Shown piece after piece: positions 1-64,000 of a stretch of 64,000 nt of DNA. The translations under genes and the position numbers were made by a program. This DNA is from Flectonema sp. DT1601. Taxonomy: Eukaryota. The DNA lies in NCBI GenBank assembly GCA_964019425.1, contig OZ025782.1, positions 310,001-374,000 of the forward strand. Direction: 5' to 3'. The notes beneath the pieces were generated by a model. The model was not told the origin of the DNA. It did not search any database and was given only the letters and a program-made list of their open reading frames with translations. Position 1 is the first letter of the stretch. Each line of letters opens with the position of its first letter.

Positions 1-157
1 AAATCCATGTGTAATTTTATGTGCAAAAAAAATTAACACAAGATTCACACAACAAACAAAAAAAATATTATAAGTTGCCAAGACTTTTTCTTCTAACTTT
101 TTTTTTTTCCCCTTCCCTACTACAACCCTCTTTAGAATTGTAAAAAAGAGACCATCT

Positions 158-3100
158 TCACATAAACTGACACCCTCCCCTATCAGTTGGCTTATCAACG
201 GTTGGAACAGGCGGAGCATGACAAGCTTCCGTCACTCTTGGAAATACATCTCCAATGTGTTTATCAGATGCATCATCTCTTTGATAGAATAAGATGTAGG
301 CGCTGCTTGTTACGACTGCCTCTTCTGCTGTTTGAGTATTAAAACGAGTCGGGTGTATTGTTTGATGAGTGAGAACATCGTTGTACGTCCACCAAGTACC
401 AGTGTGATCAAGACGAACTTGGGAATAATAGTGTCCTGCAGTAGCTGAACCGATATGATTCAGCACTGCGTATAAAGTGTACGTGTGTTCTCCAATTTTT
501 AATCCTGACAACGGAAATTTAATAAATGTATTAAGTTTAGTTGTCGAGTAGCCATCAAAAGTGAATCTCTTCAACTGAATTACAAGAATCAAAGGAGATA
601 ATTTTATTTCTAATTTTTTCAAAGCAGCATCGTCTCTCTCGACATCTGACACAACAGTTGGTTGAAATGTTCCATTAAAGCTGAGTACAAACTCTGATTT
701 ATCCTTTAACGTAATCGCTGTTAGATTATCTAAAACTATTCCGTTTTCATCCATAAGAATCAATTCATTAGTTATCTGGATCGACTCTAAGTCATTAATC
801 TGAATACACCTTCTAACCGTTTTCCAAATCTCACCTTTGATCGCTTTTGGAGTTGTTTCAGTAAGACTTTTAATTATAAATGGATTCAGTTTTTTTGAAT
901 CACCCTTCACAACAACAGTATCAGCAATGGTGATTGCTATCAAAGTTTCATTCTCAGCAAGCATGGGAACGACCGTCGGAGATGTTAAATCTTTAAGCAT
1001 CGCATCACCAGGAACAATAAAGCCATTATCATCTTTTTCACTGTAGTCAACAACCATTAGATCCTCAACCTTCAACGGTCTTTGTTTGCATAAAGATTTT
1101 AACAAACCTCTGCTGGTACCTTCAGGAACTGATGCTTTCAATGTGATTGAATAGTCATTCGTCGTTAGGTAGAATTGCTGCTCAATGTAGTCACCACCGA
1201 GTTCCAAGTCTCGACTGCGACACTTTGAACAGTTGATTGAGATGTCTTCAGGTGTACTAAACTTTTCAAGACAAGAATCTAAAGTCGATCCATCCAGAAC
1301 TGGTGCTTGAACTTTTTCAAGTTCAAATTCTACATCAGCAGACCACACTGGTCGGTGTTCTTTGTGGAGAACACCATCATCCCAAACAATTGATATATGA
1401 CGCTCTGTTTTATTAGCACCTGGTAAATCATAGTCTAACACAACTTTACATCCAGTACAACTACCTAACCAACTACAATGCAAGCATCGTAGAGGATTGT
1501 TTGACTTAACATCTACAATATAAAAAGGTGTCGGTTTTAATGCCAACGAGTAGTCAGGAACCATCGTTTGAACTTCTTTCTTCAGTATGTCGTAGAGTCC
1601 TTTTAGTGTCAGTTGTTTGTCAGTAAAAAACGGTATCTGGATGATAAATGGTTTTCCCAAAAGCCGATTCTCCCCAGAAAACCTATGTGAAATATGCAAT
1701 GTCACTATTTTTTCACTATCAGAAAGTTTCTCGCTCATATAATAGATCGGTACTTCGAAACCTGCAGGATCGGCAAGATTAAATCTATGCGCTGGTACTT
1801 GTGACTGAGTAGATGCAATGCCGGATTTGTATAAAATTCGTCTGACGACAGAGAATTGAACTTGAGCGACTAAAACAGAGCAATTTGGGAACTTTTCAGC
1901 AACCACAACGGCTAAGTCGGAGATCAATTGTTTGTCACGAGGGACTGTCAGTCTCATTTTCTGATAGTTTCCTCCAATTTCTCGAATAATTACATCACAA
2001 TTAACATTTTTTGTATACGGAATAGGGAGTGATAAATGAGTGAAAGGTTCTGATGATTCCTGACTGTCTTCTTCAGGACCGCATCTCTTACACACAACTG
2101 AACTACCCAATTCACCAGTAAGTATATATGTCATCGCAGAGTTATGTTTTTGTAAGTATTGCTTCCAAGGATCAGTTTGAGGTGTTTGCTCTACTAATTT
2201 GGAATCTGTCGATCTATTCAGCTCTTCACCAAGACCATTTAGAAGAGTTTCTAAAGCCTCGTGAGCATCGTGTTGCTCACCTGCAGTAAAAGCTGAATAT
2301 TTTTTTGTAAATATTTCGTGAAAACTGCTCATGTCAACATATGGCTTACTCGGCGATGTACCTCGTAGTGCTTTGTTTGAGATGTGTTTTGAATTTATCC
2401 ATAAATCTGAAATAATGTTGTCGAACGAAACTGCCAATGAAATTGGATCCTTCGCAGCAGCTGGAGTCATATCATAAAGATATTGTCTTTTTAAGAAATA
2501 TTCTCGAAGTAGTCGGGTGTGACCCAGACATTGGATTCCTGAATTTAAAAAACAAGTATTACCAAGGTTATTTAATCCTATTAAACTGGATGAATGCGCC
2601 GCATGAACCCTGGTCACTATCCAAGCAACAGGAATTAGAGTAGATGATCGTTGTAGTTGAGTTGTTGGTTGTTGGTTTGATTTTTTTTGAACTGATTTTG
2701 GGGATGCGATATCCTCATCGATTTCTAACGCGATGACCAGTCCCCTACTTCGAACGATTGAACCTATGACTAGAGTTTGAGTTAAAGCTGATCTCTGACC
2801 TTGTCTGTGAACGTAGCACTCAATGGTATCACCGACACGTAGAGGAGACAGCTCGTAGGGAGCTTTGAAATCTTCGATGTCGGTTAGCTCCTGTTGAGAT
2901 TCTGTTGGTGATGACACCTCTGACATTTCAACGCTTTCTTCTTCTTCTTCGTCATTTTTTTTTTTTTTTTTTTTAGATTTTTTTTTCAATGACTCTTTCG
3001 GTCCATCGTTAAACATCATCTCTGGTTTTGGAACCTGCCATTTCGATGGCAACGCCAGGAGTTCATTTTTTTCATCTGAATTTTCATTTTTTGGAATTTT

Positions 3101-5284
3101 TACAACAATCATATTGTCGGATTCAGAGAATGATTTTATCATAACTTTTTGAATTGTGAAACTATAAGAAACACCTTGTTGCTGTTGCTGTTGTTTCTGA
3201 GGTACATACATCTCAAGCAACTGATCTAGTAGTGGTCTCTGTGTTGGAGCAGACACTAAAAAAGATTCAAGAGAAATCGAGACTTTCGCATCACCATAAA
3301 AAGTTTTATCATCTTCAAAACCTTGTATAATATCAAGTGCGGTGGTTCCTTTGCAAACTGCTGTTTGAATTCGTGTTTTCATTTCCGTTGATAAAGAAAA
3401 CAGGTGTGGATCTCCTTCAATAATTCCTGAAATCGTTTGATTTAAGTAAACGTCTTTCTCATATGTCTCATCCTCCTCATCACTCTTCTTCCTTGTTATC
3501 AACATAACAAAACGACATTTCATGTCCACCGGAAAAAAAACAGATTCTTGACTATTTTCAACGGGTTTCTTCCAAGGAGTGATTCTGATAGAAAGGTCAT
3601 AGGTTCCAACAGCAGATGGTGTTAAGTCTTTAAGCAACAGTTGGTCATCACATGAGATGCTACACGATCGTTCAATTACTTTGAATAAAGAACATGCTTG
3701 TGATTTTATTGAAGTTATTGGAGTCATTGTCGACCTGTGTATCCTCACAGAGGCAGTTCCGTATGAAATATGAACTGGGACAAGTGCCTGTTCTAGTTCA
3801 CCTGAGGGAAGCACGATTCGTTTTGCTGTAGCTATGGCATCGCCACCACCATACCAATATTTCAGAGCAATGTAAGAATCTTCATTAATCATGTGGTATC
3901 TTCCTTCAGGAAATTTTATTGTAGGTGCGATTTTTGGTATTCCTGGGGGTACTGATAGCATGCTTTGTCTAACACCTTCTGGAGGAATCCACTTTTCAAG
4001 CCAATAGTCTGGTAGGATGTACCAATTGATACCTATATCTCTGGATAGTCCACCTGAATAGACTGGATCTGATTTTAGTATTAAATTTACTTCGTCTTGC
4101 CGAAGACGAGGTTGAATTTGAAGACGCAGCATGACATCTGGTTTTGTAATAATATTTTTTATATTACACCAAGTTGAACTGTCAATGTCGGTTATAGAAC
4201 GTAAGCACTCCTCGAGTGAAAGGGTTCCAGAATTCGAAACGTCAATATCATTAAAAATACTATCAACATCAGAAGCAGAACATGATGTGCCATCTAATAA
4301 TTTTTTTAAATATTTTTTTGACAGCACACCATTCCCAGACAATCTACAATGCCTACCATGCAACAATGTTAACTGAGTCACCATATATGAATGCTCAACT
4401 TCAGTCAGCAACCCTGCATTATTTGGAGCATTGGGTGATGGAGGGCTAACATCTGGTATTGGCTTATTAGTTTCTATGTACATACTCAATGTTGATAGTC
4501 TTAATGCGTGCAGTGGTATTTCTAGAGTTTTAAAAACTTGAATGCAAGAGCTAATTTCAACCTCATCAGTGCCGTCGAATACCAATGTCGACAGCTTATC
4601 TGTAAATTCTTCTTCTGTGATGAATTTAGTATCATCATTTTGAACTGCGGAATTTTCAAATTTAAACACGTCGATCAACTTTGAACGTGAAATTTTAGGT
4701 GATGGTGTTTGCTGTATAATCGTCGATGGGGATTCTCTTTTCTTACAAAATCTACTTTTCAATATTGGAACCCAACTTATCATAGGTGACCGCGGTTTAT
4801 CTTTTGCCCATATACAAAACTCATCAACGGTTACAGGCTGATCAATGGTTTCTAGAGTACCACCACATTCTGGTGGAGTGCTTTCAAGAAGAGATGCAAC
4901 CCAAGTGAGTTCTCTGTGTGTGATTGGTTTTGATCGTTGTTGTACGTTTCTAGAGTGCTCTAACACTCTAAAAGCAAATTTCGCAGCTGTTTCTTCATCA
5001 GTCGATCGCAGTACTGCCGTTAGTTGCAAGAGAGAGTCTAATTTCATATCACCATCCTTGTCAGTTGCAGTCATGTTGTACATTCCGTCTGATATCGCAG
5101 TCGGTAAAAACGGAATACAATCTTCGCATATTCTTTTTTGAAACAACGTTGGTCCTACAGTGTTCCAATCTGACGGAGTAATCTCTTTAAATAAATCTGT
5201 TATCTCTCTAACTTCATCCTCACCAAGGAATGCTGTTGCTTCTGCCACTGTCATCCAATCACTGTTGCTTGACCCTGCTCCCAT
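158..5284 (-). CDS. USP32-like ubiquitin-specific protease (EF-hand, DUSP, split USP catalytic domain)
   Basis: Cys box GLNNLGNTCFLNSGIQCL, QHDAHE motif, His box YAVLNHIGSATAGHY. EF-hand-like DVSNSGTLSLEE and DUSP-like WYILPDYWLEKW. N-terminal MGAGSS and C-terminal CaaX-like CQFM. Confidence 0.9.
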   Translation of the reverse strand: MGAGSSNSDWMTVAEATAFLGEDEVREITDLFKEITPSDWNTVGPTLFQKRICEDCIPFLPTAISDGMYNMTATDKDGDMKLDSLLQLTAVLRSTDEETAAKFAFRVLEHSRNVQQRSKPITHRELTWVASLLESTPPECGGTLETIDQPVTVDEFCIWAKDKPRSPMISWVPILKSRFCKKRESPSTIIQQTPSPKISRSKLIDVFKFENSAVQNDDTKFITEEEFTDKLSTLVFDGTDEVEISSCIQVFKTLEIPLHALRLSTLSMYIETNKPIPDVSPPSPNAPNNAGLLTEVEHSYMVTQLTLLHGRHCRLSGNGVLSKKYLKKLLDGTSCSASDVDSIFNDIDVSNSGTLSLEECLRSITDIDSSTWCNIKNIITKPDVMLRLQIQPRLRQDEVNLILKSDPVYSGGLSRDIGINWYILPDYWLEKWIPPEGVRQSMLSVPPGIPKIAPTIKFPEGRYHMINEDSYIALKYWYGGGDAIATAKRIVLPSGELEQALVPVHISYGTASVRIHRSTMTPITSIKSQACSLFKVIERSCSISCDDQLLLKDLTPSAVGTYDLSIRITPWKKPVENSQESVFFPVDMKCRFVMLITRKKSDEEDETYEKDVYLNQTISGIIEGDPHLFSLSTEMKTRIQTAVCKGTTALDIIQGFEDDKTFYGDAKVSISLESFLVSAPTQRPLLDQLLEMYVPQKQQQQQQGVSYSFTIQKVMIKSFSESDNMIVVKIPKNENSDEKNELLALPSKWQVPKPEMMFNDGPKESLKKKSKKKKKKNDEEEEESVEMSEVSSPTESQQELTDIEDFKAPYELSPLRVGDTIECYVHRQGQRSALTQTLVIGSIVRSRGLVIALEIDEDIASPKSVQKKSNQQPTTQLQRSSTLIPVAWIVTRVHAAHSSSLIGLNNLGNTCFLNSGIQCLGHTRLLREYFLKRQYLYDMTPAAAKDPISLAVSFDNIISDLWINSKHISNKALRGTSPSKPYVDMSSFHEIFTKKYSAFTAGEQHDAHEALETLLNGLGEELNRSTDSKLVEQTPQTDPWKQYLQKHNSAMTYILTGELGSSVVCKRCGPEEDSQESSEPFTHLSLPIPYTKNVNCDVIIREIGGNYQKMRLTVPRDKQLISDLAVVVAEKFPNCSVLVAQVQFSVVRRILYKSGIASTQSQVPAHRFNLADPAGFEVPIYYMSEKLSDSEKIVTLHISHRFSGENRLLGKPFIIQIPFFTDKQLTLKGLYDILKKEVQTMVPDYSLALKPTPFYIVDVKSNNPLRCLHCSWLGSCTGCKVVLDYDLPGANKTERHISIVWDDGVLHKEHRPVWSADVEFELEKVQAPVLDGSTLDSCLEKFSTPEDISINCSKCRSRDLELGGDYIEQQFYLTTNDYSITLKASVPEGTSRGLLKSLCKQRPLKVEDLMVVDYSEKDDNGFIVPGDAMLKDLTSPTVVPMLAENETLIAITIADTVVVKGDSKKLNPFIIKSLTETTPKAIKGEIWKTVRRCIQINDLESIQITNELILMDENGIVLDNLTAITLKDKSEFVLSFNGTFQPTVVSDVERDDAALKKLEIKLSPLILVIQLKRFTFDGYSTTKLNTFIKFPLSGLKIGEHTYTLYAVLNHIGSATAGHYYSQVRLDHTGTWWTYNDVLTHQTIHPTRFNTQTAEEAVVTSSAYILFYQRDDASDKHIGDVFPRVTEACHAPPVPTVDKPTDRGGCQFM

Positions 5285-5478
5285 TTTTTTTTTATAACCA
5301 CCCTAATAAGATACATTATTAAGATTAGTTCATTTTTGCTTTTAACCATGCAAACCAAGCATGTGAACTAGTTGGAAGGAATACAAAAAAAACTCAACCA
5401 AAAAAAAAGTGTAAATAACGTTACCGTAAAAACGAGTGTAGGTTTTTGTTTCGTTAAGCGAGTGTAACAGCAAAGAAA

Positions 5479-6264
5479 TTAGTCTTTAATCGGAGGTAAG
5501 TCGGGATCTTTTCTCTCGACGAATGTGTGTGACCCCTCATCAAGCTCTCTATTAACAACAAACGATACAATTAACATAAAAACTACATCCATTCCTTTAA
5601 AACAAACAGTTTGATACTTTGCTGGAACTAATAAAAAAACTGGAATATCAGCCGGTATCGAAAGCGCCATAGCACCGAAATATAACAGCGGAAAATCAGA
5701 TTTTATCCTGGTTGAGAGATGCTTTCGAGTTGGGTTTTGTAGCAAGGCGTTGGCAGCAATTGAAACAAAGGAGACTACACCACCATAAACAATAATATCC
5801 CATAATATTTTATGGGTCATTTGATTAGCCGTAAGCGAACCAACGTGACCAGGTACGATAAGGGGAAGCAATACGTAATACCAAGTAAAACTGAGAGGGT
5901 CAAAAACCAAACCAGCAACAGTCATCATTCTCAATGTCCTTTTTGAAGTAAATTGCTGCTCATAAACTTCAATTTCATCATCGTAGACTCTGAACTCTAT
6001 GTCGTCAATTCTCATTAAGAAACTATTTTCTTCAACTTTTATTATTACCCCGTGGGATCCAACGTCAACTTCAACTCCTCCAATCTCTTTTCGCAATAAT
6101 ACCAAGTCTCCATTTTTATAACTGTTTTTATTATCATCATCCGATCTTTTATTTTGTTTTTTACGTTTCAAACACATCTCCACATGCTGAGTACTAATGT
6201 CACCTATTGCTGCGATTCCTGCAGCTGCAGCCATATTTAACAACAGTAGTTCAATGAAAGGCAT
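5479..6264 (-). CDS. Mpv17/PMP22-family membrane protein with an inserted soluble segment
   Basis: GDISTQ, KRTLRMM, KILWD and FLLVPAKYQ resemble Mpv17/PMP22 motifs; hydrophobic helices. Confidence 0.75.
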   Translation of the reverse strand: MPFIELLLLNMAAAAGIAAIGDISTQHVEMCLKRKKQNKRSDDDNKNSYKNGDLVLLRKEIGGVEVDVGSHGVIIKVEENSFLMRIDDIEFRVYDDEIEVYEQQFTSKRTLRMMTVAGLVFDPLSFTWYYVLLPLIVPGHVGSLTANQMTHKILWDIIVYGGVVSFVSIAANALLQNPTRKHLSTRIKSDFPLLYFGAMALSIPADIPVFLLVPAKYQTVCFKGMDVVFMLIVSFVVNRELDEGSHTFVERKDPDLPPIKD

Positions 6265-7807
6265 TTTTTTTTTTTTTTATATATTTTTTTTCTTGGTGTG
6301 ATTAACTGAAATAATTTAAAACAAAAAAAAAAAAAAAAAATCAGAAATATAAATGTCACGTTATTCAACATTAATCGTCACAAAAGATAAACCACAATCA
6401 CATACACACTGTTTTTTTCATTCCTGTTTGAAAAAAAAAAAATGATAATGTTACACACCTGAATGAAGCATGCAATCCCTCAACGAGCTGGGTAAGGTTT
6501 TGCTTTTTTCTTCTTCTTTCTTTTTTTTTTTTCTTTCTTTTCATTTTTTTTTTTCTTTTCTTTTTGTGGGAATGAATGAGCTACTAACGGGGTGTACTTC
6601 ACCAAGGCAATTCAACAACATCTGCAGACTAAGAGCCGCAGCAGTCGTTAACACGAATGAGACATCGCCTCAGAACCCCGCTAGAAACAGGTAAATGGAT
6701 GACAACATAATTGTTTGTTTGGGTAAAAGAGAATAGAAACTTAAAAATAAGAGGGTCAGGGGACTCCATTCAGCAGAGGCAATGAACCACAAAGAAATAA
6801 AATGATACAAAAAAAAAGCGGGCAACAGTGAACCGTCACCATCGAGTATGATACACACACGCAGCAGAAAATCTTGGTGGGAAAAAAAAAAAAAAAAAAA
6901 AAAAAACTAGAATTTTTTTTTTCCCCCCTTTTTTTTCTTAATTCAAGAAAAACCAAGAGTCCAAGAGCATGGGGAGATTGGGCTAGGACAAGTGCAAATA
7001 GCAGGGGGAAAACAAAAAAAAACACAACTTCAAAAAAAAAAGAGTGGTTTTTTTTTTTTTTTTTTTTCCTTCTTCTTCTTCCGAGCAAGTGAAGCCGAGC
7101 TTCGAAATTGCGCAGAATTAATTTCCCTTTGAAACCTCGTTCGCTGGTCCTATACATTCGCTTTCTCGTAACGAACGTACGCACTAACGAACAGTTATTA
7201 AATTAAAAAAACCTGTATCGGATGATTTTCAGAGAACTGGAGGGAGAAAGAAAAAAAAAGAGAAAATAAAAAACAGAAAATAAGTAACTAAAGAAGTGCT
7301 AAAAACTATTTTCCCCTCTGCCCGAATTTTACTTTTTTACTTTTATTATTACTATTATTTTTTCCGTCACCCGTTCCTGGGGAAAGGGAAGCATTTGCAG
7401 GGCGTTGGCGAGCGGTTTCCACGCTCAACAAACTGCACCAAACCTAAACAAGAAAAAAATAAAGGAAAAGTGGGAGAAAAAGAAATACGGTGGAAAGGGT
7501 ACAAATCAAAAAAAAAAAAAAAAAATACGGACAGTGCCCAACTCACTTTCTAAGGCAATATATTAATATGGCATGTAGAGGTGCTTTTTTTTTTTTTTTT
7601 TTCTCCTCTAAAGAGCTAAAATTTGTAATAACAAACACCAAAAAATTCAATTTCCTTATGAGGCTAAAAAATGCAACAGAGACAACGCAAACTAATGCTT
7701 GTGACTTTTGGAAGCCCTTTTTTAAAAATTTCTTTTTTTTTTTTTTTTTTTTTTTTCCCCTCCCCATCATTGCTGCCTCTTACAGGCAGAGAAGTCTCCC
7801 AGTCATA

Positions 7808-8236
7808 AAAAACCGTTCAGTTAAAGCCTTATATATTTCGTTGAACGCAGACAGAATCCTGTCGTACGGAGAAAAATAAATTCATGACCATAGGAAATAA
7901 CAGCTTTTTCAATCTGAATAGTTTTTTCTTCGATTATGTCGGTACAAAAAAAAAAACTGATTTCTCAATCTGAAATAATAATACGACAATCAAGTGATCA
8001 AAACAATAAAAAAAACACAAAGACAAACGGGAGAAACTAATCGAAGAGTGTGCTTACATTCTTCTTCTTCTTCTTTTTTTTTTTTTTTTTTTTACACCGA
8101 CGAAGTCAGAGAAGAAACTATTCAAGACTAAGATCCTTTTTTTCTTCTTTATTATGTTAGTGTAATCCATTTCCCTGTGCGCCAGTTATACTGTCTGCAA
8201 ACAATGAAATAATAAGGCTTTTATCTGAATGGTTTT
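7808..8236. repeat. Repeat family C: two diverged copies in inverted orientation (about 7808-7946 and 8095-8236)
   Basis: 7808-7946 aligns with 44130-44257 and 55739-55846. 8095-8236 aligns with its reverse complement (gaagaaactattca...ctgtctgc...aaggcttt). Confidence 0.75.
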
Positions 8237-8945
8237 TTTTTTTTTTTTTTTTTTTCCTCCTTCCCTCCCCTTCTTTTTTATTTGCATGCTGCGTAACAGA
8301 CTTTGATCTTCAAATCAATTTTTTTTTTTTTTTTCCCTTTCCCTCAGATGACCACATTCGATATAGGACAACTAAACAAAAAAAAAAAAAAAAAAAAAAA
8401 AAAGTGACGATTAACTTAACCAAGTCAACTTACAACAGCTTACAGACCAAACTTTAAAAAAAAAAAAAAAAAAAAATAGAAATAGAAATAGAAATGGAAA
8501 TAAATCATAAAATAAGAACTAGGCACTAACGTCAAATAAGCTATAGAGACAGAAAATTTCGAAGAGGGATAAAAACGAAGGAAGAAAGAAGAAAAAAGAA
8601 AAAAAAAAGAAATCAATGAGGGGGGTTTGGATAAATAAATAGAGAGGGGGATTTTTTATTTCAATAAAATAGTACAAAAGATGCTGTACTTTTTTTTTAT
8701 TCTTTTATTTTTTATAAAATTAACTCAACACACACACCCCACATGATAAGTTTCTTTTTTTGTTTTGTGTCACAAAAACACGTTAACCGACTTAGACTGA
8801 GAAAAGCTAAAAGGAAATTCCCAACATTTCCTTTTTTTTTTTAGCTCTTAATAATAATAATACTTGTTAAAATGCAAAAAAAAAAAAAATAAATAAAAAC
8901 TGTCCGACTAGTGTTGCCTGTGTGCCAGACCATAAAAAAATAGAA

Positions 8946-8983
<38 letters not shown>

Positions 8984-9147
8984 AAGGTAAGGGAAAAAGG
9001 AGGTTTCGAAAAAAGATTTTGAACGGAGAGGGGATTTGTGTGGGTAAATACAGATTTATTTTATATAAGTTTTTTTTTTTTTTTTAAACCAGGCAACGGA
9101 ACGGAGTAATAACGATCTTTATAAAACGTGACTTGCCAGTCTTCTAA

Positions 9148-9897
9148 TCAGTCATTGATGACACGCCATCCCTGACCTGGAGCATAGCAGTAGCATGCAA
9201 GCATGATCTTTGCTGATCGGGTCACAAATGAGCAGGTTTTCCCAAGAACTGGTGTTCCATTCAGCACTATAAAAATTTGAACAGATACCTCGTACTGTCC
9301 TTCGGCATCAAGAGTAGAGTTGGTTACGAAATCAAGAACAGAGCCATTTTCCATTCTGTGTGATGCAAGTTCAGGATTTTCCCATTGAACTGTTCCTTTT
9401 TCTCCAATTGAGACTTGTGCCATTTCATTGAATCCACGACCGGCTTTGATACCTTCAGCAGTGACGCCTATACTGGTTGTCCATGAAGGTTCGTATGTAC
9501 ATTGAACTCTGAATCGATGAGATGATCCACTCGGTTTTAACGGCACTAATGGAGTCGTGTGCGCATCCCAATTCTTTGTTCCTGAATTCTTATTTATGAT
9601 AACTGTGTTGTTTTCTTTAAAACACGCTTCCATATCTTCTCCTTCAAAGCGTCTCCACGTCAACATAACTGGTTTCGGTGATAAGTCAAGTAGGTCTTCA
9701 TTTCCTAAACCAATATCACAGAGCTCAGAATCTCTGTCTAATATCGTCCCATTTAATTCCAGATTGCATCTGTATATGTCAACTCCGGTTGACGAAAGCT
9801 CCTGAAACACTGAGTCAACGGTACCTTCACTATCTACTTCTACTGAATGAATGTCCCCGTTAGGTTCTCGTGTAAAGAGTTGAATTGTGCCTGCCAT
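9148..9897 (-). CDS. Protein with N-terminal ubiquitin-like domain and beta-rich C-terminal domain
   Basis: Start moved to MAGTIQLF (ATG at 9897) because the upstream ORF part is poly-T. LELNGTILDRDSELCDIGLGNEDLLDL resembles a Ubl fold. Confidence 0.7.
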   Translation of the reverse strand: MAGTIQLFTREPNGDIHSVEVDSEGTVDSVFQELSSTGVDIYRCNLELNGTILDRDSELCDIGLGNEDLLDLSPKPVMLTWRRFEGEDMEACFKENNTVIINKNSGTKNWDAHTTPLVPLKPSGSSHRFRVQCTYEPSWTTSIGVTAEGIKAGRGFNEMAQVSIGEKGTVQWENPELASHRMENGSVLDFVTNSTLDAEGQYEVSVQIFIVLNGTPVLGKTCSFVTRSAKIMLACYCYAPGQGWRVIND

Positions 9898-10074
9898 TAT
9901 TTTTTTGTTCTGTATATAACTTGTAGCTGAGGGGCTGTTTAAAAAAAAAAAAAAAAAAAATGTCATTTTTTTCTACTAAAAGAAAACCATCATTAAAAAA
10001 AACACAATTAATTAAAACCAGATCAGATCTTAGTAGCATGAAGAGCTGGAAAGCTCTGTGCTGTAAATAATAGA

Positions 10075-11235
10075 TTAAGCCGCTGGCTGAGGTTGTGGGA
10101 TCGTACTTCGTGAATCGGGTGCCATGTTTTCAAACAATTCTCTTCCGTGAAGTTCGATCCATTTTTTACTTCGTCTCGGAAATCCAGAAGGAGGGCCTAC
10201 CGGTAATAAGGCTTCCATCCGTTGACGATGCCGATCCTTCTTCTCTTCAGCATTTCTAGCAAGCCGTTCAGCAAAAGATTGCTGCGCTTCTTTTGTAAGT
10301 CTCTTGCGAGGATTCTCAGCAGTAAATTGAGTGCTCAGTCTTTCCGCTAATTCCGATGCTTTTTTATTCTCATCATAAAACATTCGCTCTATAAAGTCAC
10401 GTTCTTCCTGGTATGTAAGTCTTGATTTTGGAATTACGCTGAGCCTTTCTAATTTTTCTTTTCGCTGTTTCATTCGAATATCATAATCATAATGAAGACG
10501 TCTCACCATCATCCCTTGTTGGTCTTTGTCTAGTTTTATTATTTTAGCTGGAAATGCAATGTCCCAAAGCCTTTCCAATCTTGATCGTTCAGCTGTCAGT
10601 TGATTACATAAAATATCAGACGACGGTACTGTCTTTCCTTTTTGTGATTTCTTTGGAGGATGAGGTACCACATCATGATTTTTATATGTCTTCCGTTTCC
10701 AATCTCCAGGTGAAACAATGTAACCCAACGATTGCAATAGAGAATATTCACTTCCACAGGAGGCTGAGACTCTGCAAATATTCATTGTAGCATTTCCACT
10801 GACTGGGAGGGAGTCTTGTCTGATGCTGCAATACCGAAGTGTCAATGGGACCATTCCAGGAATGTGATTTGAGTGAATGTATCCAAGAAGACAAACAGAT
10901 GAATAATTACTTCCATTCAACTGGCTTAATTGACTGTGAATACATAAACTGCTGTCGTCGTGAGTATCAGAGTAGGTTAGGTACAGTCCCTCAGAATAAC
11001 GAATATCAGGCGATTTACTTATCATTCCCACCTCACATATTAAGACGTAGCCTTTTTCATCTTCATTTTTAGTACCAACCCTGTGATCCCTCTTGTCAGC
11101 ATTCCAAAATAAATAAATACTTTCATAACCGGCAGACTTTGAACGTCGTTTCTCAGCTAGTTTGAAGCGAGCGGTTTTTTGACGAGCAGCTTTTTGGATT
11201 CTGGTTGCAGCTTGGTCGGGTTCTAGGGGAGGCAT
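10075..11235 (-). CDS. IQ-motif protein of unknown function
   Basis: 386-aa ORF; AATRIQKAARQKTAR fits the IQ consensus; helical C-terminus. Confidence 0.7.
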   Translation of the reverse strand: MPPLEPDQAATRIQKAARQKTARFKLAEKRRSKSAGYESIYLFWNADKRDHRVGTKNEDEKGYVLICEVGMISKSPDIRYSEGLYLTYSDTHDDSSLCIHSQLSQLNGSNYSSVCLLGYIHSNHIPGMVPLTLRYCSIRQDSLPVSGNATMNICRVSASCGSEYSLLQSLGYIVSPGDWKRKTYKNHDVVPHPPKKSQKGKTVPSSDILCNQLTAERSRLERLWDIAFPAKIIKLDKDQQGMMVRRLHYDYDIRMKQRKEKLERLSVIPKSRLTYQEERDFIERMFYDENKKASELAERLSTQFTAENPRKRLTKEAQQSFAERLARNAEEKKDRHRQRMEALLPVGPPSGFPRRSKKWIELHGRELFENMAPDSRSTIPQPQPAA

Positions 11236-11362
11236 CGTTTGCTGTTAACAGAAAAAGAATAAATTAAAAATCTCAACTAAACAAAAAAAACAACAACATA
11301 AAATTACAGTGTTGACCACCATTCTCGAATACAATAATCTACGCAAAGTAAGAGCAGCGTTG

Positions 11363-12556
11363 CTACACAGAACATAATTGGTGTTGCAATGCCTCACCTG
11401 CTCTTAACAACAATTCATCATCGCCGTGTCTGGCGATTAGTTGAAGAGATGAGATGTTGCTGTTGCTCGGAACAGGAATATTTATTACTGGAACACCAAC
11501 AAAGTTCCATGGAATATTCATAGAGGGATCACCCGTTGATCGTTCAGACAGATCAGAGTGACTACACTCAACTGTTGAGGGAGTCACTAAAATAGAAATA
11601 TTTTTATCATCCATCTGAGATTCAATCTGACTACGAACACTCATCATAAATGACTGATGTGATTCTACTTCAGACTTTGATAATGTTGTTGTGCTTGTCA
11701 TCATTTCATTTATTTTTGGTGCAACAGATCTATTGCAGTTGTCTTTCCAAAAATCATACCACTGCTCTCGTGCTTCAAAAATCGCAAGTTCCTTCTGCGA
11801 TTTGTAAACCTTATCAAGATCTGGTATTGTTATGTGTTTTGTAAGAGTGATTTTATTTTTTATTAAATCAAAAACGTCTAGCTCTGATTTTGATAAATAT
11901 TCCTGTTGAGGTACTCCAAAACTGAATTCACTCAGTGGAGTGAGAGACTCTGTAGAGTTATCGACAACAGGAGGTGGTGTGTCGCTGCTTCCAATTGCAA
12001 CTGAATGCATCCATCTCACATCTGAAATTGTGTTCGCAAAATAACCAATTTGATCGATAGAATGAGAGAAGCATTCAACACCATCTGTCGGTACAGTTCC
12101 TTTACTTGGTTTAAATCCAATTATTCCATGATATGCTGCCGGTCGAATGATTGATCCTGAACACTGTGTCCCCAGAGAGAATCGAACTTGACCAGTTGAA
12201 ACAGCTACACAACTACCGGTACTGGAACCACCAGCACTCTTACTAGGTCTCGACGGATGAATACAACCGTCACAAGGGTCCATAAAAATTAACGGAGTCA
12301 ACGATGTTTTGATTGGAATTCCACCAACTTTTTTGAATCTTTTTATTAAAGTACCCTCCTCACCGAGTACTTCATTCTGTGTTCCAATTCGAGTTTGGGA
12401 ACCTTCACAATGAAATACATCTTTCACTCCCAACAACCATCCTCCCCGATGAACAGTTTCTTCAAAGTATTTCTGTTCTTTAGTAGAATTCACATTCAAT
12501 AGAGAATTTGATATTCTGTTCAAGAGAAACGTTTCCTTTAAAGAAAGCAGAGCCAT
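11363..12556 (-). CDS. Amidase-signature family enzyme
   Basis: GVKDVF (Lys), GGSSTGS, GTQCSGSIIRPAAYHGIIGFKPS (Ser-cisSer-Lys triad region), LQLIARHGDDELLL. Confidence 0.9.
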   Translation of the reverse strand: MALLSLKETFLLNRISNSLLNVNSTKEQKYFEETVHRGGWLLGVKDVFHCEGSQTRIGTQNEVLGEEGTLIKRFKKVGGIPIKTSLTPLIFMDPCDGCIHPSRPSKSAGGSSTGSCVAVSTGQVRFSLGTQCSGSIIRPAAYHGIIGFKPSKGTVPTDGVECFSHSIDQIGYFANTISDVRWMHSVAIGSSDTPPPVVDNSTESLTPLSEFSFGVPQQEYLSKSELDVFDLIKNKITLTKHITIPDLDKVYKSQKELAIFEAREQWYDFWKDNCNRSVAPKINEMMTSTTTLSKSEVESHQSFMMSVRSQIESQMDDKNISILVTPSTVECSHSDLSERSTGDPSMNIPWNFVGVPVINIPVPSNSNISSLQLIARHGDDELLLRAGEALQHQLCSV

Positions 12557-12767
12557 ACTTTATCCTGAAGGTGAGAGGACAGTGAATGCTTTCAACTTGG
12601 GAGAGCTCTTTTATCTTAGATGCACAAAACTATGGATAAAGTGTATTTACTGAGAGAAGGGAATTAAATTTAAAAATATTAGAAAATAAACTATTAATTT
12701 TTTTTTTTTTTTAAAAAAGAAAACTGTTAAGATATATTCCGTATGTGTAAGTAAAAAATATTTAATT

Positions 12768-13343
12768 TTATGTTACGGATGGTGTGGAGCTATTCTGATC
12801 ACAATCTTCTCCTCTAAGTTTATTATTTCTAACAATTCTATTTAAAGTTGTGTGGTACTGTGCAACTAGTTCAGAGAGCTCTGTATCTTCGAGATACAGG
12901 CTGGATAATAGTTTGTCTTCGCGAGCCTTTTCAGCTACAGATAGGTCGTTCTGTTTGATATCGTCAGCTAATTTTATCATGTGACTTCTGGTTGTTGCAT
13001 ATGCTTGTTCAGTTGTGGATATCGATTTCTTTTTGCTTTCGTTAAACTTGATGTTGTTTTGCTTTATTATTTCAAATGCCTTTTTAGATAGCTCTTCGAA
13101 TCTAGGTGAATTCATTTTAAATGTATTTTTATCTGATTGTTCTCTCTGTTCCCAGATTTGATCGACAACTCCCCATTTTTCATCTATTCTGTCACCAAGA
13201 TCATGGTTTAATTTTCCAAGTCTGGCCATTTCTTTATTTTGCATCGCCTCGTTGTATTGTTGATCTCCTCGTCGTTTTCCAATTGCTTTTAAAACTTCAT
13301 CATTTTCTAACCGACGTCTCACAGATGGGGGTAAATTTTCCAT
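12768..13343 (-). CDS. Hypothetical helical protein
   Basis: Open frame; likely start MENLPPS follows TTTTTTTACAG. Confidence 0.65.
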   Translation of the reverse strand: MENLPPSVRRRLENDEVLKAIGKRRGDQQYNEAMQNKEMARLGKLNHDLGDRIDEKWGVVDQIWEQREQSDKNTFKMNSPRFEELSKKAFEIIKQNNIKFNESKKKSISTTEQAYATTRSHMIKLADDIKQNDLSVAEKAREDKLLSSLYLEDTELSELVAQYHTTLNRIVRNNKLRGEDCDQNSSTPSVT

Positions 13344-13577
13344 TGTTATTTGTTCACTGTAAAAAAATAAAACAAACATATGTTGTATGGAGGGGAAAAG
13401 AAATTCAAGAAGGAAAAAAAATAAGTATTTTCGAATTTAATAAATTTCATTTTGTAAGAAACAAAAAAGTATATTTATATCTTACAAAAACAGGCGCAAC
13501 ACTACTACGGAAAGTGATACGGCAAACACTGAATATCGAGTGCGAGAAGAAAACAAACAAGTCCGCCCACTCAGGAA

Positions 13578-14449
13578 CTATATCTTCCAATCAACTAGAA
13601 ATAAAGGATGCCTTGGGTGAAATTCTTTGTCGTGCGTTCTTCCCTGACGGCTGTGTTTTTTTTTTTTTTTTTTTTTTTTTTTTCGAGATTTTGCCAACAG
13701 AATTCCAGTTAGGGGTAACAACTTTAGGGTATTAAAAACAAATTTAATCCAGTTAGGGGATAATTTGGTAGGGGGGAAAAAAAAAAAGAAAATTTAACAT
13801 ACAATGGAATATCTCTCCAAGTTGGATCTGGAAGCCTCCTCTTCATTGGAATTGGAGTTTTCAAAAGATATCTTTGAAAAAAGTTACGAGCCCTTTTCTC
13901 ACGAGCGATATTCTCGCCAAGGATATTCTCGTTATCGTTTGTCTGTAAATTGTCACTGCGGGCAAGCTCACAAAGTGATCTGAAGGCAAGCGGTTCCCTT
14001 TGCGCAAGTTCAACCAGCGTTCGTAAATGCAATTTTGTTCCCTGAAAACCACTCTTCGACATAAAGGTTTTAAAGCTCAGACCGTGTTGCTCAGTAGCCG
14101 CTGCTATGTTACTTCTACTCAGTAATTGAAGCTCTTGGACACGTAACCAACGATAAGCCGACCATCTAACTGCTAAGTATCGAGCATATTTCCGCATAGC
14201 TCTTCTATTCTGACCACGACGACCGTAAACACCTCTTGTTATCTCTGGATATCTTAAGTTAAAACTTGCTGTTAGTTCTCTTGCGACAGACTGGGAGTGA
14301 TCAAAAGGTGATACTGAATTTGATCTTACGTGATTGGGACTCATCGATTTCGGTGATAAGTCAATTTTTAATCCCGGATTTAATGCTTTTTTTATTCCTG
14401 CAACACCCTTTGGATTGTACAAGCATTTCGCACTGATCCGAAGTGCCAT
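13578..14449 (-). CDS. Mitochondrial ribosomal protein bL20-like; predicted exons 13803-14449 and 13578-13650
   Basis: SNIAAATEQHGLSFKTFM and LHLRTLVELAQREPLAFRSLCE match bL20. The unspliced ORF decays into poly-F; splicing gives ...WRDIPFRQGRTHDKEFHPRHPLFLVDWKI*. Confidence 0.75.
13651..13802 (-). other. Predicted 152-nt GT-AG intron
   Basis: Donor GTATGT, two CCCCTAACTGGA (CTAAC) motifs, acceptor A28-CACAG; phase 2 preserves the frame. Confidence 0.7.
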
Positions 14450-14792
14450 TTTTTTTTTTGTTTTTTTTTTTTAATACCCCACTCCTGTCAGGTCAATTAA
14501 TTCGTTTTTTTTTTTTTTTTTTTTTTTTTGGAAATTATCAAACTTGAGAAAAACTGTAACCTGCTGTAAGGAATATTTGGTATAAAAATCTTTTTAAAAA
14601 AAAAAAAAAAAAAGAATACAACTCCAGACCAATTCGTTGAACCGACACGGGGAAGATGGGTCATGATCACAGTATGAGACATGACACCAAAACGTGCTGA
14701 GAATTCCAAACAAAGATACTTTTGTATCGTCGCTTGAAGAATTTTTTTCTTTTCTTTTTTTTTTTTTTCTTCCAATTTGCTAAAAAGTACAC

Positions 14793-17700
14793 TTACAAAG
14801 GACAAAACTTCAAATAAGGTTCAGCTGAGTCTGTTGTGAGCATCGGAGGGAAATAATTGTCATACCCAATCGCTTCTTCAGGTGAAATAAGACGATGCTC
14901 GAATGAAAAGCAATGCAAACATGAGAGAGATTGTAGTGATAGAAGAGCATCAAATGTTGTTTGAAAAGGAATAAGTTCTTGGACTTGATCTGATGCTTTC
15001 CATCGAATGGCCGAATTAACGCCAACAGTTTCAATGGCTGAATGGAAGGGACTCTTGTCGATTTTGTAATCCCAGGAAGTGTTAGTCACCTCGTCGTACA
15101 AGTGAAATGATTTTTTTTCAATATTTATCTTAACAACCCGACATCTGCATTTAACCGGAAGTACAGTTCTGGTAGGGACGCCGTTTTTAATCCCGAATAA
15201 CTGATTCGTGAATGAAAGTTTCTTTAAAAATCCTCCAGCTCGTTTTTTTTCAACCGACATAGCGTCGAGTAAGCACTGATCAACAGAAGAGATTGGCTCG
15301 TCTCTATTTTGAGACAGCATCCTAATAACCTTCAAGTCTTGATACTTACGCAAAGGTGATGTGAATGGCACCTCACAAGTAGGAACCCAAGTATCCGTTG
15401 TCTCTACTATTTTCCTTGAATCATCATTATATTTTTGATTATAAACAGGAGACATTAAAATCCTATTGATGTATTTTGCAACAGCAGCTCCATAAGCAGT
15501 TTTTCTCAAAGACATGATCGAGTCACACAGCTCTCTCTCACTAGAATACGAGACGAACACAGAGCTTTTTAAAACCTCCAATTCTCTGAAAGTCTCCGCA
15601 GAAGGCGCTGAATACCTCGTAAAAAAACAACTCGATGTTATTTTTGATAATTTTTCAGCCGCTGCTTCTTTTGCATACACCATCAGGTACTGCACTAGCT
15701 CACTTGGTCCTTCCCTAAACTGCGTACTTTCTTGAACAGTTCCTCGATGATTCTTCATTGACCTCATAGCTTCATAAAGTACAGTTGCGTTTTTAATTGC
15801 TTCATCCTTGTAGTTATTAGTGGGAACCGTGTCTTTTATTATTTGGGTTTCGTTTTTGAAATCATCCCACGTCATGTTGTCTGTCATGTCGAGACAGCAT
15901 CTATTCTTTATAAATGAACGAATGATGTCAAAGAACGTAACCCTTCCGTCGTTTCCAATTCTAAAAATAACAGTCATAGCACATCTGACAGTGTTTGGCT
16001 CTAGTGATGTAAGTTCAATAACTGCATCAGGAAGCATTCTGTCGACTCGTTCTTCTTGTGGAATATACGCATCTGATAATTTGTCTTTGCAGTCTTTATT
16101 AATAGGAGAATCATTTTGAACTATGTGCGACGGATCAGCAATGTGAATTAATACGGTGTATCCGTATCCTTGCGTAGTTGTTGGGTCTGCTTTTGTAACA
16201 GAGAAAGCATCATCAAACAACTGAGTTCCCCTTTTATCAATTGAAAAGCAAAATAAATCAGTCAAATCCACCCTATCAGTATCCAGTACTGTTTTAGCTA
16301 CTGATTTTTTTGCTTCTGATTGAGATATTGCTCTTGATAGTCGTAAGCAGTTGCTTTCTAAAATTGATTTTCTAAGTAAACTATCAACCAACATATTATT
16401 ATCACACGAAATTAGATCGGCTTCCCATCTACTCAGACCATCCTGCTGTCTTAGGTTAGTAGCGTAGTACACTTTCGTCCACCATCTCTCTTCGTTCAGA
16501 GGAAGAGATGCCTTGCTAAGTCTAATCCACGGTAGCATTTGAGCATTTTCAAAAATATTACAAAAAATATAATATTTTCTCTCAGTATTTGGGGTTGCAA
16601 TGATCTGACGATGACCAATTATGATTCCGTTGGTCAAGGCTAAGGATGTGAGGACTTTAGAACCGCTTTCAACTTTAAATAATTCACCCGATTCAGATAT
16701 TTTTACATCATTTCCAAAGTGATCTGAAAGCTGTTGTGTCGTTATCTCAGCCTGACGAAAACAAATTACGTCAGGTACTTTAATAACGCAAGGAAGAATA
16801 GCTGTTCTTTTTGGGCTTTCGATGACTGTTGTACTAATTATCCTGTTCTCAACAGGGTTAAATAAGACGTTAACTTTATCGAGTTCTAGTACTCCGTTTG
16901 TCTTTCGGGTGACTGATTTTCCATTCAGCCTTCCATTTCCTAAACTGCGAAATGTAGATCCAGTAACGATACCGATTTCATTAATACAAGGCTTTGTCTC
17001 TTCCCGTTCCTCAAGGACTAGGTTAACAACTGCCTGTGGTGTTGCCACAGCTGGTACTGGTGGGACAGGTTCCGTCAACACTGGTGGGGCAGGTTGCACC
17101 CAGGTCCCCTTTTTCAAGTCAACATCAACATATTGTCCACTGGCCACATCGAGCCATTTTTCCAAGTTTCCAATCTCTCTACTTATGATTTCAGCCTTCT
17201 CTATTGATAGAGCAGGACGTACTGGAATACTTGAAGATACTTCAACTGACTGTGGTACTGACTGTGGAACAGATTGCTGTGGTGCTGACTGTGGAACAGA
17301 TTGCTGTGGTGCTGACTGTGGAACAGATTGCTGTGGTGCTGACTGTGGTACTGGCTGCTGTTGTACCGACTGCGCTGACTGATGCTGTACTACTGACTGT
17401 GGTACTGGCTGCTGTTGTGCTACGGGCTGCGCTACTGGCTGTGGTACAGGCTGCGCTACTGGCTGTGGTACAGGCTGCGCTACTGATTGCGGCACTGGCT
17501 GTGGTACCGATTGTGGTAACATCTGCTGCATCGGCTGTCCTACTGAATTCATTTGACTATTTAAAGTCTGAACTGACTGACGGATCTGAGGGGACTCGAC
17601 TTGCTGCGGAAGTGGTTGAGAGAATCCCTGCATTGGTTGAGATGGAGCTGGCTGTTGGATAGATGATGCCTGCTGTGAGGTTGTGGGGGTTTGGACTTGT

Positions 17701-17879
17701 GACTGCTGTGGGACTGAAGTAGTTGCTTGACGCTGTGGCATTGATACTCTAGTCGGAATCTTTCTATTTGTATTCCCCAGAGTTTTCAATACTTGTTCTG
17801 GATCTGGTGGAATGAACGCATTTTGAGTGATCTGCTTCCGCGGCCACTCATCCACCCATTTCTTGGCTTCTTCTGTCAT
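14793..17879 (-). CDS. RNB-domain (RNase II/R/DIS3 family) protein with Q/P-rich N-terminus and WW-like motif
   Basis: DLTDLFCFSIDKRGTQLFDDAFS, IHIADPS, FTSPLRKYQDL. Start moved to MTEEAKK after CCCTACAG. Confidence 0.85.
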   Translation of the reverse strand: MTEEAKKWVDEWPRKQITQNAFIPPDPEQVLKTLGNTNRKIPTRVSMPQRQATTSVPQQSQVQTPTTSQQASSIQQPAPSQPMQGFSQPLPQQVESPQIRQSVQTLNSQMNSVGQPMQQMLPQSVPQPVPQSVAQPVPQPVAQPVPQPVAQPVAQQQPVPQSVVQHQSAQSVQQQPVPQSAPQQSVPQSAPQQSVPQSAPQQSVPQSVPQSVEVSSSIPVRPALSIEKAEIISREIGNLEKWLDVASGQYVDVDLKKGTWVQPAPPVLTEPVPPVPAVATPQAVVNLVLEEREETKPCINEIGIVTGSTFRSLGNGRLNGKSVTRKTNGVLELDKVNVLFNPVENRIISTTVIESPKRTAILPCVIKVPDVICFRQAEITTQQLSDHFGNDVKISESGELFKVESGSKVLTSLALTNGIIIGHRQIIATPNTERKYYIFCNIFENAQMLPWIRLSKASLPLNEERWWTKVYYATNLRQQDGLSRWEADLISCDNNMLVDSLLRKSILESNCLRLSRAISQSEAKKSVAKTVLDTDRVDLTDLFCFSIDKRGTQLFDDAFSVTKADPTTTQGYGYTVLIHIADPSHIVQNDSPINKDCKDKLSDAYIPQEERVDRMLPDAVIELTSLEPNTVRCAMTVIFRIGNDGRVTFFDIIRSFIKNRCCLDMTDNMTWDDFKNETQIIKDTVPTNNYKDEAIKNATVLYEAMRSMKNHRGTVQESTQFREGPSELVQYLMVYAKEAAAEKLSKITSSCFFTRYSAPSAETFRELEVLKSSVFVSYSSERELCDSIMSLRKTAYGAAVAKYINRILMSPVYNQKYNDDSRKIVETTDTWVPTCEVPFTSPLRKYQDLKVIRMLSQNRDEPISSVDQCLLDAMSVEKKRAGGFLKKLSFTNQLFGIKNGVPTRTVLPVKCRCRVVKINIEKKSFHLYDEVTNTSWDYKIDKSPFHSAIETVGVNSAIRWKASDQVQELIPFQTTFDALLSLQSLSCLHCFSFEHRLISPEEAIGYDNYFPPMLTTDSAEPYLKFCPL
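17248..17515 (-). repeat. Coding tandem repeats (QQSVPQSAP and VPQPVAQP units) in the RNB protein
   Basis: 27-bp and 24-bp units visible in DNA and protein. Confidence 0.85.
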
Positions 17880-18040
17880 CCCTGTAGGGGTAAATAGTAC
17901 GTACAAATACCTCAAATAAAACACAACATTAATTCCACCCTTATAACTGTAGACCTGGTAGATGTAAATAATTATATCGATTACAATAACAACAATCACT
18001 TTAATAAATATAAAGTGCAGAATAGTATCGGAAGTTTGAA

Positions 18041-18859
18041 TCAAACCAATACGGTGTGTTGCCGACCAGTTGGTGATTCGCTTTCAGAACTGCTATTGCT
18101 ATTATTATCGTCGTCTTTGTGATGAATTGCTGATTCGGAATATGTAAAACAATTTTCTTTCCAAACAGTGCGACGGCGGACAGGTTCTAAAGAGGGGTAC
18201 AGAGGTTCGATATTGGCATCGTCTCTTTCTTCATAATCCTCTTCTTCTTGTTCTTCTTGTTCTTCACGCTCTTCTTGTTCTTCCTCATGTTCTTCGATTG
18301 GAGGAGGTTCTTCCTCTTTAGGAGGAATAACGTCATTGAATATCTGTATTTCGTGGTCTAAAAGTGATTCTTGTTGTTTGCGTCTAAGCTGTTTGCTTGC
18401 TGACCAACTAGGATGGCATTGCAGGTAATTATATTTCATAAATCCACCTTGTTGGTGTGCTCTTTGTTCTTTTAGGTTTTCACGTTCTTCACTAGTCATG
18501 CGATATTCGATTTCTCTTCCTTTTTGAAGCCTTCGTCTTTTTAGGATTACACCTCCGAACTCTTCTTCATATTTCTTTTTATCGAGCTCGTATCGTAAGG
18601 CTTTTCGTCGTGTCGCTCTGTTACCATCTTGATGTTGTTCTGTTTTTTTTACTACTTCAATATCTGTTTCTTCGTCAGATTCACTCAGTGCGACCGCACC
18701 TCTCCAAACCTCCCCATCACCTCCTCCTCTTTCCGGATTTACAATAAATTTCGTCGGTACTTTTTCTTTTTTAACTCGTCTTCCTTTGCTCTGACTTCCT
18801 TTTGCTAAGGGTGCCCTCTTTGCTCGACCCTTTGATATTCCTTTTTTCATCATTGCCAT
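18041..18859 (-). CDS. BUD22/SRFBP1-like nucleolar protein (tentative)
   Basis: Basic N-terminus, GNRATRRKAL, CHPSWSASKQLRRKQQ resembling the BUD22 HPSW motif, acidic tail. Confidence 0.55.
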   Translation of the reverse strand: MAMMKKGISKGRAKRAPLAKGSQSKGRRVKKEKVPTKFIVNPERGGGDGEVWRGAVALSESDEETDIEVVKKTEQHQDGNRATRRKALRYELDKKKYEEEFGGVILKRRRLQKGREIEYRMTSEERENLKEQRAHQQGGFMKYNYLQCHPSWSASKQLRRKQQESLLDHEIQIFNDVIPPKEEEPPPIEEHEEEQEEREEQEEQEEEDYEERDDANIEPLYPSLEPVRRRTVWKENCFTYSESAIHHKDDDNNSNSSSESESPTGRQHTVLV

Positions 18860-19128
18860 GTCTTGAAATATACGAGACCTTTTTTAAAAAAAAAAAGATA
18901 TAAACTAAACTGTGTACTTTAATAATTACGTTTACAAAAAAAAAAAAAAAGGAGCGGTGTAAATAGAATATTGAAACAATAATAATAATATGTTTATAAA
19001 GTTATAATATGAGTTTATTATAAAAAAATGTAAATTAAAATATAAAAAAAATAAAAAATAAAATTATAAAAAACACAATCGTTCTGCTGTTCCATAATAC
19101 ACTTGTGGAATACGTAGTTTCAGGAGCC

Positions 19129-19815
19129 TTAGCTACTAACTGCGCACACATTATTTGTTAATCTTTGAAGTCTGTTTGAGACTTCCTGGAATGCTAATTC
19201 GGAACTCCGAAGTTCATTTATTGCCATTGCGGCTTTCAAATCAGCCGCCTGTTGTAATTGTTGTTTTATTTGTTGTTGTTTAGCTTCTGTTTCACGTTGA
19301 AGGATTTCAGAATGAGACTGTTCGTATGACGTTAAGTGTTTCATAAATTTATTATTTTGATCAGCGGAGATTGACTGACGAAGTTGTTGTTCCCAATAAA
19401 AATTTGTGATCATTTCTCTTGTTTCTGAGTACTGCATTGGAGCAGAAATAGCTGATTCAGAGTTGGTTGGTGCACCTCCCATGTCCTTCGCAGGAAATGT
19501 AAAATGAAATATCCTAAACTCTTGTCCGAGTATAATTATTTCCAGCATTTCTTCCTCCCATAAATCAAGTCTGCATTCTTCTTCGTAAGTCTCTGTTTTT
19601 TCTAAATACATTTCATTAGTGTATCTCACTGCGTCTGCTATAAGTTGTTGCTCAGTGTCACGTTCACATCTCAATATCGATGTGACTCTTTCTGCTTCTT
19701 TATTATTTGATAGAATGAGTTCAGCTGCCACGTCTTGTTCTTCTTTCTTTCTGTATATTCTTTTCAACACTGAGTCTTTTTCAGATTTCCAATATGCTTC
19801 TTCCGAGTCAGTCAT
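19129..19815 (-). CDS. Hypothetical coiled-coil protein
   Basis: 228-aa ORF, E/Q-rich heptads. Confidence 0.7.
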   Translation of the reverse strand: MTDSEEAYWKSEKDSVLKRIYRKKEEQDVAAELILSNNKEAERVTSILRCERDTEQQLIADAVRYTNEMYLEKTETYEEECRLDLWEEEMLEIIILGQEFRIFHFTFPAKDMGGAPTNSESAISAPMQYSETREMITNFYWEQQLRQSISADQNNKFMKHLTSYEQSHSEILQRETEAKQQQIKQQLQQAADLKAAMAINELRSSELAFQEVSNRLQRLTNNVCAVSS

Positions 19816-20013
19816 TGTTAAACAGGTACCTGTGTGTGTGTAAGAAATATAGTTTAGTTTAGTTTAAGAAACAGTCTTCAATCTTATGAAGGAAAAAAAA
19901 AGAAAATAAAAAGAACCTTTTCAATTTAAATGAATGGAAAAGATCAAACGAACGTGTAGAAACTTGAACCTACCGTGTAAAGAACAAAATAAAAAAACTC
20001 TTTTTTTTTTTCT

Positions 20014-21663
20014 TCACCCACCGCTGTGTTTTGCCTTGTATTCTTGTTGATGTTTTTCAAATTCAGATTTATATTGATTCCTATCTTGTAAGCAATAATA
20101 CGAACACCAGCAAGGACATGTTACCGTTGCAAGAAGGCATGCACTCGACCAAAAGCAAACCTTTTTACAATCATAGAGACACTTTTGTGCTGAGGAAGCA
20201 TCCTCAGGAAGAGTACCACAAGCGAGATTAAAAAAAACAAGTGGATCAGCTTCTGGACCGTCGATTGTTTCGCGAGTCTCACCTCTGTCGTAGCGTTCAC
20301 GTTTTGAAGGATCTGATATAATCGAGTACGCTTCCTGCACATCTTGAAACATGTCTTTCATTCGTTCCTTTTCATCAGCCGATGCTGAAGCAATTTTGTC
20401 CGGATGATACACCAAAGCCATATGCCGATATGCTTTTTTTATTTCATTCTCAGGAGCGTTTTTCGTAACACCCAAAATACCATAGTAGTCTTTCTGTCTG
20501 GGTTTTATTTTTCGAATTACGTCAATTCTGGCACGAGTTTGCGCATCTGGAGAAATCTCAACTGCACATTCATAATCTTTTATCGCCCTGGTGACGTCAT
20601 CAGTTGCTTCGAAACAGTATCCTCGACACTGATATGCTCGAACTTTCCACGGTCCATTCGTGTTGTCGGACAGTGATATGTTACAATCATCAATGGCTTC
20701 TCTATATTTGCATTGATACATTAATATTATAGCTCTGTGGGTCCTCATCACTAATTTCATATTTTTTGAATAGGATCCCTCAGATTCAATCGCCTTTGTC
20801 AACGTTATTTGAGCCCAATCAAACTTTCCACCTTTACTGTAAGTCGTGGCAGTGTCAATCACAACTCTTAGAGACGCTATCGTCCTTCGTTTTTTTTCAA
20901 GAGATAAGTAATTTGCATCAACCCTGTGAAGTCTACTAAATGCATCCTCAGCTTCATCAACGAGAGAGAGTTCGTAGTAGGCGAGTCCAAAAAACCAAAG
21001 AAGCTCTATAGAAGCTCGAAATGGATTCGAATTCATTAAAAATGAGATTTGAGAGATAATTTCATCATGACCCTCAGTATACGACAAGAGTGTGACATAT
21101 GGAAGTATTATATTTATGTCATGAGTGACATGTGCCGCAGCTGTACGCAATAACTCAACCGCTGATTGTTTCTCAGTATCAGTAGTCAGAAAATCAACTA
21201 TGTTCGTATTTGAATCTTTATTTTTAACTATCTTCTCATAAGCTTCCAATGATTTTTCAACTTTATCAAAAATTTCTAAAGCAGTTTTTGTTTGTGTTAT
21301 CACCGCAGTGTTTTCTTCATTCTTTTCTAATGATCCAAAATGATTCAAAGACCTATTGTAAACTTCTTTAGCAGTTGATAATTTTCCCAACTTAAGCGCA
21401 GCTGATGCCAATCTAAAATAACCCTTTGAAAACGAACTATCCAACTCCACAGCGGCAGTACTGTCATCCATACAACGGTTTAGTGATTCAAGTGTGTTTA
21501 AACGAAAATTTGCTTGTGCTCTATTTCCAAATGTAATTCTTGATGGGTGTACCTCAATTGATTTTGTATAAGTCACTACGGCGTCGGCGTATTTCCCTTG
21601 ACGGTATTCGTCGTTTCCCTGCTCTCGTAGAGCAGCTGATTTCTTTTCAACGTCATCTAACAT
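20014..21663 (-). CDS. TPR + J-domain co-chaperone (DNAJC7-like) with Cys-rich tail
   Basis: Multiple TPRs (LREQGNDEYRQGKYADA...), J domain KDYYGILGV...YHPDK. Confidence 0.9.
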   Translation of the reverse strand: MLDDVEKKSAALREQGNDEYRQGKYADAVVTYTKSIEVHPSRITFGNRAQANFRLNTLESLNRCMDDSTAAVELDSSFSKGYFRLASAALKLGKLSTAKEVYNRSLNHFGSLEKNEENTAVITQTKTALEIFDKVEKSLEAYEKIVKNKDSNTNIVDFLTTDTEKQSAVELLRTAAAHVTHDINIILPYVTLLSYTEGHDEIISQISFLMNSNPFRASIELLWFFGLAYYELSLVDEAEDAFSRLHRVDANYLSLEKKRRTIASLRVVIDTATTYSKGGKFDWAQITLTKAIESEGSYSKNMKLVMRTHRAIILMYQCKYREAIDDCNISLSDNTNGPWKVRAYQCRGYCFEATDDVTRAIKDYECAVEISPDAQTRARIDVIRKIKPRQKDYYGILGVTKNAPENEIKKAYRHMALVYHPDKIASASADEKERMKDMFQDVQEAYSIISDPSKRERYDRGETRETIDGPEADPLVFFNLACGTLPEDASSAQKCLYDCKKVCFWSSACLLATVTCPCWCSYYCLQDRNQYKSEFEKHQQEYKAKHSGG

Positions 21664-21772
21664 GTTTTGGTGTGAGTGTGTACTTTGGAAAAAAAAATCT
21701 ATTAAAAAAAAATTTTAAAAAATTCAAAAGAATAACAATAATAAGTATCAAAATTGTATAGGCTCAGGGGCG

Positions 21773-21855
21773 ATTGAATGTTTGAATTTGCAAAATACAA
21801 CTGTTTTGTATCGCGTTAACATAGCGATGGTTTAACATCTGTTACGAGATGCAGT
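21773..21855. repeat. Repeat family A copy
   Basis: ttgaatgtttgaatttg.aaaatacaactgttttgtatcgcgt.aacatagcgatggttt recurs at 36712, 54391 and 55384, with partials at 41492 and 42062. Confidence 0.85.
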
Positions 21856-23232
21856 GGGGCAGCGACTCGAAAAAAACACGATAAAAATAAAAGGATAAAG
21901 AAGTCCATCACTTTTACATGCTGTGCATTCCTAACACAGCATTTAGTAAACTGCGAGTTACGAGGCAAACAATTTTATTAGGATTTGTTATAACATAGCA
22001 TGGGGCATCTTGAATACAGCATGCAGTCATCCAACTAGATAGTTCATTGGTAGTTAAAATTAATATCAAATACTGGACTGGGAAATACCAGTAGTTATTA
22101 ATCAAAGAAAAAAAAAAAAAAAAAAAAAAGAAAAAGACTTATTGACCAGAAAACGTTGTCGAATTTAGCAATTCATTAGGCGGGGAGGGAAGGAAAATAA
22201 ATAAAAAAAAAAAGAAATATGAGCTGATTTCCAAGGGTCAATGCTCTACTTTATCTACAATCATTGCTTGCGTGTTGGCTTTGGTAATAAATAGCCAGTT
22301 TTTTTTTTTTCTTTTTTTGCATCCACACTTTTTTGTATGGTAGGAAATATGATTGACCCGATAGATCACAGTTCACAATTCTGTTCTCCGTTTTCCCCTT
22401 TCGTGTTTTTTCTCCCTTTTCCTTTTCTCTAGTTGCGTCGCTGAAATTAAACCAAACTAATTACTTACTTTTTGGTTAAATCGGTCTCAGCGACTGCGAA
22501 AAAGCAGAAACGTTTTGTGTGTGTTCGTAAAGGGTTTTTCTGATTTCCGACTAGCAGCGCCAAGCCCTATGCGAGTGAACCCTTATTATACTTCACCCCC
22601 TCAGGAATTACCGAACAAGATCAAAAGGCTCAATTATTTTTTGCAAAAAATAAATGAGCCTCTTGGTTTTTTTATCATCAATAATATAAAAAAAATAAAA
22701 ATTCAAAAAAAAAAAAATAAATAAATAAATAATAAATTTATATAATGGAAAATGCAACCACCAAGCAAGCAGAGCTCGATGAAGAGTATCATCCAAGAAA
22801 TTAAATCACACCCAACGACAGTCACGTTACCGTATTCCAGGTAGAAAAAGAGAGGGAAAAAGAAAATGATAAGTCGTTCTCGAATGGCACTACTCACTTT
22901 ACCAATTTATTGAAAGAATGCAAAAAAAAAAGAACATGATTACGAACTTATCATTTAAAAAGAAGAAAAAAAAAAGAAAAAAAAAACTCTTCAAACCAAT
23001 TCAAATGTAAAAAAAAAAAAGGAAAAAAAAAAATAACGACTAATAGGATTACAATAGAACCGTACTATTCGTGCTATTAATAAGTAGTTCAGAATGTTAA
23101 CGTCGATGTTTTGATCGACAGTATTCAGTTTTCCAAGGTTGAGATAAGAGACAAGGTTTAAAAAAAAAACTGCTGAGCTTGATACGATCAAAGTTTTCAC
23201 AAGTCTTAAATGGAAGCCTTCATCATTCTGTT

Positions 23233-23267
<35 letters not shown>

Positions 23268-24197
23268 ATAAGTCGAGAAAACCCTCAGTCGGAAATTATA
23301 GTAATCTGCACGGCATCACATTGAAGTGACATCATATTTATCGAAACAAAAGAACTGATTTGATGAGATAGATAGATAAGGAAATCTAATACACCACTTT
23401 CTGAACATCGCTACAGAGAACATCAGGTTCACTCCTTAGAGGTAACGAGGCAACAGCAACGCCAATTAGACCCAATCTTATTAAGGGTTACGTTTGAGAA
23501 GAATCAACGGAAAAAAAAATTAAAACTAAAAAAAAAACAGCGAATCAAAAAAAAAACTAATTTCAGCGAATAATACCCAACAAAGGAATGCATCGCTTCT
23601 GTTAGTACAAAATGATAAAAGTAGGGCAATACAGCTCTTGAAGACTCTAATCTGAGTAGTAGTCCACTACATTACATATTTGCTCATCACTGACAGTGAA
23701 CTATGAAACAGCTACGAAGCTGGTACAGCTAAGGCTGACGGAGTCATACCATTGTCAGTATTCCACCTTGTTCAATTGCAGACAGAAGTTGCAAAAGAAA
23801 CTAAGATGGAGAGAAAGGAAAGAAGAGGGAAAAGAAAGAGAAAAAAAAAGAGGAGAAGAGAAACTCGTTATAGCAAAACGACGTGTGTATGTGCCCGCGT
23901 TACAGGAAAACGAACATAGCAGTGACAACTGTCACTCGTTTTTTTTTTTTTTTTTTTTAATTGCCTCAAACTTTTTAATTAAATAATTAGCATAGAGTTT
24001 ATTATGAAAACTATAAATAAAAAAAAAGGGGGTCAAACCCCTGATTTCCACGCTGAAATGTTGATCTCAACACAAAAGTTACTGAATTGTGGCTGACCCT
24101 TTGACTTGCATCCGTCAAATAAAGTCAACTTGTATCCTGGAAATCATGGTAACAGAAGATCTATCCTGACCTCTGTAATCTTGCCAGCTAAGATAGT

Positions 24198-24390
24198 ATC
24201 ATTAATGTTTAGTATGGAAAAGTGAGAAATAAGAAAAGTAGAGATTAGTAAAAATAAAAGTATTCATTTTTGAAGTTTCCTAACATCAAAAGGGTAATAG
24301 AATATGTAGTTTCAGGAGCCTTAATCTCATACTACTTGTCCCTTTTTAGTCCTTCATCAGTAAGTTCTAAGGGACTTCATTCTATATTGA
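24198..24390 (-). mobile_element. Family D short element, copy D1 (193 bp)
   Basis: Closely similar to 54935-55124 and 57253-57448. Flanked by 13-bp direct repeat cagctaagatagt (24185-24197, 24391-24403). Confidence 0.85.
24306..24375 (-). ncRNA. Putative permuted hammerhead ribozyme (D1)
   Basis: RNA: GUCCCUU AGAA CUUA CUGAUGA AGGACU AAA AAGGGAC AA GUAGU A UGAG AUUA AGGCUCCU GAA ACUAC. Predicted cut between 24330 and 24329. Confidence 0.7.
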
Positions 24391-25166
24391 CAGCTAAGAT
24401 AGTGATGTAGTTAAGGATAAAGAAGTCAACTACATTACATATTGCTCATCGCTGATACAGCAAACCACAGAGAGCATCGGGTTATCTCCAACAGAGCTAC
24501 GAGGACAATCTTGTTTAGGATTATGTATAAGAAGAATCAACAAAAAAAACTAATTTCAGCGATGCATCGCTTCTGTTAGTACAAATTATTGATAAAAACA
24601 TAAAAAAACGCACTCGGCTAAAACATTAAACAAAATAGAAAAGTCCAGGGCACACAGCTCTTCAAGACTCTGACTCGTTATAGCAAAAACGACGTGTGTA
24701 TGTGCCCGCGTTACAGGAAAACGAAAATAGCAGTGACAACTGTCACTCGTTTTTTTTTTTTTTTTTTTTTTATTATTGTTTTTTTAAAAAATAATTCAGC
24801 ATAGAGTTTATTATGAAAACTGAAAAAAAAAAAAAAAAAAACCCAGTACTGCTCAAGTGGAAGCTGGTACACAGTGCCAGGTCTTAGCAGCACGAGGGCA
24901 CTAAGTACAAATTTCCTGGTGACATCATTTTGGGCGATGTATGGGTGCCCAAAATACACTAACAGCAAGCTTTTAAAAAAAAAAAAAAATAATAATAAAA
25001 AAACCGCATTTAAGAAAATAAAATAACAAAAACATGAAAAAGAAATTGTTCTGCTGTTCAAAATGACACCTACTTGTCTCCCTTTTTCGTTTTGTTAGTA
25101 AGAGTGGTTCTTATCGAGGAAACTGAATATTGAGAATCCAATCGAACGAGAGATCAAAATAGGAGA

Positions 25167-25757
25167 TCATTGTACTAGCTGAATATCATCTGTTCTTGTT
25201 GACAAGACAGGTTCTGAACTTAAGCTTAACCCGCTGTTGAATCGAGACATGAATGTTAAAATTGTTAACTCATTGATTTGAATTTGAGGTCCCGAGATGG
25301 TTGTTTTTTTAGGCAGACCCAAAACAGTTGTTTTTACACTCGAGCTAATATAACTGAGAGTTACCTGAACGCCTTCCTTACACTTGCAAAGTGTGAACGT
25401 AAAAGTCTCAGAGTTCCTTTCATTTTCATATACGGCAATCTTAACCATGAACTCTTGAAACATTTCCACAACAAGAGTCGTATTCGTAGTTTTCTGAACA
25501 GGATCTTGTCCCTCAGTATTCTTATCGGTAATATATGAACATGAAAAAGTACTTCCCCTTTTACAAACTGTTTCTATAGACGTTTCCAAAGCACATGTCT
25601 CACCATGTCCTTTACATGCTAGTACGTACAGGGAATACCATTTTCTGACATCAGAAATGTAACCTCTAACCTCATCCATGCTTTTGTTATCGAAGAATGT
25701 CGATTCGATTAGCTCGCTCTCTTGGTGGTTGCTGGGTTTTGGTTGAGCACATCCCAT
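25167..25757 (-). CDS. Hypothetical protein with MGC N-terminus (possible dual acylation)
   Basis: Start moved to MGCAQPK (ATG at 25757); 196 codons of normal composition. Confidence 0.65.
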   Translation of the reverse strand: MGCAQPKPSNHQESELIESTFFDNKSMDEVRGYISDVRKWYSLYVLACKGHGETCALETSIETVCKRGSTFSCSYITDKNTEGQDPVQKTTNTTLVVEMFQEFMVKIAVYENERNSETFTFTLCKCKEGVQVTLSYISSSVKTTVLGLPKKTTISGPQIQINELTILTFMSRFNSGLSLSSEPVLSTRTDDIQLVQ

Positions 25758-25969
25758 TGTAAGAGTTGAGTAAAAAACTAGAAAGAAGAAAAAACAATTT
25801 TTTTTTTTTATCGTAAATATCAACTGTTCTTTATTAACCGTTATCAATGTACTCTTTTTTTATCTTTTTCCTGTTGTGTTTAAATGATGTGACGACTTGA
25901 ATGATAATACTAATAAATAAAAAAAAAACTGTCGGAATATCAACCGCCTTTCAAAGAATAGAAAATAAC

Positions 25970-26008
<39 letters not shown>

Positions 26009-26199
26009 CCTCCTCCTCCTATCTCCTCCATCGTTATTTCCCACATGGGTGTTAAATCACTCTTTTGATTTTGTTTTTTTACAATAATACTTAGAACCTG
26101 ATGCATATCGACATCACTTAGTTGTATAAAAACAACACCACGAGAGTGGCTAAGTAGGTAACTAGATCAAAAAACGAACGTGAAATTGGTTCACAGACC

Positions 26200-27030
26200 A
26201 ACTTTTTTTACTTTCTTATTCTGATAAAAAAGAAATCAACAACCACAACTATTGAGTATCTAAAAGAGTAGGCTCCAATGCATACGTGTGATGAACAGGT
26301 GGTGTTGATGCTAACAGTCTCAGACTCTAAGAAGGAGCAATCTAAACACGACTGTTGCGAGTTATTAATTTTGTCCGCTTTGGTGTCACCGTCCCTCCGA
26401 TGAGAACTGGTCGTGAGTTCTGATAATCACAACCTCACTTTAGCTACTTTTTACTTTCTTATTCTGATAAAAAAAACAAATCAACAACCACAACAAACTA
26501 TTGAGTATCCAACAGGTATGTAGATTCTAATATGTGAGATTGATTCATAAAGGTTGCTGGTCTCACTGGAGGACCACTTATAGATTTCCCAAAACCAGAA
26601 ACACCCTGAAGAGTAGGCTCCAATGCATACGTGTGATGAACAAGTGGTGTTGATGCTAACAGTCTCAGACTCTAAGAAGAAGCAATCTAAACACGACTGT
26701 TGCGAGTTATTAATTTTGTCCGCTTTGGTGTCACCGTCCCTCCGATGAGAACTGGTCGTGAGTTCTGATAATCACAACCTCACTTTAGCTACTTTTTACT
26801 TTCTTATTCTGATAAAAAAAACAAATCAACAACCACAACAAACTATTGAGTATCCAACAGGTATGTAGATTCTAATATGTGAGATTGATTCATAAAGGTT
26901 GCTGGTCTCACTGGAGGACCACTTATAGATTTCCCAAAACCAGAAACACCCTGAAGAGTAGGCTCCAATGCATACGTGTGATGAACAGGTGGTGTTGAAG
27001 CTAACAGTCTCGGACTCTGAAGGAGCATTC
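26200..27030. repeat. Tandem repeat, 345-bp period, about 2.5 units (first unit internally deleted)
   Basis: ctattgagtatcc... at 26498 and 26843; a third copy near 26249 lacks about 100 bp. Confidence 0.9.
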
Positions 27031-27256
27031 CAAATACGACTTCACTTACTACTTTATGTTTTCTAGCAGCAGCAAGCATCAATGGATTCGCTGCAATATG
27101 AAAATTCCAAAACATATTTTGATGATAGAAACCTTTAAAGCACATATACATTGTCAACGTTGTACTTAATGCTGTGCTGTTATTCCTAACTGACCTCTTC
27201 AACATTAATGCCCTTGGTATGGATGAGTGCTTAACTAACGCTGTTGTTATTGTCAT
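26843..27256 (-). CDS. Hypothetical 137-aa protein whose 3' half lies in the 345-bp repeat
   Basis: Co-oriented ORF with AACAATAACA before ATG; no recognisable domain. Confidence 0.4.
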   Translation of the reverse strand: MTITTALVKHSSIPRALMLKRSVRNNSTALSTTLTMYMCFKGFYHQNMFWNFHIAANPLMLAAARKHKVVSEVVFGMLLQSPRLLASTPPVHHTYALEPTLQGVSGFGKSISGPPVRPATFMNQSHILESTYLLDTQ

Positions 27257-27951
27257 TGTTATTTATAATTTATTAACTGTGAGATGATATTAGGTAAAGG
27301 AAAGGTTACAAAAACAACTTTCTTTTTCAAATAATTTATCTTGGCACGTGCGGATCACCGAAGCGGACACTGTTGTGGCTGTCGGACCGGGTCGCCCAGA
27401 TCCAGGCACCTCCGTTCCTCCAGCTATGATTAAGAAGTGGGGAGCCTGCAGCGGTTTCTGAGGCGGTCAGCGCCGGGGTCACCGAAGCGGACACTGATGA
27501 AGACATTTCTGTTCCTCCTCGGCTTTTTTTTTTTTTAAATCCCTGATAATAAAAAAATAAAAACATAACAGAAAAAAAGAACCAAAATAGAGAACTGAAA
27601 AAATAAATAAATTCTTAAAATCTAATGGGAAGTATAGAAATGTATATTTTTTTTTTTTTTTTTTTAAATAACTCTCAAGAAGGATAATGTATATCACACT
27701 ATACCAAAATAATAACGATAATCTATAAGTCTACATTGAGAAGGGTGTGTGTGTGTTTTATTTGTTTAAGTACCTTTATTGTTGTTATTATTTTCTTCTT
27801 TTTTTTTTTTTTTTTTTCTCAACTTAACAAAAAATTGGACTCACATGAAAGGGACCCTTTTTGGACCTTCTCCAGCCAATTTGGAAAACCCTCTGAGTGA
27901 TGCCTGACTGCAATCACATGTTATTTTTTTTTTTTTTTTTTTTTTTTTCCT

Positions 27952-30900
27952 TCAACTAATATCGATATATTGATTATCCACACAAAGCGACTCTTTAACT
28001 TTAGTTAAATACTCAGCTAAAACTGAATAGTTGTTTTCTTCCATCAGAGTAAAGATGTATTCGAGACAAGCTTTTGTTTGATACGTCTGTGAGATCATCG
28101 CCAACAGCTGATCCTTTTTAGAGAGAGATGATGAGTGGCTGATATTTTGAGCTGCCGACTCCGACGTAATTCCGTAATACAAGGATACCTCTGGAGGAAT
28201 ATCCGCTGGGTCTAACATACCACAGGAGCGAACTATTTCTTTGTATCGAAGAAGCTCTCCAGAAGAACCTTCCTCAACCAGAACGAGGAGAGTTTTTAAT
28301 GCTAAATGGAGAGTTACGAAATCAGACCCGTATTGAGATTCCCACGCAGCTACCAAATCAGTGAGACCCGATCTGGTCTTCGATTCTGCTTGATTGTCTT
28401 GTCTAGTTGGGGGTGAAGAACCTGGAGCAAATCTGACATTCTTCGCTTCAAAACTTTTTGATTCCTCTAGCTCTGGGTGTTTTTTGTGTTGTAGATCTTG
28501 TAGAATATCAAACGCAGATTTTGATTTCTGTTTTACCGGTTTCGATGACACTTTCCTTCTTGTCGCATAACTATCATCCGCAATAGCGCTCAAACCATTA
28601 ATATCATCGTGTTTTAGAAGTGATGTGTTGTTATCGGTAGTCTGTCCTGACTGAACTAGCGGTGTTGAAATCGCTTTTCCTTTCGTTTTACACATTTTTG
28701 ATAAAACTTTTTCAAGACGAAACGCCGTGGCATCCATCGACTCATCAGCGGGTTGTTTCATAGTCGACACTGCAGGGTTACGCTGATGTCTACTTTGACT
28801 ACCCCGAAGGGTAATTGAAGCATCAAAAGACGCATCTTGAAGTTGGGAAGCATGAGTATCATTGTCACTGACTTTAAAATACTTTTCTTTCTGAACAACA
28901 GGCTGCGATGGTCCTTTTCCAAGACCTTTACTCCGACTGCGTAATTGATGAGGAAGGATCTTTTTCACTGGATTACTCTCTTCGATTACTATTGGTTGTG
29001 TCTTTTCTATTTCATCATAGCGAAATCTGGAATGCTTGTCTGAAGGAGGCATCGTCTGTTGAACAACGTCTCTGCGAGGTGAGTTATGATATAAATCATT
29101 AACCTGCTCTTTTTCTAAAATTACTTCACTACCCATTGGTAGTATCCTACCTTGTAAGTACTGACTGGTGTCAATATCATGGTCATCACTGCCAAGGGAC
29201 CTACTTGGAGACGCAGTTTTTTGTTTTATAAAACTTGATACGGTTTGCTGAACAGCTCGTGGGGGACTTCCGTTGTTTTTACCTCCATATTTCGAACTTT
29301 TTTGCATCCTCGCATGCATCATTTTAGCTTTTCTAGGTGCCGAGTATGACGGAGCCAGTTGAATCGGTGTTTTCAAAATTGCATCAAGTTCGGATCCCTG
29401 TTGACTATATTTTTCTGACGCTGCATCATATGCAGATGCCGCGATCATTGAAATATCAATACTCGAAGAAAACAATGATGTTGTCGACTGAAGTGTTATA
29501 GAACTTCCACTAACACCTGATTGGTAAATTGATTCTCGACCTTTGCCAGTTAGTTTTTTATCATCTAATATTTTTAGTTGAGGACATAAATTAGAAACTA
29601 ACGGAACAACGTCTAAAAGTTGTCTTGACGATAGCAGTCGTTCTTCTTCATCAACTGATGTGCAGTTTGGTGGGATTTCCGATGCAGCAATACCAGCCAT
29701 TCTACACACATCTGACATGACATTATCAGAACAGACTTCTTTGAATAATTTCGCAGAGTCATCTCCCTCTCTAAATGTGATATGTAAATCGAATGTCTCA
29801 GTTGGGACTATTAAATATCTAATTCTCTTTGTTAACATGTCTTTCATAGTTTTAGAACTGAAGTCGAACTCCCAAAAAGGTCCTCCAGATACAATTCGTT
29901 CTTGAACGATGCCTTTTTTATTAGAAAGCTGATACGCGTTAGACAATGCAAGGCTGAGTTGACCAGAGAATGGTGTACAAGTCCTGTCAGATAGTCGTTC
30001 TTTATATCCCCATGACGGTGATGTTTTTATTTCGTAAGACGCAACTGCTCTTTGCAAAGACGACGATAATACTCCCTCAATAATTTCTTGCATATCCCTC
30101 TTCAGGGGTGCTGATAATCGATCGTCCCATTTTCCAGAATATTTATAAAATTTTGGAATTTCTTTTATAACTAGTTGTTTAGTTTTTGGTTTACACACTG
30201 TGATTCCAGACAACTCTAGATCATTCTCTCTTGAGGCAACTGATGCCGTGATTGCTTCTCTTAAAGTGAATGAGAGACTCGAATAAGTAACGCAAAACGA
30301 TAAACAATGTTCAGGACTAGATCGATTCTCAACTTTCAACACGAATCCATACGACGATGACAATTTATTAATAAAATTCTTATCACAACCCAGAGGTAGG
30401 TTACTCAAAACAACTCTTCTCCTTCCAGATGGATCAGCAATCGGACTACCCTGTAACATCAGTGTCTTTAATTGTTTATTCAACGACAGCGCTCTTATAC
30501 TACTCGAAGTTGAGAGATTGGTGTGACTACAATCTAGCGTTTCTAAGTGTTGCAAATGTTCAATATTCTCAATTTTCTTGATAGGATTATATCCCAAGAA
30601 GAGATGTCTCAACTGAAGACAAGAATCGAGTCCAGAAATTTGACGAATGTGGTTTCTTCGGAAATTAGCAACTTCTAAATTTACCAAATGAGAAATACCC
30701 GACAATTCAACTAACGAGTTACGAGACACATCCAACCTGACGAGAGTGAAAGGTAAGTTGCTTAATTGAGATAGCAGATTACGAGAAGCGTTCAATATCG
30801 CAATATTAGCTACTGATCGCTGTGAAACTGCTGTTCGTTGTTCGTTTGACATATCGCAGATGGGTACTGTTGGTGGTATGTTCTTTGTAATATCTAATTC

Positions 30901-31665
30901 ATCATGCTTATCAGTGTCATCTGTTGTCGATAAAGAAGGAGTACTGATCTCGTGATCATCTTGTAGTATAGTTCTCTTATCAGTTGGTTGTTGACATGGT
31001 TCCGGTAGTCCAACACTGATTGCGTCACTTGTTGATAGTTCTTGGGGATCTGATTGTGAATGGCTGCCTTCATCAGGAATTGATTGCTTTATTTCTTTTT
31101 TGTCTTCTCCAGATTGAACTGAAGGATCCTTTTCAATATGTTGTTCTCGTTGGATGGATTCTTCTTCTGCTTCTTCTTCCTCTTCTTCTTCTTGATTACG
31201 GGGATGTACATCTTCTTCATTAGTTTGATGCGGAGTCGAAGCCTGAAGATTTTCTAGCTCTTCTTGTAGAGAATTATTCTCACCATTAAACTGTTCCGCT
31301 ATAGACGAATTCCCATTCGAAGGTGCGGTTTGATGAGAAGTATTATCGTCAATCTTTTCCTGAATGACTGGAACAGGAGACACACAAGGAGAGTTCATCG
31401 CACCTTGTGGTTCTTGTTGAGGTGTTGATGGAGATTTCTGTGGAGTATCATAATGAAATGGTCGAAATTTTTGTTTTTCACTACTCTCTTCAAACTCTTC
31501 CGCATCAAGTGAAGTATTTCCGGTGCTCGTATCATCATCATCATCATCATCATCTCCTCTTCTTCCCCTTCTTATACGTGCTAGAGCAACTCTACCTGTG
31601 TCGTCATCACTGGAACTGTCAGAATCGTCACTACCAGTCATCTTCTCAAATTGATCAATAGGCAT
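27952..31665 (-). CDS. Leucine-rich-repeat protein with acidic N-terminus and possible WWE-like domain
   Basis: SDS22-type LRRs (LVRLDVSRNSL, LRHLFLGYNPIKKIENI, LKTLMLQGSPI). Confidence 0.85.
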   Translation of the reverse strand: MPIDQFEKMTGSDDSDSSSDDDTGRVALARIRRGRRGDDDDDDDDTSTGNTSLDAEEFEESSEKQKFRPFHYDTPQKSPSTPQQEPQGAMNSPCVSPVPVIQEKIDDNTSHQTAPSNGNSSIAEQFNGENNSLQEELENLQASTPHQTNEEDVHPRNQEEEEEEEAEEESIQREQHIEKDPSVQSGEDKKEIKQSIPDEGSHSQSDPQELSTSDAISVGLPEPCQQPTDKRTILQDDHEISTPSLSTTDDTDKHDELDITKNIPPTVPICDMSNEQRTAVSQRSVANIAILNASRNLLSQLSNLPFTLVRLDVSRNSLVELSGISHLVNLEVANFRRNHIRQISGLDSCLQLRHLFLGYNPIKKIENIEHLQHLETLDCSHTNLSTSSSIRALSLNKQLKTLMLQGSPIADPSGRRRVVLSNLPLGCDKNFINKLSSSYGFVLKVENRSSPEHCLSFCVTYSSLSFTLREAITASVASRENDLELSGITVCKPKTKQLVIKEIPKFYKYSGKWDDRLSAPLKRDMQEIIEGVLSSSLQRAVASYEIKTSPSWGYKERLSDRTCTPFSGQLSLALSNAYQLSNKKGIVQERIVSGGPFWEFDFSSKTMKDMLTKRIRYLIVPTETFDLHITFREGDDSAKLFKEVCSDNVMSDVCRMAGIAASEIPPNCTSVDEEERLLSSRQLLDVVPLVSNLCPQLKILDDKKLTGKGRESIYQSGVSGSSITLQSTTSLFSSSIDISMIAASAYDAASEKYSQQGSELDAILKTPIQLAPSYSAPRKAKMMHARMQKSSKYGGKNNGSPPRAVQQTVSSFIKQKTASPSRSLGSDDHDIDTSQYLQGRILPMGSEVILEKEQVNDLYHNSPRRDVVQQTMPPSDKHSRFRYDEIEKTQPIVIEESNPVKKILPHQLRSRSKGLGKGPSQPVVQKEKYFKVSDNDTHASQLQDASFDASITLRGSQSRHQRNPAVSTMKQPADESMDATAFRLEKVLSKMCKTKGKAISTPLVQSGQTTDNNTSLLKHDDINGLSAIADDSYATRRKVSSKPVKQKSKSAFDILQDLQHKKHPELEESKSFEAKNVRFAPGSSPPTRQDNQAESKTRSGLTDLVAAWESQYGSDFVTLHLALKTLLVLVEEGSSGELLRYKEIVRSCGMLDPADIPPEVSLYYGITSESAAQNISHSSSLSKKDQLLAMISQTYQTKACLEYIFTLMEENNYSVLAEYLTKVKESLCVDNQYIDIS

Positions 31666-31841
31666 TGTGCATGTTAGGGAAAGGATTCTACTAAGAGGGA
31701 TAATGGTTATTAAATTATATGAAATAGGAATTTGAAAAAAAAAAGAAAAAAAAAAAATCGAATTGAGAACTGTCTCATATCAAACACATTGGTACATAAT
31801 AGTCGGTAGGGAGAGACTCGAAGAGAACCTTTAAAGACGGA

Positions 31842-32609
31842 TTAAGGATGAGAACGATTCCAACTCACGCAGTCAGAATACTTAACCAGATCTCCACCAA
31901 AAATATCTAAAGCTGATCCATAGGTTAAATGGACCTTTCCTTGTGAGAGTTCGTTGACTATTTTTAAGTCGTCTATTGACTTTGCACCTCCGGCATATGT
32001 TATTGGGATTTTACCCCATGAAGCTAAGTACGATACGAGTTGCTCGTCTATTCCCTGACATTTACCTTCAACGTCTGCAGCGTGTACTAGGAATTCACTG
32101 CAGTATTGACTCAGCATGTCAAGAGTCTCTGGTGATATTGTCAGGTCTGTTAAAGTTTGCCAACGGTCCTTAGCAACAGTCCAGCCATCTCCAACTCGTT
32201 TGCATGATAGGTCTAAAATAAGGTTGTCTTTACCAACAGCATCAACGAGTTCTTGAATCTTTTTAATGCTGACAACTGGTCCGTCAAACATGTAAGATGT
32301 TACAATGACATGAGAGGCGCCATAGTCGATCCATTTTTTTGCATTTTCAGCGTTGATTCCGCCTCCCACTTGCAACCCTCTCGGAAACGCCTGTAGTGAT
32401 TTCTTAGCTGCTTCTTCATTTCCTCCTCCCAACATAATTACGTGACCACCTTGGAGCTTATCTTCTGCGTACATGTTGGCATAGTACTCAGCAGGTTTTT
32501 CACTAACGAAGTTCTCCTTCAGTCCTGCTCCCGTATCGGAAAGACTGCCGCCTACGATCTGTTTGACAGAGCCGCTGTGGAGATCGATGCAAGGACGAAA
32601 TTGAGACAT
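31842..32609 (-). CDS. hisA: ProFAR isomerase, HisA/HIS6 type (histidine biosynthesis)
   Basis: FRPCIDLHSGSVKQIVGG, GGHVIMLG, LQVGGGI, EFLVHAADVEG, TYAGG, LTYGSALDIFGG. Start MSQFRP at 32609. Confidence 0.95.
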   Translation of the reverse strand: MSQFRPCIDLHSGSVKQIVGGSLSDTGAGLKENFVSEKPAEYYANMYAEDKLQGGHVIMLGGGNEEAAKKSLQAFPRGLQVGGGINAENAKKWIDYGASHVIVTSYMFDGPVVSIKKIQELVDAVGKDNLILDLSCKRVGDGWTVAKDRWQTLTDLTISPETLDMLSQYCSEFLVHAADVEGKCQGIDEQLVSYLASWGKIPITYAGGAKSIDDLKIVNELSQGKVHLTYGSALDIFGGDLVKYSDCVSWNRSHP

Positions 32610-33173
32610 CGTTTTTTTTTTTTTTTTTTTTTTTTTTAGATTTTCAATTATCAGTAATCTCTCTGTTAATGAGAGAAATGTTTTTTTTATTAGTAACGAG
32701 GTTGCTTTAAGATAAAGAAATTCACCAAATAGAATCCAACAATACTTACAAGAATACATTAGGTTGTTGTTGTTGTTGTTTTTTTTTTTTTTTTTTTTTT
32801 TTTTCTTTCTTTTTTTTTTTTTTTTTCCATTCTTGGGGAGAGGAGTACACTGGCGAACAACTTCTCCTTTTTGTTTTTTTTTTGAGAAGACGAGCTGAAT
32901 GTTTTCGAATAGAAGAATCTTCAGAAAAACTACACGTTCGTAGACTCTCTCAGTCCGCTTCTTTTTTTCTTCTTAAAAAAAAGCAAATTTTGCAGTCACC
33001 TTCTCATGATCGATGCCACGCCATATTCATCCAGATACAGATACAAAAAAATAAGAAAAATATACTCATAGAATAAAGAAAAATACTACCACGATTACCT
33101 ACTTTAGGGGGATTGTGAAATTTTTTTTTGGGGAAAAAAAAAACAGATGAAACAATACAATAATTGCGTTGTG

Positions 33174-34565
33174 TTACACATCTACATATTGTGATTCCCG
33201 AGGCGGATCATCGTTGGGTGTTGGAGCAGATGTGACGAGCTTACCGCCCTCATGCATGACTACTCTCAGTTGTGGAAGCCCATATTCCGGATCAATATTA
33301 ACTGTCAAACCCTCTGGAACATGGAGAACACATGGGCCAATTACGTAGCTGTTATCCTCAGCTAGGTCAGATATGTCGTAGTGGTCAGTAATTACTCTTT
33401 TACGCTCATTTATAAGAACTGAATGTGTTATCGATTCGTGTACAAAAGTATTATTTTTTAGAATTCCAGGTGATGTTCCTGACGGTTTCCAAGCAGTTTT
33501 TGGTTTTGTAGGTGTACGAGAACGGTATCTGTCGGGAGTAGAGTGACTACGACCAAAACGAGTACTTCCCTTATCGGATTTTCTCGGTGTTTCCATCTCA
33601 GGTGCGGTTCCGTTAACTCCATTATAGCTCATATCGAGGTTTAGTATGTTTGTATGTTCATCAAAGCAGAGAGGACTTGCCAATGCCACTGCCCGTTCTA
33701 TCCAAGGAATCGGACCTTTTCTACCATCTTTTGTAGACCATTGCTCTCCCCTCACATCAACAGCAATACCTGCAGCATGCAACTGAATTTTATAGGTTGA
33801 GAGTAAATCTTCTGATACTTGGAATCGAGCCGTGGCATACCTTTTTATAAACATAACAACCGCTTCGGTTTTGTATTTACACGAAGGGATGTCATCAAGA
33901 AGGGTAGAGTCTTCAGCTAATTCTAAAGGGTCAATTAAATCGATGTCGGGAGAGACATTGATATCCAAACAGTGTAGGACACCAGACTTAGTAAGAATCT
34001 GTTTTAGGTTATACAAAGCTGTTTTAAAACCTTTCTTTGGTAACAGCAACGGCATTCCATATTTTGGTAAACTTTCACCCGTTAGGTACATAGTTCTGGT
34101 TCTTTGATTGACTACAACACAGCTGACTCGACCGACTTTTGATTTGTGTCTTTGTAATGCAATGACAATCTCACCCCATGCACATGCCTCCATTAGTAAA
34201 ATTTCCGGTCTGTCATTATTTAGTACATAAATACTGCATCCAGGAGCATCTCCCATATCTATTGCCGCGGCAAGAGCTTCCGGTGTTGGCTGATCATTTT
34301 TCCGAGACTCTTCTTTTTTTGGTGTCGCAGCATCTTTTTTCTTCCAACGTAAATTATTAGAAGGCGAATCAATTTTTTGTGAATTCTGACTACTTTTTTT
34401 ACTTACCGGAGTCCCGGAAAATGATCTTGTAAATAAGGCACTCGGTAGTCTTGTTATCGATCTACTTCTTCGCTTACCTCTGTACTCAGCCATCAGTGTT
34501 GCTCCCATCACAGATGCGTTATTCAGAGTACCCCTCGTGTCAGCTAACAACATATTTGATGACAT
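33174..34565 (-). CDS. Hypothetical protein
   Basis: 463-aa ORF; no domain recognised. Confidence 0.75.
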   Translation of the reverse strand: MSSNMLLADTRGTLNNASVMGATLMAEYRGKRRSRSITRLPSALFTRSFSGTPVSKKSSQNSQKIDSPSNNLRWKKKDAATPKKEESRKNDQPTPEALAAAIDMGDAPGCSIYVLNNDRPEILLMEACAWGEIVIALQRHKSKVGRVSCVVVNQRTRTMYLTGESLPKYGMPLLLPKKGFKTALYNLKQILTKSGVLHCLDINVSPDIDLIDPLELAEDSTLLDDIPSCKYKTEAVVMFIKRYATARFQVSEDLLSTYKIQLHAAGIAVDVRGEQWSTKDGRKGPIPWIERAVALASPLCFDEHTNILNLDMSYNGVNGTAPEMETPRKSDKGSTRFGRSHSTPDRYRSRTPTKPKTAWKPSGTSPGILKNNTFVHESITHSVLINERKRVITDHYDISDLAEDNSYVIGPCVLHVPEGLTVNIDPEYGLPQLRVVMHEGGKLVTSAPTPNDDPPRESQYVDV

Positions 34566-34851
34566 TTTTTTTTTTTTTTTTTTTGATAAAAGAATGCCTG
34601 TTTAGGAGATAATTGTAAAAAAAAAAAAAAACTCACTTTTAACTTGTATTTTTTTTTTTTTTTTTTTCTTAATTCAATTAAAGAGACTGGGATTATGAAT
34701 CGCTCCATCAGCATCAACGTGGCTTCAAGATGTTCAGGATCGTATGATTTCGTTTATAAATAGTTCTCTTGGTAGATAACCATTCCTGAAGGTGATAGGT
34801 GCCCCACAGATTTTAGATAAGTCTGCTTGTCTTAATGAAAACACTTCCAAC

Positions 34852-34853
34852 AT

Positions 34854-34904
<51 letters not shown>

Positions 34905-35050
34905 CGAAGCCTAGGAAGCCAAAAGCCAGGAAAAGCTCACAGAGTAACAGTTATATCCCTACCAGCAACCGTGACTCTCACAGACGATAAGAGACGTAGA
35001 ATAACCTGGAACAAATGACTACCTAAACCCACCGTCCACGCGAGCAGACA
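34852..35050 (-). mobile_element. Family B element with (TAAA)n 3' tail (SINE or LINE 3'-end like)
   Basis: (ttta)n-cgaagcctaggaagcc...ctctcacagacgataagagacgta recurs at 44351, 52213 and 52420, all in the same orientation. Confidence 0.75.
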
Positions 35051-36711
35051 GTGTTAGACGTTTTGTTGCTGCTATGAAAATAATGGAATAAGATACGAAA
35101 TTATAAAGTCAATTTTCCCCTAGAGAAGAACAAAAAAAAAAAAGAAATTTTTTTTTTTTTATTTTTTTTTTTTTTCCTTTTTTTTTTTTTGTTGAAAACA
35201 AATCAGTCGAACGGAAAAAAAAATTTTTTAAAAAAAAATTAAATAAAAATAAAAAGTGGAAGTAAAGAAAATCAATAAAAAAAAGAAAACTAACTAAATA
35301 ACAAGAAGCACCACTCAATTATTATTTTGAGAAAAGTGTGGGCACATAGAGAATCAAAAAAAAAAAAAAAAAAAAGAAGAAGAAGAAGAAGAAGAAGAAA
35401 AAAAAGTGGGAGCAGTGGGAGAAACGTGATGATCGCGTTCTGAATAAAAAGGACACAAGAAACATAAACATAAATAACAACCAGTTAATAGGTTTAAAAA
35501 AGCCTCAAACCAAAGGCTTCGCAAGTTTAACAAAACATACAAAAAAGTTATCTGTGCAGCTGTCAGTTTTGGATTCTCTTGACCAAAATACAGCTCTTCA
35601 AGACTCTGATCTGGGTAGTAATAGATAAGAATAATAGAAGCCAACTACATTACATGCTCATCACTGATACAGCAAACCAAGGAGTATAGGGTTAACTCCA
35701 ACAGAGCTATGAGGACAACAACAACACAAGTAGACCCTATCTTATCACAATAGTCTTAGTCTAGCTTAGGTTGCTGTGACTTCCATGCTCCTTTTTTTTC
35801 CAGCCTTCTATGTCTGCTTTTGGACAGAAGTTACTGATGTACAGTTCAGGGGGGAAACATAGATCTCAATTTTCTTTTTTTTTTTTTTGGAAAAGAAAAC
35901 CCTCCATTCAGATGAAGCCTTTATATTTTTTGATTATCGCAGAAACAGTAGACCACTGAAAACCCCACGATGGAAAAATATTAATTACATTTTGACCATA
36001 ATAATAAACGGCTCTTAATCTTGATAGCTTCCTTCTCCAACTTCGTTAGTGCAAAACAAATGGGGAAAAAAAGGTTGGGGGGGAGAAAAAAAAAAGAAAA
36101 AAAAAAATTGTTCAGAGCGAAAACATGCAGCGGCATATGACTACTACAAAAATTCGAATAGTGAATAATTGTTAAGGCAGGTGCCAGTTTAAAAAAAAAA
36201 AAAAAGCGGTTTTCTTTTTCATCTTTTTTTTTCTTTAAAAAACCACTATTTATTAATTTATTTGACAATATATAAGTAAATCCACGAGATGACTGCATCA
36301 TGCTTTCCAACATCAGTTGTATGTAGTCTTTTTTTTTTTTTTTTCCCTTACAAAAAAAAAAAAAAAAAAAAAAAATACTGTTCGGTCAGAAGAGAGAAAA
36401 TTATTTATTTATTTATCGAAGTCAGGGAAGTCTTTTGACGTAAATTGACCAGGAGAAAAGGACGACCCAAACCCACTGCATGCACGAAGTAGGTAGTGTA
36501 AGAGATGGCTGATAACGCCAATTTTTCACCAAGGGACGAAAAAACCACCACCATTGAGTATAGGTAGCATTAACTTAACCGATTTCCTTTACTAGAAATT
36601 TGTGAACAAACAAAAAAAAAAAAAAAAAAAAAGTGAAGGCGGTAAAAAAAAGGCGAAAAAGACATTCCTTCTGACTATCGATTATGATCGTCTGTCGAGG
36701 TCGAATTCGAA

Positions 36712-36827
36712 AGGGGGGTTGAATGTTTGAATTTGTAAAATACAACTGTTTTGTATCGCGTAACATAGCGATGGTTTAACATCTGTTAAGGATACAGTGA
36801 CTATGGTGATGCTTAACTTAGCCTTTT
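36712..36827. repeat. Repeat family A copy
   Basis: Aligns with 21773, 54391 and 55384. Confidence 0.85.
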
Positions 36828-37074
36828 AAAGTAACGAAAGGGGGGTAATAATAATTATAATTCACAATACAGCACATATGAATTGAAAAAAAAAGTGAGA
36901 TTAAAAAAAAATCTTTTTTTTTTTGAGAAGTAATAAAGTATTCATGTCAACCTTTCTTATAAACGGTTTTTTGTGCACAAAAAAATAATAAAATAAATAA
37001 TAAATTTACCATCGCTAAACGCAGGAGACCAAAACATTGTTTTGTTGAGAAGACTTTGGGGGAAAAAAAAGAAT

Positions 37075-37107
<33 letters not shown>

Positions 37108-37447
37108 ATAATTTAATAATTTTTCATTTATTTATCGCAATCAAGAAAGTCACATCTCTGTGGAGAAAGTTCAGTCATTCGGTCCCCACAAACCATGAGA
37201 CTCAAATGCTTTTGTTTTTGAAAAGCCAACATTCTGACACATAACATAACAGAGAGAGAAAAAAAATATATAAAACTACTTAATATTAGTGATCGCTGTA
37301 TATGCAGGAGTTGACAGAGGACCCAACAATCCGTAGTATTTATAATGTAGCTAATGACCAGGAGAAGAGAAGCTCACGGGGGAGAATAGTCATTCGGCGT
37401 CGAACAACCAGCAGACTCTCACCACCTTCGTGAGACGGGAAAAAAAA

Positions 37448-37495
37448 GAAGAAGAAGAAGAAGAAGAAGAAGAAGAAGAAGAAGAAGAAGAAGAA
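37448..37495. repeat. (GAA)n microsatellite
   Basis: Direct observation. Confidence 0.95.
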
Positions 37496-39576
37496 AAAAG
37501 TGCTAGTCGGTAATCTGTCGCAGTCTACGGAAGAATACTGTATATCTGAAACGAAGGTGTGTACCAAAATAAAAAAACTGTTTTTTTTTTTTCTTTTAAA
37601 AAAAAAAGGGGGAACTCGCAATCTATAATTTTAATTTAATTTTTCTTTTTTTTTTTTTTTTTTTTTTTCCTTACAAAAAAAACAAACGAACAAAAAAAAA
37701 AAAAAACATGACGAAGAGAGGAAGACAGCATTATTGACTTGTGTGAATAATGAAATTCATAACAACGGGTATATGGTATGTCACGATTAGCGATATATTC
37801 CAAGATTTTTTAAAAAGAAAAAAAACAGGAAGGATGGGGGAAAAAAAACAAAAACCTCAGAAGAAAAGAAAGAACGTCAGATGACCAAGCATTGCAAAGA
37901 GCACACCGATATATAGATAAGAGAGAAAAAACAAAAAAAAAAATTTTTTTTTTTTGTTCCCTTTTTTTGCGCAGATGTAGATTACTTGACATTCATCTCA
38001 CGGCTACAATAAGACACCACAGAGAAATCTATCAAAAAAACAAAAAAAAACAAAATTAATGCCAAAGAAAGAGAAAGCATTTTAGCGTTTAACATAACTA
38101 CATTTCGTCTAGCAATTGAGACAGAATGCTAGTGTCAAATGATGCTAGTTTTTTTTTTTTTTTTGTTTTTTTTCTTCACCACAAGGAGGATATCATTTCT
38201 TAAAATAAAACCATAATTTAAAATAACATAAATGAAAATACCAATATAAAAAAAAATATAACGACATGAACTTTTCTTTTTTAACCTATCCTTATGCGTG
38301 GGGAGCAGGGAAATGACTTTCTTTAATTTTATTTTGTATTGAATATTAATTGAGGAAAGAAAGATAAACATAATTGGAAAGTGAAGAAGAAGAAAAAAAA
38401 ACTGAAGAAAAAAAGTCGTTTTTTCTCTCTTTTTTTTTTTTTTTCTTGTTTATCGATACTTAGCGCAAAATGTGTAAACACGAATTACTAATAAAAATGA
38501 ATTAATCAAAAGAGACAAGCTTCGCTTGGGAAACTCATCTGAGAAACAACAAAAACGATGATTCAAATAAAACAAACCAATCAGACAATCAAACAGGTTT
38601 TAAAAAAAAAAAAAAAAAAATACATCAAATTCAATAATTCGAAATTTAACGAGAAAACGACAATAGAATTAACAATATTTGTTTGTTTGGATTTTTTTTT
38701 TTTTTTTTTTTCGTTCTGGTTAATAAATAAAGAGTTAATTTAACCTATTCAGATTTCCTGCCATTGCAGAAGATACATTGAAAGGACAGAAAAAAAAACT
38801 GAGAAATTAAAAAAAAAGTAGAAAGACTTGACACACAGAGTCCAAACAACCTTTATCAATCTCGGAACAAATAAGCTGCAAATAAATTAAAAAAATAATA
38901 ATAATAAAAACTCACAAGGGACATCCATAGAAGAACAAAGGGTTCTATCAAACTTCGTAAAAACGCAAGGACTGCACACAGATAAATCCTTGTATTGTTT
39001 TCAACTGTCTTAGAAAAAATTAATAATCCAGCATAATAGCTGAACAGGGTAGACCAGACTGCGTCCTTACTAGCGTGTATTTAGTTCACACTGGAAGGAC
39101 ACACGAATTCCTATCAAAAAAAATAAAGGAGATACCTAAATAATGATAGGTTCGTAGATTAGAATTGAAGGGTGATATAACAGATAGTTAACTCTCATCA
39201 TCCTGATTTGAGTACCCAATCGAGTAAGACGCATACTTGACACAATGCACCAACCTACTCACACATATTTATAGCTGAATGTATTGTGATACACTGCGTG
39301 CTCTCAATAGGTAAAATGGAAATATTTTTTTTCTTACCACGTGGATTTAGTTTCACACAGGAAGGACAATGGTGAAACGATAAGTTTCAGTAGCTTAGCA
39401 GGAGTGTGAGATTACAGATGGTTAATTCTTAAAAACTCACAACAGATACATACCATATTATCTCAACACAATTATGTTGTATTTGGCTTGTATTAAACCA
39501 TTATTACATATTTTTTTAAAAAAAAAAAAAAAAAAGGGGGTCAAATCAATGAATCGTGGGTACATCAAATAGTTGG

Positions 39577-39667
39577 TTGGTTTTTTTTTTCGGGTTAAAA
39601 ATAAAAAAAAAAATCTTTTCTTTAGACCATACCATAACCAGCCCTCTTCAGCGAAGAAAGTAAGGGG
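39577..39667 (-). ncRNA. Decayed permuted hammerhead, family E copy E2
   Basis: CCCCUUAC/UUUCUUCG CUGAAGA GGGCU...UGGU C UAAAGAAAAG...AACCC G(A10)CCA. The GAAA is expanded and stem I is damaged. Confidence 0.5.
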
Positions 39668-40659
39668 GTATTGCGGTTTCGGGCCTGTTTTACTCATCGC
39701 GTTTGCCCTTCTCGTAAAGGGACCACCCTCTCTATGAAGGTATTAATAAAAACGCGGAGGAAAACGGGGGGGAAAAGAAAAAAAAAAAAAATCTGAAAAG
39801 AAAAAATGGGTGGTGAAACTTTTGACTGAGGGGAGAAAAAAAAAACATACACTCTGGGGTAGGAAAGGAATTGAATCAATTCTACTTCCCAGGTGACTTA
39901 CTTCAAAAAAAAAAAAATATAAAAAAAAAATAAACAAGAATAAAAAAGTTGATTTGATCGTTATAAAGCTGTGCTGCCGACATTCCTTTTCCTCTGTTGT
40001 TGTTTGATAAAAGGAAAAGAGAAGAGAGATTAGTGTTTGAGAATATTTATTTATAATTGATATAAATATTTTGTACTGTATCAAAAAAAAACAAAAAAAA
40101 AAAACAAAAAAAAATCTTTTTTTAACTTATCTGGCTTTTTTTTTTTTTTTTTTTTTTTTTTGTCAATATTACTTGTCAGTTCGAACTGATTAGATAAACC
40201 ATTGAAGCGAGAACCACTCATAAACTATAGGAAGTTGACAACTTTGAGCATATTTATAATGATATAAATACAAGTCTAGTATCAAAGCAGTCACCTCATC
40301 CTGTTTTTTTTTTTTGTTAACCAATAATATAAAGAAAACACTTTGTTTCTTTACATCGGAGACGGCGTCAGCAACAAAAAAAAAAAAAAAAAAAAAAGCA
40401 GTTATGACCGATGATGTAAGGAGTGTTATTGGTTGTTGTTGTAGTACGATCATAACAATCTGTTAAAGAAGCATTGAAAAACATTGGTGATTCTTAGGTT
40501 CGCTATTTTTTTTTTTCTCATCTTTAGTTATAGTGTTGAAGTCAGTCCCTCAAGTAATATGAGAATCACTTCAGTTCTTTTTTAATCTTTTTTTTACTTC
40601 GATTGAAAGAAACAAAAAAAATTTATAATAAAATATTTGATTAGGTTTATATTTTTTTT

Positions 40660-41785
40660 TTTTTTTTTCTTAAGTGGTATCTTTTATTCAAAAAATGAAT
40701 AAGATCACTCTAAGTTAACTAAAAAAACCTGTTTTTTTTTTTTTTTTTTTTTAAATTAATTAAACTCAAACACACAACTGTTTCCATTTTTTTTTTTTTT
40801 TTTTCGTATTTTTATGAGTGGAAAAAAAAAAATTAAAAAAAACGAGGGTGAATCTTTGAATCGGTACAACTTTCGGCATTAATACAAAAAATTAATACCA
40901 AATCCTAGTTGTTTTGTCAAAGAAAATGGTACGCCTACATTAAAAAAGGAAAAAAAATATATATTTATTAGAAAAACAGGGAGGGGGGGATAACTTGTTA
41001 ACTATATAAAGCAACATAAGGACAACATTATTGAATCAGTGAGTATATTTTTATGAACAATTTTTTTTGTGTAGAGCTAAAATTAAGATAACACACTTTA
41101 CCAAAAAAAAAAAAAAGGCAGGCGACGTATTGTCATTCAGTGCAGTACAGAAATCGAGTTATTCAATTACTTAAATTGTCGTGTGTGCACTCGGAAATCA
41201 AAAACCAATGTGACAGCGTGTAGTTTCTCACCCTTTTTTAATTTCGTAATTAATCGATATTTTAAAAAACATTAGCTTAACAGAGCTAGTAGCACACTCC
41301 TAGAAGGGCATTCACCTTAATGTACTTAGGGTGAATGCTATTCACAATTCAATTAGCAAAAACGAAGGAAAAAAAAAAAAAAAGAGCAAGATCAATTGTT
41401 TGATTTTTTTTTTTTTTTTTAAAAAAGATACCAGCAGTAGTGTTGGTTTCTCATTGTATCATAACATTATAAAAAAAAAAACTATAATTTCTTAACACGA
41501 TCTGTTTTAAAAAGATACAGTGAACTATGGTGATGCTTAATTTCTTTTTTTTTTAGCATTTTTTTTTATTTTTTCCCTATTCCTCATCAGCAGTGAAGCA
41601 AAAGCCGTCAACAAAACGAGAAGGAACTCTTCACTTCTATAAAAAGAAAACAAATTTTTTTTTTTTTATATATTTCTCTAAGTGGTGTCTTTATTTCAAA
41701 GATTAATTGCAATCACTTCAAAGTAATTAAGAAACCTAATTTTTTTTTTAAATTAATTTAAAACTCACAACTATTTCCTTTTTAT
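40660..41785. repeat. Diverged duplicated block (about 40660-40790 and 41675-41785)
   Basis: taagtggt.tcttt...atcact...aaacct...aaattaatt...cacaact.tttcc present in both. Confidence 0.7.
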
Positions 41786-42110
41786 TTAATTTTTTTTTTT
41801 TAAAAAGACGGGAAAGGGTTAGGAAACACACGTATTTTCCTACGAGCCAGTTCAACCAAAAATGCCTGCAAATATCGTCAAAGGACACTACCAAGCCGCA
41901 TCATATATTTTTCTGTGTTGTAATTCAGTGTAGATTTGTTCACAGGTAACTAAAAAACCCGATAATTATTACTCTGAATTTTAACACTTAAGTAGTTTTG
42001 GGAGGGTTAATTGTTCGGTTTTCATATATTATATTAAAAAAAAAAAAAAAAAAAATTGTAATTTAACAGTCTGCTAAAGATACAGTGAACTGTTTATGAC
42101 AATTAAGTTA

Positions 42111-42141
<31 letters not shown>

Positions 42142-42237
42142 GAGGCAATCCATTCAGGTTCCAGTATAGTAGATCATAGCTATTGTAATAAAAAGACGCC
42201 ATATGTATAGTATAGTTAAGTAATAATAATTATCAGT

Positions 42238-42328
42238 CTGGTTTCAGGGCTAAGATTTATTAAAAAAAACAATCTTTCTTCGGACCAATTCCCCTTACCC
42301 AGCCCTCTTCAGCGAAAAAAGCAAGGAA
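42238..42328 (-). ncRNA. Putative permuted hammerhead ribozyme, family E copy E1
   Basis: RNA: UUCCUUG CUUUUUUCG CUGAAGA GGGCU GG GUAAGGGG AA UUGGU C CGAAGAAAG [22 nt] AGCCC U GAA ACCAG. Predicted cut between 42283 and 42282. Confidence 0.65.
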
Positions 42329-44129
42329 GGGACACTGCGGTGTCAGGCCTCGCGTTTGCCCTTCTCAGCCAAGAGACCACGTCAACATGGCTATTACCAT
42401 TTTAACGCAGTCTCATTTTAATCTTAGTACGGTTAATTAGTTAGCAAAATACAAAACTGATGACTACGAGGGGGTCTGGGTAGCCCGCATCAGTAAGTAC
42501 CCAATCGCGAAGATTGTACTTTCACAGCTTCGGCTGGAAGTGATCGACTTCCAGCTCCCACTTTACCCAGAGGCTACGTTGAATAACAACTAAAGTAAAG
42601 AAAAAAAAAAAGGGAAAAAAAAAGGAGACAATAATTTGAGCGTATTCATAAATGATATAAATACGTATATTGTATCAAAAGGTAAACTAATATAAAAACA
42701 ATTAGTAATTTATGGGACAACTGACTAAAAACTACTTACGTTAGCACACCACGGTGAGATTTTAAATATTTTGTAATTTGGATAATACAGATGTAGTTGT
42801 ATTATGGTGTGAATAGGGGGAGAAGAGGGAGAAAAAAAAATATAAAAATAAAAGAATTCACAAAAAAAAAAAAAACACACAGAAAAAAAAAAGAAAAATA
42901 ATTAGCAACAGGCAGCTAAACCACCTTTGTATGTGCCAAAAGTAAAGCCCAGAAAAAAAGAATAATCTTAAGGCAAACGAAAGAACAAAGAAGACAAAAA
43001 AAATAATTACATGCTTGCCTTACATCGCAAGCAGTTGGTGGTAAGTAAAGACAGCAAAAAAAAAGAATAAATAAAAAAAGAATATGCACACGGACGTACT
43101 AAGTCTCACCAGCCTATTAAAGAAAATTTTGATCAGATTTTCTAAAATAGAAACTCGGACCTTTTTATTGACATGTGCATGCGTCGGGAGGGAAATGTTT
43201 CATTAGAAAACTAACTACACACCGCATCACTTTAATCGCAAGCTGTGAGTGCAAATAATGCGAGTATAGAGTTTCCAAGAAACGGAGAAGGAAAAAAAAA
43301 AAAAAAAAAAAAAAAAACAGAAAATCAACACCCAGAGAAGACGGTGTTTTTTCTACAACAAAAAAAACCCGGAAGTTTCAACATAATTTTTTTTTTTTTT
43401 TTTTTAAAATCGGGAAAAAAAAAAACGTCTAAAAGGCAGGTCATGAGTGCAGTTACCTGCAGCACTCGTAATATAACTGTATTGTATCACATTAACACAA
43501 CGATAATCTAACACATCTATAGTGATTGCTTATCACAGCATTTTAAAGTAACTATTTAGGTTGCTGATTTCGTAGCACACTACTAGTGGAACACTTCTAC
43601 AATGAATGTAGAAAGTGCGATGACTAATTATCAAACAACGGGGTTCGGCCAAAACTGGTTGCCAAGGGAGGGTGAAAGGATACTTTTTTTTAAAGAACCT
43701 CCAGCAGCTTACACGATTGGAAGAAAACATGTGCGTCTCCACTTGCCCTGGTGAATAATAATATCACCTAAAGCAAATAAAATATCAAATCAAAACACAT
43801 TTCAGATTCCAGTTGCAAGTTAAAAACGACATAGACTCAGTCATATCACCCCTATAAAGCAGAGGGAATTCATTGTAATTTATCCCAACGACTTGCCGTA
43901 CCCATCATCAGGGTGTTTTTTTTTTTTTTTTTTGAGAGAGAATATAAAAAGGGGGAAGATAGGGAGAAAACAGAAAAAAAAAGAGAAAATTAGGAAAAGT
44001 TCACAAGTCAACGTGAAGGTTTCATCTTCTCTCTTTTTTTTTTTTTTTGTCTTTAAAAAAAACAAAATGCGTCGTTTATTTTATTTTATTTTATTTCAGG
44101 AGAATCTATGAGTTGAGTAAAATAAAAAA

Positions 44130-44257
44130 AACCATTCAGATTTCCTTATATTTCGTTGAACGCAGACAAAATCCTGTCGCATGGGGAAAATAAATCATGA
44201 CCATAAGAAATATTGGCTTTCAATCTGAATAGTTTCTTCTCCGACAACGTCAGTACA
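44130..44257. repeat. Repeat family C copy
   Basis: Aligns with 7808-7946 and 55739-55846. Confidence 0.85.
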
Positions 44258-44350
44258 AAAATAAAAATAAAAATAAAAAGCGTTAAAAACTAAGTTATTT
44301 CAGTCACTTACATAACGGTAAATAAGTAACATAGTTGTGAAACTTTAATA

Positions 44351-44485
44351 TTTTATTTACGAAGCCTAAAAAGCCAACAAAAAAATCAGGAAAAGCTCAA
44401 CAGGGTAAACAGTTAGATTGCTACCAGCCAACCGTGAGACTCTCACAGACGATAAGAGACGTAAAATAACCTGAACCTAATGACT
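44351..44485 (-). mobile_element. Family B copy
   Basis: Aligns with 34852 and 52213. Confidence 0.75.
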
Positions 44486-45636
44486 GGTTAAGTCTCTTGG
44501 TGCAGAATGTGGGGGAAAAGTAAAAAAAAAAAAAAAAAAATTGGAAAATCATCAAAATAAGTACATTATACGATGATAGGCATTTTTGCAATTTCTGATC
44601 ACATTTTTATGATCAAAAGTTTTTTTTTTTTTTTTTTGAAATTTTCTTTTTTTTGAAAAATAAAAAAAAAAAATATCAGCCTATCTATAAGATGACTAAT
44701 TACATTACAAAAACAAAACATCTTTTTGTCGGATTTTTTCTTTTTTTTTTTTTTTTTTTTAAATAATTTTTAGTAAAAAATATTGTTGGAATGAATAACG
44801 AACAAGAATGAGGGGAGTGAAAAAAATAAAATAAAAATAAAACGGAACTTAAACGAGGGAATTTTTTATGCACACCTGTCTACATAATTTTAAGGGGTAT
44901 ATTTAATTAATTTGTTTTATGTTGAAAATTATGAGAAAATAAAAATAAAATAAAAAAATGAAATGGGAAAGGAGGTAAAGACGCAATCTGAAACCAAAAT
45001 TCATGGCGAGTGAACAGGGAAGCAACCCGAAGATCTTAAGTCAACCCTGGCTTTTGTCAGGGGTTTTGAAAATAATCGAAACATAGTTTCTTTTTTTTTT
45101 TTTTTTCCTACCCCCCCTCCTCCGCGGCCTACAAAACAATGATTGAAATACGGCACACAAGACAACGTTAATAGAAAACGGCCCAAGTTATGACTATACG
45201 CAAGCTCAACGAATCTACGCTTCTTTTTCAAAAAAAAAAAAGAAACACGGAAGAGGGAAAATATTATTCAAGTTTACGTTGCAAAATCATATGCTAGACA
45301 CCATCAGAAAGAACGCAGGCGTTTTTTTTTTTTTTTTATGTAAGTGTACGGGGAAAAAAAAAAAAAAAAACGATGGAAAGAAAGACACAATATTTGTGTC
45401 TGGTAGTCAACTGAATCTTACAAAAGGAGTGCAAGAATAATAATTAAGAAAAAAAAAAAAAAAAAAAAAAAGATTGAATAAACGATGTCACGACCTTTAA
45501 CGTCAGGAGGTACGTACAAAAAAAAAAAAGCCTTCCGACTAATGCATTTTTTTTTTTTTTTTTTTTGTCTTACGAGGAAAAAATTCCGAATTAAATACGT
45601 CTTTTTAGAATCTCTTAACGTTCACCAAGAATAAAA

Positions 45637-47922
45637 TCAGGGTGTGATAACCGCCATCGATCTTTGTTTATGCCATTCAGGGGATATAAGACTGCTGGGA
45701 ACAGTAGCTCGCAGCATATAGTCAGGGATTCGGTTCCATTGTGAAACAATAGACGTGCTTACGTATGACACTATGAAGTCTTCAGGTGTAGTCTTAGTAA
45801 ATTCCAATGCGTCAATTACAACTTTATCAACGGGATTCGACTTACTGTAGTGTGAAGATGATCTCTTTAGGTCCTCATCTCTTATGAGTCTGTCTCCGTT
45901 TAAAATGTTACTTATTATGTCATCAAAAGGAAAGTATCGAAGCTGGCTTCTCATAATCTTCTCAGCTAAATCATCTGTATCCGACACGATGGTTCTCATA
46001 GAAGTAGCCATTTCATACATCCAGGTGTTGTCACCAGGAGGTTCAACTGCTTTGTTTACGGTATCAATATTTTCATCACTTCGATGCAGATCCTCTTCAG
46101 TTCTTATCTCACATATCACCAAGCACTGTCTTTGTTTTCCTCCTTCAGATGAGAACGATGCCGGTACTATCGCTTGTGCGTCTTTCATCATTCCGATCAT
46201 CGGAGCATGGAGGTCGTCTATTCTATGACCATGGCTTTTATTTATCTCGGCAGCTGTACCATTATCAGTTAGTACAACACTCCGAGCGATCATTTTTGCA
46301 ATGTATTGCGCGTAGGCATTGATTGAATACAGTCTTGGGATGATACTCCCGAGAACGACATACGTTTTCGTAGTCGATGATCCGATGTGACCTGTTTTAC
46401 AATTGTCAGCAACAACTGAGATTCCAGTTATGTTTAAAACAGATCGAAGATACATCGCAGCATGACTTGCTTTTTGGATTATTTGCGATCTCGATAACCT
46501 TCCAGTTGACAGTAAATCCCATGTCAACATCATCGTTCCGGGAGTCGCTGTAAACGGATGGACTAAAATACCACCTCCATGAGTACTTCCAGCATGTTCC
46601 ATGATTGTAATGAGGTCTGAATATTGATTTTGCCATTCGTTTATTGTTCTTACTTCGGAAATCATTTGGCGTTCGACTTCTTCAAATCTAATCATAAGGC
46701 AGACAGCCCACGAACTCGGATGTAAGAAGTTTTCAGTTGGATTATGAGGTATTGATATTTCACTAAATCTAGAGCTACTCAACACACTGACAGCTCTAAT
46801 ATGAGGAACGTGATATGGTGAATGGTTTAAATGAGGAGGCATCTCGTCATCGTCATTCTCCGAAAAAAGATCCTCTACGTTAAACAATGACTTCGGCAAA
46901 TACGCTTTAAAATTCTTAAGACTATCTGAAGCGACTACAATCGCACGTAAAACATTACATAACTGACTTGATCCGACATCCGTTTTTGATAAGATTGTGT
47001 CCACCTCTTCGAAATTTAGGGCACCCATAGAGAGAATTGCAGTTATGATCCGATCACTTGGGGCTTTTAGATTGCTCCAGAGGCAGTAACCAACAAAACT
47101 CACAACTATCAAGTAGACAATTGAAAATATAACTGCCAATAACCAAGAGTTGACCGAGTCGTTTGATGAATTCGTCGTCGTCGATAAAATAAAAAACCGA
47201 GACGAAGCAGAATCAATAGTTAAGAATGAATGAATTCTATTTCCATCACCTGCAAAAGTTTTAATCGAATCAAGCCTTTGGAATTTTGAAAATGTTTCTA
47301 TTTCATTATCTGAAAGAACTGATGTCAAATCAGTGACAGAAGTGTTTCCAGTCGATGCCAATTTCAGTGAGGATTCTAAATTGCTATTCCCAAGAATAAC
47401 AGATACCGAAATATCCTTTTGCTTATCTTGAGCAAGCATGCAATAACTTGACCATCGATCCAGTGCAATGTAGGCCGATGATGTTCCTATTGACAATGGA
47501 GGAATGACATATTCCAATAAATCATAGTGTTGGCTGTATGACCCTGAATTAACTATTTTTAATTGTTTTGTTATTCTAGTTTGCGTCGACCAAACTACAA
47601 TAGAACTCGCACCCAACCCAACAAAGACATCCGAAGCACGTAATAGTGACGTTGATATCATTTGAGCGTGAAATGTTTTATTTCCAGTTTCATTACCAAC
47701 CATTGAACTCAGTTCCCACGTAGTTTTTTCACAAGTTCTTAAATCGCTTGAAATTTTTAATGAAACTTCATCGACAGCATGAAGCATTCTCTCTTTCTTA
47801 AAATCGTCTTTGATTTCATCACTATCCTTAAATGTCAATATAATGCTTACTACTGTCGCAACACCTACCAATAACAGTATGGCAATAACCGTAAAAAGCA
47901 ACTTGTTTAATTGGATCGGCAT
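45637..47922 (-). CDS. Two-TM receptor-type protein with degenerate class III nucleotide cyclase-like domain
   Basis: Two TM helices flanking an external domain, HAMP-like linker ending LKNFKAYLP, cyclase-like region (GHIGSSTTKTYVVLG), WMYEM motif. Confidence 0.6.
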   Translation of the reverse strand: MPIQLNKLLFTVIAILLLVGVATVVSIILTFKDSDEIKDDFKKERMLHAVDEVSLKISSDLRTCEKTTWELSSMVGNETGNKTFHAQMISTSLLRASDVFVGLGASSIVVWSTQTRITKQLKIVNSGSYSQHYDLLEYVIPPLSIGTSSAYIALDRWSSYCMLAQDKQKDISVSVILGNSNLESSLKLASTGNTSVTDLTSVLSDNEIETFSKFQRLDSIKTFAGDGNRIHSFLTIDSASSRFFILSTTTNSSNDSVNSWLLAVIFSIVYLIVVSFVGYCLWSNLKAPSDRIITAILSMGALNFEEVDTILSKTDVGSSQLCNVLRAIVVASDSLKNFKAYLPKSLFNVEDLFSENDDDEMPPHLNHSPYHVPHIRAVSVLSSSRFSEISIPHNPTENFLHPSSWAVCLMIRFEEVERQMISEVRTINEWQNQYSDLITIMEHAGSTHGGGILVHPFTATPGTMMLTWDLLSTGRLSRSQIIQKASHAAMYLRSVLNITGISVVADNCKTGHIGSSTTKTYVVLGSIIPRLYSINAYAQYIAKMIARSVVLTDNGTAAEINKSHGHRIDDLHAPMIGMMKDAQAIVPASFSSEGGKQRQCLVICEIRTEEDLHRSDENIDTVNKAVEPPGDNTWMYEMATSMRTIVSDTDDLAEKIMRSQLRYFPFDDIISNILNGDRLIRDEDLKRSSSHYSKSNPVDKVVIDALEFTKTTPEDFIVSYVSTSIVSQWNRIPDYMLRATVPSSLISPEWHKQRSMAVITP

Positions 47923-47965
47923 TGTTGTTGTTGTTGTTTTTATGTGTTGGGGGGATAGGTTCTCC

Positions 47966-47997
<32 letters not shown>

Positions 47998-48204
47998 TTG
48001 ATTGCCTGGGGGTGGAGAACCCCCTGATTGATGTGAAATAAGGATAAATAACGACAATGAAAAAAAAGTAAGTTTATTGTTTAAAAAAAAAAAAAAATTA
48101 ACCGTCAACCAATTACAAGACAATTCATCTATGAAAAACCTGTTAAAGAAAATATTGATTATGTCCGACGTGCTGTTTAAGTGGCTGCTATTCCTAAGAT
48201 TTGC

Positions 48205-49416
48205 TCAACTTGCTGTCGTATCATTTATTTGGTCGAATACGTCGCCATCAAGTTTCTTGATATCCAAAGACTTGATAGCAGTAGAAGGTTTCAATAAAGA
48301 AGTTATAAAAGGATTATGTCTTCCTGGAGTGCTAGCAAGACGGGGGTCTTGACTGAGAGCGAGATCGTCAGAATAAGAATCAGATTTCAGAGTATCAGAA
48401 TGAATCGCTCGTTCGATTTGAGTAAATTCAGGAGACTTGGAACTCTTTTCGAATGATGGAACAGCGTCCAGTGATATGTCTATTGCCTGATTGTAAGCTG
48501 TTGCTGTTAAAGAGTCACATGATGAAGCCCATCCAACAGCCAAGTGATACTCAGATGCCGGAACAACTAACAAACACTTTTTATTAACAGTCGCCTTTCG
48601 TCTTCGTATATTGTATATCACTGCTCTCATGTTCAGGTCAGAGAGAAACTCTTGTGGTGTCAGGTAGCTCTTTCGTTTCTGTACATTTGCTTTAAACCAT
48701 TCATTTGAGTATCCCATCCCTTCCGTTGCCAGTTGATTTTCTTGGGAAACTGCATGATCCCACTCTACTTGAAGGGACTTCGACCTCGCCCGTTCTTCAA
48801 AAAGCGTGGGATCGATTCCCGCCCACATCACTTCCATTGACGACAACTGAGCTGCCCATACCGCACGAAAAAAAGGATAATGCAATAAATGACATTTATT
48901 AAAGTTAAATAATTTTCGAGAACGAAGACCAACTGCAGCTGGTTGCCTAATTTGAAGGAGGAGCTTTCTGTCTAACACTCCAGAAAGAGTTGGCTGTGTT
49001 ATGCATTTTTCGAGAAGATCTACCTCAGCTTTAAGTAAAGAAGACTCTGTGGGGTACGATGCACAACAATGATCACGTAGGAAAGCTGTTTTAGAGATGT
49101 GGTCATTCAGTTTACTAAAACCGGTAGGGATGGCCACGCATCCCGGCCGAGTTTTTTTTATGACGTCGACGACGTCCTTTCCGTGTTGTACTAAATTTCT
49201 ATGTACTGGAATAATTTTAAGAATTGATTCTCCGACTTTAAAATCATCTTTTGCGTAGTCTGAGAGACTTTCATGCTTTCGTTGCAGCATCTGTTCGACT
49301 CCCTTATCAAACCCCGGGAGATCAAATGCTTTTCTTACAGGCAACACATCCGCATATTTAACTGTTCGAATCACAAGTTCCGATCTACTAATAGAGACAG
49401 CTGCCAATCTCGACAT
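48205..49416 (-). CDS. Hypothetical protein, possibly divergent TraB/GumN-like
   Basis: 403-aa ORF. VVDVIKKTRPGCVAI, FFRAVWAAQLSSMEVMWAGID and CLLVVPASEYH loosely follow TraB motif spacing. Confidence 0.6.
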   Translation of the reverse strand: MSRLAAVSISRSELVIRTVKYADVLPVRKAFDLPGFDKGVEQMLQRKHESLSDYAKDDFKVGESILKIIPVHRNLVQHGKDVVDVIKKTRPGCVAIPTGFSKLNDHISKTAFLRDHCCASYPTESSLLKAEVDLLEKCITQPTLSGVLDRKLLLQIRQPAAVGLRSRKLFNFNKCHLLHYPFFRAVWAAQLSSMEVMWAGIDPTLFEERARSKSLQVEWDHAVSQENQLATEGMGYSNEWFKANVQKRKSYLTPQEFLSDLNMRAVIYNIRRRKATVNKKCLLVVPASEYHLAVGWASSCDSLTATAYNQAIDISLDAVPSFEKSSKSPEFTQIERAIHSDTLKSDSYSDDLALSQDPRLASTPGRHNPFITSLLKPSTAIKSLDIKKLDGDVFDQINDTTAS

Positions 49417-52140
49417 CTTTCTTGATGCATGTAATCTAGGTTCTTAGTAACTGTTTGATTATTCCTTTTTTATATAAATAAATACAGATAAACACCTCAG
49501 AGCATCGTCTGCTGTTGTGTACTGACAAAATTTAATTTTTTTTTTTTGTCGTGTTCCTCCGCTAATCAAGTTATGAGCGATATTCCTTCCCTTGTTTGCT
49601 ATTTTTTTTTGATGGCTTTTTTTAAAAAAAAAAATAATAAAAAATAATAAATCTTCACGCAACTGAAGGGACGCATAAAAATGAATTCGAATCGATTTAC
49701 GACTTTAAAAAAAAAAAAAAAAAAAAAAAGAGGGGGGAAAAAAAAGGAATCGGCGAACTCCGCTTTTTTTACTCACACTCTTGTTTTCTTTGGCGCAATC
49801 GTTAACAAAATCCTAACAAAGGAATAGGTTTGGTTACGCTGCCACAATTCTCTTTTTTTTTTTTCTACCGAATAGCGGGTTTGTAGGTACAAAATAAAAT
49901 TCGGCAGACCGTTTTCACTTTTTTTTAGTTCTTCCTTTTTTTTACTCACATTTTTTTTGTTTTTTTTTGTTCTTTGTGCGCAACCGGTACGGAACTTTAA
50001 TAAAGGAAAATACGTTGCAACTATTGTTGTTCAACCGAACAACGAACAACAAGATTCGTTTGTTTAAAAATAAAAACAAAAAATGAAGATACATAACTAA
50101 TAACCACCAAAAATTTTTTTTTTTCATTTTTTTTATTTTTTAAAAATAACAGCTTTTAGAAGGGGGAAAGGATTACTCACGAGACTAAAAAACAAAAAAG
50201 AAATTTTTTTTAACGATTATTTGTTATTTTTTTTTTTTTTTTTTTTCCAGATCAACTCACCACGCTACTACTACTATTTTTATTAAGAAAGTGCAGTGGT
50301 ATTTTGTATGCCTAGAAATAAAATAAAATAAATAAATAAATAAAATAACATCGTTTCGCAAGGCATGAAAACAATATTTTTTTTTAAAAAAAAAAAAAAA
50401 AATAGAATAATAGCCAACACATGATGACACAAGATTCTTATTTTTTATTTTCTCTATTATGTCTTTTTTGAGACAAGTCTTCTTAAAATAACCATCACAG
50501 AATAGGTCTTCTCTTGCGGGTGTCTTTTATGCTGCGTATTTTTAAAACTACAATATAACATATTTTTTCTTGATCTTGCAAAATAGCAGGGCCAAGAAAT
50601 ACGTAACCCAAGCAAAAGAAACCATTTCGGGGATTGTTTTTTTTTTTTTTTTTTTTTTTACTTTTCCCCTTTTTTTAGCAGATGCATAACTGCGCAACAC
50701 GTCTAGTCTCAGTGTGTAAGTGAAGCTGCGTGTTGTTGTTTTTTTTTTTTTTTTTTTCTCCACGCCCTACACATTACACATGAGAAGAGACTTGCACAGG
50801 AACCACTGCCGATATTAGTCACAGTAAAACTGTAATTTGGGCCAAGGCCAGTATCAAACAAACAACCCGAAGAGATATCTCTGAGTCAGCTAGGTTGCTT
50901 GCCTGTTGGATTCCACTACCGGAGGGCATTATAGATTGCTGGTAACAAAAAACATTGAGGGGGGAAATTTACTGGACAAAAAAGAAACCAGTTCATTGTA
51001 GCACTGATACTCTCTGCGTTACAGTCAAGGCTACACAGAAATATCAAAGGCTGCAATAGAGAAGAGAAAAGAGAGGAAATTAAAAAATAAAATTAAGGGG
51101 GGAAAAAAACTGATCTAACTACCCGTCTGCACATCAACACAGACAACACAGATGTTAAGTTTTTTTTTTTTTTTTTTTTTTAGTTTTTTTAATAAATACC
51201 TTTTTGACAAACTCCTACTAAGCATAAGTAAAGGGTGCACTATTTATCAACAGAAAGGAAAGAGGGGAAAGAACGAAAAGAAAAAAAAATGGAATAAATT
51301 GCTCCTACTAGTATTTAGCAGAGGAAAACTTAAAAGAAAAAACGTTTTTCCCCTTTAACCAGGAAATGTAAATAGCAAAAAGGGGGGGGGAAATCATCTT
51401 CAGAGGGAGACTGCATAGCATTCTCTAGTCCGAAGTGTAGCATCACGTATAACATAACAGAATAGTTTTTTTTTTTTTTTTTTTTTTTGCGCATATAGAA
51501 AAACTCCTTTCAAATGTTTATTCTCACTACACGGCTGCTCGATAAGGCTCCCTCCCACCTCCCCTCACTGAATTTGTGAGTAAAAAAAAACTGCTTTATT
51601 CTATTAAGAAGCTCTCTCTCTCAGTTTTTAAAAGGGAGAAAATCAACATAGGAGATCAATGTAGGAGATTTTTATATTTTTTTTTTAAAAGAAAAACTTT
51701 TGTGAGAAGATGAACAGACAAAACGAAAAAAAAAAAAAAAAAAAAAAGAGAAAGAGAAAGAGAAAGAGAAAAGAGAAAACAGGGAACGATAACAACAATA
51801 ACAATTGACGGCAATTTTTTTTTAAAAAAAACAAAACAAAAAAATGAAAATTTTAAAATAACATCATAATAAATAGTAATATAAATTTAGCTTTCTTTAA
51901 CAAGAAGTCGGATCACAACATAATTACTCCTTTTTTTTTTTTTTTTTTTCCAAAGAGTATACTAATGTAAAGAAAACACACAACACAACTTAAACAACAC
52001 ACACATGGCAAATTTACGCATTAATTCTATTATTTATTTTTTTTCCAAATTTATTCAGACAGGAGTTTTTAAAGTTAGGGATGACTAGGTTTTTTCGGTA
52101 AACCAGATTGGCATACGTAGATAATGACTGCTTCCTCATA

Positions 52141-52174
<34 letters not shown>

Positions 52175-52212
52175 TATTATTAGAAACAGCTTGTCTCCCA
52201 ATTAGATTTTTT

Positions 52213-52551
52213 ATTTATTTATTTATTTATTTACGAAGCCTAGGAAGCCAAAAGCCAGGAAAAGCTCAACAGGGTAAACAGTTATATCGCTACCAGCAAC
52301 CGTGAGACTCTCACAGACGATAAGAGACGTAGATTTTTTTGGCTCCCCTTGTTGGAAAAGATAAAAGTCGAAAGAACTACAACAAACAAAACAACATACA
52401 CGCCGGCCAATTCAACTAATTTATTTATTTATTACGAAGTCTATTGGAAGCCAAAAAAAAAAAAAATAATGAAAAAAAAAAACTCAAACAGGGTTACAGT
52501 TAGATCGCTACCAACCAACCATGAGACTCTCACAGACGACCAGAGACGTAG
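52213..52551 (-). mobile_element. Two family B copies (52213-52333, 52420-52551)
   Basis: Align with 34852. The first is flanked by tagatttttt at 52203 and 52330. Confidence 0.75.
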
Positions 52552-54390
52552 CAAGTTGGTATTCATAGTTTTCGGTCAATAAGAAAAAAATCAACACTTA
52601 GTTAGTTTGTTGGTTAGTTAGCGAGTTCGACATATTGCCGAGTACCACAGGGAGTACCCAGTGATACGACATTACAACGAACCTCATCCCTGAGAGGAAC
52701 ACTTTTTTTTAAGCTTCTGAGAGACAGTAGAACCTTAAAACAGATGACTATTTAGAACCCGCTGCCCGCAGCGGTATCAATATCTGTCACGAAACACACT
52801 AAAAGTTTTGGGGAGTAAGTTGGCTTAAAAAAATGGGTACACCTAAAGTTGTTTTTTTCAATTTTTTTTTTTTTATAATCGTGTGTACAACCACCAATGC
52901 CAATCAAAGCTTGGGGGAAAAAAAAAGATTTTTTTTTTTTTTTTTTTTTTTTGGGGACGTGTTTTTATGCAAATTGTGGCAGCGTAAACAACCTTTACTG
53001 TGAACATGTTGTTTTCGGTTGCAAATAAAAAAAAAACAAAAGTGCGAGATTCATTTCGTGAGGTGCCGATTTTTTTTTTTTTTTTGATTTTTTTCCCCCT
53101 CCTCTTTCCGGCGAATAGTTATCTAATGAGGAATGGGGAGGATAAGTTTCCGGGAGTTAGATTTTTGCGGTGCTTGTTTTTTTTTCTTTTTTTTTTTTTT
53201 TTTTCCAAATAATGTATTTAAAAAACACGCCTTATGTGCGAGCACAAAATTCGGATTAGCAAAAAAAAAAAAAAAAAAAAAAAAGGTAACTTCGTATCTC
53301 TGACTAATACACTCTTTTTTTCGAAAAAAGAGGGAGAAAAAAAAAAGAAGAAGAAAAAAAAAACAGCTTTCGCATGTTGCCGTAAAACAGCTGGTCTGGT
53401 CTTTTGACTAAATACATAATTAAGCCAACTGTTTCCAAAGACCAGGTCTATAACAATATATTGGTAAGGTACACTTCAACAGCAAGGCGTAATTACACTT
53501 TACCTCACACATGAAAGAAGAGTTGATATCAATTAAGCATCAGTGCTCGTATTAGTATTACTTTTTAAAAAAGGAGAGAAAAGAGCGACAAATCATTGTA
53601 TCGCTTTGATGGTACTGTTTTGTTGGTTGTTTTTTGAAGTAATCCATATACCTCTTTAACCATATTCTTTCATCATCGAACATAAACCAATCGTTGGTGA
53701 TAGAAAAACGATAAAAATATTTTTTATGCTATTTGGTATGAAGCAATATCAGCGGGGGAGTTTCGATAACCCCGCTCGAGTAAGTTAGACTCAATCACAG
53801 AGATCGCGTTTTTTATAGATGGTATTAATAATTATCAGTTCAATCAAAAAAAAAAGCAAAATTTCGTGAGGACAACAAACAAGTTGGGTTTCGGGATACG
53901 TTTTTATAGCTAGATAGATAGATACTGAAGTCTTATACATTGCTTACTGTGCCTCACTGATACAGCAACGAGGCAAAACAGCAACATAATTAGATTCAAT
54001 ATTGTAGGGATCATCGAGAAGAAACAAAAAGAATGAAGTCGATAATTGAATTGAATGCATCAAGTTAGGTGAGGGTTATATAATCCAACGTTGCTGCTTT
54101 GGAAGTAACTCACAGCAACAGAGGACACAATTCGTAGCCATGTTCGAAGACTCAGCACGGATTGTTGATTTAGTCCAACTGAAAGATAAATAAAAACTAA
54201 TCTCCAGCTTTCAATATCGCCAAGCTTAATAAACTTTCAAACTAATTAAAATAATTAGAGTACAGCGTACCACAATAGAACAGAAAAAAACTACTATTTA
54301 ATAAGGCGGATAGTATGTTGGTTTATTAAAGAGGGGAAAAAAAAAAAAAAAAAACATTAAATAAAATCATCCTGTGTTCCATATAATACG

Positions 54391-54456
54391 AGGGGGGTTG
54401 AATGTTTGAATTTGTGAAATACAACTGTTTTGTATCGCGTAACATAGCGATGGTTT
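54391..54456. repeat. Repeat family A copy
   Basis: Aligns with 36712. Confidence 0.85.
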
Positions 54457-54934
54457 GGGTGAAACTTTGACAATGTAAAAACAGTAACAACTTTAGATAT
54501 TAAAGAAAAACAAAATTAATATCAAAGTACTTGACTGAAAAATATTTGTAGTTGTCAATCAAAGAAAAATTACGTTTACAAAAAAAAAAAAAAAAAAAAA
54601 AAAATTCACACAAAAAAAAAAGTTTTCGAGAGAAATGTATATCACAACACCTGGAGTATGTATCCGGATTTAGTTATAAAATTCTTATTAATGTTGCTAA
54701 GAGAAATAGGGGAGGGGTATTGATAAAACGAATTTTGATAGAGGAGGAAACACAACAAATGAATCGAACAAATTGAATGGAATAAGGGTTACTTGTCACA
54801 GCAAATCGAAAGGGGGGTTTTTTTTTATTTTTTTTTGGGAAATAAAACTACTATTCCATTTTAGTGTATGATACGCATGAACACAAACGAATTGTATCGA
54901 CTGTGCAAAAAACGATATAAACTATTTAGTTAGT

Positions 54935-55124
54935 ATCATTAATTTTAGAACAGAAAAGTGAGAATAAGAAAAGTAGAGATCAATAAAAGAAAAGTATTCA
55001 TTTCTGCAGTTTCCTAACATCAAAGGGTAATAGAATATGTAGTTTCAGGCCTTAATCTTATACTACTTGTCCCTTTTTAGGCCTTCATCAGTAAGTTCTA
55101 AGGGACTTCATTCTATGTTGAAGT
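54935..55124 (-). mobile_element. Family D short element, copy D2 (190 bp)
   Basis: 17-bp direct repeat taaactatttagttagt at 54918-54934 and 55125-55141. Confidence 0.85.
55039..55106 (-). ncRNA. Putative permuted hammerhead ribozyme (D2, best copy)
   Basis: RNA: GUCCCUU AGAA CUUA CUGAUGA AGGCCU AAA AAGGGAC AA GUAGU A UAAG AUUA AGGCCU GAA ACUAC. All four helices are perfect Watson-Crick. Predicted cut between 55061 and 55060. Confidence 0.75.
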
Positions 55125-55383
55125 TAAACTATTTAGTTAGTTAGTTAGTCGAGTCCGGTACAATTGAGTACTGGCTAGATAGACAAGACAGGGTGTAACT
55201 ATTACCTGCATAATTTCTTTTCATCAGGGGGAAAAAAAAAAAAAAAGGGGGGAAAAAAATAATTTAGGAATAAAAGAGAAGAAAAAAAAAGAACAAAAGA
55301 AAAAAAAGCCGTCATTATTATTGTTTTTTTTTAAATATCGAAATTCGAAGAAAAGAAAAAAAAAAAAAAAAAAAAAAGCGAGA

Positions 55384-55497
55384 GGGGGATTTGAATGTTT
55401 TTTTTGAATTTGTAAAATACAACTGCTTTGTATCATATTAACATATAAACGATAATTTAACATCTGTTAAGGATACAGTGAACTATGGTGATACTTA
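55384..55497. repeat. Repeat family A copy (diverged)
   Basis: Aligns with 36712. Confidence 0.8.
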
Positions 55498-55738
55498 GTA
55501 GCATCTTGAAGTTAACTATTCAGGTTTCGAGAATAATCCATATACCTCTTAACCTCTATTCCCTCATTATTAGTTTAATGAGGGGGGAAATGTTTTTCTT
55601 TTTTTTTTTTTTTTTGGTTAGCGTCTGTAGAAACAAAAATAAAACTAACCTTCTACGAATCGAGGCTAGGGAAAGAACTACATAGATGAAGAATACAATT
55701 TTTTTTTCACACGTTTTTTTTTTTTTTTTTTTTTTTCC

Positions 55739-55846
55739 CGTTGAACGGAGACAAGAAATCCTGTCGCACGGGGGGAAAAATAAATCATGACCGTAAGAAA
55801 TAACGGCTTTCAATCTGAATAGTTTCTTCTCCGACCACGTAAGGCA
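55739..55846. repeat. Repeat family C copy
   Basis: Aligns with 44130-44257. Confidence 0.85.
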
Positions 55847-55939
55847 CACACAAAAAAAAAAAAAAGAATTGGTAGAATTCGCCTCCTGGGAAATTCATCT
55901 CATGCATGAGACTTATCTCATGCATGAGACTTATCTTGA

Positions 55940-55981
<42 letters not shown>

Positions 55982-56006
55982 ATCATTAAAAATACAATAG
56001 CATTCC

Positions 56007-57011
56007 CTATAAGGTTGGCTCAAAATCTTCCAAAGCCATGACTCCAATCCTACACCTGTTAGTCACAGCTAGGACCCACATCGTTCTCGTAGTGTCATCA
56101 GCAGCAGATAATTGGTAAGTTCGATCAGGAGTGACAATTTCAAACGAAGAATCGTATTCTCTTCTCCTTGAGGATCCACCTAAACTACCACTACTGCTGT
56201 CTTCAAGAGTGTAAAGGGAACAGTTCAAGTCATCAGGGCTGCATACTGCAGTGACTGATGACAATTTTATTACTCCCTTAAGCACATCTTTATCAAAGTA
56301 GTTGATAGAATTCCCATCGTGAGAGAAGCAAAAAACACGACTTTTCCAAGATTGACTGAACTTCTCTCCTCTCTTCTGTAGTTTTGTTGGCGGTGCAGTT
56401 GTAATGTCGTTTTCTTTGAACACGGAAATGAACTTTTCTTTTATCGATTTTTTAACTGCCGCTCTCACATTTTCATCTCCATTATGCCTGCTCACAAAAC
56501 ACAAACAATTAGTAACTGCTACGTTGTGTGTCGCCAACACCACCGACTGGTGAATTGGCATTGTCAGTTGATCCATATCAGCATTATAACTGTCAATGGC
56601 TCTTTTTATAACTGTTTTCGTATTTATTTTTGAATTTACCAACTTCACCGGAGCAGGAGAATTTCTCACGAATTGCAATAACTCAGACAAGACTGATTCT
56701 GAAACTATGTTGGGTTTTGATTCACCAAACTGCTTTACAACTGCGTCTTCAGCTTGTTTTGTTCTATTGAGTTTATTGTATAAATCTAAACAAGGTTTTT
56801 TCATAACTTCATAGTGACATAACAGGATAGCTTTATTTACATCTCTAAAATCTTGAATGTCTTTTATGATTTCACTTACTGCGTCTGGTTGATTGTTATT
56901 CTCAAGTATGTTTGAAGCAACCAGATCAAATTCTGACGTTGACATCGGCATTTGAATTTCGATTAGAAGGGTTCTCGCGCAAGTCAAAGCATTGTATCTT
57001 GCGGTTTGCAT
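56007..57011 (-). CDS. PH-domain protein with helical N-terminal region
   Basis: KLQKRGEKFSQSWKSRVF, FEIVTPDRTYQLSA...MWVLAV are classic PH motifs. Confidence 0.85.
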   Translation of the reverse strand: MQTARYNALTCARTLLIEIQMPMSTSEFDLVASNILENNNQPDAVSEIIKDIQDFRDVNKAILLCHYEVMKKPCLDLYNKLNRTKQAEDAVVKQFGESKPNIVSESVLSELLQFVRNSPAPVKLVNSKINTKTVIKRAIDSYNADMDQLTMPIHQSVVLATHNVAVTNCLCFVSRHNGDENVRAAVKKSIKEKFISVFKENDITTAPPTKLQKRGEKFSQSWKSRVFCFSHDGNSINYFDKDVLKGVIKLSSVTAVCSPDDLNCSLYTLEDSSSGSLGGSSRRREYDSSFEIVTPDRTYQLSAADDTTRTMWVLAVTNRCRIGVMALEDFEPTL

Positions 57012-57252
57012 TATTTATTATTTATTAGTTTGTGTTATCACAAATACCTGATACACATTCTTTTGAGTCGGAAAAGTAAAATAAAATATTAAATACTAAA
57101 CTTTAAAAAGAAAAACATCAACCAAGCTTGAACTTTTTCTTTTTTTTTTTTGTCAATCAAAAAAAAAAAAGTAAAATTTAACAAAACAAGTTGGTTTCAG
57201 GGCTAAGATTAAAAACAGTCTTTCTAGGGGGATATCCTCTTCTTTCAGTTAC

Positions 57253-57448
57253 CATCATTAATTTTAGAACAGAAAAGTGAGAATAAGAAAGGTAGAGATT
57301 AATAAAAAAGAAAGGTATTCATTTCTGCAGTTTCCTAACATCAAAAGGGTAATAGAATAATATTATGTAGTTTCAGGAGCCTTAATCTTATACTACTTGT
57401 CCCTTTTTAGGCCTTCATCAGTAAGTTCTAAGGGACTTCATTCCAGAA
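57253..57448 (-). mobile_element. Family D short element, copy D3 (196 bp)
   Basis: 14-bp direct repeat cttctttcagttac (57239-57252) and cttcgttcagttac (57449-57462). Confidence 0.8.
57367..57436 (-). ncRNA. Putative permuted hammerhead ribozyme (D3)
   Basis: As D2, with a 2-nt bulge in stem II (AGGCCU / AGGCUCCU). Predicted cut between 57391 and 57390. Confidence 0.7.
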
Positions 57449-58746
57449 CTTCGTTCAGTTACATATTTTGTTATTGCTAGAGAGAATAAACTAGATTAGT
57501 GAGAATACATCCACAGATATCATTTAATGCACACGTATTCTCAAGTATGTTTGAATCCACGAGATCAACTTCTGACTGCGGTGTCAGGCCTGTCCTACTC
57601 ATCGCTTCTTCTTTCAGTTACTTATATTTTGTTATTGCTAGAGAGAATAAACTAGATTAGTGAGAATACATCCACGGATATCATTTAATGCACACTTAGA
57701 TTGCTAATTTCAAATTGGGAAAGCTGCTTCGAGAAAAACGATGAGAAAATACACCGCTTTTTTTTTTTTGTTAGTTAAGTTAAGTTTACTTTGAAAAATT
57801 CTCTTGATGAGATGAAACGGAGATTATCATTTTTTTTTTTTTTTTTTTTTTTTTTTGAGTTTAAAAAAACTTTCTTAATAATTTCGAAATGCAAACAACA
57901 CAACAAAACAGATCATTTTTTCGATGGATAGCCAAAGAGGAAAGGAGAACTAAAGTCGTACACAATAAAAAAAAAAAAAAAAAAAACGCCACAGTATGTA
58001 GCCTTTTCCCCCCCTCCTACCTGCAAAAATTTTTTAGCATTTTTTTTTTGGGTTCGCAAAACACTCAACCCCTTTACCGTTGTCTAGTCAAGCAATTCTT
58101 GTAAACAGGAGATGGGATGTTGGTTTGTGTTTGAGGCTCAGACCCCCCGGTACTTTTTTTTTTTGAAAAGTTTTAAAAATAAAAAAAAAAAAAAAAATGA
58201 AACATAGACGACAACATATACCTGTAAACAAAGAATCTTCCAATAGTCATGAACTTCCTTTCGTCAAATCAAACATTTCCTTTTTTTTTTTTTTTTTTAC
58301 GACTCTCGTAAAACAAGATGATGCTACTTCTTTCAAAAGACGAAAACAGATTGAAGGGTTCAAACAGACTTTTGTTGGGTGACATCCGCATCCGTAGAGA
58401 GATTTCACCCGGTACAAAATATATAAAAAAAATGAAACAGAGATGACAATTTTTTTTTTTTTTCCCAACAATTTCAGATACAGCCCTCATATCTAAACGG
58501 CTCTTAATCTGAAAAAAAAGTGAAAAGATGAGCGAATAATAATAATTAAAAAAAACGGTGTATAAGAAAGTCCATCACACCTACATATCCTTGCGATCGG
58601 TATTTTGTGATACAACAAAAAAAAAAAAAAAAAATAATTGCAGTTTGATAAACATGCAGACTCTTTCTTTAGCTTTTTCGCAACTTAACCCAATTGAAGT
58701 TTGTAATCATCATCATGGTTTACGCTGGATGTACGATAAAGTTATC

Positions 58747-58777
<31 letters not shown>

Positions 58778-59014
58778 TCTCCGCAGTCGAAAAGTATTTT
58801 TCAAAAAAAAAGAAAACAAATACTACTTGTAGTTTGTACGCTCCCATCTCGTATGTTTTTTTTGAAAAAAAAAATGCAAGAAAAAAAAAAGGGAAAAAAA
58901 AAAACTGATATGTGGCCACCACACTTCCGATCGAACAAACATAGATACCAATGACTAGAAAACAGTGTAACTAATCGACCCTCAATGGAATGAACATTTC
59001 AGAGGTTTACAGCT

Positions 59015-60421
59015 CTATTCTTCTTCACTACAAGTGTCTTGATTAGATTCTAACAGCTCCTTTAAATTAAATAAAAGTTGCTTCGGATCAAGTTGAGTCA
59101 GTCCACGAACCTGAAGCAGTTGCCTAACATTTTTATTTAACAGTAAAATTGATTGAAAATATTTATGTTTATCGGTACCTCTGGTGCAAAATAAAGGATA
59201 CAAATCTGGCTTACTATCAATGCGTTGTTCATGTACATAGGATCTACTGGATATTGGATAGACGTTATGTCTGAGTGGGATGCCCCATATTCTTGACAAC
59301 AGTAACAAACAGTGAGTTACATAACCTAGAGAAGTCGCTGCTTCATCATACGTAGCTTGGCTGTTACTATTGCTTTCCTTACTGTTTAGATGCATGTTGC
59401 TTACTGTTAGTACGAGACTTTGTCTGTTTACTTGAATAGGAAATACCTCTCTTAGATTTTGGACTAAGAGGTTTTTTCTATCTCTAATTTGAAGATGAGT
59501 TCTTTCTTTTTTTTGTTTAAGCTGAACTATTTCATTTGTTAAATCAAGTTGACGCTCAACTCTTGTTTCATAGGATGCCCTCGCTCGGGATAAAGTCTCT
59601 CTCAGTTGATTATTACTCTCAGTCGAAACAACTAACTGTTTTTGTAATTTTCGAAGTCTTTCTTCCGCTTCAGCTTTACGAGTAGTAAGAGCTGAAACAT
59701 GATCTTCACGAAATTCTATTTCAAGCATCATTTTACGACGAGTGCTGTGGGCGTCTAATTCAGTTTTTATTTTGTCTTTGTATTCCATAAGGGTTGCTTT
59801 ACTAGCGTCTATTGCTTTTGCTAATGACGTCAATCTCATGATTGAATATTTTATGTCACAAAATGATTGTGAAGCGGTTACCTCCGGAGGTTCAAATGTG
59901 CAACTGCAAACATCGAAATGAGCGGCTACCTGTTCTGGAGTTTCCGATCCTTCAGTTGCAAGAGAGTCGTTCGATTCTTCGGCAGCGAAAACTCCGTCTT
60001 CGAATTCGAAGAGCAACTGAGCTGATCCAATAAAACCCAACTTACTAACATTCGATGCCAAAAGCTTCATGTTTCCCAGATGAATTGATTGGCTCATTAG
60101 TTCTTCTTCATCACTGCTGAATATCTTTATCGTATATTTCTGACTCTTGAACGTACTCAACGCTTTATTATTACCCGGTAACGTTTGAGGTATGTCAGCC
60201 CACACTGGGTTGAGTGTCCCTTCACAACATTCACTTTTATAAAGTTGTTCTCCGGTATCAGTTTCTAGAGTGTAGTAGCTGTCGATTAGCTTACCGGTAT
60301 GGGCCATATGCCTGACGAGTACAGATCGAAGATGTCGCAATCTCCGACATGTTGCTGGTAGTGTTACATTCTTACTTATAATTGTCCAGCCATTCTCGAC
60401 ATTTGTGACCAGACCCGCCAT
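59015..60421 (-). CDS. UVRAG: UVRAG/Vps38-like PI3K complex II subunit
   Basis: C2-like N-terminus (YKSECCEGTLNPVW), long coiled coil, SLGYVTHCLLLLSRIWGIPLRH, YPLF, LLNKNVRQL. Confidence 0.8.
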   Translation of the reverse strand: MAGLVTNVENGWTIISKNVTLPATCRRLRHLRSVLVRHMAHTGKLIDSYYTLETDTGEQLYKSECCEGTLNPVWADIPQTLPGNNKALSTFKSQKYTIKIFSSDEEELMSQSIHLGNMKLLASNVSKLGFIGSAQLLFEFEDGVFAAEESNDSLATEGSETPEQVAAHFDVCSCTFEPPEVTASQSFCDIKYSIMRLTSLAKAIDASKATLMEYKDKIKTELDAHSTRRKMMLEIEFREDHVSALTTRKAEAEERLRKLQKQLVVSTESNNQLRETLSRARASYETRVERQLDLTNEIVQLKQKKERTHLQIRDRKNLLVQNLREVFPIQVNRQSLVLTVSNMHLNSKESNSNSQATYDEAATSLGYVTHCLLLLSRIWGIPLRHNVYPISSRSYVHEQRIDSKPDLYPLFCTRGTDKHKYFQSILLLNKNVRQLLQVRGLTQLDPKQLLFNLKELLESNQDTCSEEE

Positions 60422-61168
60422 TCTGTAGGGATTTTTGAAAAAAAAAAATTATTTTTTTTTGATTTTTTTTTTTGACACAAAAACACAATGAAAAAAAAAA
60501 AAAAAAAAATCGTAAAATACAACAATATCTAGGTTAGAAACGAGGGGTTGGGTCATCGGACAGGTTGCCCGGCACGCCCCCGGCTTGTCGAGCAAATCAA
60601 ATCACCAAATTCTATCGAGTTCGCAAAATAAATGGATATTATCCATACTCAAGAAAGAATCATTATTAATTGTTCGTCCCAAGTTCACCTTCTCAGTCAG
60701 ACAAACAAATTCCTGAACAAGGGTAAACCGGGAAAATCAACTTGAAAATACAACAAAAAAAAAAATTTTTCTTCCCACGTTCACATTTTTATGACTACCT
60801 GTACCAAAACAGGAAACATTCTTTTTTTTTTTTTTTGCAGGGGGAAAAAAAAAGAAAAGAAAAAATGTTTTGGCTCAAAATACACCAACATTGCCCAAAA
60901 AAAACAAAGAAGGCACCAAAACTCTAAAATTTCAAAAGGGGGGCAAAACCGTTTGATTTGGGTTTTATACGGATATAAATCTCTGTATATGTATTAAAAG
61001 CTAAATCACGACATTAAAAAAAATTCAAATAAAAAAAGGTGGAAAAAAAAAAATTGGCATTTAACTTTATAAACTAACTATACGGGAAAATCGTAATATA
61101 ACACGTGAAAACAGTGAACCGATTACCGTACAGATCATATAGCAAATGTATAAGAGATATTGATAGGC

Positions 61169-64000
61169 TTAACGAGTTCCATCACGAACAGGTCGGTATC
61201 TCGCAGACTGCAGGTGATCAACGTTTTCACTCAGCATTGAACGCATTGCCTGAGCATCAGCATGTCTATCCGCAGCACTACGAAGATCAGGAGGACGACT
61301 TCTCTGCTGACTACCCTGATGAGTTTGTAATTTTGTTGGGAAATACCGTTGAGGACTAACAGGTGCAGGTTTTTCTAAATGTAAAATATTCATAATGTTC
61401 GAAACACGTTCCTGCTTAGCCCTCTCAAGAGCAACCCCCACCCGATCAGTAACCAAACGAGGCGGAGAATAATCTCTTCTATTTAAGTATGGATCTACTG
61501 GTCCCTGATAACGGATAGCTGCAACCCTCGGAGAGACAGGTTGCGGAGGAGATTGATGTTGTTGTTGCATTCTTGAGTAGTTTATCCTCTCTTTCAAGTC
61601 CTCTCTGTATGCAGATTTTAAGTGATGAAAAGCTTTTTCGACGCCTTCCTGATGTCGAGCCCACTTTGTTAAAAGTTCGACCCTTTTATGTTTTTCTTCA
61701 GATTGGACTGAAAACAAAAGAGGATATGTTTCCAGTTTAGTTTTTAAATAATCATTCTCACGCTGTAATGACTCAAAAGATAATGTTGCTTTCGGAGAGA
61801 TATCATTCAGTTCCTCTTGTAGTTCAGAGTAATCGTGTTGAGCTGTTTGTAGTAAGGTTTTTAATTGTGTTATCTCTTCCTTTGATGCTTCAAGTTCAGA
61901 GTGTATTTCATCATTGTCCGTCAGCTGATTCCTCTCAAGTAGTTGTTTTAGTTCAGTAATCGTTTCTTTGTCATTGTCAGATTCACTGATAGCCTCCTGG
62001 CTTAATTTCAGTTTAGCCATCAGCTGTCTTGCTTGTGTAGTGGCTTTCTCTTCTCCTTCTCTGGAGTTATTCAGTTCCTGTTGTAGGTTTCTTATTGTCG
62101 CGTTTGCCGATTGCAAATCAGCTTTCAGATTGTTGTCAGATGATTCCCTCAGTATTCTGTTCTCCTTCTCTAACTCTTCCAGTCTCATAAGGAGTTCAGA
62201 AGTAACTTTAGTACTACCAGCTAACGAAGGTTGCTCTGCTGTATTCTTCCTCGAGAGTGCTATGGAGCCAGCTAACGAAGGTTGCTCGGGTGTGTTTCTT
62301 TGAGAAGTGGCCTTAGTACTGCCAGCTAATGAAGCTCGCTCTGCCGTATTCTTCCTCGAGAGTCCTGCTGTGGAACCAGCTAACGAAGGCTGTTCAGGTG
62401 TGTTTCTTTGAGAAGTGGCCTTAGTACTGCCAGCTAGCGAAGCTCGCTCTGCTGTATTCTTCCTCGAGAGTCCTGCTGTGGAACCAGCTAACGAAGGCTG
62501 TTCAGGTGTGTTTCTTTGAGAAGTGGCCTTAGTACTGCCAGCTAATGAAGCTCGCTCTGCCGTATTCTTCCTCGAGAGTCCTGCTGTGGAACCAGCTAAA
62601 GAAGGCTGTTCAGGTGTGTTTCTATGAGAAGTGGCCTTAGTACTGCCAGCTAAAGAAGGTTGCTCTGCCGTATTCTTCCTCGAGAGTCCTGCTGTGGAAC
62701 CAGCTAAAGAAGGCTGTTCAGGTGTGTTTCTTTGAGAAGTGGCCTTAGTACTGCCAGCTAGCGAAGCTCGCTCTGCTGTATTCTTCCTCGAGAGTCCTGC
62801 TGTGGAACCAGCTAACGAAGGCTGTTCAGGTGTGTTTCTTTGAGAAGTGGCCTTAGTACTGCCAGCTAATGAAGCTCGCTCTGCTGTATTCTTCCTCGAG
62901 AGTCCTGCTGTGGAACCAGCTAAAGAAGGCTGTTCAGGTGTGTTTCTTTGAGAAGTGGCCTTAGTACTGCCAGCTAATGAAGCTCGCTCTGCTGTATTCT
63001 TCCTCGAGAGTCCCGCTGTGGAGCCAGCTAAAGAAGGTTGCTCAGGTGTGTTTCTTTGAGAAGTAGTTCCAAGTGAAGGTTGCTCAGGAGTAGCAGTCTT
63101 ACCAACACTGCCAGACAGTAATAGAGATTGTGTTGTATCAATGTCTTCTACAGTTGGTGAATGTTTTGAATTTATAAAAGATGGAGGTGGTGGGTTCGGT
63201 CCACTCGAGGAATACTGCGAAAGCTGTTTTGCACCTCCCGTCAAAAACTGTTGCTCGGGTGTGTGTTGTGAATTACTCTGAGTTAAAAGTTTATCACTAA
63301 CGTGAACTGAAAACATCTCCTCTTCCTCTCGCTGTCTTTGAAGATCTCTTTCTTTAACCGACGCTGTTAGTTCTGGCACCTCAACAGGTTCAGCAGAGAT
63401 GGGAGGATTTGGAATCGGGTCAGCTGATTCTGGGCTGGCCTCTCTCAATATCGCGAGGCCATCCATTGGGAATGCCATTTCAGTGTGGTCGACAGCAGCA
63501 TTTAATATATTGAGACCAGCGCCTTCCTCCAGCGTCTGAATGACATCTGCGCCCTGCATTGAGAACAGCTGCTGCTCTTCCACCTGACGTGCGCTCTCTC
63601 GTTCTTTCATCGACGCCGTTAGTTCTGGCACCTCAACGGGTTCAGCAGAGATGGGAGGATTTGGAATCGGGTCAGCTGATTCTGGACTGGCCTCTCTCAA
63701 TATCGCGAGGCCATCCATTGGGAATGCCATCTCCGTGTGGTCGACAGCAGCATTTAATATATTGAGACCAGCGCCTTCCTCCAGCGTCTGAATGACATCT
63801 GCACCGTGCATTGAGAACATCTGCTGCTCTTCTTCTTGACGCGTGCTCTCTCGTTCTTTAACCGACGCCGTTAGTTCTGGCACCTCAACAGGTTCAGCAG
63901 AGATGGGAGGATTTGGAATCGGGTCAGCTGATTCTGGGCTGGCCTCTCTCAATATCGCGAGGCCATCCATTGGGAATGCCATCTCCGTGTGTTCGACAGC
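61169..64000 (-). CDS. Large repeat and coiled-coil protein, 5' end outside the window
   Basis: The frame stays open to the window edge (AVEHTE-M). 84-aa repeats, 36-aa repeats, then coiled coil. Confidence 0.85.
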   Translation of the reverse strand, partial: AVEHTEMAFPMDGLAILREASPESADPIPNPPISAEPVEVPELTASVKERESTRQEEEQQMFSMHGADVIQTLEEGAGLNILNAAVDHTEMAFPMDGLAILREASPESADPIPNPPISAEPVEVPELTASMKERESARQVEEQQLFSMQGADVIQTLEEGAGLNILNAAVDHTEMAFPMDGLAILREASPESADPIPNPPISAEPVEVPELTASVKERDLQRQREEEEMFSVHVSDKLLTQSNSQHTPEQQFLTGGAKQLSQYSSSGPNPPPPSFINSKHSPTVEDIDTTQSLLLSGSVGKTATPEQPSLGTTSQRNTPEQPSLAGSTAGLSRKNTAERASLAGSTKATSQRNTPEQPSLAGSTAGLSRKNTAERASLAGSTKATSQRNTPEQPSLAGSTAGLSRKNTAERASLAGSTKATSQRNTPEQPSLAGSTAGLSRKNTAEQPSLAGSTKATSHRNTPEQPSLAGSTAGLSRKNTAERASLAGSTKATSQRNTPEQPSLAGSTAGLSRKNTAERASLAGSTKATSQRNTPEQPSLAGSTAGLSRKNTAERASLAGSTKATSQRNTPEQPSLAGSIALSRKNTAEQPSLAGSTKVTSELLMRLEELEKENRILRESSDNNLKADLQSANATIRNLQQELNNSREGEEKATTQARQLMAKLKLSQEAISESDNDKETITELKQLLERNQLTDNDEIHSELEASKEEITQLKTLLQTAQHDYSELQEELNDISPKATLSFESLQRENDYLKTKLETYPLLFSVQSEEKHKRVELLTKWARHQEGVEKAFHHLKSAYREDLKERINYSRMQQQHQSPPQPVSPRVAAIRYQGPVDPYLNRRDYSPPRLVTDRVGVALERAKQERVSNIMNILHLEKPAPVSPQRYFPTKLQTHQGSQQRSRPPDLRSAADRHADAQAMRSMLSENVDHLQSARYRPVRDGTR
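62205..63095 (-). repeat. Coding tandem repeat, 108-bp (36-aa) period, about 8 units
   Basis: gaagtggccttag at 62304, 62412, 62520, 62628, 62736, 62844 and 62952. Confidence 0.95.
63305..64000 (-). repeat. Coding tandem repeat, 252-bp (84-aa) period, continuing off the window
   Basis: ggccatccattgggaatgccat at 63457, 63709 and 63961. Confidence 0.95.

What the first reader, a model, noticed from the sequence alone, without database searches (positions are those of the whole stretch)
42238..42328. A second, sequence-distinct family (E) has the same permuted hammerhead architecture
SEEN: E1 minus strand reads P0a UUCCUUG(C) - Ia CUUUUUUCG - CUGAAGA - IIa GGGCU - GG - P0b GUAAGGGG - AA - IIIa UUGGU - C - Ib CGAAGAAAG - 22-nt linker - IIb AGCCC - U - GAA - IIIb ACCAG. 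It has the same X-Z-Y order, the same P0 helix and the same AA linker as family D, but different stem sequences and a GUC site. E2 (39577-39667) has Ia CUUUCUUCG and P0a CCCCUUAC, the perfect complements of E1's Ib and P0b. A fragment at 57191-57225 gives IIIb ACCAA. Caveats: E1 and the 57191 fragment have an extra U before G12, and E2 is decayed. INFERENCE: recurrence with different sequences makes chance unlikely and points to a ribozyme subclass.
Basis: partly seen in the sequence, partly recalled or inferred. Interest (0 to 1): 0.9.

Follow-up and report, generated by a model that had tools for sequence, protein, structure and literature searches.

The report
Rare scrambled hammerhead in diplonemid repeats
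A short repeat in the nuclear genome of a diplonemid protist carries the pattern of a self-cutting hammerhead RNA whose three parts come in a rare scrambled order described in 2023 from only two soil sequences, so it is a new member of a known kind that likely rides on a small jumping element; cutting is untested.

Summary
E1 (42238-42328, minus strand) has all hammerhead core bases and four helices in the order C-S-G. A scan for all six block orders found 4 hits in the window, all in this order (E1 and three family-D copies); 0 of 150 shuffles reached that level. The architecture is not new. It is the type-CSG hammerhead of Eckert et al. 2023 (PMC10085705), including the 8-bp P0 helix and the 2-nt AA linker, known from two sequences that cleave slowly in vitro. 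This scan also noted type CSG in another genome (e1-7368731). The new part is the setting: a diplonemid nuclear genome, with two sequence-distinct repeat families. D has target-site duplications; E is older and has none that I could find. E differs from the published pair by a 22-nt stem I-II linker, N7=A and one extra base in stem II's 3' strand. That extra U is absent in E2. Within E there is no double-sided covariation, and E1 has strong competing folds, so E1 may be slow or dead. No genome or reads were available to collect more copies.

The parts
42238..42328 (-). E1: type-CSG hammerhead, best-preserved E copy
42321..42328 (-). [quoted passage not shown]
42301..42321 (-). Block C: stem I 5' strand, CUGAAGA core (42312-42306), stem II 5' strand
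42289..42298 (-). P0 3' strand and the AA linker
   Evidence: same layout in the published alignment
42274..42288 (-). Block S: stem III strand, GUC triplet (predicted cut 42283/42282), stem I 3' strand
42252..42273 (-). [quoted passage not shown]
42238..42251 (-). Block G: stem II 3' strand with one extra base (U42246, or a bulged C in the other register), GAAA, stem III strand
42329..42380 (-). 5' part of the E repeat, shared with E2; holds a second GUC, a second GAAAC-like block, and a 13/17 inverted match to E1's 3' end
39577..39726 (-). E2: decayed copy (81% identity to E1 over aligned bases); block C intact, P0b and Ib damaged, G block with A-run expansion and no extra U
57575..57605 (-). 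E3 5' fragment (part of the upstream segment)
57191..57225 (-). E3 3' fragment (distal Ib, shorter linker, block G with the extra U); a D copy and local duplications lie between the two E3 pieces
54935..55124 (-). Family D copy, 190 bp, 17-bp target-site duplication, CSG hammerhead near its 5' end (comparison family)
24198..24390 (-). Family D copy, 193 bp, 13-bp target-site duplication (comparison family)
57254..57448 (-). Family D copy, 14-bp target-site duplication with 1 mismatch (comparison family)
19108..19131 (-). 24-nt D fragment (block G) starting at the stop codon of the ORF at 19129-19863

Best explanation
E1 has the complete layout of a type-CSG (non-circularly permuted) hammerhead and is likely an ageing copy of a short non-autonomous retroelement in a diplonemid nuclear genome, whose source RNA would have cut itself after GUC. 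Shown: the three blocks, four helices, repeat nature and co-orientation with the gene cluster. Known from the published class: stems I-III form as pseudoknots around an ordinary hammerhead core, P0 holds stems I and II together, and the cut follows H17. Inferred: the ribozyme releases element RNA from the host's polycistronic transcript or from a tandem source copy, as in non-LTR retrozymes, and a reverse transcriptase from elsewhere in the genome pastes copies back. This context is seen directly only for sister family D (target-site duplications) and is extended to E by analogy. E1 itself is probably slow or inactive (about 40% that the 91-nt RNA cleaves detectably).
For:: 4 of 4 hits are CSG, 0 of 150 shuffles; published CSG, D and E1 share a 7-8-bp P0, a 2-nt linker (AA; CA in CSG-2), a 5-bp stem III with fixed G-C at 16.2 and U-A at 16.4, while pair 16.3 is U-A (published), A-U (D), G-C (E); both published CSG RNAs cleave at the predicted site, 0.004 and 0.026 per min; 3 of 3 full D copies (93-96% identical) have 13-17-bp target-site duplications and the same 3' end; 20 of 20 ORFs of 220 aa or more are on the minus strand, as are all D and E pieces; 17 of 17 dispersed repeat pairs are co-oriented; nearest named relatives of the window's HisA protein are Flectonema neradi (81%) and Diplonema japonicum (71%); animal non-LTR retrozyme units are about 150-300 bp and under 50% GC, like D.
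Against: No cleavage data. Only 3 E copies, 2 of them decayed; no double-sided change within E. No target-site duplication flanking E1, E2 or E3. The extra base next to G12 is best paired with A9 (-9.1 kcal/mol against -8.7 with U free and -2.0 for the G.U plus bulged-C register), which would block the core. E1's first 44 nt fold into a -20.7 kcal/mol hairpin that buries the core, against -6.0 for P0 alone, and the upstream segment can pair with block G. D copies hold sequence on both sides of the cut, so they were copied from uncut or rejoined RNA. No tandem source copy seen, and no reverse transcriptase domain in 21 ORFs scanned of the 44 listed. D and E show no significant primary similarity (257-440 of 1000 shuffles score as well), so common descent is not shown.
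Confidence: 0.65

Rival explanations
1. E descends from a working CSG hammerhead, but the subfamily that gave E1 and E3 was already catalytically dead; the extra U was a disabling change that let uncut RNA be copied.
For: The extra U is shared by E1 and E3, which also share 17 of 17 bases in the upstream piece, but is absent in E2. It pairs best with A9. The natural core insertions named in the passages of PMC3088659 that I read (after A6, after A13, near C3) do not include this place.
Against: All five stem differences between E1 and the other E copies keep pairing as G.U, although E1 was picked for being intact. Three of four D pieces also carry 2 extra bases in the same strand after three core-proximal pairs, so the extra base can be read as a shared bulge with a normal R10.1-Y11.1 pair.
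Confidence: 0.17
2. The RNA works as a swapped dimer or in trans: blocks C and G of one molecule cut block S of another, so no triple pseudoknot has to form.
For: The 2-nt linker joins helix ends that are far apart in the crystal structure, a difficulty that the published work notes for CSG too. Stem II of D at 55091 is self-complementary. Dimeric hammerheads are common in animal retrozymes.
Against: A fixed P0 and 2-nt linker in three families fit one compact fold. Published CSG monomer transcripts cleave during transcription; I saw no dilution test in the parts read.
Confidence: 0.08
3. E is a domesticated processing or decay signal: sense-strand copies between genes cut the polycistronic RNA, in the way SIDER2 retroposons trigger mRNA cleavage in Leishmania.
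For: All D and E pieces lie sense to the gene cluster, several within about 1 kb of a stop codon. Precedent seen in search listing only: PMC2943621.
Against: All 17 dispersed repeat pairs in the window are co-oriented, so the bias is not special to the ribozyme. E2 and E3 are decayed, and E1 lies in an 11-kb gap without long ORFs.
Confidence: 0.05
4. E is a miniature inverted-repeat DNA element or a plain hairpin repeat, and the hammerhead look comes from purine/pyrimidine tracts.
For: E1's two ends match 13 of 17 as inverted repeats; among 460 17-mers starting with TGGT only one unrelated one does as well. Ia also pairs with the purine-rich core.
Against: It does not explain CUGANGA, GUC, GAAAC, stem III and the AA linker in the published spacing. 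The inverted match is not kept in E2, there is no shared duplication, and orientation is not random.
Confidence: 0.04

Closest known systems
Type-CSG hammerhead ribozymes CSG-1 and CSG-2 (Eckert, Friedrich, Weinberg, Weinberg 2023, PMC10085705; read main text parts 1-6 of 8 and all 28 supplementary passages holding 'CSG')
   Same: [quoted passage not shown]
   Different: Published: two unique sequences from soil metagenomes, no host, 66 nt, 5-nt stem I-II linker, CUGAUGA, CGAAA. E1: diplonemid nuclear repeat, 91 nt, 22-nt linker, 8-9-bp stem I, CUGAAGA, one extra base before GAAA. The two published CSG descriptors require CGAAA, a CUGAUGA core and a linker of at most 8 nt, so they would miss E and D.
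Type-SGC hammerheads (HRIMA-1 and variant, 583 sequences; same paper)
   Same: CSG is a circular permutation of SGC: same cyclic order, same I-II helix, same short link from that helix to stem III. All four helices were validated there by compensatory mutants.
   Different: The 5' and 3' ends lie elsewhere, the stem I-II linker is typically 3 nt, and they come from metatranscriptomes tied to hairpin-ribozyme RNAs.
Metazoan non-LTR retrozymes (PMC7761336; passages read)
   Same: Short, AT-rich, non-coding, hammerhead-bearing genomic repeats of about 150-300 bp that need a borrowed reverse transcriptase.
   Different: They use type I hammerheads in tandem copies and make circular RNAs. Here single units with CSG hammerheads were seen; no tandem copy or circle is shown.
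L1Tc/ingi-clade retroposons with HDV-like ribozymes and SIDERs of trypanosomatids (PMC4035085, PMC2943621; search listing and start of abstract only)
   Same: Euglenozoan retroposons that use a self-cleaving RNA to free their RNA from host co-transcripts.
   Different: A different ribozyme class, at the very 5' end. In D the cut lies about 60 nt inside the element.

Membership tests
Type-CSG hammerhead | Blocks in 5'-to-3' order C, S, G | tested here: met
   definition
Type-CSG hammerhead | Core CUGANGA, GAAA and UH all present | tested here: met
   E1: CUGAAGA, GAAA, GUC
Type-CSG hammerhead | Stems I, II and III flanking the core | tested here: met
   8-9, 5 and 5 pairs
Type-CSG hammerhead | Stem II directly adjacent to G12 | tested here: inconclusive
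   One extra base: either U unpaired next to G12 or G.U plus a bulged C; energy favours the first by 6.7 kcal/mol as a free duplex. Absent in E2.
Type-CSG hammerhead | [quoted passage not shown] | tested here: met
   P0 of 8 pairs then AA; published structure line
Type-CSG hammerhead | Covariation within the family | tested here: inconclusive
   Within E only one-sided changes to G.U; double-sided differences only between E, D and the published pair, which do not align significantly by sequence
Type-CSG hammerhead | Site-specific self-cleavage after H17, lost with a G5 change | not testable with these tools
   needs a bench assay
Classical hammerhead types I, II, III | Cyclic order C-G-S (no pseudoknot in the core) | tested here: not met
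   No CGS, GSC or SCG hit in the window; no Rfam match at gathering score or near E1 at E up to 10. Circularising the RNA would not change the cyclic order.
Non-LTR retrozyme / SINE-like retroposon | Short non-coding dispersed repeat | tested here: met
   3 E and 4 D pieces in 64 kb
Non-LTR retrozyme / SINE-like retroposon | Target-site duplications | tested here: inconclusive
   Present in 3 of 3 full D copies; none found at the ends of E1, E2, E3, which are older
Non-LTR retrozyme / SINE-like retroposon | Tandem ribozyme-bounded units and circular RNA | not testable with these tools
   No genome and no sequencing run listed; no tandem unit in the window
MITE | Terminal inverted repeats and short duplication shared by all copies | tested here: not met
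   13/17 inverted match in E1 only; no shared duplication

The most novel reading that the evidence does not exclude
Diplonemid genomes harbour several families of retrozyme-like elements driven by active type-CSG hammerheads, giving this permutation its first host and job: a slow, switchable cut that yields a unit-length, probably circular RNA that is reverse-transcribed into new sites. E adds a form with a long stem I-II insert, a stem II bulge and a built-in off-switch fold.
Probability: 0.35. Interest if true: 0.78.

Novelty: new member of a known kind. Interest (0 to 1): 0.55.

Why it matters
The authors who described type CSG call its evidence weaker because it rests on two similar sequences with little covariation and no host. 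Two further sequence-distinct families that keep the same helix, linker and stem III pattern support the fold as a real, repeated solution. They also place it in a eukaryote genome next to retroposon hallmarks. A genome with many copies would allow a proper covariation test, show which deviations are tolerated, and make the biological role of this permutation testable in a culturable protist group. I found no paper reporting type CSG in a eukaryote or a hammerhead in diplonemid nuclear repeats (searches; open-access library only).

Tried and rejected
Whole genome: none held, so copies could not be collected and no covariance model was built. Sequencing runs: none was listed. Rfam: 0 matches at gathering score over the window; 11 weak matches at E up to 10 in 39400-42900, none a ribozyme. 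A tighter pattern gave 25 metagenome, 1 viral and 15 prokaryote-genome loci. None had all four helices at the D/E level; the nearest, L253 and its twin L280, has stems of 5, 3 (6 with a bulge), 5 and a P0 of 5, and reads like a purD coding frame (recalled). The two published CSG sequences were not among the hits. An E-specific viral scan gave 1 unrelated locus and a further pattern gave 0. An rRNA origin was considered because some pattern hits look like 23S rRNA (recalled), and rejected: no Rfam rRNA match, and those hits lack stem III. The idea that the E3 fragment begins at the cut site was dropped because nhmmer extends the match 5' of the site. Reading the upstream segment as a second, type III hammerhead fails: its core is not CUGANGA in any copy. 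A literature search for an insertion between 11.1 and G12 gave one off-topic listing; PMC3334697 is not held. Earlier-notes look-ups by place and by sequence gave nothing.

Full report
Observation. Stem I has 8-9 pairs, stem II 5, stem III 5 and P0 8, with CUGAAGA, GUC and GAAA in place. E2 and the 57191-57225 fragment are as described. I scanned both strands for all six orders of the three hammerhead blocks. There were 4 hits, all in the order C-S-G: E1 and family D at 57421, 55091 and 24360. In 150 block-wise dinucleotide shuffles, loose CSG cores occurred 0.013 times per 64 kb and none reached the D/E level. Rfam has no model that finds these.

What it is. The order X-Z-Y is the type-CSG non-circular permutation of Eckert et al. 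2023 (PMC10085705; main text parts 1-6 of 8; supplementary passages). That paper found two similar CSG sequences in soil metagenomes. Both cleaved at the predicted site, at 0.004 and 0.026 per min, and the authors rate the evidence for CSG as weaker than for SGC. Their structure line has an 8-bp helix directly before stem I, a 2-nt linker, a 5-bp stem III and a 5-nt link from stem I to stem II. Across the published pair, D and E1, stem III keeps G-C at 16.2 and U-A at 16.4, while 16.3 is U-A, A-U and G-C in turn. D and E do not align significantly by sequence (257-440 of 1000 shuffles score as well), so this is recurrence of a fold and not proven descent. The two published CSG descriptors demand CGAAA, a CUGAUGA core and a linker of at most 8 nt, which explains why such copies would have been missed.

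How E differs. The link from stem I to stem II is 22 nt in E1 and 15 nt in the E3 fragment; in E1 it can close a weak hairpin that would keep the two stems close. N7 is A. One extra base lies in the 3' strand of stem II. It can be drawn as a U next to G12, or as G10.1.U11.1, two G-C pairs and a bulged C. As free duplexes the first scores -8.7, the second -2.0 and an A9-U pair -9.1 kcal/mol. In the active fold the first form must also pay a bulge cost of about 3.8 kcal/mol (recalled Turner value), which narrows the gap, but the A9-U pair remains an inhibitory competitor. Three of four D pieces carry two extra bases in the same strand after three core-proximal pairs, so a shared bulge is a fair reading. 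E2 has no extra U. The natural core insertions in the passages of PMC3088659 that I read do not include this position.

Against activity of E1. The five stem differences between E1 and the other E copies are one-sided changes to G.U, so E has no internal covariation. The first 44 nt fold into a -20.7 kcal/mol hairpin in which Ia pairs with the core, against -6.0 for P0 alone; this would form before Ib is made. The four ribozyme helices sum to about -39 kcal/mol of stacking before loop and pseudoknot costs, against -26.2 for the best nested fold of 97 nt, so the active fold is possible but not assured. With the upstream segment the best nested fold (-50, z -2.1) also buries block G.

Context. 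The window is intron-poor with long T tracts, and its HisA protein is closest to Flectonema neradi (81%), Diplonema japonicum (71%) and D. ambulator (68%), so the host is a diplonemid. All 20 ORFs of 220 aa or more lie on the minus strand, as do all D and E pieces; 17 of 17 dispersed repeat pairs are co-oriented. The three full D copies are 190-195 bp, 93-96% identical, end alike, and have 13-17-bp target-site duplications: a young SINE-like retroposon. They hold sequence on both sides of the predicted cut. In 2 of 3 copies the three bases after the 3' end are ACT, and the longest copy starts with ACT, a weak hint of a circular or tandem template (earlier notes on other elements suggested looking for this). 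E1 and E2 are 81% identical over about 145 bp, from a GUC-bearing start near 42380 to the end of stem III, with no duplication found at the ends. At 57.2-57.7 kb a D copy sits between two E pieces amid local duplications. No reverse transcriptase domain was found in 21 of the 44 listed ORFs that I scanned. The D. papillatum genome paper lists many retrotransposon ORFs and does not contain the word ribozyme (PMC10161547, passages).

Mechanism. Most likely the source RNA folds the three blocks into an ordinary hammerhead core through pseudoknotted stems, braced by P0, and cuts after GUC (by membership in the tested class). The cut would free element RNA from polycistronic or tandem transcripts for copying by a borrowed reverse transcriptase, as proposed for non-LTR retrozymes (PMC7761336, passages). 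The fold and repeat nature are shown; cleavage, circles and the partner enzyme are inferred. Rivals are a dead subfamily, a dimer, a domesticated processing signal and a MITE-like hairpin; each is weighed in its own section.

Elsewhere. The patterns were narrow, so this is not proof of absence. Paper searches found no report of type CSG in a eukaryote; figures of the supplement were not visible, only their text.

Verdict. Real, and a new member of a known but very rare ribozyme type, in a new host and a mobile-repeat setting. Interest 0.55.

Noticed in passing
window 42329-42380 and 39672-39726 (minus), 57575-57605: The 5' part of E holds a second GUC and a second GAAAC-like block whose flanks can pair as a 5-bp stem III with different pairs from the main one, around a non-canonical core. 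It may be the relic of another hammerhead or an off-switch; in E1 it is a 13/17 inverted match to the 3' end.
   Followed up: partly
window 42455-42570: A GC-rich structured stretch 75 nt upstream of E1: on the plus strand two crossing helices of 6-7 bp (a pseudoknot), a cUUCGg hairpin and a 9-bp hairpin; z -2.0 on plus, -0.5 on minus. It does not fit hammerhead or HDV order by eye and has no Rfam match.
   Followed up: partly
window 54935-55124, 24198-24390, 57254-57448: Family D copies have 13-17-bp target-site duplications and one shared 3' end; two duplications start with the same three bases that begin the longest copy, hinting at a circular or tandem template.
   Followed up: partly
window 57449-57698: A 91-bp local duplication and a 41-bp piece copied from the neighbouring PH-domain gene (56897-56937) are interleaved with E and D pieces, like template switching during insertion or repair.
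   Followed up: partly
window, whole: At least five other small dispersed repeat families (for example 34905/44344/52218, 7807/44154/55739, 21768/36713/54391/55379, 23864/24674, 24408/35622), all pairs co-oriented.
   Followed up: no
window 61172-64000 (minus): An open frame of at least 943 codons running off the window end, with 108-bp and 252-bp tandem repeats; not scanned against Pfam.
   Followed up: no
L137, L157, L185: Three IMG/VR contigs carry near-identical, clean type III hammerheads preceded by a GC-rich hairpin.
   Followed up: no
window 19108-19131: A 24-nt D fragment begins exactly at the stop codon of the ORF at 19129-19863.
   Followed up: no
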